A stretch of DNA of 64,000 nt from Centroscyllium fabricii (lineage: Eukaryota). The position numbers and the translations under genes were made by a program. Each line of letters starts with the position of its first letter. Position 1 is the first letter of the stretch. The notes beneath the pieces are model-generated. The model worked only from the letters and a program-made list of their open reading frames with translations, did not search any database and was not told where the DNA came from. The stretch spans positions 6,386,001 to 6,450,000 of the forward strand of contig JBNRSN020000007.1 of assembly GCA_051313645.2 (NCBI GenBank), read 5' to 3'. Of this stretch, positions 1-64,000 are shown one piece after another.

Positions 1-669
1 GGGCGTTGGGGCAGCGCTGTTCGAAGGAGGCCGTAGCGGCAGCCCGCGGAACGGCAGGCCTTCCTCCTCCATTGAAGGGGAGGGGCCTAGCGCGGCTGCG
101 GTCGGAGCCCCGTGGGGCCGCCGAGGGAGCAGGAGGCGGAGAACGAACCCGGCATTGGAGGGAAGTGCCGGGCTCAGCTGACGGAGGCCTCACCCCGCCG
201 GGAGAGCAGCGGGGGGAGGCCGGGGGAGTCTGAGGGGGAAGGTGCTGGCGGTTGGCCAGCAATAAAAATGGCCAACCCCCGCACTCCCCTTTAAGCAGTG
301 CTCGAGCGCTGCTGTTTGGGCTGGAGAAAGCTGGTGCTCACCCTCGCTTGGGTGGTCCGGGTGAGTGAATGCTTCAATAAATGCTGATTACCACCATCTG
401 AGCCACAATCTTCACACACTGGCCAAAGCACCACACCCCCATCACTCACCCACCAACAATCTCTACCTAGCAACCCTCACACCCACATCTCACACCTTGT
501 ACACAATGACAGCTATTCAACTATGGTAGGCACATCACCCAAACACATTGTTCCACACTCACTCACACACTTTCCTTTCTCTTGCAGGCCAAGGTGGTTC
601 ACAGCAGGAGGGAGCAGGAGCGCAGAGGCGGGGCAGCTGCTTCGTCATCTGCCATTCGGGGTCACCAAT

Positions 670-1000
670 TGTGGGGAACTGAAGGTTTCCCACTTTTAAA
701 TATCAAAGAATTAGAGGTAAACAGCGGAGTAAACTGGAACACGTCTTTATTCATTAACAACTACAATGAACTAACTGCTAAAGGCGCCAAACGGCAGGAA
801 ACCATGTGACCTGAGAGTGACAGCGCTATGGGCCTATTAGGTTCCGTGCCCGTTGTCTCTATGAGCCAATGTGGCAGCGGGGGTGGGACCAACCTAGCAA
901 AAGGGGATTCTGTCTTAAAGGGAGGTCGGCTGTCCCGGGCTACTGCCTTAAAGGGAGACAGGCGTGCCTCCCTGGGTAGTTACGCTATACTGGCACTACG
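670..1000. mobile_element. Possible solo LTR or unclassified insertion in the Myb remnant
   Basis: Starts TGT, carries a minus-strand AATAAA (tttatt ~747) and breaks the Myb-like exon; no clear TSD. Confidence 0.25.
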
Positions 1001-1680
1001 CGTTCTTTAGAGGCTAGTATGGTAGTGGGATCTGCACAGGGTGAGGTACCGGGGATGACTGCACTGCAGCAAGGCCAGAGGGAAAGGGTATCTCGGGAGC
1101 CAGCTCCCCAGAGAGTGGGTTTGATGCGGGTTCTGCTGCATAGGATTCTGATGAGGACCTCGATGGGGAGGCGTTTAGAAGATGGGTACTGGGCATGCAC
1201 ACAGAGACGATAGGTGCAATGGAAAGGGTGCCCGAGAACCTGTAGGCAACGGTAAGGAACATGGAGCAGTGCATCTCCAACATCGCACAGAGCTCTGCGC
1301 ACACCACGGAGCCCATCATTTCAAGTCTGCAAAGGATGGTCGACTCCCAGAGAGACGGTGGCGACCCAGACCTGATGCCATGTGTGATGGGCGATCTGGC
1401 AGCTTCCATTGCAGCACAGGCTAAAGCGACGCAACGTCTTAGTGCTGTAATGCAGTCTATGGTTGGTGCCATCCAATCTCTGACTGCTCTCATGCAGTCT
1501 TAGCTTGATGCCACACAAGCTCTGACTGCTGCCATCATGGCTGGTTCTACCACCGTCGACCGAGGCTTTCATGGTGTCGCAGCAGACCAGCAAACTATGC
1601 TCCAACAGATTGCTAGTGATGCTGAGGTGCTGCCCCGGGGGAGTGGCAGTGGGTCTGTGGAGCAGGAATCTGCTGTCCTC

Positions 1681-1777
1681 GCTATTTCTCTCTTATGGAT
1701 GTTGCCTGAACTGCTGAGTTTTTCCAGCATTTTCTGTTGTTATTTCAGATTTCCAGCATCTGCAGTATTTTGTTATC
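1681..1777 (+). mobile_element. Penelope-like family B terminal-repeat fragment
   Basis: 13-bp TSD ATCTGCTGTCCTC (1668-1680, 1778-1790); sequence matches repeats at 51700-51798, 54771-54965 and 59317-59450. Confidence 0.75.
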
Positions 1778-1980
1778 ATCTGCTGTCCTCTCTCAGGATG
1801 ACAGCATTCCTGATCCCATCACTGCCACGCCATCATTGCTCTTGTCGCTGCCTATCATCCAGCCAGCCCAGACTGCTGCCGTACCTGCTGAGGTGGTGCA
1901 GTCGACAGCCGGGCTTTCCAGGCCCAGAGCTGGTCCAGGGTGTCCTACAAGGCCATCTGAAGTCTCCCACATGGACACTC

Positions 1981-2405
1981 GTAAGAAGTCACACAAAAAC
2001 CAGGTTATAGTCCAACAGTTTTATTTGAAATCACACGCTTTTGGAGCGCTGCTCCTTCCTCAGGTGAAGTGACGAGATTCATTTAAACATAGCATATATA
2101 TATAGAGAGAGAGAACAATGTGGTCTCTCCAACTGTTCCACATCACACCTCAGCAGAGAGACATCAAAGCAATCAAAGGTGTTCTAAGATATCAGTCAGC
2201 CTGAGATCAAAGGGTGCAGTCACAAAGGGTCAAATGTTACAGTCTGCTGTCTGTGAAAATCCCACAGAATGATTTAAGAAAAAAAGGATTTTTCTTACTG
2301 GAAATTGCAGAAGAAGCCAAAGATGACTCGAGTCTGGATGACTCTACGTCAGGCGGGGTCACATGTAGCGCGACATGAAGCCAATATCACGGTTGAGGCC
2401 GTCCT
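1981..2405 (-). mobile_element. Penelope-like family A 3' fragment (end of GIY-YIG ORF, 3' UTR, pLTR with mutated hammerhead)
   Basis: 11-bp TSD CATGGACACTC (1970-1980, 2406-2416); encodes HEDGLNRDIGFMSRYM as in ORF 40780-41028. Confidence 0.85.
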
Positions 2406-2562
2406 CATGGACACTCAGCAGCCTTCCACCAGCCCTGCTGCAGCCACTGGGCCAATACTTCATAGAAGCACTCGAACAGGAAAAGGCCCAGTTACAACAG
2501 GCACTAAGGGATTGCACAAGGATGAAAAGTAAATATTTTTGGTGTAAATATGTGTCCAATAG

Positions 2563-3040
2563 GTGTTAGCTGTGGCTCAGTGGGTAGCACCCTTGCCTCT
2601 GAGTCTGTAGGTTGTGGGTTCAAGTCTCACTCCAGGGACATCAGCACATAAAGCTAGGCTGACACTCCAGTGCAGTGCTGAGGGAGTGCTGCACTGTCGG
2701 AGGTGCCGTCTTTCAGATGAGACGTTAAACCAAGGCCCCGTCTGCTCTCTCAGGTCGATGTGAAAGATCCCACTGCACTATTCCGAAGAAGAGCAGGGGA
2801 GTTCTCCCCGGTGTCCTGGGGCCAATATTTATTCCTCAACCAACATCACTAAAACAGATGATCTGGTCATTATCACATTGCTGTTTATTGGAACTTGCTG
2901 TGTGCAAATTGGCTGCTGCCTTCCCCACATTACAAGAGAGAATACACTTCAAAAAGTACTTCATTGACTGTAAAGCACTTTGAGACAGCTGGTGGTCGTG
3001 AAAGGCACTATAGAAATGCAAGTCTTTCTTTCTTTCTTTC
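2563..3040 (+). mobile_element. Full-length tRNA-derived Deu-domain SINE (SacSINE1-like)
   Basis: A box TGGCTCAGTGG, B box GGTTCAAGTC, conserved central domain, L2-like tail TGTAAAGCACTTTG...ATAGAAATGCAAG and a (TTTC)n end. Confidence 0.8.
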
Positions 3041-3068
3041 CTTCCACTACTTTTAGTGCCTATGTGCA

Positions 3069-3167
3069 TCTCTTCACTTCACCTGAGGAAGGAGCAGCGC
3101 TCCAAAAGCTTGTGATTTCAAATAAACCTGTTGGACTATAACCTGGTGTTGTGTGACTTCTTACATT
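3069..3167 (+). mobile_element. Penelope-like family A pLTR fragment (hammerhead GAAA mutated to AAAA)
   Basis: TCACCTGAGGAAGGAGCAGCGCTCCAAAAGCTTGTGA...GACTTCTTAC. Confidence 0.8.
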
Positions 3168-3169
3168 CT

Positions 3170-3418
3170 TTTCAATTCAATTCAATTCAAGTTTTATTGT
3201 CATTGCAGAGTACTAGTACAATACAACGAGACGAAGAGTAGTGCAAATAAATTACATGCAAATTGCATACAGTAAAGTACATTATCAGGCGTGCAGGTAC
3301 CGGAGTTTCTTTTTAGAGTTCATAGGCTGACAGCCCTGGGGAAGAAGCTGTTCTGAAATCTAGTCGTGCGGGTGCAAATTGCTCTGTAGCGTCTCCCGGA
3401 GGGCAGGGGGGCAAACAC
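3170..3418 (-). mobile_element. Rex1/Babar-type LINE 3' end
   Basis: Minus strand encodes PLPSGRRYRAICTRTTRFQNSFFPRAV, followed by ACAATAAA and a (TTGAA)n tail. Confidence 0.75.
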
Positions 3419-3499
3419 TTTTGTGGTGTTTCTTATTTCAGCTGTGCGCTGTAATATGGCCTGTGTGAGGGATGGAAAGATGGGGACGTGGTGAGCAAA

Positions 3500-3795
3500 G
3501 GGGATCTGGGGCTTAACCCATCCTGGTGTGAGGCTGGAGGTCTGTTTGGAGGAGGTGGCAGAGTTCTGTGACCACCTCCTCGGTGAAGCAGAGCCATCTA
3601 ATACACTGCTCCTCGCTTAAATAAAGGTAGGAAAATTGCTCTCGGAATACCCCCGGGGTGGGGGGGGGGGGGTAAGGCCTCTTGGTGAGAGCCTCTCCTC
3701 ATCTCTGTGTGCACATGTTCCTGTATTTCTCGCTGCCTCCGATCCCTCCGTTGTAGATCCTGGAGGGCGAGGTCGACTGCCAGTACAGCCCCCAT
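3500..3795 (-). pseudogene. N-terminal remnant of a Harbinger transposase
   Basis: Frameshifted GVFREQFSYLYLSEEQCIRWLCFTEEVVTELCHLLQTDLQP matches [41 protein letters not shown] of the copy near 21000; convergent with the Myb remnant. Confidence 0.7.
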
Positions 3796-4338
3796 TAATG
3801 TTTCCAGGTGTAGCAGTTTGATTCTTTGAAGAATAAATGTCGTTACTTTTTAGTTGCCGCAAGACTCCTGGTACAAAAGAACCTTGAAATTATTGAATGA
3901 AACTGTTGCACTGGGTGAAACTAACAAAACACCACTGAATCTACACTAACCTGACAGCTGTGAGTGATTACTGATGATCCCTTTAAATAACGTCCCTGGA
4001 GCACGTGTCCTGTCGATGTTTACGCCAGGCAGTGAGGTAAGCGGCGAGAATCAATTTTGCAAATCTGGCGGTCAGTGAGTGTTGCACAATCACTGATTTT
4101 ATGATCTACCTGGTGTTGATGTTCCCAGTGATACATCTTACGCTAATGACGGCGGGGGGTGGGGAGCGTTGGGGGGGGGATGGAGGGGGGTGGGTGGATT
4201 TGGTGTGTGGTGCTAGTTTCGCCTCGCCCCGATGAAACTGCTCTAGAGCTAATGAGAAGCACTAAGGAGACAATTTTTTTCCACCTTAGTTTCGCACTTA
4301 ACTAAATCACTCTCAAAATCAGCATAAAATTCTATCAC

Positions 4339-5219
4339 ATTATGATCACTCTTCACCAGAGGCTCCTTTACGACAAGGTTATTAATTAACCCTGTCTCAT
4401 TCTATAATAGTGTTTGGTTCTTCAACATACTGATCCAGAAAACTATTTTGAATGCATTCCATGAACTCATCCTCTGCATTAGTACTAACATTTGCTTTGC
4501 CCAGTCTAGATGAAGATTAAAGTACCCCATAATTTCTGTATTACCCTTGTTACATGCACCTCTAATATCTGATTTATACTCTGCCCTACATTACAACTAC
4601 TGTTCAGGGGCCTATAAACAAGTCCCACCAATGTTTTCTGTCCCTTGCTGTTTCTTAGCTCCACCCAAACTGATTCTACTTCTTCATTTTCAGAGCCAAG
4701 ATCCTTTCTCTCTACTGTCTTTATCCCGTCCTTTATTATCAGGGCTACCCCTCCTCCTTTTACATTTTGTCTATCTCCTCTAAAAATTAAGTATATTGGA
4801 AAATTTAGTTCCCAACCTTGTTCACGCTGCAACCACATCTCCGTAATGACTATTAAATCAAACCTATTTATTTCTAATTACACTATTAATTCATTTATTT
4901 TGTTGTGAATGCTTCGCGCATTCCGATATAGTGCCTTTAGTTTTAACTTTTTTCTATCTTTCCCTGATGTCACCTTAGTGACTGATGCCCTTTTACCTTT
5001 GTTAAGCTCTCTGTCCCTTCCTGACCCACTCTGCTTATTTTTACCCAAATCACCATTCTGCTCTAAAGCTTTGACATTTCTCTCAGTGCTTTTGAATTTA
5101 CTTTTCCTGAATCCTCCGACCCCCCTTCATTAGGTTAAAGCCCTGTATACTGCCTTCATTATTCGGTTCACCAGGTCTCTGGTTCCAGCCCAGTTTAAGT
5201 GGAGCCCATTCCAACGGAA
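4339..5219 (-). mobile_element. CR1 LINE fragment (APE endonuclease region)
   Basis: ORF 4506-4838 with GGGVAL...ESVWVEL...VYRP motifs. Confidence 0.9.
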
Positions 5220-6859
5220 CATAGCAACATAGAAGATAGGAGCAGGAATCGGCCATTTGGCCCCTCGAGTCTGCTCCGCCATTCGATGAGATCATGGCTG
5301 ACCATCCAAACTCAGTACCCTGTCCCTGCCTTCTCCCCATATCCCTTGATCCCTTTAGCCTTAAGAAATATATCTAACTCCTTCTTGAATATATTTAATG
5401 AATTGGCCTCAACTGCCTTGTGTGGTATTGAATTCCACAGGTTCACCACTCTCTGGGTGAAGAGATTCCTTCTCATCTCAGTCCGAAATGGCTTACCCCT
5501 TATCCTTAGACTGTGACCCCTGGTTCTGGATTCCACCACCATCAGGAATATCCTTCCTGCATCTAGTCTGTCTAGTCCTGTTAGAATTTTATAAGTTTCA
5601 ATGAGATCCCCTCTCATTCTTCTAAACTTTAGTGAATATAAGCCTAATCGACCAAATCTCTCCTCATATCTCATTCCTGCCATCCTAGGTATCAGTCTGG
5701 TGAATCTTCACTGAACTCTTTCCATGGCAAGAACATCCTTCATCCGATAAGGTGCCCAAAACTGGACACAATACTCAAGGTGTGGTCTCACTAAGGCCCT
5801 GTACAACTGCAGCAAGACATCCTTGCTCCTGTACTCGAAGCCTCTTGCTACGAAGGCCAACATACTATTTGCCTTCTTAACTGCCTGCTGCACCTGCATG
5901 CTTACCTTCAACAACTGGTGAACAAGGACACCCAGGTCTCGTTGCACTTCCCCTTCTCCCAATCTGTTGCCATTCAGATAATAATCTGCCTTCCTGTTTT
6001 TGCCACTGAAGTGGATAGCCTCGCATTTATCCACATTATACTGAATTTGCCATGCATCTGCCCAATCACACAACCTGTCCAAAACATACTGGAGTTTCTC
6101 TGCATCCTCCTCACAGTACACACGCCCACCCAGCTTTGTGTCATCTGCAAACTTGGAGATATTACATTTAGTTCCCTCATCTAGATCATTTATTGTGAAT
6201 AGCTGGGGTCCTAGCACCGATCTCTGCGGTACCCCACTAGTCACTGCCTGCCACTTGGAAAATTACCCATTTATTCCAACTCTTTGCTTCCTGTCTGCCA
6301 ACCAGTTCTCTATCCAAGACAATACGTTACCCCGAATCCTCTGTGTGCTTTAACTTTGCACGCTAATCTCTTATGCGGGACCTTATCGAAAGCCTTCTGA
6401 AAGTCCAAATACACTACATCCACTGGTTCTCCCTTATCTATTCTACCAGATACATCCTCAAACAATTCCAGTAGATTACCTTTTGTATTTACATTCTGTC
6501 ACTGTTTTCCAAGTGCTCTGCTATTACATCTTTTATAATGGACTCTAGCATTTTCCCCACTACCGATGTCAGGCATACCGGTCTATAATTCCCCGTTTTC
6601 TCTCTAGCACCTTTTTTAAATAGTGGGGTAACATTAGCTACCCTCCAATCCATGGGAACTGTTCTAGGGCCACTTCCTTAAGTACCCTAAGATGTAGATT
6701 ATCAGGCCTTGGGGATTTATCGGCCTTCAATCCCGTCAATTTCGCTAACATCATTTCCCTACAAATACTGATTTCATTCAATTCCTGCCTCTCATTAGAC
6801 CCCATGTTCCCCGACATCTCTGGGAGGTTATTTGTGTCCTCCTTTGTGAAGACAGAACC

Positions 6860-7485
6860 TGTAAGGGTTTGTGATAGGACTCAAGTGCAGAACACCGGAA
6901 GTCCGTTTTAAGAAATAAAATATCCTTTTATTTCTAAGTATCAATCTATATCTACATCTATGCAAAATCTTTACTTTCATTGGTAAACAGAAAACAAACA
7001 ATTCTATGATCCCGAGTACTGGTAAATAGTAATACACAAGTCCAAACCAGAGTTCAGGTGGTAAATAGAAACAAGGCCAAAAACCAGGAGCCGATATTCT
7101 CCAAGTAAATCCACATTCACGAAGAGATGAATCCTCAGTACAGAGTTCAGCAATAATCCAATACGAACAGGAACAGGTATAAATCCAATTCGACAGGAAC
7201 AGGTATCAATCCAATTCGACAGGAACAGGTATAAATCCAAAATGACAGGAACAGGTATCAATACAATTCGACAGGAACAGGTATAGCAAAACAGAACACT
7301 GAATCAAATGACAGGAAATAACGATCTGGCAAAGACCAAGAGCCAGCAGGAAGCTTATATCCAGCTCCAGCTCAATTGTTTGAGTGGAGCTGGCCAATCC
7401 GGTCTAAGACATGATAATAGAGATATAAGCCAATAAACAGAAAAAGAAGCATCTAGAAACTTAAAGGGACAGTCCACCCATGACA
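6860..7485 (-). repeat. 3' LTR
   Basis: Direct repeat of 12019-12644 (about 5 substitutions by eye); internal GACAGGAACAGGTAT repeats; preceded on the minus strand by PPT AAGGGGGGGGTTC (7486-7498). Confidence 0.97.
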
Positions 7486-7559
7486 GAACCCCCCCCTTAA
7501 GGGACGACTCCTGACGTCCCCAAAAAACCCCAACAGCCGGAATCGGGTGGGCGGAGGGA

Positions 7560-10500
7560 CTAACAGTCCTCGGGGCCCTCGTCTACTACCATCTCCTCAT
7601 CGGACTGAAAAGGATCTTCCTCCTCAGCCGATTCAATCACCTCGTCATCAGATGCCACTCCCGTGTCCAGGGCTTCCTGAATCAGTACGGGGCAGAAACC
7701 CTGTCTAGACTTCCTAGGGATCGCCGCTTTCTTATTCGGCTGGCCGGGGTGTTTCCTGTGAAACTCAGCAATGAGTTGAGGGTCCACAATATGGCGAGCA
7801 GGAACCCAGGACCTCTCTTCCGGGCCATACCCCTCCCAGTCCACCAGGTACTGAAGTCCCTTCCCTCGATGACGGGAGTCAAGTAGACGACGAACCGTGT
7901 AGACTAACCCACCGTCGAGCATACGAGGAGGTGGAGGAGGTGCGGCAACAGGTACCAAGGCACTCTCCCATGTAGGCTTGATGTGCGAAACGTGAAATGT
8001 GGGATGGACCCGCATGGATTTAGGGAGCTTGAGTCTCACCGCAGCAGGGTTGATAATTTTCAGCACCTCGAAGGGTCCGATAAACCGGGGAGCAAGTTTC
8101 TTTGATTCTACTTGTAGAGGCAGGTCCTTGGTGGAGAGCCAAACCTTCTGCCCAACCCGATACTCCGGAGCCTCTGAACGATGACGGTTGGCAGCAGCCG
8201 AGTATCGATCCGCCGAGTGAAGCAACGAAGTCCGCGCCTGATCCCATGTTCTGTGACAACGTTGAATGAAGGCCTGGACGGACGGACAGGATACCTCCCT
8301 CTCCAGGTCCGGAAACAATGGAGGCTGGAATCCATATGCGCACTGAAAAGGAGAAAGTCCGGTAGCGGAGCTGGTCAGCGTGTTGTGAGCATATTCTACC
8401 CACAGAAGTAACTGGGACCAGGAAGAGGGATTCTTGGAGACCATGCACCGAAGAGCCTTCTCCATCTCTTGGTTCATCCTCTCCGACTGTCCATTGGACT
8501 GAGGATGAAATCCCGACGACAGACTGACAGTGGCCCCGATCAGACTACAAAACTCCCTCCAGAATACTGATGTGAATTGAGGACCTCGATCGGAGACCAC
8601 GTCCAACGGAAGCCCATGAATTCGAAACACGTGCTGTAACATGAGTTCCGCTGTTTCCTTCGCAGAGGGCAGCTTTGGTAAGGGTATAAAATGAGCCATT
8701 TTACTAAATCTGTCTACCACAGTCAGGACCGTGGTCAATCCCTTGGATGAGGGTAGTCCGGTGACAAAATCCAGGGCTATGTGGGACCAAGGACGATGTG
8801 GTATCGGTAGAGGTTGCAGAAGACCAGCAGGAGCCCGACGAGACGACTTGTGTTGGCTACAAACCGGGCAGGCACTAACAAACTCCCGGGTATCCTCCTC
8901 CAGTGTGTCCCACCAGAACCTCCGCAAAATAACCTCCTTGGTCCTTTGTGCCCCAGGATGGCAGGAAAACTTGGAAGCATGAGCCCACAGAAGAACATCA
9001 GGTCGAATGTTTGTGGGTACAAATAGACGGTCGGGAGGACAACCGCTGGGCCCACCCTGATCCCCCACAGCTGCTCTCACTCTCTCCTCGATCTCCCATG
9101 TGACCGCAGCAATAAGGCAGGGAGCTGGCAGAATAAGGTCCGATCCTGGAGCAGAACTCTCCTCCTTCAGGAACAGGCGGGATAGAGCATTGGGCTTGAT
9201 GTTGCGGGAACCAGGCCTGTAGGAGAGAGTAAAATTGAACCTTGTGAAGAAGAGAGACCATCTAGCCTGGCGTGAATTTAACCTTTTTGCCGTGCGTATG
9301 TACTCCAAGTTCTTGTGGTCAGTCCAAACAAGGAACGGCAGCTTGGTCCCCTCCAGCCAATGGCGCCACTCCTCTAAGGCCATCTTGACCGCCAGTAATT
9401 CCCGGTTCCCGATATCATAATTCATCTCCGCCGTGGACAGGCGCTTGGAGAAATAAGCACATGGATGTAGTTTCTGATCAGAAGTCGACTTTTGGGACAA
9501 AATAGCTCCTACTCCCACATCAGATGCATCCACCTCCACGACGAACTGTCGATCCGGATCAGGTACCTGGAGAATGGGAGCAGAAGTGAACCGGGACCTT
9601 AGTTCCTGAAAAGCCCTCTCTGCGGCGAGAGACCACCTGAACGGCACCCTTGACGAGGTAAGCGCCGATAACGGTGCTGCTACCGTACTGTAGCCACGAA
9701 TAAATCTACGATAAAAATTTGCGAAGCCCAGAAACCGTTGTAATTGTTTGCGTGTCTCTGGACTAGGCCAAGACGCAACAGCTGTCACCTTTTCTGGATC
9801 CATCCGCACGCTCCCTTGTGCAATGATATATCCCAGGAAGGAGACGGTAGAGACAAGGAACTCACATTTCTCAGCTTTAACGAATAAAGAGTTCTCCAAG
9901 AGTCATTGTAAGACCGTCTGAACGTGGTGCACATGCTCCTCCTGAGATTTAGAAAAGATCAGGATGTCATCCATATAGACAAACACGAAACGATTGAGCA
10001 TGTCACGAAGGACGTCATTGACCAGGGCCTGAAATACCGCCGGGGCGTTGGTCAACCCGAACGGCATAACGAGATACTCGTAATGTCCAGAGGGGGTATT
10101 GAAAGCAGTCTTCCACTCATCGCCCTCCCGTATCCGGACCAGATGGTAAGCGTTGCGAAGATCCAATTTAGAAAATATGGTTGCTCCCTGTAGCAACTCA
10201 AACGCCGAAGAGATAAGAGGAAGAGGGTACCGGTTCTTCACAGTAATATCGTTCAGTCCCCTGTAATCGATACATGGTCGGAGCAAACCGTCCTTCTTTC
10301 CCACGAAAAAGAATCCAGCCCCCGCTGGTGATGAAGAAGAACGGATGATCCCCGCCGCCATCGAGTCACTGATATAGGTCTCCATGGCCTCCCTCTCAGG
10401 TGCAGATAACGAATACAGACGTCCCTTTGGTGGGGAAGAACCTGGCAACAATTCAATGGCACAATCATAGGGGCGATGTGGAGGTAGCGACGTGGCTCTA

Positions 10501-11063
10501 GCCTTACTGAACATCGCCCCAAAATCATGATAATCGGTGGGAACCGCAGAAAGATCAGAAGCGGGAAGAGGTGTGACAGACTGGCGGATTATGGTAGCTT
10601 GCTTCAGACAGACCTGGTGACAGGATGAACTCCAGCCCAAAATGGCTCCCGTGTTCCAGTCGATGTGGGGGTTGTGACGGCGAAGCCAAGCGTGTCCCAG
10701 AATCAGAGGAAGCCGGGGTGAATTTAAGATATGAAAACGAATACTCTCATGATGGTTTCCTGACAGAAGCATATGAATCGGCGACGTTTGATGAGTCACC
10801 GTTCCCAGGAGGTGACCATCAAGAGCGTTGGCAGGAACCAGTTGTGGCAGTGGAACCCGGTCGATCCCCAATTGTGTGACCAGCTCCTCATCTATGATGT
10901 TGACATCCGCTCCAGAGTCAATGAAGGTGGCGAACGTCTGAGATCCAGAGGGAAGAAGAAGTCTGGCCTGGCACAAGGGTCGTGGATCAGGAGAGAGTCT
11001 AGTCGGAGTTCGACTCACCAGTACGACTCCATCTACTGGTGAGTCCGGTCTTTTACTGGACAC
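7560..11063 (-). pseudogene. pol: pol polyprotein (protease, RT, RNase H, integrase, chromodomain) with a single in-frame TGA at 9903-9905
   Basis: FIDSGA protease, YMDD RT, VDAS...TDH RNase H, HHCC and D,D35E integrase, GPF motif, chromodomain [15 protein letters not shown]; ORFs 9903-11063 and 7560-9899 are in the same frame. Confidence 0.95.
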
Positions 11064-12001
11064 TGAAAAACAAAATGGCCGGCCTGACCACAGTATAAGC
11101 AGAGATTCTCCCTGCGGCGTCGCTTATGCTCCAATAGTGAGATACAGGTGCGACCCAACTGCATAGGTTCGGGGCCCCCTGGCTCAGACCCTGCTGTCGC
11201 CGAATCTCTGGACGCCACGAATCTATCCTGAATCTGTCTCGAAGGATGTCGACCCGTTGTTCCCAGCATTCTCTCACGTCGACGTGCCTGGATACGTAGA
11301 TCGATCCTGGTGGCTAGGCTAATGAGATCATCCAGGGTGGAAGGAAGATCATATGACACCAATTCATCTTTGATGTAACCTGCCAGCCCGTGAAGGAAAA
11401 CCTCACACAAAGCAGCCATATTCCAATTGCTCAACCGGGCCTTGATACGAAAATCAATCGCGTAATCAGCAACAGTCTGATTGCCCTGGCTCATGCTCAT
11501 GAGTCCCTCAGCTGCTTCAGCCCCAAAAGTTACCTTGCCGAAAACCCCTCTTAACTCAGTGGAAAATGTCCTGAAAGAAATGCAAGCCTGAGTCTCCCTC
11601 TCCCACTCGGCTGTTCCCCAAAGACGAGCTCTTCCCGTGAGATGATTGATAGCAAATGCTACCTTTGCCTTTTCGCTGGCAAAGGTGCGAGGTTGTAACG
11701 AAAATAAAATGGAACAATTTGTGATAAATGGGTCACACTGTTCCGGTTCACCGGCATAACGTTCCGGTGCCCCGACTCGGGGTTCGGGTGTGAGACCTTG
11801 TAGGAGAGACATGGATGCCGACTCCGAGGCTGAAACCGGTTCTGGTGTAGGAGAAGCTCCTGCTGGATCCGACGCTGCTTGCGACCTCCAGGCGGAGGTT
11901 AGCTGCTCCATTTTGGAAATCATTTCCCCCAAGGCCTGACCTTGGTGTGATAGGGCGCCCTCGATGTGTGCCAGACGTTTCGGTGTGTCCGCTGGGTCCA
12001 T
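11033..12001 (-). CDS. gag: gag (322 aa from MDPADT) with CCHC zinc knuckle
   Basis: PERYAG, Retrotrans_gag-like core, [20 protein letters not shown]; pol overlaps it in the -1 frame. Confidence 0.93.
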
Positions 12002-12006
12002 GATTG

Positions 12007-12017
12007 GCCAGATCGTT
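12007..12017 (-). promoter_or_regulatory. Self-priming primer-binding site
   Basis: Minus-strand AACGATCTGGC lies 1 nt after the 5' LTR and is the exact complement of GCCAGATCGTT at 12489-12479 within the LTR. Confidence 0.8.
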
Positions 12018-12018
12018 C

Positions 12019-12644
12019 TGTAAGGGTTTGTGATAGGACCCAAATGCAGAACACCGGAAGTCCGTTTTAAGAAATAAAATATCCTTTTATTTCTAAGTAT
12101 CAATCTATATCTACATCTATGCAAAATCTTTACTTTCATTGGTAAACAAAAAACAAACAATTCTATGATCCCGAGTACTGGTAAATAGTAATACACAAGT
12201 CCAAACCAGAGTTCAGGTGGTAAATAGAAACAGGGCCAAAAACCAGGAGCCGATATTCTCCAAGTAAATCCACATTCACGAAGAGATGAATCCTCAGTAC
12301 AGAGTTCAGCAATAATCCAATACGAACAGGAACAGGTATAAATCCAATTCGACAGGAACAGGTATCAATCCAATTCGACAGGAACAGGTATAAATCCAAA
12401 ATGACAGGAACAGGTATCAATACAATTCGACAGGAACAGGTATAGCAAAACAGAACACTGAATCAAATGACAGGAAATAACGATCTGGCAAAGACCAAGA
12501 GCCAGCAGGAAGCTTATATCCAGCTCCAGCTCAATTGTTTGATTGGAGCTGGCCAATCCGGTCTAAGACATGATAATAGAGATATAAGCCAATAAACAGA
12601 AAAAGAAGCATCTAGAAACTTAAAGGGACAGTCCACCCATGACA
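12019..12644 (-). repeat. 5' LTR
   Basis: TG...CA termini; TATA-like GATATAAG at ~12513-12520; polyA-like AATAAA (tttatt ~12086). Confidence 0.97.
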
Positions 12645-13393
12645 GAACCAAAGTATGTATTCAATTGGTCCACCAATTCTTTCTTCCCCATTATAAATTC
12701 CCCCGATTCTGACTCATTGAATGGCGGAGCAGGCTCGAAGGGCCGAATGGCCTACTCCTGCTCCTATCTTCTATGTTTCTATGTTTCTATGTCCTCCTTT
12801 GCTGAATCCGAGACTGCTCCCAATCCTCAGGGTTGCTGCTTTTTTCTGGCCAAATTAGATGTCCTCTCCTTGGATCTTATGCCTTCTCTAATTTCCCTTG
12901 TTAGCCACGGTTGAGTCACTTTTTTTGTTTTATTTTTATGCCAAACAGGGATGATCAAATTCTGCAGTTCATCTATGCGGTCTTTGAAAGTTTGACATTG
13001 CCGATCCACCATCAACCCTTTGAGTGGCATTACCCAATCAATCCTACCCAGCTCGCGTCTCATACCATCATAGTTCCCTTTATTTAAATTCAGGACGTTA
13101 TCTCTGAGTCAACTACTTCACTCTCCATCCTAATGAAGAATTCTTTCATATTATGTTTGTTCCTCCAGAAGGGGCATCACTCAACAAGATTGCTAATTAA
13201 TCCTTTCTCATTACATAATACCCAGTCTAAGATGGATTGATTTCGAGTTGGTTCCGCGATATATTGGTCCAGGAAACCATCCCGTATACACTCCAGGAAT
13301 TCCTCCTCCACAGTATTGTTACTAATTTGGTTAGCCTAATCTATATGTAGATTAAAGTCACCCATGATAACTGCTTTATTAGCCAAAAAAAAA

Positions 13394-14952
13394 ACAGGGC
13401 CTGATGATCTACATCCTAGGGTGCTTAAGGAAGTGGCCCTAGAAATAGTAGATGCATTGCTGGTCATCTTCCAAAATTCTATAGACTCTGGAACAGTACC
13501 CATGAATTGGAGGGTAGCTAATATAACCCCACTATTCAAGAAAGGTGGTAGAGAGAAAACGGGGAATTACAGACCGGTAAGTCTGACATTGGTAGTGGGG
13601 AAAATGCTAGAGTCCATTATAAAAGATGTAATAGCAGAGCACTTGAAAAACAGGATCAGACAAAGTCAACATGGATTTACAAAAGGTAAATCATGCTTGA
13701 CTCATCTACTGGAATTTTTTGAAGATGTAACTGGTAGAAGGGAGAACCAGTGGATGTGGTGTATTTGGACTTTAAGAAAGCTTTTGATAAGGTCCCGCAT
13801 AAGAGATTAGCGTGTAAAGTTTAAGCACATCAGATTGGGGGTAAGGTACTGATTTGGATAGAGAACTGGTTGGCAGATAGGAAGCAAAGAGTTGGAATAA
13901 ATGGCTTTTTCCGAGTGGCAGACTGTGATTAGTGGGGTACTGCAGGGATCGGTGCCAGGACCCAAGCTATTCACAATATATATTAATGATCTAGACGAGG
14001 GAACTAGATGTAATATCTCCAAGTTTGCAGACGACACAAAGCTGAGTGGGCGTGTGCGCTGTGAGGAGGATGCCGAGAAACTCCAGTGTGATTTGGACAG
14101 GTTGTGTGATTGGGCAGAAGCGTGGCAGATGCAATATAATGTGGATAAATGCTAGGCTATCTACTTTAGTGGCAAAAACAGGTAGGCAGATTATTATTTG
14201 AATGGTAATAGGTTGGGAGAAGGGGAAGTGCAATGAGATCTGAGTGTCCTTGTGCACCAGTCGCTGAAGGTGAGCATGCAGGTGCAGCAGGCGGTTAAGA
14301 AGGCAAATTGTATGTTGGCCTTCGTAGCAAGAAGATTCGAGTACAGGAACAAGGATGTCTTGCTGCAGTTGTACAGGGCCTTGGTGAGACCACACCTTGA
14401 GTATTGTGTGCAGTTTTGGTCGCCTTATCTGAGGAAGGATGTTCTTGCCATGGAGGGAGTGCAGAGATGATTCACCAGACTGATACCTGGGATGGCAGGA
14501 ATGACGTACGAGGAGAGATTGGGTGGATTAGGTTTATATTCGCTGGAGTTTAGAAGAATGAGAGGGGATCTCATTTAAACTTAAAACATTCTGACAGGAC
14601 TGGACAGACGAAATGCAGGAAGGATGTTCCCGATGGCGGGGGAGTCCAGAACCAGGGGTCACAATCTAAGGATAAGGGGTAAGCCATTTAGGACAGAGAT
14701 GTGGAGGAATTTCTTCACCCAGAGAGTGGTGAGCCTATGGAATTATCTACCACAGAAGGCAGTAGAGGCCAATTCATTAAATATATTCAAGAAGGAATTG
14801 GATATATTTCTTAAAGCTAAAGCGATCAAGAGATATGGGGAGAAGGCAGGGACAGGGTACTGAGTTTGGATGATCAGCCATGATCTCATTAAATTGTGGA
14901 GCAGGCTCGAGGGGCCGAATGGCCGACTCCTGCTCCTATCTTCTATGTTTCT
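13394..14952 (+). mobile_element. 5'-truncated CR1 (HER1-like) LINE, RT to 3' tail, decayed
   Basis: GPDDLHPRVLKE, NYRPVSLT, QHGF, KFADD, RPHLEYCVQFW; ATGTTTCT tail. Confidence 0.92.
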
Positions 14953-15968
14953 ATTGCAAACATCTCTAATTTCCCATTTAATGCCATCCCCAACCTCAGC
15001 TTTGCTGTTTGGGTGTCTGTATACAACTCCCACTAACATTTTCTGCCCCTTGGTATTTCTCAGCTCTACCCATACAGATTCCACATCATCAGAGCTAATA
15101 TCCTTCCTTACAATTATGTTAATCTCCTCTTTAACCAGCAATGCTACCCCACCTCCTTTTCCTTTTTTTCCTGTCTTTCCTGAATATTGAATGTTGAATT
15201 CCCAGTCTTGGTCACCCTGGAGCCATTATCCCAATTATATCATATCCATTTACATCTATTTGCGCAGCTAATTCGTCCACCTTATTAGGAATGCTCCCGG
15301 CATTAAGACACAAAGGGGTCGATTTTCCCTCAGGTGCGGCGAATTGTCGGGTTCCCCAAATGTCGAGCTTTGTAGGGGGTTTTTGGTCTGCCCAATTGCA
15401 GGGGTCTCTAGTGCCTGTTGGTGTAAGGGGCTTCTGTCTCCTTTATACCCCTTGCAGCTTATGTTAGCCTGCAGGTCGGGTGTCACTAAACACCCTCTAA
15501 GGAGATAGGGAAAGAACAGCTTATAGGGGAGGACTCAATACGGTGGCAGCCCACACAGTTTATACCTAACCTGTGGGGGTATTCTCAAGTCTGGAGTCCT
15601 CTCCCTTTTCCCTAGTCTGCTGTTCCCTGGTTTGGCGGGTTTGAAGCGCCCTAATATTCTTTAAATTGACACTTGGGAGACCGTGCTGTTCGAAAATGCC
15701 CCTCCCCCTCCTTTTTACTCAGTTCTAATCCCGGGACTTATCCAGCAGTGATAAGACAAACGGCAGGCAAAGTCGTGGTTTCATTACAAGAAAATTAATG
15801 GTTTTATTACAGATCTAACAAAACTACAGGTTAAAACGACTACATACATAAGACAGAAACAAAGCTGTGCACTTAACAGAGGGGAGGAAATCGCACGTAT
15901 CGAGGGAAAATCTCTAAAATGACAATTTTAGCAATCCCCTTAAATCTCCTCCCTTAAACCCAGCCTAA

Positions 15969-16569
15969 AGGCCCTGTCACACCTAGACGTTTTAGCCAGC
16001 GTATGCAAATTTGGCTAAAACGCTGGGTTACGTCGGATAAGTTATGGGTACGTTATGCATACGTTACGAGAATGCTGGGCATACGCTGGGCATACGTTGC
16101 ATAAGTCGTTGTACTTCGAGTAAGTCGAGAATTTTTTTGAGCATGCACAAAAAATCTCGACTTATCCAGCGTATGACTCACACGTTCCGCATACGCTGGC
16201 CATACGTTGTAGGCACGTTAGGCGATCATTGAACACACCTTACCTGTGCCCCTGTCATGCCCTGTCACACCTTGATGATTTCGTATGCCAACGTATCAAC
16301 ATTTATCTAAAACGTCGGCGATACGCTGCCGCGCGCTATGCATACGTTAGACTATCGTTGGGCATAAGTTGAGAACGCCGACAACACGCTAAGCATTCGT
16401 TGGTATAAGTTATCTGTAAGTTATCGATACGTTCTGTGTACGTTACTAATACGTTATGCATACGTTATGAATACGCTATTATACGCCCAAAACTGAAAAA
16501 AAGTCAAAAGTTCAGTGTTTTAGCCAAATTTGCATACGCTGGCTAAAACGCCTAGGTGTGACAGGGCCT
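15969..16569. mobile_element. PIF/Harbinger MITE, 601 bp
   Basis: ~53-bp TIRs AGGCCCTGTCACACCTAG(A/G)CGTTTTAGCCAGCGTATGCAAATTTGGCTAAAAC with one mismatch; TAA TSD at 15966-15968 and 16570-16572. Confidence 0.9.
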
Positions 16570-17550
16570 TAACCTAAGATGCCTGCGGCAGTCAGAAAAA
16601 TGATGCTCACCTGCAGAAAGTTGAATAGTGCTGAAGCCTGGCCCTGGATTTTCTGACTGCCTGCTGTTGCGATGGAAGGTCTTCCTTCTGTTGAAAATGG
16701 CAGCCAGGTCTGGAGTCCGGCAGGGCAGGAAGCAGAGAGAGACAGAGAGAGAGCTGAAATAACCCAATTATACTGTTCTGCACCTTTGAACTGGTTTTGC
16801 ACGTAAAATCCGAGACAAAAGGATACAAGGAAGGTTCATCCATTTCAATGGTCAGTGATCACTTTCCTGAGTGGCCATTTAACACCTCCCATTGTGTTGT
16901 TCAAATTTCGATGACTTTGCCTCATTATTTCATTAACATCTACTAGCCGTGATTGGCTTCCAACTGCCGTTCCATTGTTACAATGTCGTTTTTTTAGGCT
17001 TGTTCCAGACTCGGCGGCGCCGGCTGTATCCATATGTAAAATTGTTTCTCCCGCCTGGAAATGTTTTTTCCACTGGGCCCCATTCTCTCAGCATATGAAA
17101 GACAGGCTTGGGTTTTGGGCCACCCGTCAGATCTTCGCATAATCCACACCGGCTGGTCTGTGGGGGCTGTCTAGTTACTTTAAGAGAAGCAGCGATTTAC
17201 TGATCGGCCATTTTTTTTGACATATTATGTGTCCATTTTCTGCCCTGGGCTTTTAAAACAGTCCCGCCAGGGTCTTTACATTATTCTTCTCAACAGAATA
17301 TCGCCACTCTTCTACAGGGGGAACACACACAAAATGTTGTAATCCTTTCAGCTTCCCACACGAATCTAAATGGGTCTGTGAGATTGATGAAATTTTAACT
17401 CAATTGGCCAATTGATATCCAGCGTGTTGGGACCCTTGGTAATTGAGTATTTCCAGTCAGAATGTTCCAGAATATGACGTTGTCATTGCTGCTGCTTTGA
17501 AGGCCCACAGCAAGCCTTGCTTCCTCTGCAGATTTCCAAGCGTACCACCT

Positions 17551-19720
17551 ATGATGGCACAGGAGCCTGCAGGAGCTCTGGCCAGCGGGAGGGCAAGAGC
17601 AGCACCCAAATTTGACGAGGCATCACTGCAGGCATTACTGGATGGAGCGAGGGCCCACAGGGAGGTCCTGTTCCCTTCTTCAGGGAGGAAGAGGCCTCCC
17701 ACTCAGACCAAGGCTGCTTGGCTGCAGGTGGCTGGGGAAGTTAACTCCTGGGGCCTCACAAAGCGCACCTGGATGCAGTGCAGGGAAAGATTCCATGACC
17801 TTCATCGCACTGGAAAAATGAGTATGATGTTTCCATCACCCTCAATCTGATCCCCATTGCCTTTCTTCACTAGCACTCAGCTTTAGCAATCTCTTCCTCC
17901 ACATCCCACTTGACACTGACATCCATGCACCCTTAACCATTCCCTCTCTCTCTATGCTCACAATCACATAACTATTCCACCATGCAGCCCTCACACTCCC
18001 TCTCACTCTGATGCTTTGACCACAACTGACAACACACAGGGAGGACCCTTGGTCTTGCAACCTCACTCCATCTTTGTCTCCCTCGAAGTATCTATGCTAT
18101 GCAATCTCGATCCTCATTCCTTCATTCTCTCTCAACCTCCACTTGTCTCCCTCATTTCAGGAAAAGAGAGCTCACAACAAAAGAGAGCGAGCCAGGACAG
18201 GAGGAGGCCCACCCTCAATAGCCCACCTGACCCCCTGGGAGGAAGCCGTCCTGGAGACAGTAGGGGCTGATGCGGCTGCAGAAGTTGGGGAAGGAGAGAC
18301 AGGTGCATCCCCGCAAGCTGGTGACAGAATATTTATCCATCTCTCTCATTGACTTTGCATGAGTCACTGATAATGGTCCAGAAATTTGGGTCTCCACAGG
18401 TGAGTATGCACGGGGTACTCACAGCTCAATGGCCGGCACGCTAGGTAAGTGTAGGTTGGAGGCTTGCACCCGCGGGAAGCCTCCGACCCAAATTTCTGGG
18501 CCAATGATTCTGAAGCTACATCATATGGACTTATGATCGTCTCCAAAATGCCATGTGCATGAAACCTTGACCTCACATCTCTAACTCTTTCCATATATCC
18601 CCCACAGGACAATTGAGAGCCCCCGTCCCCACTGTGGAGGTGGAAGAGGCTGAGCCGCCAGACTCCTCAGAGGAAGCTGCAACCTCGGAGGGTGCAGTGT
18701 CAGCAGAATTCAGCGCACCCAGCACCAGTGCAGACACTCACACCTCAGGGGGACCTTCAGGACATAGATTAGTGTTGTCACCTGGTGTATCACAGCTCAC
18801 AAGTGAGCATCAGCTGATTGTGGAGATAGGGACAGCAGCAGAGAGTCCTAGTCGGAGGGCGCAGGACTCTGTCAGCTCAGCTCAGCTGCATGTCGACCGT
18901 GTGCCTCTGGGTCCATCCATAAGATCAGAGGTGATGGAACTCCATGCACAGATGCAGGAGTCTCTGGCAGGTTTTGCCTCCAGGGTTGCTGTGAGTTTGG
19001 AGTGAATGGAGGAGTCCATAGAGAACATGAGCAGAGTCTTTATGGAGTCAGTGGTGCATGAACGCATCAACACAGAAAGGATGGCTACCTACGTGGAAAT
19101 GATTGTTGCCTCCGTGGAAAGGCTGGATACCATAGAGGAGAGGATGGCTACGGCCATAGAGAACCTAAGTCGCCAGGGTATGGAAAACATGATGAGTGTT
19201 CAGAATAGAATGACATCTCTCAAGGAGCGATGGGCATCTATTGAACAGAGAAACCAGACTTTCATGGAAGTCCTTCTGAGTAGGACTGCAATTGCAGATT
19301 TGGGTCCCCGTGGCCCCTATGATGTGCAGCAAGGTGCTCATCAGCCACTTGCAGTCACGGAGGGGGACCTGACCCATGAGAGGGAGGTTGGTGGCAGACC
19401 CCAAGGAAGTGGGGGCTCTTCTCCAAGTGCTCACACATCCTTGCCACTGCAGAGCCCTCGGTCAGAGCCCCACCAGAGTCCACACCCAAGTGAGATAGAC
19501 ATCTCAGCTCCTGCACAGCTGTAGGAGCAACAGACTGCTGATGAGCCCTCACAGGCTCGCAGCCCCAGAGGACGCCCGCCAAAGGTGTCGAGACAGGAGC
19601 AGCAGGAAAGTGAGCAAGTGGCCTTCACATCTGCTGATGCCACAGGGGAACCACTACGTAGGAGCATGCGTACGAGGAAAATCAAGCACAAGGGTAGTCC
19701 CTTGGGTGAAATGTTGTGTA
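17551..19720 (+). pseudogene. Three-exon Myb/SANT-like DNA-binding protein of a Harbinger transposon (exons ~17551-17817, 18161-18320, 18608-~19720)
   Basis: APKFDEASLQALL...AWLQVA...RTWMQCRERFHDL trihelix/Myb domain; AG acceptors at 18160 and 18607 keep frame; first donor reads ATGAGT instead of GTGAGT; in-frame stops at 19003 and 19522. Confidence 0.85.
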
Positions 19721-19940
19721 TATGTGAAAATGCCATCAGTTGGTTCTTGTACATAAAAGTTCTGATGGCAACTGTTGCAGTTCTGGCGTGTATCATTTCG
19801 CGATTGGGGCTTCTACATTGAGGGCTTAGGATTACTTGCAGTTGTCAGGATGCTGGTTAAATAGCTAGGAATTCGTAGGGTTTGGCCATTGTCGATGCTC
19901 AGGTAAGAAGCAGCGAGGCTAAAGTCTTTGATGTACTAGG

Positions 19941-21355
19941 CTAAGCAAATATGGCCCAGATGATTGCGTTCCTTGCATCCCGGGCAGCAATGTTCTCGCT
20001 TAATGCTGCCGCTCGTTGATGGTCCTCTGCAGGATGCTCATTTTCGCCCTCCTCCTCCTCCTCAGCTGAGGAGGGTATGTGAGGAGCCACTTGGTCCTCA
20101 GGAATCTGCAAGCTACGACGCTGTGCCATGTTGTGAAGTGCACAGCAAGCCACGACGACTTTGGAGATCCTGGCTGCTGAGTACTGTAGGGCTCCACCTG
20201 ATCTATCCAGGCACCTGAAGTGCATCTTCAGCAAGCTGATGGTTTGCTCGATAATAGATCTGGTGGAAATGTGGCTGGAGTTGTAGCTCTCCTCAGTTTC
20301 ATTGGCTCGCGTCCTCAGTGGCGTCATTAGCCAAGTCCTAAGGGGATATCCCTTGTCTCCAAGTAGCCATACGTGAAGTTCATCTGGCAGCCTGAATATC
20401 GGAGGCACAGTAGACAGGTGCAGTATGAAGGAGCCATGGCAACTGCCAGGGTACTTGGCACAAACATGCAAAATCTCCATCTTGTGGTCACACACCAGCT
20501 GAACATTAAGGGAGTGGAAGCCCTTGCGGTTGCCAAAAATACCTGGATTGTGATGGGGTGCCCTAAGGGCCACATGTGTGCAGTCAACGACACCCTGCAC
20601 CCTTGGAAAGCCTGCCAGATTAGCTAATCCAACTGCTCGCACCCTCACATTTGCATGATTCTTGGTGAAATGGATGTGATTGTGCGCGAGGGCAAAGAGG
20701 GCATCGGTTACCTGTGTGATGCAAGTGTGTGCGGCCGCCTGGGAAATGCCGCTGATGTCTGCTGCTGATCCCTGGAATGAGCTTCAGGCAAAAAAGTTGA
20801 GTGCGGTGGTGACTTTGATGGCCACTGGTAAGGCTTGTCCACCTGGTCCTCTGGGCAGTAGGTCTTGCTGTAACATTGCGCAGATGTCACCTACTACCTG
20901 TCGCGAAAGTCGGAGCCGCCTTTGGCACTGCTGCTTAGTCATGTTGAGGTAGCTGACCCTGTGTCTGTAGACCCTGTTGGGGGGGTATCTCCTGCACCGA
21001 CGGGCTTCCATGCACTGGCCCCTTCTGGCCTGGGCAGTAGGTCTTGCTGTAACATTGCGCAGATGTCACCTACTACCTGTCGTGAAAGTCGGAGCCGCCT
21101 TTGGCACTGCTGCTTAGTCATGTTGAGGTAGCTGACCCTGTGCCTGTAGACCCTGTTGGGGGGGTATCTCCTGCGCCGACAGGCTTCCATGCACTTGCCC
21201 CTTCTGGCCTGTGCTGCCTCCGGATGGTGAGCAGGAGCCTGCCTCTCCTGCTGCTGCTGTTGTTGGTGCTGCTGTTGTTCCTGGTTCTGCTGCTGCCACA
21301 CCTGGTGCTAGAGCTCCTCTAATGCCAAGAAGGGAAGGAAATAAAGGCCTCCCAT
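19941..21355 (-). pseudogene. Harbinger (HARBI1-like) DDE transposase, disrupted
   Basis: [43 protein letters not shown]; stops, a frameshift near 20650 and a 179-bp tandem duplication. Confidence 0.92.
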
Positions 21356-22080
21356 GCTTCTGGTAGATGCCTCAGTTGAGGACGTGCTGAGTGAGGGTGG
21401 TGAGAGGGGTTTCCCAGGAGTTCACACTGGAGATGTGTGTGAGGCTCCAACCTTCCACATATGTGGTTAAGCCTGGAACAAGTTGCCCCAGGCCTGAAAC
21501 AACAAGGTCCTGCCACCTGCAAATGATGGCTGATGAGATCTCATCTTTTATGGTTGACCTGCAGCTGATCGTCAGCAAGCCAATAGTGCTCACGCCAGGT
21601 TTCACAGGTGTGGTTCCCACCAGGCGTGTATTACGTGGGGAAAACGGTTAAAATATCAAGGGCCTGTTAAAATGGCATTATAAAGGCCAATTAGTGCTGA
21701 TTAAGTGCCCTAAAGACCATTCCTGCCGGTTGCAGGCAGGGATGATTCGGGTCGATCAGACACGCCTGGGTTAAAATGGCTAGGAGTGAGGAACCAGGCG
21801 GGGGGGGTGCGACCCCCACTTTTTGCGATTTTAACCCACCACACGCCTCAAAGCCTGCCTGATGGCTGAGGGAAAATCAACTCCAAAGCCTTCCGGCTTG
21901 ATTTTGTAACACTCTTAGTCCTTTTAGACTTATTATTTACTGTGGCCCTGTTTGATTTAGACCCTTGATATTTCTGACTTACACTATTGCTTTTCTCCTT
22001 AGTGTTATTTGTTTCTATCCTTGCTTCACTTTCCTCTGTCTCACTGCACAGGTTGCCAAACCCCTGCCATTTTAGTATAA

Positions 22081-23222
22081 TACCTCCCCAACAGTACTAG
22101 CAAACACCCACAGTACTGCCCCTCCGACAGTGTAGCGCTCCCTCAGTATTGTGCCTCCGAAAGTGCAGAACTCCCTCAGTACTGCCCCTCCGACAGTGCG
22201 GCGCTCCCTCAGTACTGCTCCTCCGACAGTGTGGTGCTCCCTCAGTACTGCCCCTCTGACAGTGTGGCGCTCCCTCAGTACTGCCCCTCTGACACTGCAG
22301 CACTCCCTTAGTACTGCCCCTCCAACAGTGCGGCGCTCCCTCACTACTGCCCCTCCAATGGTGCGGCACTCCCTCAGTACTGACCCTCCAACAGTGCGGC
22401 GGTCGCTCAGTACTGCCCCTCCGACAGTGCAGCACTCCCTCAGTACTGTACCTCCGACAGTGCAGCGCTATTCAGTGCTGCCCCTCCGACAGTGCTGCTC
22501 TCCCTCAGTATTGCCCCTCCAACAGTGCGGCGGTCGCTCAGTACTGACCCTCCGACAGTGCAGCACTCCCTCAGTACTGCCCCTCCGACAGTGCGGTGCT
22601 CACTCAGTACTGCCCCTTCAACAGTGCAGCACTCCCTCAGTACTGCCCCTCCGACAGTGCGGCATTCCCTCAGTACTGCCCCTCCGACAGTGCGGCGCTC
22701 ACTCAGTACTGCGCCTTCAACAGTGCAGCACTCCCTCAGTACTGCCCCTCCAACAGTGCGGCGCTCACTCAGTACTGCCCCTTCAACAGTGCAGCGCTCC
22801 CTCAGTACTACCCCTCCGACAGTGCAGCGCTCCCTCAGCATTGACCTTCCGACAGTGCGGGGCTCCCTCAGTACTGCCCCTCTGACAGTGCGGCACTCCC
22901 TCAGTACTGCCCCTCCGACAGTGCAGCGCTCCCTCAGTACTGCCCCTCCGACAGTGCGGCGCTCACTCAGTACTGCCCCTTCAACAGTGCAGCACTCCCT
23001 CAGTACTGCCCCTCCGACAGTGCGGTGCTCCCTCAGTACTGCCCCTCCGACAGTGCAGCGCTCCCTCAGTACTGCCCCTTCGAAAGTGCTGCACACCCTC
23101 AGTACTGTTCCTCCGAAAGTGCTGCACTCCCTCAGTCCTGCCCCTCCGAAAGTGCAGTCCTCCACCAGTACTGTTCCTCCGACAGTGCGGCGCTCTCTCA
23201 GTACTGCCCCTCCGACAGTCCA
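22081..23222. repeat. 33-bp minisatellite, about 34 copies
   Basis: Unit CCCTCAGTACTGCCCCTCCGACAGTGCGGCGCT. Confidence 0.95.
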
Positions 23223-23399
23223 GGACTCCATCAGTCCTCTTTGCCATTAGTTGCAGATATTCACCAAACAATATCACTGTTTTGTCCATATTATCATAGA
23301 TTCAACAACCAACACATTCCTAATGTGGGTTTTATCAGGTATTTGAAGACCATGGGGTCTTTGTAACGTGAAACGGGTGATAGCGACTCAGCAGCTGTC

Positions 23400-23690
23400 A
23401 AGCCATCAATATAAGATAGTCACAATAAATCCAAGAGGGAATTCACTTGAAACTTCTTTAACCAGAGAGTGGTGTGAATGTGGAACTCGCTAACAAGGGA
23501 GTGGTTGAAGCGAATAGTATCGATGCATTTAAGGGGAGGCTGGACAAGCCTATGAGGGAGACGGGAATCGAGGGTTACGCTGATAGATTTAGATGAGGAA
23601 AGACAGGAGGAGGCTCGAGTGGAGCATAAACACCGACACGGACTGGTTGGGCCGAATGGCCTGTTTCTGTGCCGTATATCCTGTGTCAGC
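23400..23690 (+). mobile_element. CR1 3' end fragment (different subfamily)
   Basis: AACTTCTTTAACCAGAGAGTGGTG...TGGAACTCGC and GGGCCGAATGGCCTGTTTCTGTG tail. Confidence 0.75.
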
Positions 23691-23751
23691 CGATGTATAC
23701 AAGTGAATGGAAAATAAATTAAGCCAGAGTGTAAATCGGAGGATGTAAAAT

Positions 23752-25060
23752 GGGGTGGGGGGTTAAATCATGGAGGGGGTAAATCTCAGGGGGTAAATCA
23801 TGGGGGTAAATATTGGGGGTTAAATCGTGGTGGTTAAACCATGGGGTAAATCTCAGGGGGTAAATCGTGGGGGTAAATATTGGGGGTTAAATCGTGGTGG
23901 TTACACCATGGGGTAACTCGCGTGGGCTAAATCACGGTGGTAAATCACGGGCGTGAAATCGTGAGTGTAAATCACAGGGGGTAAAGTGCACGGGATAAAT
24001 CACAGGGTAAATTGTGGGGGTAAATCGCGGGGGTTAAATCGTGGGGGTTATTCGCAGGGGGTAAATCGTGGGGTGTAAATGATGTGGTGACAGGTTGTAA
24101 ATAACAGAGGGCAAATCACAGCGTTAAATCTTGGGGGTAAATCACAGGGGGTAATCTTGGGGGTAAATCACATGGTTAAATCTCACAGGTAAATCGCAGG
24201 GGGTAAATTGCGGGGGGTAAATTGCGGGAGTAAATTGCAGGGGGTAAATCGCAGGGGGTAAATCACAGGGGGTAAAGTGTGGGGCATAAATCACAGGTGG
24301 TAAATTGTGGGGGGTAAATCACGGGGGGGGGGAAACCTGGCAGCAAAATCATGGGGTAAATCACGGGGGTAAATTGTTGCGGGTAAATCACGGGGTTAAA
24401 TCTTGGGGGTAAATCGCAGGGGGTAAGTCGCATTGATAAATCACGGTGGGGTAAGTTGTGGGGCCTAAATCACTGGGGTAAATCACAGGGGTTAAATCGT
24501 GGGGGTAAATCACGGGGCATTTATCGTGGGGGGTATACCATGGGGGGTTAAATCGTGGGGGTAAATCGTGGGGGGTTAATCGTGGGGGGTAAATTGTGAG
24601 GGTAAATCGTGGGGGGTTAATCGTGGGGGTTAAATCACAGGGTTTAAATCATGGGGGTAAATCACAGGGGGTTAATCGTGGGGAGTAAATTGCAGAGGGG
24701 TAAATCGTGTGGGGTAAATCATGGGTGGTGGGTTGTAAATAATGCAGGGTAAAGCACAGGGGGTAAATTGCAGGGGGTAAATCGCAGGGGGTAAATCACG
24801 AGCGTTAAATCGTGGGGGTAAATCACGAGTGTTAAATCGTGGGGGTAAATCGCGAGTGTTAAATCGTGGGGGTAAATCGCGAGTGTTAAATCGTGGGGGT
24901 AAATCGCGAGTGTTAAATCGTGGGGGTAAATCACGGGGGTTAAATCGTGGGGGTAAATCGCGAGTGTTAAATCGTGGGGATAAATCACGGGAGGTAGATC
25001 GTGGGGAGGTGGGTTGCAAATCACGGAAGATAAATCACGGGGGGTGGGGGCGGGGGCAGG
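23752..25060. repeat. G-rich degenerate minisatellite (GGGGTAAATCGTG-like, ~13-14 bp, with a 27-bp higher-order block near 24790-24980)
   Basis: Direct reading of repeated GGGG(G)TAAATC units. Confidence 0.9.
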
Positions 25061-25276
25061 TTGTAAATCGAACAGCCAATTCCCTGGCGCCCATTTTGTG
25101 GTTCCGTCAAAGCCCAATTTTACACTAACCCTAAATTTGCATTCTCAGAATCTTATTCAGCTGATAATTTCCGCAGCCCGCCTCCCGGTTGCCTTTGGCT
25201 TGATTCTATGTTGCGAAAAAGCAAAATTCTCCAACTTTCTTCAAGAAGCCAATAAGTTCTCAAGCCTGAAATTTCT

Positions 25277-25380
25277 GTCTCTCTCTCTCTTTCTCTCTCT
25301 CACTCACTCTCTCTCTCTCTCACTCTCTCTCTCGCTCTCTCTCTCGTTCTCTCTCTCACTCACTCTCTCTTGCTTTCTTT
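25277..25380. repeat. (CT)n microsatellite
   Basis: Direct reading. Confidence 0.95.
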
Positions 25381-26352
25381 CTATTATTGTGGTGAATGAA
25401 GGCAGTGAATGATAAACGTTCCTTTAATGGGCCAATTGTCAATGAGTTAATAAACTGCCTGGCCGACCATACATTTTACTGGCAGAGAAATCTGATTGAG
25501 TGGCATCGAGCTGTTTAAGCAACTATACATTGGCTGACTTTGTTACAGAGTAAAATCAATTCCGCACCCTGGAGCTGGGAGACTTTGCTCTTCAATAAAA
25601 CCGCAGCAGGGAACTTCCTGTGTCTCGGCAGCTTCCAGTAATTTGGCACAGCTGCTAATTCATCAAAAAAGTGAATTAATAATCAGTGTGAGAATAGGGG
25701 CGTGTCACAAGATCATCATCAGTGTAATTACTGCAGAGAAAACTGGAAATTCACGGCCTTAGCCGTAGTCCAGTGAAGCTTTCCATTACAGTAAACTGGA
25801 GAGTCTGCGATTGTTCTCCTTGGAGTAGAGAGGGTTAAGGGACGATTTGATCGAGGTGTTCAGAATCGTGAAGAGTTTTGATGGAGTAAATGTGTTTCCA
25901 GTGGAGGGAGGGTCAGTAACCAGAGGACACAGAGTGAAGGTAATTGGAAAAAGAATCAGAGGGGAGAGGAGGAAACAAAGAGTAGGAGTAAATGGGCAGT
26001 TTTCCAAATGGCAGGCAGGGACCAGCGGGGTACCGCAAGGTTCGGTGCTGGGGCCCCAGCTGTTTACATTATTAATGATTTGGACAAAGGGATTAAATGT
26101 TGTATCTCCAAATTTGCGGATCACACTAAATTGGGAGGCAGTGTGAGCTGCGAGGAGGATGCTAAGATGCTACAGAGTGACTTGGACAGGTTGGGTGAAT
26201 GGGCCAATGTATGGCAGATGACGTGCAATGTGGATAAATGTGAGGTTATCCACTTTGGCGGTAAAAATAGAGAGACAGACTATTATCTGAATGGTGACAG
26301 ATTAGGGAAAGGGGAGGTGCAACGAGACCTGGGCGTCATGGTACATCAGTCA

Positions 26353-29300
26353 AATTCAAATTCAAATTCAAATAGCTTTATTGGCATGAATGGTATCAAC
26401 CGTTGTTGCCAAAGCATTGTGACATACATAAAAATATTACATTAGTAGAGCATTGTAACATACATAAAAATAATACATTAGTAGACGTAATACATAGAAT
26501 AATACATTAGTAGACCTATTGACAACCGTACATTAGTAGACGTAATGAATAGTTACGCACGCACATACATTTATACCCGCATATAGAGCTTGTATGCTCA
26601 TCCTAGCTTCAATGGTCACTGGTTGTCCCTCTGCTTATGGCAAGCTGTGACGTAGTTTGCCGCTAATTTTACACAGTCCCTCTGTTCCCCTAATAGGTAT
26701 GGGAGTTTCTGGTGGTCGGTCAAATTTTTGAATTCAGGGCATGTTGTTGCAAATTTTGGGAAGAAATTTCCCCTTATTCCCTGATAATTTTCGCAAGTTG
26801 TGAGGAAGTGCAGCTCTGTCTCCACCACTCCCTGACTGCAGTGGGAGCACAGCCTTTCCTCTCTGGGCAGCCAAGTCTTTCTGTGTCTGCCTTTTTCGAT
26901 GGCTAGGCTGTGCTCGCAAAGTCTGTACATTGTCAGGGTTTTTCTCAGTTTGCTATCTTTCACCATGGACAGGTAATCAGCCATGGTGTACTGTCTGTTT
27001 AGGGCCAAATAACAATCTAGTTTGTTTTGGGTTTTTGTCGTTTCTGTCCAGTAATTCAGGTATTTTTCTTTTTGTTTAGTAATAATTGTGTTGGGTCGGA
27101 TTCTGAGTGCTAGGGCGTCACTGTCCAGGGGCTGGCTGTTACCAGTAGTGTTAGTAGTTTTTCCGCTAAGTTGGTTGTTAACAGTAGTGTTAGTAGTTAC
27201 TTCGCTAAGTCCTAGTACTAGTTGGTTGAGGGGACTTCTTTTTATGTTCGCTTCTTGGCATTTCAGGGCTTTGTAGTGATAACTGTGGGGGTTGCTCAGT
27301 TTGAGATGTTTCCAGAATTTGAGAGCTCTTTTTTGGATTTTAAATAGTAGTGGGTATTGGCCTAACTCTGCCCTGCATGCATTGTTTGTGGTTTTCCTCT
27401 GAGTCCGAAGGATACTCTTACAGAACTCAGCATGCAGGGTCTCAATTGGGTGTTTGTCTCATTTTGCAAATTCGTGGTGTGTTAGCAGACCCCACACCTC
27501 TGAGGAAGTAACTGGTAAAATAGATGGGGGAGAGCCAGTAGATGTGGTGTACCTGGACTTCCAAAAAGCCTTCGATAAGGTCCCACATAAAAGATTAGCA
27601 TGTAAAATCAAGGCGCATGGGATAAGGGGAAAAGTATTGACGTGGATAGAGAACTGGCTGGCAGATAGAAAACAGAGAGTTGGAATAAACGGCTCATTTT
27701 CTGAATGGCAGGCAGTAACAAGTGGGGTACCTCAGGGATCTGTTCTGGGTCCCCAGCTGTTCACAATTTATATTAATGACCTAGATCAGGGAATCGGATG
27801 CAGCATCTCCAAATTCGCAGACGACACTAAACTAGGAGGGGGGGTAGGCTCAGAGGAGGGGATCAGGAAGCTCCAGAGCGATTTGGACAAATTGGGGGAC
27901 TGGGCAGATACATGGCAAATGCACTATAATGTGGATAAGTGTGAAGTTATCCACCTTGGGGGCAAAAACGGGAGGGCAAATTATTATTTAAATGGCAATA
28001 GATTGGGAGATGGGGAAGTACAGCGAGACCTGGGTGTTCTTGTGCACCAGTCATTGAAGGCGAGCATGCAGGTGCAACAGGCGGTCAGGAAGGCAAATGG
28101 TATGCTGGCCTTCATATCAAAAGGGTTAGAATACAGGAACAAGGACACCTTACTACAGCTGTACAGGGCACTGGTGAGACCACACCTCGAGTACTGTGTG
28201 CAGTTTTGGTCGCCTCATCTGAGGAAGGATGTTCTTGCCATGGAAGGAGTGCAGCGGCGATTCACCAGGCTGATACCAGGAATGGCAGGAATGACCTATG
28301 AGGAGAGACTATGTAGTTTGGGGATGTACACACTGGAGTTTAGAAGATTGAGAGGGGATCTCATAGAAACATATAAAATTCTGACAGGCCTGGACAGACT
28401 AGATGCAGAAGGAATGTTTCCGATGGCAGGAGAGTATAGAACTAGGGGACACAGTTTAAGGATAAGGGCTAAACCATTTAGGACAGAGATGAGGAGGAAT
28501 TTCTTCACCCAGAGAGTGGTGAACCTGTGGAACTCACTGCCACAGAGGGCAGTGGACGCCAGCTCATTAAACATATTTAAGAGGGAATTAGATATATTTT
28601 TGCAGGCAAAAGGGGTTAAAGGTTACGGAGAGAAGGCAGGGACGGGATACTGAACTGAAGGATCAGCCATGATCTCATTGAATGGCGGAGCAGGCTCGAA
28701 GGGCCGAATGGCCTACTCCTGCTCCTATCATCTATGTATCTATGTATCTATGTACCTCGCTGCCATAAAGTGCAATTGGTTCAATTACTGAATTAAAAAT
28801 TTTGATCCAAATGCCAGGTGGAATTTCTATTTGGATTGTCTTCTTAATGGCATAGAATGCCCTTCTCGCTTTCTCTTTCAGTTCGTTCACAGCCAAGTGA
28901 AAGTTTCCCGTGGAACTGATCTTTAACCCTAAGTATGTGTAGTTTGTAGTTTGTTCTATTTGTGTTGCTCCTAGTGTGTAGTTTGTTTTGGTTCCCTGAT
29001 GTCTGGATCTTTGCTGGAATACAAGAACTTTGGTTTTTTTGGGGTTTATTTTTAATGCCCAATTCTGGCAGAATGACTTTAACCGATCAAGGTTCTGCTG
29101 TAGACCTTCCTCTGTCGGTGACAGCAGGACTAGATCATCTGCATACAGGAGGAATTTAACCTCGGAGTCATGTAGGTCGAGGCCCGGAGCTGTGGATTGT
29201 TCCAGTGTTTTTGCCAGTTCATTTATATAGATGTTAAAAAGAGTTGGTGAGATAGACGAGCCCTGTGCCACGCCACGCCCCTGTGGGAAGTATTTTGTTT

Positions 29301-31384
29301 GTTTATCTCCGATTTTAACTGCACATTTGTTTCCTGTGTACATTGATTTAATCACATCATACATTTTTCCCCCTATCCCACCTTCGATGAGTTTTAGGAA
29401 TAGACCATCGTGCCAAATAGAGTCGAAAGCCTTTTGGAAATCTATAAAGCAGGCAAAAATTTTGCTTTTATTTTGGTGGACGTGTTTGTCTATTAGGGTG
29501 TGTAGGGTGAAAATATGGTCAGAGGTTCTATAGTTTGGTAGGAATCCAATTTGGCTGTTACTCAGGACATTGTGCTCCGTGAGAAAGCTTGTGAGTCTTT
29601 TGTTTATGATACTACAGAATACCTTCCCCAGGTTGCTGCTCACACAGATGCCTCTGTAATTGTTTGGGTCAAGTTTATCTCCACTTTTAAATATGGGTGT
29701 TATGAGTCCTTTGTTCCAGACTTCAGGGAAGTAACCGACACTCAGAACCAAGTTGAAGAGTTGTAGAATAGCCAATTTCATTTTATCATCAGTGTGTTTT
29801 AGCATCTCGTTTAGTATGCCATCTGCGCCACCTGCTTTTCTTGGTCGCAGGTCCCTAAGTTTTTCGGCTAGCTCTCTTTCAGTGATTAAGGAGTCTAAGG
29901 GGTTTTGGTAATCCTTTATGATCATTTCGAGTTCCTGCAATTTTTTACATATTTGTTCTTGCTCTGGGCTTAGTGTGTGTTTCTGGTACAATTTTACAAA
30001 ATGTTTTTCCCATATTTCACCATTTTGAATGGGCAGTTCGTCTTGTTGCTTTTTGTGTAATGCGTTCCAGTTGTCCCAGAAACTATTTGAGTCAATAGAT
30101 TCTTCAATGTCACTAAGTTTTTTCTTAATATACTGTTCTTTCTTAGTTCTGAGTGTGTGTTTATATTGTGTTAGTGCCTGACAATAGGCAAGGCGTAGTT
30201 CCTCATTCTTTGGTTGTCTATGCTTTTGGTTTGATATATTTCTGAGTTTTTTCCTCATGTTATGACAGTCCGGATCAAACCATTTCTCGTGGTTTCGCGT
30301 CTTGGGCTTATTCGGGGAAAAGAATTTCAAGTCGGACAATGATGCCAATTTATCAAAAATATTATTAATGTTGTCCACTGCCAGGTTTACGCCTTCTTTA
30401 TTGTGGGTGTATGTGTTTTCTAGAAAGGTGCCCAAGAGCAATTAAATTGATTGACTGCTAATTGCTTTTAGGTATCTTTCAGAGCTGTCTTGGGCCCATC
30501 TGTATGATTTTTTAGTTTTGTACAGCTTACTGGGCTGTGTTTCTGTGATGGTTGTTTCCGCTCTTTTGATATACGCAGTAATTTGGCTGTGATCTGACAG
30601 AGGTGTTTGCGGTTTGACTGTGAACGCTCTGAAAGAGGATGGATCCAGATCCGTAATCATATAGTCTACGGTGCTGGTGCCAAGAAGTGAAGAGTAGGTT
30701 GGTCTTCCTAGGGAGTCCCCTCTGAACCTACCGTTGACAATGTACAGCCCCAGGCTTCGACAGAGCTGCAGGAGCTGTTTTCCGTATGCGTTTGTTTGTT
30801 TGTCATAGTTATTCCTGTGTGAGTGGGAAGGGAGATCAAATTGGTTATTCCCAAAAATGTAACTATTCCCCCTAGAACTGATAAAGTCTGGTTCTTCACC
30901 AGTTCTTGCGTTTAGGTCCCCGCAGATCAACACGTTTCCCAGGGCCTGGAAATGGTTAATCTCTCTCTCGATAGTGGGGAAGGTGTCCTCTTTGGAGTAT
31001 GGGGATTCTATAGGGGGGATATAGATAGCGCAGATGAAAGCATCCTGCCTGCTCGAGATTGTGTCTTTCTTCATCTTGAGCCATATATGATTATCGCCCT
31101 TTTTTATAAAATCAATGCAATTGCTGATCTCTGATTTAAGCCAAATCAACATGCCTCCGGAGTCTCTGCCCTGGGTTACTCCTGGCAGTTTATTAGAGGG
31201 CACTGACAGCTCTGTGTACCCGGGGGGGCACCCAGTGGACCCTTCTCCTCTACACCAGGTTTCCTGCAAAAAAATTATGTCCAGATCTTTGATTTCCTGT
31301 AAGAACTCTGGGGTCCTGCTTTTCAGACCAAACGTATAAGAGCGTAGGCCTTGAATGTTCCAGGTTGAGATGCGTAATGAATCG
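26353..31384 (-). mobile_element. Non-CR1 LINE, probably RTEX clade, with near-complete ORF2 (APE, RT, CCHC)
   Basis: TWNIQG, LQETW, GDLNAR and SDH (APE); QGSSISP and YADD (RT); C-terminal LAIEKGR...CSHC...HFLTTC; AATAAAGC plus (ATTTGA)n tail; TSD CAGTCA (26347-26352, 31385-31390). Stop at 30442. Clade call is from memory of motifs. Confidence 0.8.
27501..28753 (+). mobile_element. Young 5'-truncated CR1 with uninterrupted RT C-terminal ORF (to 28653)
   Basis: TSD ACCTC (27496-27500, 28754-28758); (TCTATGTA)n tail; YLDFQKAFD, SGVPQGS, KFADD. Confidence 0.93.
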
Positions 31385-32131
31385 CAGTCACTGAAGGTGG
31401 AAATGCAGGTACAGCAGGCAGTCAAGAAAGCAAATGGCATGTTTGCCTTCATAGCGAGGGGATTTGAGCACAGGAGTAGGGAGGTGTTGCTACAGTTGTA
31501 CAGGGCCTTGGTGAGGCCACACTTGGAGTATTGTGTGCAGTTTTGGTCTCCTAACTTGAGGAAGGACATTCTTGCTATTGAGGGAGTGCAGCGAAGGTTT
31601 ACTAGATTGATTCCCGGGATGGCCAGACTGACATATCAAGAAAGACTGGATCAACTGAACTTGTACTCTCTGGAGTTCAGAGGAATGAGGGGGGATCTCA
31701 TAGAAACGTTTAAAATCCTGACGGGTTTGGACAGGTTGGATGCGGGCAGAATGTTCCCAAAGTTGGGGAAGTCCAGAACCAGGGGGCACAGACTAAGGAT
31801 AATGGGTAAGCCATTTAGGACTGAGATGAGGAGAAACGTCTTCACCCAGAGAGTGGTGAACCTGTGGAATTCTCTACCACAGAAAGTTGTTGAGGCCAGT
31901 TCGCTAAATATATTCAAAAGGGAGTTAGATGTAATACTTACAACTAGGGGGATCAAGGGATATGGCGAGAAAGCAGGAATGGGGTACTGATGTAGCAAGT
32001 TCAGCCATGAACGTGTTGAATGGCGGTGCAGGCTCGAAGGGCCAAATGGTCTACTCCTGCACCTATTTTCTATGTATCTATGTATCTATGTACGCAGCGA
32101 GTTGTTGAGATCTGGAATGCAGAGGATCCTC

Positions 32132-33915
32132 GGGATGGAATTTGTCTACCTGGGCGGGGCAGGTGCAGGCGGTGTCCGTGGTGGGTCACGACCCCACTGC
32201 TGGCTCCATCCCACCATTGAAAATGAACTTACCTTAATGGGGCCTATTAAGCTCCGCCCAGCACTTTACCTGGCCCAATGAGATGGAGAGGGTCTGCTGG
32301 TGTCATTCATGACACGTTTTCAGCTGGGATCTTTAAAGCGACCATGGCCACATTACATTTGAAGTTTAATCTAACATCGTGCTGTCAGTGCACTACAGCA
32401 ATGGGGTGCTGTAAACACTGACAATGACTGCACAGAGGCAGAGGGCTGCACCAGGTTCTCCGATGACACCCACCATGTGCTTATGGAGAGTGTCAGAGCA
32501 CACAGGGAGGTCCTCTTCCCTTCCAATGGGTGGAAGAGACCTCCCCAGGAGACCAAGACAGCCTGGTTGCAGATTGCAGAGCAGGTCACAAGCAGGGATG
32601 TGTTCAGGAGGACCTGGGTGCGGTGGCACAAACCTTTCAATGATCTCAGTAGATCAGGAAACGTTAGTACAAAGTCACACTCACCTTCATCCTGCTGTGC
32701 CTCTCATCACATCCCCATCACTCTGCCTTCCCTACCCTACTCCTACACATCCTTACTCACACCAACTTACCCTGCACCTCCACCCATCCCTCTCTATCGA
32801 CATTATCACTTCCGCATCTCACAAGCCACCCCTCACACTCACCCTCATCCTAGTGCTATCATACCAACTAACAACACACAAGGGTAGGCACTTGGGTGTT
32901 TTATCCAATGTTCATGTGAAGTTTCTGTTAATGTGCTGTCAAGCATTGAAACCTTTATTTTCAACACGTTACGGTCCTGGACAATTTTGTGTGCACCTTT
33001 GGAAGTGGCTTAGTGAGTTGCAGTGAATGGTGAGAGATAACAGTACCCCCTGCAATGTTGAGGAGTGTGATAGGAATGGCTTGGCCATTGTGGGGATGCT
33101 TTATGGTGTTGGTGTGCGGTGATGTTAACCTGGTGGATCAAGTGGCAGCCAGGGTTTACAGCATCAAGTTAACTAAATCTGACCATGGTGAGGCCATCCC
33201 TGGCCTCCCGGGCAGCAATGTGGTTGGGTGCTGCTGCTGTGTGTCCTGTGCAGCATCAGGTGATTGTGGAGAAGGTTGGTGGTGTTGTTGGTGTTGCTGG
33301 TGTGCCGGGTGAAGCTGGTGTTGGGGCTGATCGTGGTCAGATTCTGAGGACCAAGGTGAGACAGTATAAATGGCAGCCATGTTGCTGGAATAGATGGCAG
33401 GTGCAGTACAGATGACAGAAGCGATCTGTCAATGGCGAGAGAAGTTTTTCCAAGGTGAGACTGGATGGAGACTTTGTTGGAAAGATTTGCAGCCTGAAGA
33501 ATCGGTGCTGGAAATGGACTGAGCAACAGCTTCTGCCTGAGGAAAGTGATGGTCTGTCAGGGGAGCTTTCACTGTATATTTGATGCTGTCAAGTAATCAG
33601 CTGGAGCAATGGCCACTGAACTCCCGCCTCAGGTTGACAGCCATGGTTCCAGAGTGGCGTGAATCCCATGGCCATGCAGGGAAATGTAAAAAATAAGTGC
33701 AAAAAGGCTCTTAAGTGCCTGTAAACTACCTGATAATGATTTCAATGGGGTCGCCCGCCACTGCTGGGCAGGTCGGCTCTACGATGACAGACGCGCCTGG
33801 GGGAAAGGCGCATGGGGGCAGAACGACAGCGCATTACCGACCCGTTGGAAAATAACAACTTTCCCACCCAGCCCATTACCGATCATGCCCGCTATCACCA
33901 CGGAAAATCTGGCCA
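32132..33915. mobile_element. Internally deleted Harbinger element (Myb exon 1 on +, transposase N-terminus on -)
   Basis: AHREVLFPSNGWKRPPQETKTAWLQIA...RTWVRW..FNDL followed by donor GTTAGT (~32662); Q/H-rich minus ORF 33156-33380; degenerate GG..ATTT / AAAAT..CC ends. Confidence 0.7.
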
Positions 33916-33919
33916 TGGA

Positions 33920-36790
33920 CTGTAATAAGCCATTCAGCCCCTCGAGCCTGTTCTGCCAGTCAGTGAGATCATGGCTGATCTGTGACCTAACTCCATATAC
34001 CCGCCTTTGGCCCATATCTCTTAATACCTTTGGTTAACAAAAATCTATCAATCTCAGATTTTAAATTAACAATTGATCGAGCATCAATTGCCATTTGCTG
34101 AAGAGAATTCCAAACTTCTGCCACCCTTTGGGGGGGATTTTTCCAGAAGGGCAGGAATCTGGCGGGGATTGGTCTGGGCGGCTTCTGGTCCCACCCGCCC
34201 AAACAGCTGGGAAGCCCACGCATTTTTAGTTTAATGAGGTTGTTAAATCCCCGTCGGCGGGAGCGGGAGGTAATTAGGTCAATCGAGTCGGGCTGCAGCA
34301 GAGCTGCGAGCACTTTGATTGACAGTTCCAGCACTGGTTGTTGTCAGTTCCCATGGAAACACTCCACTGTGACATCACAGTGGAGTGGAGCCAATGGGAA
34401 AGGCCAAGTGCTGGTGACTGACAGGTGGGCGGGCGGGCTCCAAATCCCTGACAGCTTGCACCGGCTGTGAGGACATGGTCAGAACTGAGATTTCTCAGTT
34501 TCTGTTCTCAGCTGATGCTGAAGCCAGAACGGAGGTACTTGCTCCTCTAAGGTGCTGGAGGCATGCCAAGCATTTGGCAGCATGTCCTTCACACCTTAAA
34601 GGAGAAAGTAATAAATTCAAGAAGTCACACAACACCAGGTTATAGTCCAAAAGTAATAACCAGCATTGTGCTCCCGCTGGGTTTCACCCAGCGGGGTTTA
34701 AGGTGGCGGGGTTAGGGCGGAAAACAGGGCAAAATGGCTGAGGGCCCTTAAAATGGCATTAAAGATGCCAATTAAGGGCCCTTAACAAGGTGACAACCCA
34801 TCCCCGCTGGTCGGCGGTGGGAAGGTTTCGGCGCGGGGAATCTGGGCGGGCGAAAATGAGAAAGCGGCGGGGATCCGGCGGGGGGAGGGGGGTGCGGGAC
34901 CCACCGGTTCCGCTATTTTGCCGGCCAGGCCGCCCAAAACCCCGCCTCACGGGGACGTGAAAATCCCCCCCCTTTGTGTGTAGAAATGTTTCCTAATTTC
35001 ACTCCTGAAAGGTCTGGCTCTAATTTTTAGACTCTGTCCCCTAGTCCCAGAATCCCCAACCAGTGGAAATAATTTCTCTCGATCGACCCTGTCTGTTTCC
35101 CTTAATATCTTGAAAACTTCAATCAGATCACCCCTTAACCATCTAAATTCTAGGGAATACAACCCCAATTTATGTAATCTCTCCTTGTAATTTAACCCTT
35201 GAAGTCCGGGTATCATTCTGGTAAATCTACGCTGCACTCCCTCCGAGGCCAATCTATCCTTCCTAAGGTGTGGTGCCCAGAACGGCTCCCAGTGCTCCAG
35301 GTGTGGTCTGACCAGGGTTTGTACAGCTGCAGCATAACTTCTACCCCCTTGTATTCTAGTCCTCCAGATATAAAGGCCAGCATTCCATTAGCCTTTTTGA
35401 TTATTTTCTGTACCTGTTCAGGACCTTTTAATGATCTATAAGTCTCTTTGAACCTCCGCTGTTTTTAGCTTTTCACCATTTAGAAAGTTCTCTGTTCTAT
35501 CCTTTTTAGGTCCAAAGTGGATGACCTCACATTTGCCTACATTGAAATCCATTCACCACAGTTTTGCCCATTCACTGAATCTATCAATAACTCTTTGTAA
35601 TTTTATGCTTTTATCTACACTGCCTACAATGCCACCTATCATTGTGTCATCGTCAAATTTGGGTATATGACTTTCTATCCCATCATCTAAGTCATTAATG
35701 AATATTGTGAATCATTGAGGCCCCAACACAGATCCCTGCGGGACACCATGATTCACCTCCTGCCAATTAGAGTACCTTCCCGTTATCCCGACTCTCAGTC
35801 TCCTGCCGCTCAGCCAATTTCCTAACCAGGTCAATAATTTTCCTTCAATTCCGTGGGCTTCAGATTTAGTTAACAATCTCTTCTGTGGGTCTTTGTTGAA
35901 TACCTTTTAGAAGTCCATATAAATAACATCCATCGACATTCCCCGTCCACTACTTTAGTCACCTCCTCAAAAAATTCAATCAGGCTCGTCAGGCATGACC
36001 TCCCTTTCACAAATCCATGCTGGCTCTCTCTGATCAGCTGAAACGTTTTGAGGTGTTCAGTCACCCAATCCTTAATTATAGACTCTAGCAATTTCCTGAC
36101 AACAGACGTTGGGCTAACTGGTCTATAATTGCCTAGTTTTCCTCTCCCACTATTCTGAAAGAGCGGAGTGACATGGGCAATTTACAATCTAGAGGAATGA
36201 TTCCTGAATCGAAAGAACTTTGGAATATTATAGTTTGGGCATCTGCAATGTGCTCACCTACTTCCTTTAAACCCTGGGATGGAAACTATCTGGTCCTGGG
36301 GATTTGTCACTCTTTAGTGCCATTATTTTCTTCATTACTGTTATTTTACTGACGTTAATTTTATTGTGTCCCTGTCCCCGATTCAATATTAGTTTCTTTG
36401 GGATTCCCGGCATGCTGTCTCCTCCTCTTCTACTGTAAATACTGACGCAAAGTAATTATTCAACATCTCCGCCATTTCCCCATTGTCATTGACGATATCA
36501 CCACTTTCAGTTTTTAAGGGGCCCACATTGCTCCTGACCAGCCTCTTTTTCCTAATATACTGCGGACAGTCTCTGTCTCATCCCGTTAAAGTCGGCCTTA
36601 CCTAAATCTAGAATCTTGGTAGCTGTTTTGTATTTCTCCCTTTCAAACACTACGTTGAACTCGATCATGTTATGCTAGTTATTAGATCAATGCCCATGCA
36701 CCGTTACTCATTACTAAATCTAATGCACCATGACCCCTTGCTGGTTCTAAATATTGTTGTAAAAAACTATCCTGGAAACACTCAAGAAAT
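33920..36790 (-). mobile_element. Decayed CR1 LINE with a MITE insertion
   Basis: ORFs 34947-35252 and 35870-36091 with CR1 RT motifs; 3' tail near 33925. Confidence 0.85.
34130..34972. mobile_element. Harbinger-like non-autonomous DNA element
   Basis: TIRs GGGGGGGATTTT / AAAATCCCCCCC, 3-bp TTT duplication; removing it restores CR1 CCACCCTTTGTGTG. Confidence 0.75.
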
Positions 36791-37481
36791 TCACTACCTT
36801 CCTGACATGTGCTAGTCTGCTTATCGCAATCTATTTGGGACGTCCTGAGGTCATGAAAGGCGCTATATGAATGCAAGACTTTTTTCTTTCTTTATATGAA
36901 AGTTAAAATCCACCATTTAAAGCGCTCCGCCCTTGCTCTGCCTGAAAGGGCGGTGGAAGCAAAGGCAATAGTAACTTTCAAACGGAAAAGTGCGGGGAGA
37001 GTGGGACTAATTGGACTGCTCTTTCAAAGAGCCGGCACAGGCACGATGGGCCGAATAGCCTCCTTCTGTGCTGTCCCATTCTATGTTTCTATGAAAGAAA
37101 TGGGTGATTTAATTCTGTGACCATCACCCAGCCTTCGTGCTTGTATATCTTTCTTGTTGTTATGAACATTTGTTTGAGGATTACTACCGATCAGTATTTG
37201 GATGGTTTAAGTTACAAGTGTGAAAATCTCCAGATGATACTTCGCCATCACAGAGATCAACAGATTTTTGGATATTAAAGGAATCAAGGGATATGGGGAT
37301 AGTGCAGGAAAGTAGAGATGAGATAGAAGATCAACTGTGATCGTATTGAATGGCCAACTCCTGCCCCATTTCTTATGTTCTTATGTTCATCTCCCCAATC
37401 ACCAGATAAATGAATGCTTTAGATACACAGATCCACAGGATCACTAGGGAACCAAACACCTCAGATAGATCAGCAAGGGAA

Positions 37482-39560
37482 TGGACAGATAAACCCAGTG
37501 GAGAGATAGACCCAATGGACAGATAAACCCAGTGGAGAGATAGACCCAATGGACAGGTAGGCCCAATGGAGAGATAGACCCAATGGACAGATTGCCTCAT
37601 TGGACAGGTGGGCCCAATGGAGAGATAGACCCAATGGACAGATTGACTCATTGGACAGGTAGGCCCAATGGAGAGATAGACCCAATGGACAGATTGACCC
37701 AATGGAGAGATGGACCCAATGGAGAGATAGATCCAGTGGAGAGATAGACCCAGTGGAGAGATAGACCCAATGGAGAGATAGATCCAATGGACAGGTAGGC
37801 CCAATGGAGAGATATACCCAATGGACAGGTTAGGCCAATGGAGAGACAGACCCAATGGAGAGATAGACCCAATGGAGAGATATACCCAATGGAGAGATAG
37901 ACTCAATGGAGAGGTAGATCCAATGGATAGATTGACCCAATGGAGAGATAGATCCAATGGAGAGATAGACCCAGTGGAGAGATAGACCCAATGGACAGAT
38001 TGACCCAATGGAGAGAGAGACCCAATGGCAAGATAGACCCAGTGGAGAGATAGACCCAATGGAGAGATTGACCCAATGGAGAGATTGACCCAATGGAGAG
38101 ATTGACCCAATGAAGAGATTTACCCAATGGAGAGATAGGTCCAATGGAGAGTTAGACCCAATAGAGATATTGACCCAATGGACAGATTGACTCATTGGAC
38201 AGGTAGGCCCAATGGAGAGATAGACCCAATGGACAAGTAGGCCCAATGGAGAGATAGACCCAATGGACAGATTGACCCAATGGACAGGTAGGCCCAATGG
38301 ACAGATTGACCCAATGGACAGATTGACCCAATGGACAGGTAGGCCCAATGAAGAGATAGACCCAATGGACAGATTGACCCAATGGACAGGTAGGCCCAAT
38401 GGAGAGATAGACCCAATGGACAGATTGACCCAATGGACAAGATAGGCCCAATGGAGAGATAGACCCAAGGGACAGATTGACTCATTGGACAGGTAGGCCC
38501 AATGGAGAGATTGACCCAATGGACAGATTGACCCAATGGAGAGATGGATCCAATGGAGAGATAGACCCAGTGGAGAGATAGACCCAGTGGAGAGATAGAC
38601 CCAGTGGAGAGATAGACCCAATGGACAGATTGACCCAATGGAAAGATAGACCCAATGGACAGGTAGGCCCAATGGAGAGATAGACCCAATGGACAGGTAG
38701 GCCCAATGGAGAGACAGACCCAATGGAGAGATAGACCCAATGGAGAGATATACCCGATGGAGAGATAGACATAGAAACATAGAAACATAGGAGCAGGAGT
38801 AGGCCATTTGGCCCTTCGAGCCTGCTCCACCATTCAATGAGATCATGGCTGATCATCCAAACCCAGCACCCAGCCCCTGCTCTCCCCCCATATCCCTATC
38901 AAGCCTGCACCGATACACATCCCACCCTATCCCCGTAACCCCACATATTCAATCCCCCTAACATTAAGGGTCAATTTATCCTGGCCAATCAACCTAACCC
39001 GCACATCTTTGGACTGTGGGAGGAAGCCGGAGCACCCGGAGGAAACCCACGCAGACACGGGGAGAATGTGCAAACTCCACACAGATAGTACCCGAGACTG
39101 GATTTGAACCCGGGTCTCCAGAGCTGTGAGGTAACAGTGCTAACCACTGTGCCACCGTGCCGCCCTTGGAGAGGTAGATCCAATGGATAGATTGACCCAA
39201 TGGAGAGATAGATCCAATGGAGAGATAGACCCAGTGGAGAGATAGAGCCAATGGACAGATTGACCCAGTGGAGAGAGAGACCCAATGGAGAGATTGACCC
39301 AATGGACAGGTAGGCCCAATGGAGAGCTAGACCCAATGGACAGGTAGTTCCAATGGAGAGATAGACCCAATGGAGAGATTGACTCATTGGACAGGTAGGC
39401 CCAATGGAGAGATAGACCCAATGGACAGATTGACCCAATGGACAAGTCGGCCCAATGGAGAGATAGACCCAATGGACAGATTGACCCAATGGACAGGTAG
39501 GCCCAATGGAGAGCTAGACCCAATGGACAGGTAGTTCCAATGGAGAGATAGACCCAATGG
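37482..39560. repeat. 17-bp satellite (GACCCAATGGAGAGATA and variants), interrupted by an HE1 SINE
   Basis: Direct reading; about 95-100 units. Confidence 0.95.
38770..39165 (-). mobile_element. HE1 / V-SINE
   Basis: tRNA head with A/B boxes, V domain (TGTGTGGAGTTTGCACATTCTCCCCGTGTCTGCGTGGG), CR1-derived tail (ATGTTTCT)n. Confidence 0.9.
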
Positions 39561-40469
39561 AACACCACACAAATAGTCACTTGAATGCTATGACTCCAAT
39601 TAGATTAATACAACAAATGCTCCAACAGAAAATGTCTTCAACTTTCCAAATGTTGATGACAATTGTACATAAACTCTCATACTTAGCTTTTCCTTTGCTG
39701 GTCTCCCATGTTCCTGCACATATGAACACCAATTGTTTCAGAATGCTGCTGCCAATATCCTTACCCATGCTAAGTCTTGCTCCCTTGCACTCCTGCCCTC
39801 ACCAATCTCCACTGTCGCATCATCCCCAAAATGAATTGCAATCAAAATCCTCACCCTCATTTACACACCCCTCCACCCCGCCCCTAAAGGATCAAAGGAT
39901 ATGGAGAGAAGGCAGGGACAGGGTACTGAATTTGGATGATCAGCCATGATCGCATTGAATGGTGGAGCAGGCTCGAGGGGCCGAATGGCCTATTCCTGCT
40001 CCTATCTTCTACGTTTTTATGTTACCTTAGCTCTGCAATGCCCATCACCCCAAAATAGGTGCAGCCCCTCTTCTCTTCTGACTCTGACATTCTTTGTATC
40101 CTCGCTCCATTTCACCATGCACCAAGGGAACATTGAAAGAAAGACCTGCATTTCTATAGTGCCTTTCACAACCACCGGACATCTCAAAGCGCTTTACAGT
40201 AAATTAATACTTTTTTGAAGTGGAGTCGCTGTTGTAATGTGGGAAATGCGGCAGCCACTTTGCACACAGCAAGCTCCCACAAACAGCAATGTGATAATGA
40301 CCAGCTAATCTGTTTTTGTTATGTTGGCTGAGGGATAAATATTGGCCAGAACACCGGGGATAACTCCCCTGCTCTTCTTCAAAATGTGGAGGTGCTGGTG
40401 TTGGACTGGGATGGACAAATGCAAAAAGTCACACAACACCAGGTTATAGTCCAACAGTTTTATTTTAAA

Positions 40470-40506
40470 TCACAAGCTTTCGGAGCGCTGCTCCTTCCTC
40501 AGGCGA
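40470..40506 (-). ncRNA. Minimal type I hammerhead ribozyme motif
   Basis: UCGC-CUGAGGA-A-GGAGC(AGC)GCUCC-GAAA-GC-UU-GUGA; helix I has one G-U pair. Confidence 0.7.
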
Positions 40507-41440
40507 AGTGAAGTTAAGTTGATCCGAAGAAAGCACATATGCTGGGAGAGAGAAACCTGATACCTCCCACATCTCACCTTAGCAAAGAGATAAACAGAGC
40601 AGACAAAGGTGTATTAACATATTTTAACATATCAGTCTGAGATCAATGAGACACAGTCACAAAGGGTCAAATGCTGCAGTCCTTTTCTCTGTGCGAAAAC
40701 ACACAGAATGATTTAAAAAAAGGAATTTCCTTACAAGACAAAGATGTCTCTAGTCTGAATGACTCTACGTCAGACAGGGTCACATGTAGCATGACATGAA
40801 GCCGATATCACGGTTGAGGCCGTCCTCATGGGTGCGGAATTTGGCTATCAGCCTCTGCTTGACGATTTTGCGTTGTCGTGTGTCTCGAAGACCGCCTTGG
40901 AGAATGCTTACCCGAAGATCGGAGGCTGAATGTCCTTCACTGCTGAAGTGTTCCCCGACTGGGAGGGAACACTCCTGCCTGGCAATTGCTGTGCAGTGTC
41001 CGTTCATCCATTGTCGAAGTGTCTGCATGGTCTCGCCGATGTACCATGCCCTGGGGCATCCTTTCCTGCAACGTATAAGGTAGACAACATTGGTCGAGTC
41101 ACATGAGTATGTACCATGTACCTGGTGTGTGGTGTCCTCACGTGTGATGATGGTATCTATGCTGATGATTTGGCACGTCTCGCAGAGGTTGCTGTGGCAG
41201 GGTTGTGTGGTGTCGTGGTTGCTGTTCTCCTGAAGGCTGGGTAATTTGCTGCGAATTATAGTCTGTTTGAGGTTAGGCAGCTGTTTGAAGGCTAGTAGTG
41301 GAGGTGTGGTGATGGCCTTAGCGAGGTGTTCGTCGTCATCAATGACATGTTGAAGGCTGCGAAGAACATGGCATAGTTTCTCCGCTCCGGGGAAGTACTG
41401 GACGACAAAGGGTACTCTGTTGGATCAACTTAACTTCACT

Positions 41441-41477
41441 TCACCTGAGGAAGGAGCAGCGCTCCGAAAGCTTGTGA
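41441..41477 (+). ncRNA. Minimal type I hammerhead ribozyme motif
   Basis: UCAC-CUGAGGA-A-GGAGC(AGC)GCUCC-GAAA-GC-UU-GUGA; palindromic helix III AAGCUU. Confidence 0.75.
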
Positions 41478-42486
41478 TTTAAAATAAAACTGTTGGACGA
41501 TAACCTGGCGTTGTGTGACTTCTTGCACTTCTTCAAAATGACACCATAAGATCTCTTATGTCCACCTGACAGAGCCTTGGTTTAATGTTTCATCCGAAAG
41601 ACGGCACCTCGACAGTACCTCTGACAGTGCAGCATTCCCTCAGCACTGCACTGGGAGTGTCAGCCTAGAATTTAGTGTGCTCAAGTCCCTGGAGCGGGAC
41701 TTGAACCCATGACCTTCTGACTCATAGTCAAGTGTGCTACCCACTGAGCCACAGCTGGACTGAAGGGTTTTTGCTGTTATTGTGGTAGCAAAGCTTCTGG
41801 CTGTCTGGGCCCAACACTGTTAACCTATACACGGTGATGTTGGTTGAGAGAGGAATGTCAACTATATCACTGGGAGAATTCCCCAGCTCCATTTCAAATA
41901 ATGCCATGGGATCATTTCCATCCACTTCAACAAGCAGACAGGGTGTTGGGTTAAAGTCTTTTCCAAAGGACGTTTCCTCCGACTACGCAGCACTCCCTTG
42001 GTACTGCACTGAAGTGCCAGATACACTTTCCTCTGAGAGGCCGAGGTAATAGGAACTCCCAGCATAGTCACTGCCCTCAACCTGGTTTTGGATGGGCAGA
42101 GGTTCCGTTTCCAAACATATCCAAGACCCAACATGTCCAAGGTCTGGTGGAATGCGTGGACATGCTCTGGAGTTGTGGAGAAGGAGCACCAGAAGAACTG
42201 AGCAATTCCAGGGCTTTTGCTGTTTATCTTGTCTCTACCCTTTTGGACCTTGAATGCCTTAACAAGCTCCCCCAATTCTAGGGATCATTTCTATAGTTTA
42301 TAACTTGCGAAATGTGTTCTGAAGTGTCTGGCCTCCTCTCCAATGTAAACACTGGTCAGAGTGCATGAAATGTGACGGTTCTGATATTCTGTGACCTCAG
42401 CTGAAAATCAGGAGTGCAGTGAATGAGCTGTGCTGACTTCTGTGCCCAATTCACTGGCTGACCAAAGATGCACATCAGATGATACA

Positions 42487-42888
42487 GGGCGGCACGGCAG
42501 CATAGTGGTTAGCACTGTTGCCTCACAGCACTGGAGACCCGGGTTCAAATCCGGCCTCGGGTGACTATCTGTGTGGAGTTTGCACATTCTCCCCGTGTCT
42601 GCGTGGGTTTGCTCCAGGTGCTCCGGTTTCCTCCCACAGTCCAAAGATGTGCGGGTTAGGTTGATTGGCCATGATAAATTGACCCTTAATGTTAGGGAGA
42701 TTGAATATGTGGGGTTACGGGGATAGGGTGGGATATGTGTTGGTGTAGGCTCGAGAGGGATATGGGGAAAGGGCAGAGGCGGGGTGCTGGGTTTGGATGA
42801 TCAGCCATGATCTCATTGAATGGCGGCACAGGCTCGAAGGGCCGAATGGCCGACTCCTGCTCCTATCTTCTATGCTTCTATGTTTCTA
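42487..42888 (+). mobile_element. HE1 / V-SINE
   Basis: Same structure as 38770-39165. Confidence 0.9.
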
Positions 42889-43589
42889 ACCCATGTAGCA
42901 AAATAGATTTCTGTTTTGAAAATCAAACCATTGGTGTCTGGTTTTCAGTATCAGAATTTTCAGAAACCTCTCTCAACCACCACACTGTCGAGTCCATTCT
43001 TTCTCCCAGGTGATAGGTGAGTGTTGAACCCAACATGAATCTGTGAATTTAGCATTTTTAAACCCGCCGCTAAGGAATGACAAAGCCCAGCCAAAACGTT
43101 GGCGTTCCTGCTTCTATCTGTTGTTCGGGTGTATATAAACACCTGGCCTGTAGGATCCTGTCTGGGTGACCTGAAACTCACTCTAAGTTGTGCCCATTTT
43201 GCTGATGTCAAGTTTCACCCTGTGTCTGCTCAATGTCTTTAGAATACGCATGAGCTTAAAGCGAATGTAAATCAGCGTAAACAACCAGCGTCATATATTT
43301 ATTCTTTAAGTATGAAAATTTGAGTTTCAACTTGTTTAATGATCACTCACACACATCAGGCACAACATGATTAGAAATCTGCAATCGGGGAAGCCTTTCA
43401 GTTTTTAATATGATTGATACTGATGCCGTAAAGATGCATTAAGATGAACAGAAAATATGGAGCAGGTCTCAGACAGGATCATTTTTCTTTTAAAGTGCTC
43501 ACAAAATTGCAATACAACACCAGAGAAATGAAACAATGTGCAAATTGGCTGCCACATTTCCTACATTACAACAGTGACTACACTTCAAA

Positions 43590-43672
43590 TAAAACCGTTG
43601 GACTATAAATCTGGTGTTGTGTGACTTCTTGCATTTGTCCACCCCAGTCCAACACCGGCACCTCCACATTAT
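43590..43672 (+). mobile_element. Penelope family A pLTR end plus tail, inside a Deu-SINE 3' fragment
   Basis: 11-bp TSD TACACTTCAAA (43579-43589, 43673-43683). Confidence 0.8.
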
Positions 43673-43687
43673 TACACTTCAAACGTA

Positions 43688-43975
43688 CAGGAAACTCTTT
43701 TTTATCCAGCACCGACGGGACCGGCGTGGTGCCAGTTTATCAAAAAGCCCGTATTGCAGAGAGGTATTGTTAAAAGGTACGAGAGGCCACAAACTCAGGC
43801 TTCCCTGTTGCTTAGCAACAGGTGCAAGAACAAATCCAGGCTTCCCTGTTGCTTCGCAACAGGTGCAGGAACCCGATTACACAGCCACAGATCCAGGAAC
43901 AGCCACTACTCCTGAATTCTGACAGTTCATAGAGATTTCCGAATATTTAGGTGCCGTTTAAATGAGAGTTTCCTG
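43688..43975. mobile_element. Tc1/mariner (pogo/Tigger-like) MITE
   Basis: TIR CAGGAAACTCT / AGAGTTTCCTG, TA TSD; interrupts the SINE at AAAACGTA|CTTCATTGG. Confidence 0.8.
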
Positions 43976-44101
43976 TACTTCATTGGTTGTAAAGCGCTTT
44001 GGGACATGCTGAGCTCATGCAAGATGCTATAGAAATGCAAGTTCTTCCTTACAACAAAGTTTTCTGATTTAACAGGGAACATTAGTCTGCCTATTGTATA
44101 G

Positions 44102-45522
44102 CATGATGTGGAGGTGCCGGTGTTGGACTGGGGTGGACAAATGTAAGAAGTCACACAACACCAGGTTATAGTCCAACAGTTTTATTTTAAACCACAAGCT
44201 TTCGGAGCGCTGCTCCTTCATCAGGTGAAGCGAAGTGATGCATATAAACACAGCATATATAGTCAGAAAACAATGCTAGATGATTACAGGTAATCTTTCC
44301 AACTGCCCTTTATCACACCTTGGCAGAGAGACATTCACAGCAATCAAAGGTGTGAATGATGTCCAAACAGGTCAGTCAGGAAAACACCACCCGAAGAACA
44401 ATGAGGTGGAGTCACAAAGGGTCAAATGTTAAACATGCTGGGGTCTGTGTGAAAAACAAACACAGAACAATAAAACATTTTTTTTTGCTGGAAATCACAG
44501 CAGGTCCAGTCGCATCTGTGTAGAGAGAACAAGCCAATGATGACTCGAGTCTGGATGACTCTACATCAGGTGGGGTTACATGTAGCGTGACATGAGCCCA
44601 AGATCCCAGTTGAGGCCATCCTCATGAGTGCGGAACTTGGCTATCAGTTTCTGCTCGATGATTTTGCATTGTCATGTGTCTCGAAGGCCGCCTTGGAGAA
44701 TGCTTACCTGAAGATCGGAGCCTGAATGTCCTTGACTGCTGAAGTGTTCCCCGACTGGGAGGGAACACTCCTGCCTGGAGGACGACACGGTGGCGCAGTG
44801 GCTAGCACTGCTGCCTCGCAATAAGGAGCTCCTGGGTTCGAATCCTGCTTGGCCTGGGACACCTCTGCGTGGAGTTTGCATGTTCTCCCTGTGTTCATGT
44901 AGGTTTCCTCCGGGTACTCCGGTTTCCTCCCACCACCCAAAGACATGCAGGTTAGGTAAATTGGAGATATTAAAAATTGCCCATGAATATGTGGGTGAGA
45001 TATAGTTCTTAGAGTTGGGGGTGTCGGGGGATATGGGGAGAGGGTAGGAGGGGGGTGTTGGGTTTGGATGATCAGCCATGATCTCGTCAAAATGGCAGAG
45101 GAGGCTCGAAGGGCCAAATGGCCAACTCCAGCTTCTATCTTCTGTGTTTCTGTGCTTCTGTGATTGTTGTGCGGTATCTGTTCATCCGTTGTTGCAATGT
45201 CTGCATGGTCTTGCCGATGTACCATGCTCCAGGGCATCCTTTCCTGCAACGTATGAGGTAGACAACGTTGGCTGAGTCACATGAGTATGTACCATGTACC
45301 TGGTGGGTGGTGTCCTCACGTGTGATGATGGCATATGTGTTGATGATCTGGCATGTCTTGCAGAGGTTGCCGTGGCAAGGTTGTGTGGTGTCGTGGTCGC
45401 TGTTCTCATGAAAGCTGGGTAATTTGCTGCGAACGATAGGTTAGGTGGCTGTTTGAAGGCGGGTAGTGGAGGCGTGGGGATGGCCTTAGCGAGGTGTTCG
45501 ACATCGATGACATGTTGAAGGC
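44102..45522 (-). mobile_element. Penelope-like element 3' part (GIY-YIG), with a V-SINE inserted at ~44780-45158
   Basis: Homologous to 40385-41420; hammerhead CUGAUGA...GAAAGCUU at 44192-44228 (minus). Confidence 0.85.
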
Positions 45523-45577
45523 AATACATCAGGTTTCATGAGTTCAAAATGTTATCTAAAGGATGAATTATATCATG

Positions 45578-46367
45578 ATGTGGAGGTGCACCGTGGTGTT
45601 GGACTGGGGTGGACAAATGTAAGAAGTCACACAACACCAGGTTATAGTCCAACAGTATTATTTGAAATCACAAGCTTTCGGAGCGTTGCTCCTTCATCAG
45701 GTGTAGTCGAGAGATGCACATAAACACAGCATATATAGTCGGAGAAAAAGGTAATCTTTCCAACTGCCCTTCATCACTCCTCGGCAGAGAGACATTCATT
45801 GCAATAAAAGGTGTGAATGGTGTTCAAACAGGTCAGTCAGGAAGGCACCACCCGAAGAACAATGAGGTGGGGTCACAAAGGGTCAAATGTTGCACATGCT
45901 GGGGTCTGGGGTCTGTGTGAAAACCAACACAGAACAATAAAAAAAAAAGATTTTTCTTGCTGGACATCACAGCCAGTACAGCCGCATCTGTGTACACAGA
46001 TACGGCTGTACCTGCTGTGATTTCCAGCAAGAAAAATCTTTAAAAAAATTGTTCTGTGTTGGTTTTTCACACAGACCCCAGACCCCAACATGTGCAACAT
46101 TTGACCCTTTGTGACCCCACCTCATTGTTCTTCGGGTGGTGCCTGCCTGACTGACCTGTTTGAACACCATTCACACCTTTGATTGCTATGAATGTCTCTC
46201 TGCCGAGGTGTGATGAAGGGCAGTTGGAAAGATTACATTGTTCTCCGACTATATAAGCTGTGTCTTTATGCATCTCTACTACACCTGAAGAAGGAGCAAC
46301 GCTCTGAAAGCTTGTGATTTCAAATAAAACTGTTGGACTATAACCTGGTGTTGTGTGACTTCTTACA
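45578..46367. mobile_element. Penelope family A inverted pair (arms of ~350 bp)
   Basis: 45619-45975 is the reverse complement of ~46008-46366; TSD TTATATCATG (45568-45577, 46369-46378); hammerheads at 45668-45703 (-) and 46281-46317 (+). Confidence 0.9.
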
Positions 46368-46519
46368 GTTATATCATGGACACTTTTTCCTGCATTTAGA
46401 CAGTAAACCCCACTTATTAAAGGTGCCACCATTTGGTGTTTCAAATAGATTTTTAAAGCTTTGCCATTTCTGTTTTTAGAAGTCCTATAAAAAAAAAAAA
46501 ACAAGTTAGCGGAGTAAGG

Positions 46520-47450
46520 ATCTGGGCATCACTAGCAAGGCCGACATTTATTGCCCATAAATGCTGGGCTATTTCAGAGGGGCAGTTAAAAGTCAACCAT
46601 GTCAGTGTGGGTCTGGAGTCACATGTAGGCCAGACCAGGTAAGGATGGCAGATTCCTTCCCTAAAGGACATTAGTGAACCAGATGGGTTTAGTTACCACA
46701 ATCTGGCAAATTCATATTCACCATTACTGATTTTTATTTAATTAACTGAATTTGAATTCCACAGCTTGTTGTGATGGGATTTGAACTGACATCTAACAAA
46801 CCAACAATAATAACAACGTGTATTTATAAAGCACCTTTAACGTAGTAAAATGTCCCATGGCGCTGCACAGGAGTATTTTAGGACAAAAAGTTTGACACCG
46901 ATCCACATAAGGATAAATTAGGGCAGGTGACAAAAAGCTTGGTCACAGAGGTAGGTTTTAAGGAGCGTCCTAAAGGAGGAGAGAGAGGTAGCGAGGCGGA
47001 GAGGTTTAGGCAGGGAATTCCAGAGCTTCGGGCCCAGGCAACAGAAGGCACGGCCACCAAAGTGATTATAATCAGGGATCCTCAAGAGGGTAGAGTTAGA
47101 GGAGTGCAGATATTGCGGGGGGATTGTGTGGCTGAAGGAGATTACAGAGATAGGGAGGGGTGAGGCCATGGAGGGATTTGAAAACACTGCTTAACCAGGA
47201 GCCAATATAGGTCAGCGAGCACAGGGGGTGATGGATGAACGGGACTAGGTGTGAGTTAGGACACAGGCAGCAGAGTTTTGGATGACCTCAGGTTTGCGGA
47301 GGGTGGAATGTGGGAGGCCAGCCAGGAGTGCGTTGGAATAGTCAAGTCTAGAGGTAACAAAGGCATGGATGAGGGTTTCAGCAACGGATGAATCATTACT
47401 CCAGGCCTCTGGATTATTAGCCCAGTAACATAACCACTGTACTACCGTTC
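46520..47450 (-). mobile_element. LF-SINE-like element interrupted by an L2 LINE 3' fragment (~46805-47390)
   Basis: CATTTATTGCCC tail and GTCTGGAGTCACATGTAGGCC core; L2 peptide NHFGGRAFCCLGPKLWNSLP. Confidence 0.65.
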
Positions 47451-48169
47451 CCGACCACTATGCTGTTATACTCTAACTGAAATAATGCCAAGGCTGTGCC
47501 TTTAATAACAAGGTTTTCCAGTCCTCTGTTGCCCAAAAATGACACAGTTGGTGCTATTTGGATTTAGTCAGTGACGGAGAGTAAAAGTCAATTTATGATT
47601 GTACCCATGACGGTTACACACTGCCCTTATTAGAAAGTGTGAGGAGCAGTGAAGAGACATTCCTATCAGCCCTCGCCTCAGTTCGGTTTTAAGACGTGGC
47701 CGCATTGTACAGTAATGGGGCATCAGTCTGGATTGAGAGGAAGACTTGCAATGACAGCTTGGTCTGAAGCAGGCGTATTAACCCAGCAAGACGCAGCCCA
47801 TTCAGCAACGAAGGGGAGGAAAATAAACTGCAGGCACCGGTTAAAAGAAAAAGAAAGAATTTACATTTCTACAGCACCTTTCGTGATCTCAGGACGTCCC
47901 AAAGTGCTTCACAACCAATCAAGCACTTTTTGAAGTTCAGTCACTGTTGTGATGTGGGCCCTGCATCAGCCAGTTTGAGCACAGCAAGATCCCACAAACA
48001 GCATTGTGATAATGACCAATTCAAGAAAGGAGGGAGGCAAAGAGCTGGAAACTATCGGCCAGTTAGCCTAACATCTGTCATTGGGAAAATGCTGGAATCC
48101 ATTATTAAGGAAGAAACATTTAGAAAATCAAAATACAATCAAGCAGAGTCACCATGGTTTGATGAAAGA

Positions 48170-50048
48170 GGAATCATCAGGAGGGTGATGGAATACTCTC
48201 CACTTGCCTGGATGAGTGCAGCTCCAACAACACTCAAGAAGCTCGACACCGGGTGGGGGGGGGGGGGGGCGCTGTGCTCCGGTTAGAGTAGACGTTATTG
48301 GAGGGAGCTCCTCATAATGTAATTTAAAATTAAAATTCCATCTCTTTTTTTAACTTAAATTTAAAACATCGGCCCCTTGGAAGTAGCTGAGAGTTGGGCT
48401 GATGGTTTAGATTTGAATTTTAAATTTAGATTTCAAGTTTTTTATGTTCTTTTGAATCTCGATGTTTTTGGGAGATCTGGCCGAAGGGTAGGCCCCAGAT
48501 CTCTGTTCTACTCACTGTTGGGCCGTTGGTCGACGTCGGGCTCTGTTTCTTCGCTCCCGAGATGCGGGAGCAGGAAGATCTCGGCGGCCTAAATCGGGCC
48601 GTTGGTCGACGTCGGGGGCTGCTCCTTTGTTCCCGAGATGCGGGAGCAGGAACATCTCGGCGGCCTGGGTTGGGCCGTTGGTCGACGTCGGGGGCTGCTC
48701 CTTTGTTCCCGAGGTGCGGGAGCAGGAAGATCTCGGCGGCCTGGGTCGGGCCGTTGGTGGGCGTCGAGCGCTGCACCTTTGTTCCCGAGGTGCGGGAGCG
48801 GGAAGATCTCGGTGGCCTGGGTCGGGCCGTTGGTCGGCGTCGGGCGCTGCTCCTTTGTTCCCGAGGTGCGGGAACAGGAAGATCTCGCTGGCCTGGGTCG
48901 GGCCGTTGGTCGGCGTTGGGGGCTGCTCCTTTGTTCCCGAGGTGCGGGAGGTAGAAGAGGTAGTCGGGCCCTTATCGGGCCGTTGTTCGGCGTCGAGCGC
49001 TGTTCGATCTCTCCAGAGGTGTGGAAGGTAGAGGAGGTCGTCGGGCCTTCATCGGGCCGTTGTCGTTGTCGGGCGTTGTCCCTTTGCTCCAGAGATGCGG
49101 GAGCAGGAGGAATTCGTCGGGCGTGAATCGGGCCATTGGTTGTATGTGGACTCTTTCACTTTCTTCCAGAAGATTCTATGGACATTCATGGAGCAGTGGT
49201 CGGTGTTGGGGACTAGTTTCTTCAATCCAGGAGCTGAGAAATTGGTTTGGCCTGCGTGGTCTGCGGTCGGATGGATGGTCGGTGATCGGGTCGCCTTCTG
49301 GACTCCCTTAAACATTGATTAACTTGAACATATTTATATATAAAGAATTGGTTGAAGGTTTTTTTAATAACGTCGAATCTAGGAACTGGAGCACATGCGG
49401 ACCCTCAACGATGGCGCCGGAAAAATGGCTTGACGTCTTGTGGGTTCTCACGTGCTGTGTGTCTTTGTTCTTTGTTGTTTAGTTGTAGTTGGTTAGTTGT
49501 TATATAGTGCGTGAAACTGCAGTAAGCATTTCACCTTCTGAATTTATTGTTTATTTTCAGTTGTGTGACAATAAAGATTTTACTTACTTACTTACTTACC
49601 ACCCTGGACAAAGTAGCCTGTTTGATTGGCACCCCATCCACCACCTTCAACATTCACTCCCTCCACCACCGGCGTACCGTGGCTGCAGTGTGTACCATCC
49701 ACAAGATGCACTGCAGCAACTCGCCAAGGCTTCTTCGGCGGCACCTTCCAAACCCGCGACCTCCACCACCTAGAAGGACAAGGGCAGCAGGCGCATGGGA
49801 ACACCACCACCTCCAAGTTCCCCTCCAGGTCACACATCATCCTGACTTAGAAGTATCTCGCAGTTTCTTCAACATCACTGGGTCAAAATCCTGGAACTCC
49901 CTCCCTAACAGCATTATGGAAGCACCTTCACCACACGGACTGCAGCGGTTCAAGAAGCCGGCTCACCACCACCTTCTCGAGGGCAACTAGGGATGGGCAA
50001 TAAATGCCGGCCTTGCCAGCGATGCCCACACCCCACGAATGAATAAAA
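48170..50048 (+). mobile_element. CR1-group LINE 3' end sharing the LF-SINE tail, split by a 1.35-kb insertion
   Basis: RVMEYSPLAWMSAAPTTLKKLDT | DKVACLIG...SLHHRRTVAA...WNSLP; GGGCAATAAATG...GAATGAAT tail. Confidence 0.75.
48251..49598 (+). mobile_element. Non-coding retroposed element with internal 76-bp tandem array (~48520-49140) and (TTAC)n tail
   Basis: GTGACAATAAAG followed by (TTAC)n; GGGCCGTTGGTCG recurs at 48520, 48596, 48672, 48748, 48824 and 48900. Confidence 0.75.
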
Positions 50049-50087
50049 AAACATATTATTATGTTGAACGTTTCATGCCTTCAGATA

Positions 50088-50750
50088 TCTAGGTTTTAAG
50101 GAGTATCTTAAAGAAGTATAGAGGCGGAGAGGTTTCGGTGGGAATTCCAGAGCTTAGGGCCCAGGCAGCTGAAGGCACGGCCGCCAATGGTGGAGTGATT
50201 AAAATCGTGGATGCTCAAGAGGCCAGAATTGAAGGAGCGTAGAGATCTCGGAGGGTTGTAGGTCTGGAGGAGATTACAGAGATAGGGAGGGGCGAGGCCA
50301 TGGAGGGATTTGAAAACAAGGATGAGAATTGTAAATTCGATGCGTTGCTAGACAAGGAGCCAATGTAGGTCAGCGTGCAATGTTCCCTTGAAGCTGTGCG
50401 GCTGCGGAGCCATTCAGCGCACTGGAAGTGTCACTCAGCTGACTCATCGGCTTTTAAATGGAAAAAAAATATGCACGTGCACGACATTCTGAATGGGCTG
50501 TGCAGCCCGTTTACAGGGCTGTGTGACCCAAAAAATCATCAGAGGGGACATGGTCAGTGAGCATGGGGGGTGATGGGTGAACGGGACTTGGTGCGAGTTA
50601 GGACACGGGCAGCAGAGTTTTGGATGAGGTCAAGTTTATGGAGGGTAGACCGTGGGAGGCCGGCCAGGAGTGTGTTGGAATAGTCAAGCCTAGAATTAAC
50701 AAAGGCATGGATGAGGGTTTCAGCAGCGGATGGGCTGAGGCAGGGCGGAG
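50088..50750 (-). mobile_element. L2 LINE 3' fragment
   Basis: ETLIHAFVNSRLDYSN...QNSAARVLT. Confidence 0.85.
50378..50553. mobile_element. hAT-like MITE inside the L2
   Basis: TIR CAATGTTCCCT / AGGGGACATGG and a degenerate 8-bp TSD TCAGCGTG / TCAGTGAG. Confidence 0.6.
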
Positions 50751-51272
50751 ACGGATCATAAAAACACGAAGGGTCTCTTCTCCCTGTCCTCCAACATAAC
50801 TTGGGCAGAAACCTCACTTACGCCCGTGAACAGGAGCAGGAACAGCTCCAGGAATTGCACGGGAACCCCCGCACCGTGTTAGTTACCAAACCCATCCCTT
50901 TCCGGGCAGGCTTCCCAGCTGGTCCCTACAGAATGGAACTGCGTGAATCTGAGAATCACTTCTCCAAATTTACTTGTCGAAAAGTTTGTTTTCACGTGTT
51001 GCTGTTTGAAGCAAGTAGCCAGCGACCAATTTTCATTTATTGCATTCTTTAGTGAGATTCCTGACAGACAGCTGACTCCAGACCCCAGTGATCTTTAGAC
51101 AACTTCTAATCAAAACAGCCCTTGTTATTTTACTGATAACTTGAAATCCTTAAATAAATAGCCGTTCATGAATATGCTAATTACTTTTTTGCAGATAATA
51201 TGCAAGGTATCATTCTCAGAGAAGCCACGCTTCCCCATCCTTTCATCTTAAACAGCTGACATCAATCTATAA

Positions 51273-51454
51273 TTGTAAGAAGTCACACAACTCCAGGTTG
51301 TAGTCCAACAGTTTTATTTGAAATCACAAGCTTTCGGAGCAATCTCTTCACTTCACCTAAGGAAGGAGAAGCGCTCCGAAAGCTTGTGATTTCAAATAAA
51401 ACTGTGTGACTTCTTGCAATTGTCCACCCCAGTCCCACACCGGCACCTCCACAT
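51273..51454. mobile_element. Penelope family A inverted pLTR pair
   Basis: 13-bp TSD CATCAATCTATAA (51260-51272, 51455-51467). Confidence 0.85.
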
Positions 51455-51972
51455 CATCAATCTATAAAGTATAGAGGCCCTGGCTGGAGCCAGCATTAAA
51501 ACTAACGGGAGTGAAAACTGGGCAACTCTTAAATTGCTTAGCCCTTTCGGAGATTGCACAATATTCTCTGCACATTTAAGCAAAGGAAGGCAAAGCATTC
51601 CGTGAAAAGTGCATGCACCCCTGACTTAGTGACTGCACCAAAAGAATTTGGCAACACTTAAACCAGTTCTGATGAAAGTATTGTCGAACGGAAACATTAA
51701 CCCTGCGTCTCTCTCCCTGCAGGCTCCGCCTGACCTGCCCAGCGTTTCCAACATTTTCTGTTTATTTTTGATTTCCAGCGTGCGCAGTGTTTTGCTTTAA
51801 AACATGATACTTATTTAACTCTTTGAAAGTTTTGAAATACATCAAAAAAAAGAACACTGCCTTAATCGCTCATGCTTTCCATTTGTAAAACGATAACGAT
51901 TGCTGGCCTGTGCTCTGCAGCTTAACAATAAAAACTGGCATAAGTATAATCATTGGGTAACATTGGGTAACA

Positions 51973-52399
51973 GGGCGGCACGGTGGCATAAGGGCGGCAC
52001 GGTGGCATAGTGGTTAGCACTGTTGCCTCACAGCACTAGAGACCAGGGTTCAAATCCGGCCTCGGGTGACTATCTGTGTGGAGTTTGCACATTCTCCCCG
52101 TGTCTGCGTGGGTTTCCTCCGGGTGCTCCGGTTTCCTCCCACAGTCCAAAGATGTGCGGGTTAGGTTGATTGGCCAGGATAAATTGACCCTTAGTGTTCG
52201 GGGGATTGAATATGTGGGGTTACGGGGATAGGGTGGGGTATGTGTCGGTGCAGGCTCGAGAGGGATCGAGGGATATGGGGACAAGGCAGGGGCGGGGTGC
52301 TGGGTTTGGATGATCAGCCATGATCTAATTGAATGGTGGAGCAGGCTCGAAGGGCCGAATGGCCGACTCCTGCTCCTATCTTCTATTTTTCTATGTTTC
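51973..52399 (+). mobile_element. HE1 / V-SINE with duplicated head
   Basis: GGGCGGCACGGTGGCATA twice, then V domain and CR1 tail. Confidence 0.9.
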
Positions 52400-52872
52400 G
52401 ATGTAATGTACAGCACAGAAACAGGCCCTTTGGCCCAACTGGTCCGTGCCGATATTTCTGCTCCACACCAGCCTCCTCCCGCCCCTCTTCATCTCACCCC
52501 ATCAGCATATCCTTCTAATCCTTTCTCCCTCATGTGTTTATCCAGCTTCCCCTTAAATGTATCGATACTATTCACCTCAACCACGCCCTGTGGGAGCGAG
52601 TTCCACATTCTCACCCCTCTCTGGGTGAAGAAGTTTCTCCTGAATTCCCCATTGGATTTATTAGTGACTGTCTTATATTGACGGCCCCGAGTTCTGGCCT
52701 CCCCACAAGTGGAAACATCTTCTCTACGTCTACCCTATCGAACCCTTCATGATTTGACTGACCTCGATCAGGTCCCCGCTCATCATTCTCTTTTCTAGAG
52801 AAAAGAGCCCCAGCCCGTTCAACCTTTCCTGATAGTTAGAACCTCTCAGTTCTGGCATCATCCTTGTGAATC
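52400..52872 (-). mobile_element. CR1 3' fragment
   Basis: Reverse complement of the RNFFTQRGVRMWNSLP coding region and tail. Confidence 0.75.
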
Positions 52873-53043
52873 TAAGTTACATCGTGAATGTGCGCACCTC
52901 ACACTCCCTCATCTCAAGAAAATTATGCTTGAAGTAATGAATGGAATAAGATGGGAATTGGTTTTCTGGCTTGCCATTGCAGAGGGTTGAGACTTTTTGT
53001 GGGAGTGAGTGTCGAAACATCCGCCCTGTACCATTAGTTAATA

Positions 53044-53399
53044 ATGATGTGGAGGTGCCGGTGTTGGACTGGGGTGGACAAATGTAAGAATTCACACAAC
53101 ACCAGGTTTTGTCCAACAGTTTTATTTGAAATCACAAGCTTTCGGAGCGCTGCTGCTTCGTCAGGTGAAAGAGAAGCTGATCCAAAGACAAATATGTTAA
53201 AATATGTTAAAACACCTTTGTCTGCTCTGTTTGTCTCTTTACTGGAGTGAGATGTGGGGGATCAGATTTCTCTCTCCCTTGTATATGTGCTGTCTTTAAG
53301 TCAGCTTCTCTTTCACCTGAGGAAGGAGCAGCGCTCCGAAAGCTTGTGATTTCAAATAAAACTGTTGGCCTATAACCTGGTGTTGTGTGACTTCTTGCA
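53044..53399. mobile_element. Penelope family A inverted pLTR pair
   Basis: Hammerheads at 53132-53168 (-) and 53313-53349 (+, intact core); no clear TSD. Confidence 0.85.
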
Positions 53400-54102
53400 T
53401 TTTTTGGAAAGTTGTGTGTGTAACCCGTGCTTGGTGTGTTTGTGCAACATGTTTCTTTTGTTTTGAACACATGTTTATCATTCCCTGTCGAAGCTTATAA
53501 CTTCTCTTTATTAAAATAAAAATAATTTCCAGAGGAACCGCCGATGTGACGCAGAGCCTTATTATCCACATTTTAATGAGATTTGGTTAAATGAAATGCT
53601 GCAGCAGTTAAGGGCGGGCAATCAACTTTTATTAACCTCTGAGGTTTCAAGATGCCGTGAAGTGGAACACACTCAGGATTTAATACATGGAAACAGGGTT
53701 ATAAATGGGGGAATCGCAGTCTGTGTTTCTGCGGGTTAACCTGTAGCCGACTCGTCTGTTGTCCCTGGACACATGTGGTCAGCTGTTGGGACTCACATAT
53801 GGCCAAATGATCAAAGGCTGAACTTCTGTCTAATTGTACTCCTGCTGCTTGGTTACTCTATCCACCATCAAGGTCTCAGCAGGTGATGGGGGCGGGCGGG
53901 GGGCATTCCTATAGCTTGAATGGAGAATGAGCCAGAGAGAGAGAGAGCGAGAGAGAGGCCCAGGCTGAAGAAGAAGAGAAAAGAACAAACTTAAGAGAGA
54001 GAGAGAGAGAGAGTTGAAAGTACATCAGCCTGACCCTGGGAATCCTGAGACAGTGTCCTGTCTGGCAGGTTTCTGTTTTTCTGACAGCGAACTACTGCAG
54101 AG

Positions 54103-54308
54103 GCTGGAAATCCGAAATATCAACAGAAAATGCTGGAAAACCTCAGCAGGCCAGGCAGCATCGGTGGACAGAAATATAGAGTCGACGTTTCGGGTTCGAT
54201 CCCTTTGTCAAGACTAGGGTCCTAACCCGAAACGTCGACTCTATATTTCTCTCCACGGATGTTGCCGGGCCTGATGAGTTTTTCCAGCATTTTCTGTTGA
54301 TATTTCTG
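54103..54308. mobile_element. Penelope family B inverted pLTR pair
   Basis: Arms pair around ~54215; decayed hammerhead AGUC-UUGACAA...GAAA-CGUC-GACU on the minus strand. Confidence 0.75.
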
Positions 54309-54770
54309 TTTGTATGATGCTGCGTGGCTCTGGGCTTGGTGGGATTCTGTGGCCCCCCTGCCCCTTCTGTCGAAAGCCTGGGTGCAAATACAGCACAGTA
54401 GGCATGTTGTTTTTGTTTACTTGGCTTGACAAGATCCTGCTAACTCAAACGGTTTATAGTACTTCTCATGTTTGTGCAAATCATTGAAATGCTTTTCACT
54501 TCTGTTTGTCATTGTTTGCTCAAGGGCCCCCCTCGACAGATGGTTCCTTATTGTCACTCTGATGTCTGCGCCTTGCCATTTGATCAACTCCGGAGACAAA
54601 CGGTGTGAAAGAGAAAATGTCTTCACTCGGATCCTTGAAGGATTGTGGCCAGGATCAGACGCGCCAGTACAGCCAGCACTGTCCATCCAAACCTTCATCT
54701 TTTCATCTCTTCTACATCGCGTTTCCACTCCACTCACACAGGGGAAGAACTGAGCTCTCAATCTTATTAT

Positions 54771-54965
54771 GATAGCAAAATACTGCAGATGCTGGAAATC
54801 TAAAACAACAACAGAAAACGCTGGAAAGACTCAGTAGGCCAGGCAGCATCGGTGGAGAGAGGAGCAGAGTTAACGTTTCAGGTCGACAGCGAAACGTTAA
54901 CTCTGTTTCTCTCTCCACCGATGCTGCCTGGCCTGCTGGGTTTTTCCAGTGTTTTCCGTTGTTAT
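54771..54965. mobile_element. Penelope family B inverted pLTR pair
   Basis: 15-bp TSD TCTCAATCTTATTAT (54756-54770, 54966-54980); GAAACGTTAACTCTG on both strands. Confidence 0.85.
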
Positions 54966-55119
54966 TCTCAATCTTATTATTTGGACTGAAACACAGAAAC
55001 GCAGAAACACAGACTGCGATTCCCACATTTATAACCCCGTTTCCATGTATTAAATCCCGAGTGTGTTCCACTTCACGGCATCTTGAAACCTCAGAGGTTA
55101 ATAAAAGTTGAGTGGAAAG

Positions 55120-55930
55120 GCACAACAACAACTGGCGTTTATATAGCGCCTTTAACATAGTGAAACACCTCAAGGCGCTTCACAGGAGTGATTACCAAAC
55201 AAATATTGACCCCGAGCGATGTAAAAAGATATTAGGGCAGGTGACCAAAAGCTTGGCCACAGAGGTCGGTTTTAAGGAGCATTTTAAAAGAGGAGAGAGA
55301 GGCGGAGAGGTTTAGGGATGGAATTGCCCAGAACAAGGGGGCAGAACCTTAAAATTAGAGCCAGGCCATTCAGGGGTGATGTCATAGAGTCATAGAGTTA
55401 TACAGCACAGAAAGAGGCCCTTCGGCCCATCGCGTCCGCGCCGGCCATCAAGCCCTGTCTATTCTAATCCCATTTTCCAGCACTTGGTCCGTAGCCTTGT
55501 ATGCTCTGGTGTTTCAAGTGCTCATCTCAATGCTTCTTGAATGTTGTGAGGGTTCCCGCCTCTACCACCCTTTCAGGCAGAGAGTTCCAGATTCCAACCA
55601 CCCTCTGGGTGAAAAAGTTCTTCCTCAAATGCCCTCTAAACCTCCCGCCCCTTACCTTGAAACTATGCCCCCTGGTGATGTCAGGAAGCACCTCTTCACA
55701 CAAAGGGAGGTGGAAATCTGGAACTCTCTCCCCCAGAAAGCTGTTGAGGCTGGGGGTCTGGGGGTCAATTGGAAATTTCAATACTGAGATGGAGAGTTTT
55801 GTTGTTGGGTGAGGACATTAAGGGTTACGGAACCAAGGTGGGCGGATGGAGTTAGATCACTGATCAGCCCTGATCTCATTGAACGGTGGAACAGGCACGA
55901 GGGGCCGAATGGCCTCCTCCTGTTCCGATC
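55120..55930. mobile_element. Cluster of L2 (-) and nested CR1 (+ and -) 3' fragments
   Basis: L2 tail 55120-55325; CR1(+) GGGGTGATGTCA...GGTGATGTCAGG split by CR1(-) ~55385-55670. Confidence 0.65.
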
Positions 55931-56371
55931 TTCCACACACCGGGTACATTTGCTAAACCGATCGTGATTTTCTCTGAATTCAGTTTGAGTAAAGAGCCAC
56001 ACAGTGTGATTTTCGTTCCGTCTGATTGAACATGGAATGAAGCCAAAATAACAGCCTTCATTTAAATGTGGCTGAAAAATATTCCCTGACAGCAGGAAGC
56101 GACGCAGAGCTTTAGAGAGAGGGGCCACTCCATCTTTCTCACATTGCCTGAGCAGTGAAACTATCCCACTGTCAGCCTAATATTTAGAGAAGGCTGTCCC
56201 GCAGTGGACCTCTGAAGCTGACGAGAGGATGGCCTCACTATGGAAACGCATTCGCTCGCTCCATGCTGTGTTACAGATCTTGTGACTGAACCCAGTGGGA
56301 TAACATTCCTTTGAAAGAAAATGATCAGGCAACAAAGAAATGATTGTATTTTAGCTTTCACTATCAGAGGG

Positions 56372-57245
56372 CTACGGGCAGTGCAGTGCTTATGTTACTG
56401 GACTAATAATCCAGAGAACTAGGAGTTCAATCCCAGAATTGGCAATTCAAGAATTTGAATTCCGCTTAAAAATAAATCTGGAAATTAAAAATCTGGTGTC
56501 AGTAAAAGTGACCATGAAGCTGTTGGATTGTTAGAAAAACCCAACTGGTTCACCAATGCCTTTTAGAAAGAAAGACTTGCATTTCTGTAGCGCCTTTCAC
56601 GACCACCGGATGTCCCAAAGCGCTTTACAGCCAATGAAGTACTTTTTGAAGTGTGGTCACTGTTGTATTGTGGGAAACGCGGCAGCCAATTTACGCACAA
56701 CAAGATCCCACAAACAGCAGTGTGATAATGACCAGATCATCTGTTTTAGTGATGTTAATTGAGGGATAAATATTGACCCCAGGACAGCAGAGAACTGTCC
56801 TGCTTTTCTTCGAAATAGTGCAGTGGGATCTTTTACGCCCACCTGAAAGAGCAGACGGGGCCTCGGTTTAACATCTCATCCAAACGACGGCCCCTCCGAC
56901 CGTGCAGCGCTCCCTCAGTACTGCACTGAAATGTCAGCCTGGATTTATTATGCTCAGGTTCCTGAGTGAGACTTGAACCCACGACCTTCTGACTCAGAGG
57001 CAAGCGTGCAGCCCACTGAGCCACAGCTGATACTTTAGGGAAGGAATCCTGTCGTCCTTCCCCGGTCTGGGCCTCTATGTGACTCCAGACCCACACCAAC
57101 GTGGTTGACTCTGGACTGCCCTCTGAAGTGGCAAATTGCTGCAAAATGGAGTTGAAGAAGACGGCTCACCACCACGTCCTCAGAGCAATGCCAGATAGGC
57201 AATAAATGCCGGCATTGCCAGCCATGCCCACACCCCAGAATGAAT
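56372..57245 (+). mobile_element. LF-SINE-like element with a full-length Deu-SINE (-) inserted at ~56566-57030
   Basis: tRNA-like head, AACCCAACTGGTTCAC core, GGCAATAAATG...GAATGAAT tail; TTTAG flanks the insertion on both sides. Confidence 0.7.
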
Positions 57246-58186
57246 TCGGAAAGAATGTAGTTTTACAAAAAACAATGCACTTATAAATGGCCCTGACATT
57301 AGGATCCATCATCACCCAGTGGTACTGTGCATATTTATAGATATTATTCACTGTCAGAGGTGCCGTCTTTCGGATGAGACGTTAAACCGAGGCCCCGTCT
57401 GCTCACTCGGGCGGACGTAAAAGATCCCACGGCCATTATTTTGAAGAAAAGCAGGGGGAGTTCTCCCCGGTGTCCTGGGTTCAATATTTATCGCTTAATC
57501 AACATCTGAAGGCCACGAGTTACTCCAGCTTTTTTCGAGGGCATCTGAAGGCAACGTTGCCCACAGAATCATGGAAAAAAATGATCCTTTTTCAATTGGA
57601 AATTTTGGGTGCAACTCATTCCTGGGCATTATGCTAAGAGCCCTTTTCCCTCAGCATCGGAGATTTCGGATCCGTGGGCATCTCGGATCCGTGGGCATTT
57701 TTTGTGGGCATCGCCGTGGGCATCTGCTTTAGGCATCGGAATTTCTGGCCCAATTATCTGGTCATTTATCTCATTGCTGTTTGTGGGAGCTTGCTGTGCT
57801 CAAATTGACTGCCGCATTTCCTACATCGCAACAGTGACTCCACTTCAAAAAGTACTGCATTGGCTCTGAATTGTTTTGGGACATCATGAGGTTGTGAAGG
57901 CGCTACAGAAATGTAAGTTCTTTCTTTTTATTATGGTAGACTGCATGAGAAATGCCAATGATACTGTGGGGTCAAAGTTCCACAAGGGTTCCAGAAATGC
58001 CAGTTGACATGCCCTGTAAGGGGTGAAACCTCCGCCCCATTACCCGCCGCCACCCTCCCTTTCACAAGGCAACTGTTGGTAGGCATCACAGAGCCGGGGG
58101 TGGGGATTCCCAATGCCTAACGTTCCTGCTGGCCCGGCTCAGTCTGGGCCAGCAGGAACTTCGCTACGCTGAGTGAGTTGAGGTAC

Positions 58187-58504
58187 AACGGCCTCCAGGC
58201 GAAGCCAAGCCTTTCCCAGCAGGGAACGGCCTCCAGGCGAAGCCAAGCCTTTCCCACCAGGGAATGGCCTCCAGTCGGAGCCAAGCCTTTCCCAGCAGGG
58301 AACGGCCTCCAGGCGAAGCCAAGCCTTTCCCAGCAGGGAATGGCCTCCAGGTGAAGCCAAGCCTTTCCCACCAGGGAACGGCCTCCAGTCGGAGCCAAGT
58401 GTTTCCCACCAGGGAATGGCCTCCAGTCGGAGCCAAGTGTTTCCCACCAGGGAACGGCCTCCAGTCGGAGCCAAGCCTTTCCCACCAGGGAACGGCCTCC
58501 AGGC
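58187..58504. repeat. 38-bp minisatellite, ~8 copies
   Basis: AACGGCCTCCAGGCGAAGCCAAGCCTTTCCCAGCAGGG at 58187, 58225, 58263, 58301 and onward. Confidence 0.92.
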
Positions 58505-58543
58505 AGAGGAAGCAGCTCGGATGCTTCACCCCTTACAGCACGA

Positions 58544-58744
58544 AGTCACACAACACCAGGTTATTGTCCAACAGTTTTATTTTAAATCACAAGCTTTCAG
58601 AGCGCTGCTCCTTCCTCAGGTGAAGTGTCGAGATTCATTTAAACATAGCATATATAGAGAGAGATAACAATGTGGTCTCTCCAACTGTTTCACATCACAC
58701 CTCAGCTGAGGGACATCAAACCAACACCGGCACCTCCACATCAT
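58544..58744. mobile_element. Penelope family A: long tailless arm (-) joined to only 24 bp of tail (+)
   Basis: TSD CCCTTACAGCACGA / CCCTTACAACACGA (58530-58543, 58745-58758). Confidence 0.8.
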
Positions 58745-59316
58745 CCCTTACAACACGACATGGAACTCCTGGAAGCCGTGGAGAACCAGTACAACAGGGC
58801 ATCTGGCATTTTCTGGGCTGTTTTTCTGGAATCTCAGCGGGACTTTGGCCCCACAATGTCAACTGACTTTTCTCATCCAGTGCAGCATAACAATAAAAAA
58901 GAAAGACGTACATTTCTACAACACTTTTCACAATCTCAAGATGTCCCTAAGCACTTCACAGCCAATGAAGTACTTTTTTTTGGAAGTGTGGTCACTGTTG
59001 TAATGTAGGGAAATGCAGCAGCCAATTTGTGCACAGCAAGCTCCCACGCACAGCAATGAGATAATGACCCAAAAAAATAAATGTCAAAATCTTTCCCCTT
59101 AAACTGGCAGAGAGTCAATGGTAGGTCTCTGGGCAACCCACCCCCTCCTCTCAAGGCAGGGTGGGTGCCTGATTTTCAGGCCTCGTTGGGTAAATGGGTA
59201 CCCGAGATGGTCATCTGCACCACCCACACGGGTGCCCTTCCACCTTTGACCCCGCAAAATCCGCTGGGATCAGTGGGTGAGGTCGCTGGCGGGCGTGATC
59301 CCAGCATAACCATTGG

Positions 59317-59757
59317 GATAGCAAAATACTGCAGATGCTGGAAATCCGAAATAACAACAGAAAATGCTGGAAAAACTCAGCAGGCCAGGCAACATCCGTG
59401 GAGAGAAATATAGAGTCGACGTTTGGGTTTAAATCCTTTGTCAAGACTGAAGCCAGGAAATGAAAGATGTTGGAAGGCCGGGGGGACTGGGAGGGAACAG
59501 AAAACAAAGGGAAGTGAGAACAAAGAGAAAAGCCGTTAAGAGGTATTCAATGCTGATGCGGCTGTGGACAGGAGACAGCTGTAGATTAGGTGTGAAAAGC
59601 ACTGGCAGAATGGGAGGGGGCTGCTGCAAGAGAGAGAGAAGAAATAAAAGGGGCGTGGATAAAAATAATGGGGGCCGAAGTTATGATCTGAAATTGTTGA
59701 ACTCGATATTGAGTCCGGCGGGCTGTAAAGTGTCGAATCGGAAGATGAGGTGTTGGT
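59317..59757 (-). mobile_element. Penelope family B 3' end
   Basis: pLTR plus upstream HLIFRFDTLQPAGLNIEFN, a typical PLE GIY-YIG C-terminus. Confidence 0.75.
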
Positions 59758-60101
59758 GCCCCCAGGGATATCTCAGACCCTGTATCTATAAGAAGAAGCC
59801 AGCATTGCTCAAACTGGTCCAGATGTTGATGGCACCTTCGAACGGGCTTTTAAATAATCATTATTTTAGCTGAGTTTGTTCTCTGAAGGTTGTGAAATAC
59901 AAGGGGGAGTGGATGGGGCATTTAAATCTACATTAAGCTCACATCTGTTGTCTGTTTTACTTGCTGAAGGAAACGTGGCTGGGGGTTGGGCCACGGGATG
60001 CTCCTTTGATCTGTGCCCATGGAATCATACTCCAACCTTCAGGAGGCTTGGAAATGACAAATGCACAAAGGGCCAACAAGACAACAATGGGACTTCATGG
60101 T

Positions 60102-60517
60102 GGCGGCACGGTGGCACAGTGGTTAGCACTGCTGTCTCACAGCACTGGAGACCCGGGTTCAAATCCAGCCTCGGGTACTATCTGTGTGGAGTTTGCACAT
60201 TCTCCCCATGTCTGCGTGGGTTTCCTCCGGGTGCTCCGGTTTCCTCCCACAGTCCAAAGATGTGTGGGTTAGGTTGATTGGCCAGGATAAATTGACGATT
60301 AGTGTTAGGGGGATTAAAATGTGTGGGGTTACGGGGGTGGGGTGGGATGTATGTCGGTGCAGGCTCGATGGGGATCGAGGGATATGGGGAGGGGGCAGGG
60401 GTGGGGTGCTGGGTTTGGATGATCAGCCATGATCTCATTGAATGGCGGAGCAGGCTCGAAGGGCCGAATGGCCTACTCCTGCTCCTAGTTTCTATGTTTC
60501 TATGTTTCTATGTTTCT
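60102..60517 (+). mobile_element. HE1 / V-SINE
   Basis: Same structure as the other copies. Confidence 0.9.
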
Positions 60518-60639
60518 GCCTGGGAGTAGAATTCCTGGTGTTTGGGAATCAGCTGGAAAACTGTGGATAGTGCACTCCCAAAGTTTCCATTCCCACTGCC
60601 TTGGAGTGAGATTCCTCACCAGCAGCATGCACGTTTAAA

Positions 60640-61060
60640 AATGTAATTCTGGGGATGTGGGCCAGGCCAGCATTGATTGTCCATCCCGAGTTGCCTTGAG
60701 AAGGTTGTGGTGGGCCTCCTTCTTGGACAGCTGCAGTCCTTATTCTGTTTGATACGACTGAGGGTCTTGCTTTGGCCACTTCAGAGGGCAGTTAAGTGTC
60801 AACCGCATCAGCGTGGGACTGGAGTCATTTACAAGACAGACCGGGTAAGGAGGGCAGGTTTCCTTCCTGGCAGGGTGTCAGTGAACCACTTGGGTGTTTA
60901 CCACAATCCGACAGATTCATGGTCACTTTTACCGAGACCAGATTTTATTTTCCAAGTTATTTTTAAACTGAATTCAAATTCTCAAACTGCCCATGGTGCG
61001 ATTTAGAATTCACGCTCTCTGGATTATTAGCCCAGTAACATAACTGGTAGACTGCTGTAC
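60640..61060 (-). mobile_element. LF-SINE-like element
   Basis: Reverse complement of the 56372-57245 family. Confidence 0.6.
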
Positions 61061-61242
61061 TTGCAATTGTCATCTCTTAACCTAAAGATGAGATGTTCAG
61101 TTCAATACACGGGTGTTAGTGCAGACACACTCAGCCAGTCTGCCGCTGAAGAGGTGAACGTGAAGTTGGAGGAGAGACCATTTTATGAAGCCTGCTTGCC
61201 GTGCCAGTCATGGAAGCAGTTCAGAGAAGGTTTCCTAGACTA

Positions 61243-61955
61243 ATACCTGGAATGGGCGGGTTGTCTTATGAGGAAAGGTTGGACAAGCTGGGCTTGTATC
61301 CGCTGGAGTTTAGAAGAGTGAGAGGCGACTGGATTGAAACATAGAAGATCCTGAGGGGTCTGGACAGGGTGGATGGGGAGAGGATGTTTCCTCTTGTGGG
61401 GGAATCTAGAACTAGGGGTCACTGTTTAAAAATAAAGGTCATGATGTGGAGGTGCCGGTGTTGGACTGGGGTGGACAAATGCAAGAAGTCACACAACACC
61501 AGGTTATAGTCCAACGGTTTTATTTTAAATCACAAGCTTTCGGAGCACTGCTCCTTCGTCAGGTGAAAGTCTCTCTTTCACCTGAGGAAGGGGCAGACGC
61601 TCCGAAAGCTTGTGATTTAAAATAAAACTGTTGGACTATAATCTGGTGTTGTGTGACTTCTTAAAAATAAAGGGTCGCCCATTTAAGACCGAGATGAGGA
61701 GAATTTTTTCTCCGAGGGTGGTGAGTCTCTGGAACTCTCTTCCTCCGAGGGTGGGGGAAGCAGAGTCTGTGAATATTTTTAAGGCCGAGGTCGATCGATT
61801 CTTGGTAAGCAAGGGGGTGAAAAGTTATCAGGGGTAGGCGGGAATGTGGAGTAATCGGATCAGACATGATCTTATTGAATGACGGAGCAGGCTCGAGGGG
61901 CCGAGTGGCCGACTCCTGCTCCTAATCCGTATGTTGGTGTGTATGTATGTTCGTA
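61243..61955 (+). mobile_element. CR1 3' end split by a Penelope inverted pair at 61441-61660
   Basis: TSD TTAAAAATAAAG(G)GTC (61426-61440, 61661-61676); hammerheads at 61530-61566 (-) and 61578-61615 (+). Confidence 0.88.
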
Positions 61956-62560
61956 TACAATACACCAATGCACACAACTGTTGCTGGCTGTGTCAACTGT
62001 TGCGTTTTTGGCCCATTTAGATGTCCGCTTTGTGCCACCAAGGCAGAAATGTGTTCGTTATAAAGGGTTCAGACACATACTGTCATAGATGGAATTCTCC
62101 TTTGAGGATTCCATCTTTAAATTCTATGTCTGTTCTCTGTTTAATTCATTATACCTCATTTTCCAGTAAATACAGCTAATTGTACCTCGTTTATTGTTTA
62201 GTGCAATTAAGGGGACTGAGCTAATTAATCAGTTTGGCTTGAGCTGTATTTAAGCTTTGGGTTGGCAACAGGAGATTGCCGGATCGTTATCTACTACTAG
62301 GAAACAGATGTGCTGTCCTAGCTCCGTGGAGGCAGTCTTATGTGGGGAGTTACCCTGCTTGTAGAAGAGATGGATTCTCCTGCTGAAGGCTCTGTTGGAG
62401 TTAGTCTCCTCGGGGAAGCGGACCCTGGAGAATTCCTGTTTCTACATTCTGGACATTGCTCTCAATCACCTGTACTCAGGTTTGGACACTAATTCATATT
62501 ACTATGATGCCCCTTCAGTTATGTTGGATGCTCTTGGCTGAGTGTCCTGGGGGTACAGAA

Positions 62561-62958
62561 GAAAGCTTGTTCCAGTTCCTAAAACTCTCTGATGGAAGTA
62601 GTCGTTGTAAAGGGTTCTACTCACAGAGGAAAGCTTGTTCCACTCTGATGAAGTAGTCGTTGTAAAAGGTTCTACTCACAGAAGAAAGCTTGTTCCAGTT
62701 CCTAAAAACTCTCTGATGGAAGTAGTCGTTGTAAAAGGTTCTACTTACAGAAGAAAGCTTGTTCCAGTTCCTAAAACTCTCTGATGGAAGTAGTCGTTGT
62801 AAAAGGTTCTACTCACAGAGGAAAGCTTGTTCCACTCTGATGAAGTAGTCGTTGTAAAAGGTTCTACTCACAGAGGAAAACTTGTTCCAGTTCCTTAGTC
62901 GTTGTAAAAGGTTCTACTCACAGAGGAAAACTTGTTCCAGTTCCTAAAACTCTCTGAT
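62561..62958. repeat. Irregular tandem repeat (~50-70 bp units)
   Basis: GAAAGCTTGTTCCA...CTCTGATG(G)AAGTAGTCGTTGTAAAAGGTTCTACTCACAGAG, about 6 copies. Confidence 0.9.
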
Positions 62959-63043
62959 GCTCTTCGCTGAGTGTCCTGAGGGTTCCAAGTGTATTACGAA
63001 TGTCGTTGATCTCTGTATTGTAATATTTAACTGTATGTATATA

Positions 63044-63955
63044 CAGGTTGAGCACCGTTAATCCGGCACGGGCGGGACCAGGCCCGTGCCGGGAAATGGA
63101 AAAAACCGGGAGAACGAGTTTGGACACTGCGCATGCGCACAAGTCGGTGGCAGCGCGCATCATTGGTATTGGCTGGCGCGCGCATGCGCAGATCGTCCAA
63201 TATTGGCCGCCGCGAAGTTTTTTAATGGGCTCAGGCTTTTGTGGCGTTCCGTTTAGGTTTTAGGGCTGTCGGGCAGCAGTGAAAGGCCGGTCTTGCGGGG
63301 GGAGGCAGGAGGGTGGCGTGGTGTGGCGCGGCGCGGTGGGGGGGGGGGGGAAGGAGGGTGACGCGGGTCCGGGGGGGGGGAGGCAGGAGGGTGGCGTGGT
63401 GTGGTGCGGCGCGGGGGGGAAGGCGCAGGTCCCGGGGGGGGGGAAAGGAGGGTGGCGCGGGTCGGCGGGGGGGCAATTTATCCAATCCCGTTTTGCTCTG
63501 TAAGAGGTAACACGGTGCCAGGCTGTGGTCCAACGGTTTTAGTTGGGGTCACGGGCTTTCGGAGCGCCGCTTCCCCGTCAGGTGATGGGGGAGCGGCGCT
63601 CCGAAGGCCCTTGATTTCGAGTGGGACTTTTGGACTACAGCCTGGTGCTGTGTGGCTTCTTACAATTGTCCATCCCAGTCCAACACCAGCACCTCCACAT
63701 CATGGCTTCAATTACAGTTATCGATAAAATAACCGGCGGCCGTACTGAATTATCTGCGCATGCGCTAACCTTCCGGCGACGCATGCGCAGATCATTCAAA
63801 ACACCCGCAGCAGTTTTGAAGCGCATGCGCAGATCATTCGTTGAAGCCACGATGTCGGCTGCCATTTTGCGCATGCGCAGTGCAGTCGGGGCAATTTGTG
63901 CCGGCAGACTGAAGCTGCCGGCTATTCGGTTACCGGATTAACGGTGCTCAACCTG
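63044..63955. mobile_element. pogo/Tigger-like MITE, 912 bp, containing a Penelope inverted pair (63500-63703)
   Basis: Perfect 23-bp TIR CAGGTTGAGCACCGTTAATCCGG; TA TSD (63042-63043, 63956-63957); internal GCGCATGCGC repeats. Confidence 0.9.
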
Positions 63956-64000
63956 TATATGTTTTGGCTAATTGGGGAAATAAAGGAATCTTAGCACTAG

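Follow-up and report, generated by a model that had tools for sequence, protein, structure and literature searches.

Layout of the locus

The window analysed here, a stretch of 64,000 nucleotides from Centroscyllium fabricii, contains close to its right end a Tigger/pogo-type MITE in which two inverted Penelope pLTRs form a hairpin (63499-63664). The features of this element, in window coordinates, are as follows.

63044-63955, no strand assigned: Tigger/pogo-type MITE of 912 bp, an internal-deletion derivative of a transposon of about 5 kb and the carrier of the hairpin
63044-63066, plus strand: left TIR, 23 bp, preceded by TA (63042-63043)
63297-63473, plus strand: G-rich minisatellite of the MITE, of variable length between copies and with no evidence of being an editing product
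63489-63500, plus strand: remnant of the left target-site duplication, 5 bp being deleted in the window's subfamily
63499-63580, minus strand: arm 1, inverted Penelope pLTR without tail, with 13 A>G and 4 T>C (plus strand) relative to the unedited ancestors
63550-63585, minus strand: putative minimal hammerhead, core intact in the unedited ancestors; in the window the last CUGANGA base and cleavage-site bases are altered
63583-63614, plus strand: putative hammerhead, first core base lost at the junction already in the ancestors; GAAA and the cleavage site substituted later
63583-63664, plus strand: arm 2, sense pLTR, with 10 A>G and 4 T>C relative to the unedited ancestors
63665-63702, plus strand: unpaired Penelope tail, 0 A>G
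63703-63714, plus strand: right target-site duplication, which through microhomology shares letters with the natural end of the pLTR tail
63756-63878, no strand assigned: three GCGCATGCGC palindromes, with two more at 63129 and 63180
63933-63955, minus strand: right TIR, 23 bp, followed by TA (63956-63957)

The carrier of the hairpin is a transposon of the pogo/Tigger lineage. Members of this group and their MITEs have short TIRs, a TA duplication, a CENP-B-type HTH, a DDE_1 transposase and many internal-deletion derivatives. The left TIR matched the genome 91,750 times with at most one mismatch, and the same element was found at all 30 loci examined; its left TIR was located in 29 of them, and TA flanked every left (29/29) and right (30/30) end found. 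Relatives of about 5 kb sharing these ends encode CENP-B_N, HTH_Tnp_Tc5 and DDE_1 domains on the minus strand, the transposase ORF read in a long relative being broken. The TA-flanked TIRs and the transposase-bearing relatives thus indicate that the edited hairpin spread to thousands of sites by DNA transposition. In the long copies the minus-strand transposase lies downstream of the hairpin and reads leftwards, so that RNA of the minus-strand hairpin is expected. The GCGCATGCGC palindromes, located upstream of the transposase in the long copies, resemble NRF1 promoter sites and are a candidate promoter. Two MITE copies (L067 and L086) have lost 37 bp at the hairpin tip, possibly through a polymerase skip across the fold.

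The Penelope insert has no ORF. Its arms, 82 nt each (63499-63580 and 63583-63664), show 74% complementarity, and arm 2 starts with a 3-base overlap with arm 1 within the hammerhead core. The two hammerheads (63550-63585 and 63583-63614) were called by their motif, and an Rfam scan of the window gave no hammerhead match; core or cleavage-site bases are altered on each strand, in agreement with the original prediction that both ribozymes are damaged.

Substitutions in the hairpin

As reference for the window hairpin we initially used the majority of 16 other pLTR alignments within the window. On the plus strand, arm 1 differed from it by 12 A>G and 4 T>C and arm 2 by 11 A>G and 4 T>C, reproducing the counts of the original prediction, and the tail, described there as almost consensus, had no A>G at its 9 A positions. 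The A>G background in the other pLTR copies of the window was 11/409. Each of the 8 T>C faced an A>G in the partner arm, as had been claimed; Of the T opposite an edited A, 8 of 23 had changed to C, versus 0 of 24 opposite an unedited one (Fisher p=0.0016). The A>G changes fall on the same strand in both arms despite their opposite orientations.

The true unedited ancestors described below shift this list slightly. Compared with them A>G affects 23/47 A of the hairpin (13+10) and 0/12 of the tail, and the hairpin has 8 T>C and 7 changes of other kinds; position 63500 is gained, 63625 was G ancestrally and 63596 takes the place of 63595. Seven of the 8 T>C now lie opposite an A>G and the eighth (63568) opposite a G of other origin, and three of the other changes (63509, 63516 and 63611) belong to a late sub-lineage or are private. 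In the window hairpin A preceded by G was edited at 3/10 sites, compared with 20/36 for the remaining neighbours (p=0.28, not significant); in the first round of changes 3/11 such sites were edited.

Authenticity of the edited bases

The search of the genome with the hairpin gave 287 candidates, and all 40 that were scored were full length and near-identical. The junction pattern revealed at least 2,861 copies of the hairpin-bearing MITE, confirming that other MITE copies carry the same edited insert, and the edited G was present in 100/100 of the junction-pattern matches listed first. Hairpins and G-runs are known trouble spots, and the original prediction had named a base-calling artefact at a palindrome next to G-runs as an alternative. 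Base-calling or assembly error is nevertheless hardly conceivable: identical bases occur in thousands of copies on both strands and define heritable subfamilies, contigs from the short-read runs of two studies (one perhaps the source of the assembly) contain the edited bases, and perfect unedited hairpins are correctly assembled in the same genome.

From empty to edited sites

A search with the flank of the older subfamily returned 76 matches, by our count 59 empty sites, 7 filled with an unedited hairpin, 8 filled with an edited one and 2 others. The target duplication of 11-12 bp is single in the empty sites and double in the unedited elements and in those with 19 A>G, which identifies the inverted pLTR pair as a primary Penelope insertion into the transposon. 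The proposal that an already edited pair was retrotransposed into the MITE is therefore not supported at this locus, where the pair entered unedited with its duplication and acquired its edits later. Unedited copies reside in long, transposase-bearing elements, with the left TIR 3.6-4.3 kb away in 3 of the 7. Among six of them we counted 25 private changes, of which one was A>G.

The first edited state was recognised through a contig from another organism with fewer arm-1 edits, which served as the pattern for the older subfamily. This pattern of the 19-A>G state, which lacks T>C, matched the genome 182 times. Of 30 matches examined, 28 were assigned to the older subfamily, in which the TIRs are variant and the 19 A>G occur without any T>C. 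From the unedited to the 19-A>G state the hairpin acquired A>G at 19 of 50 positions together with 5 other changes; A>G affected none of the 9 tail positions, and in the alignable part of the backbone 2 of 122. Position 63500, the last base of the left duplication remnant, is among the 19; it is an A facing C in a mismatch at the base of the ancestral hairpin. Later states followed: the intermediates L178, L195, L214 and L217 have 6-8 T>C without the late A>G, L205 has three further A>G, and a fourth A>G was acquired after that. Median distances over the insert (unedited 4.1%, older edited 2.7%, main family 2.3%, with mixed subtypes) are in line with the order from unedited through older edited to main, although not sharply. 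Markers near 63568, in the tail and in the loop are mosaic among subfamilies, so the finer order of the later steps is uncertain. For the main-family majority the two copies with the tip deletion (L067 and L086) were excluded, and L224, with its hairpin cut short, was left out of the comparison. From these states we infer that the pair was inserted unedited and then edited stepwise on both strands.

No empty site was found with the flank of the young subfamily, the 7 matches being 6 filled copies and one unrelated sequence, and the 14 matches to an unedited arm 2 joined to the young right flank were 12 unrelated insertions and 2 single revertants. The edited state occurs in many deletion backbones, and no mapped edited copy has the deletion junction of the empty subfamily; homing of the edited hairpin into that subfamily was rejected on this ground. 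The many backbones imply that fixation of the first round took place in a long element. This element would have gone through an RNA stage or been overwritten in part on the spot, and the need for several of these infrequent events weighs against the account given below.

Several observations concern the insertions themselves. Twelve unrelated pLTR insertions end in the same letters as the right duplication. In L141-L154 the end of the pLTR tail matches the target by microhomology, which bears on the mechanism of Penelope insertion, and the unedited inverted pLTR pairs among these loci have target duplications of 12-14 bp. The letters of hammerhead loop II are the most variable ones among the six unedited copies, in both arms (L230, L243, L249-L252); they correspond to window positions 63565-63568 and 63595-63596, and conversion by other pLTRs is possible. 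Among the short-read contigs, those of organism C show the 19-A>G state; in one contig of organism D, perhaps chimeric, the right flank of the MITE is connected with an unedited arm from a different pLTR subtype.

Independently edited loci and host-gene retrocopies

A search for pLTRs with 5 or more of 7 A>G within a single A-run gave 71 genome matches, and none for the reversed control; 7 of the listed A-run strings belong to the MITE described here. The 30 matches examined included 21 independent loci and 6 from a host-gene family. An inverted partner was present within the 3 kb read at 12 of the 21 independent loci. In these partner arms, on which no selection had been made, A>G on the same strand reached 85/261 and T>C 4/216, and where the partner sequence was unpaired A>G fell to 2/56. 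Of the 21 independent loci, 11 are followed within about 1.1 kb by a CR1/SINE 3' end on the same strand, compared with 2 of 21 at the mirror position (p=0.012) and with 2 of 12 unedited loci; the retrocopy route thus probably accounts for about half of the independent loci. Seven single edited pairs keep full target duplications, as read by eye. At L100 (1600-1700), L090, L095, L104, L109, L111 and L117 the A>G clusters extend into an adjacent SINE or deep into internal Penelope sequence, and L109 is a fold-back of about 640 bp with about 80 G:T pairs.

The host-gene family comprises 23 loci (L118-L140) chosen by their flank alone. Its parent (L140, G000:C1044:340.87-340.90 Mb) is an HTH_psq gene, presumably LCOR/LCORL-like, whose 3' UTR contains a perfect unedited hairpin of 137 nt together with a SINE that has a short-repeat tail. 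L120 was considered as the parent and rejected, being a retrocopy with a 2.8-kb insertion. The retrocopies, primed at the SINE tail, have a common 3' end, which is a CR1-type short-repeat tail of a SINE and not poly(A), and variable 5' ends, at least 7 of them being 5'-truncated inside the hairpin. One retrocopy, together with its duplicate, is spliced over a 24.4-kb GT-AG intron, and the other copies read stop short of this junction. None of 19 retrocopy ends showed a convincing target-site duplication; CR1 insertions often lack them. In L129 most of the hairpin is deleted, possibly by a polymerase skip across the fold.

In the 20 non-duplicate retrocopies 196 of 540 hairpin A were edited (the duplicates L137, L127 and L102 were left out of the analysis, and L126 of the upstream UTR count because of an over-extended alignment). 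A>G outside the hairpins amounted to 5/177 in the tail and 8/1,839 in the flanking UTR, and to 104/1,158, in several copies, in the SINE part. T>C was absent (0/168). The 11 near-complete retrocopies have 11 distinct edit sets of 8-25 of the 41 sites each. Editing followed the 5' neighbour in the order U (49/79, 0.62), A (104/200, 0.52), C (33/163, 0.20) and G (10/96, 0.10), and 5'-G was depleted (10/96 versus 186/442), although the same 41 positions recur across copies. The order matches that given for ADAR in PMC8586724 and PMC10713624. The retrocopies are direct genomic evidence that each host-gene RNA molecule was, as its own edit set suggests, separately edited and then reverse transcribed. 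Same-strand A>G, proposed as a check on other pLTR pairs, was observed in them, and the 5'-G depletion named in that check was seen in the host-gene retrocopies; in the partner arms of the independent loci C (18/102) was as low as G (7/35).

Origin of the T>C changes

T>C is lacking both in the first edited state and in the host-gene retrocopies, which points to a second process. In the MITE lineage T>C is found at 8 of 19 T facing G and at none of 26 facing A, and the sites lie in helices that persist, the melted central cluster being unchanged (a pattern noted after the fact). Round one left the minus-strand hairpin with A:C at the places of the plus-strand G:U pairs, and its predicted energy changes from -135 to -71 kcal/mol. 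A C opposite the A raises editing by every ADAR tested (PMC10713624). A opposite C was favoured here at 63500 and in the minus-strand count given above, an outcome that DNA repair predicts as well. The four late A>G are all in [ACT]AG, a context of 10 of the 27 remaining A (p=0.012, post hoc).

Four MITE copies in a ferritin intron (L207-L210, G000:C745:4.77-5.10 Mb) have a burst of their own, with 13-15 T>C, of which 9-10 are at the 19 T facing G and 4-5 at the 26 facing A; the latter are not explained by repair of G:T. They represent a single older MITE insertion, duplicated four times, within an intact intron of a ferritin tandem cluster. The 200 kb covered include 4 paralogues with the MITE and 8 without it, and no ferritin paralogue was found with the MITE in the state before the burst. 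All 4 MITE-bearing paralogues share 13 T>C, and the burst may therefore predate the insertion. It looks like minus-strand hyper-editing.

For the window, we give slightly better than even chances to the reading that the T>C arose as A>G of the minus strand, at A:C mismatches created in round one. The competing explanation keeps ADAR and reverse transcription for the A>G and attributes T>C to DNA-level repair of G:T to G:C in the folded plus strand, by fold-back during gap repair, replication or transcription, or of A:C to G:C on the minus strand. This combination accounts for all 8 window T>C facing G and for the low rate of T>C in the single loci, confined to T facing G (6/190 versus 0/278); moreover, the T>C step restores the predicted energy of the DNA hairpin from -50/-39 to -75/-66 kcal/mol, and the ferritin-intron copy is not a retrocopy at its present site. 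We nevertheless regard repair as unlikely, given the T>C facing A in L207-L210 and the position of the changed T mostly outside TpG, the context preferred by glycosylases. Private T>C are also rare, at 1/1,107 T in 27 main-family copies and 7/1,268 in 26 older copies, so the change was episodic. Neighbouring sites are converted in opposite directions between the arms; this excludes conversion of tracts and with it the arm-to-arm conversion that had been put forward as an alternative. Of the original proposal that G:T pairs were later converted to G:C, the part that makes T>C a later step stands; minus-strand editing at A:C may fit somewhat better than the conversion itself.

Proposed editing, write-back and spread

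Taken together, it is very probable that the hairpin records an unedited insertion, ADAR hyper-editing, write-back by reverse transcription and spread by DNA transposition. An inverted Penelope pLTR pair would have inserted unedited into a Tigger DNA transposon, and its hairpin RNA would have been hyper-edited, by ADAR to judge from the substitution pattern. Reverse transcription would then have returned the edited RNA to DNA more than once, in round one on the plus strand and in a later round probably on the minus strand, and the edited versions were multiplied by transposition between the TA-flanked TIRs. Strand-polarised bursts entered this cut-and-paste lineage at least twice, and probably three or four times. 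The strand-polarised A>G confined to the arms and the host-gene retrocopies support the central idea of the original prediction, ADAR-type editing of hairpin RNA with write-back. A Penelope template edited before a twin-primed insertion was rejected, as the plus strand would then show A>G in one of the arms but T>C in its partner.

An account without a deaminase, by ordinary mutation, GC-biased gene conversion or selection on hairpin strength (first weaker, then re-stabilised), could draw on the fact that all directional changes are A:T to G:C and that the edited subfamilies far outnumber the unedited one (2,861 and 182 versus 7), which may reflect such selection. It is very improbable all the same, as a first step of 19 A>G and 0 T>C is strand-polarised and contradicts mutation and GC-biased conversion, private changes are mostly G>A and C>T, the backbone lacks the bias and the same signature occurs in unrelated loci.

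As to the route by which the edited RNA returned to the lineage, retrocopying of a transcript spanning the element by CR1-type machinery, followed by mobilisation by the transposase, has about an even chance; local cDNA replacement of the hairpin is a tentative second candidate, and other routes are improbable. No parent-retrocopy pair was found for the transposon: the right flanks of the 6 unedited copies matched no fetched edited copy, in a flank comparison covering about 35 of the at least 182 copies in the 19-A>G state. We also considered that the edits were written in place, either by the Penelope endonuclease nicking its own pLTR and the RT copying an edited local transcript, or by ADAR deaminating dA in an RNA:DNA hybrid, for instance between one arm and the RNA of the other. 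The changes that end at the hairpin with the backbone unedited, the repeated rounds on both strands in a lineage moving as DNA, the edited state common to many backbones, the burst in an intact ferritin intron and the 7 single edited pairs with full target duplications would all agree with this. PMC11167929 describes a Penelope RT that starts at two sites bounding the tail and a Penelope protein that nicks its own pLTR junction in vitro, and PMC7955049 the editing of A-C mismatches in RNA:DNA hybrids by ADAR1p110. Still, we consider writing in place doubtful. Ordinary retrocopying suffices in the host-gene family, where the parent was left unedited, and a CR1/SINE priming end lies downstream of about half of the independent loci. 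Moreover, edited and unedited alleles of one site were not found, and the 13 T>C common to all 4 MITE-bearing ferritin paralogues again allow a burst before the insertion. If true, writing in place would amount to a natural prime-editing loop, by which a DNA transposon without an RNA stage and a gene intron would inherit serial A-to-I edits on both strands.

Comparison with known systems

Fixation of ADAR clusters by reverse transcription is already known. ADAR-linked A-to-G hyper-editing was described in RAV-1 (Felder 1994) and avian leukosis virus (Hajjar and Linial 1995), both as cited in PMC8586724, and in these avian retroviruses, as here, A>G clusters from dsRNA editing were fixed in DNA via reverse transcription. 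The avian cases are viral clones, whereas the clusters described here are fixed in the germline and concern a Penelope hairpin, retrocopies of a host gene and a lineage of DNA transposons, with several rounds on both strands. APOBEC3-edited endogenous retroelements likewise preserve deaminase clusters in genomic copies and were recognised by comparison of copies, but their G>A arises on cDNA and without the restriction to paired arms seen here (PMC2873906). In high-quality DNA traces, from human or from Xenopus, that survey found A-to-G clusters not to be in excess. In plant mitochondrial retroprocessing an edited transcript is reverse transcribed and the genome altered at the edited sites, possibly locally; that process concerns C-to-U at fixed sites in an organelle, in contrast to A-to-I hyper-editing in a vertebrate-type nuclear genome (PMC4987113).

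The layout of the insert is known as well: endonuclease-bearing Penelope-like elements share the inverted pLTR, the one-sided tail of 30-40 bp, the short target duplication and the pLTR hammerhead (PMC3846280 and PMC11167929), and hyper-edited copies were not found in the literature searched. Nor did that literature, mostly non-subscription, yield any description of ADAR hyper-editing that had become fixed in the germline, be it in Penelope hairpins, in retrocopies or in DNA transposons. The pogo/Tigger cut-and-paste cycle has no RNA stage, whereas the serial changes in this lineage point to RNA stages, and the series raises the testable question of how a cut-and-paste element repeatedly acquires RNA-level changes.

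The loci provide a dated, internally controlled record of RNA editing turned into heritable DNA in an animal germline, which includes parents without edits, descendants edited independently of one another and successive rounds. Each host-gene retrocopy amounts to a snapshot of how ADAR once acted on one molecule in the germline, and together the retrocopies show that hyper-edited RNA escapes destruction, is reverse transcribed and enters this germline. Furthermore, A>G clusters in genomic repeats can mimic RNA editing in RNA-seq of such genomes.

Other repeats in the window

Four more inverted pLTR pairs lie in the window (45574-46370, 51271-51457, 53044-53402 and 61431-61666), without A>G clusters. 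A near-perfect hairpin is located at 54810-54961, with miRNA-like Rfam matches below the gathering scores. Tandem arrays were found at 22005-23330, 23700-25010 and from 37378, with periods of about 33, 13-14 and 17 bases, and at 48441-49043, 58111-58566 and 62560-62960, with periods of about 76, 38 and 50-62 bases, respectively.
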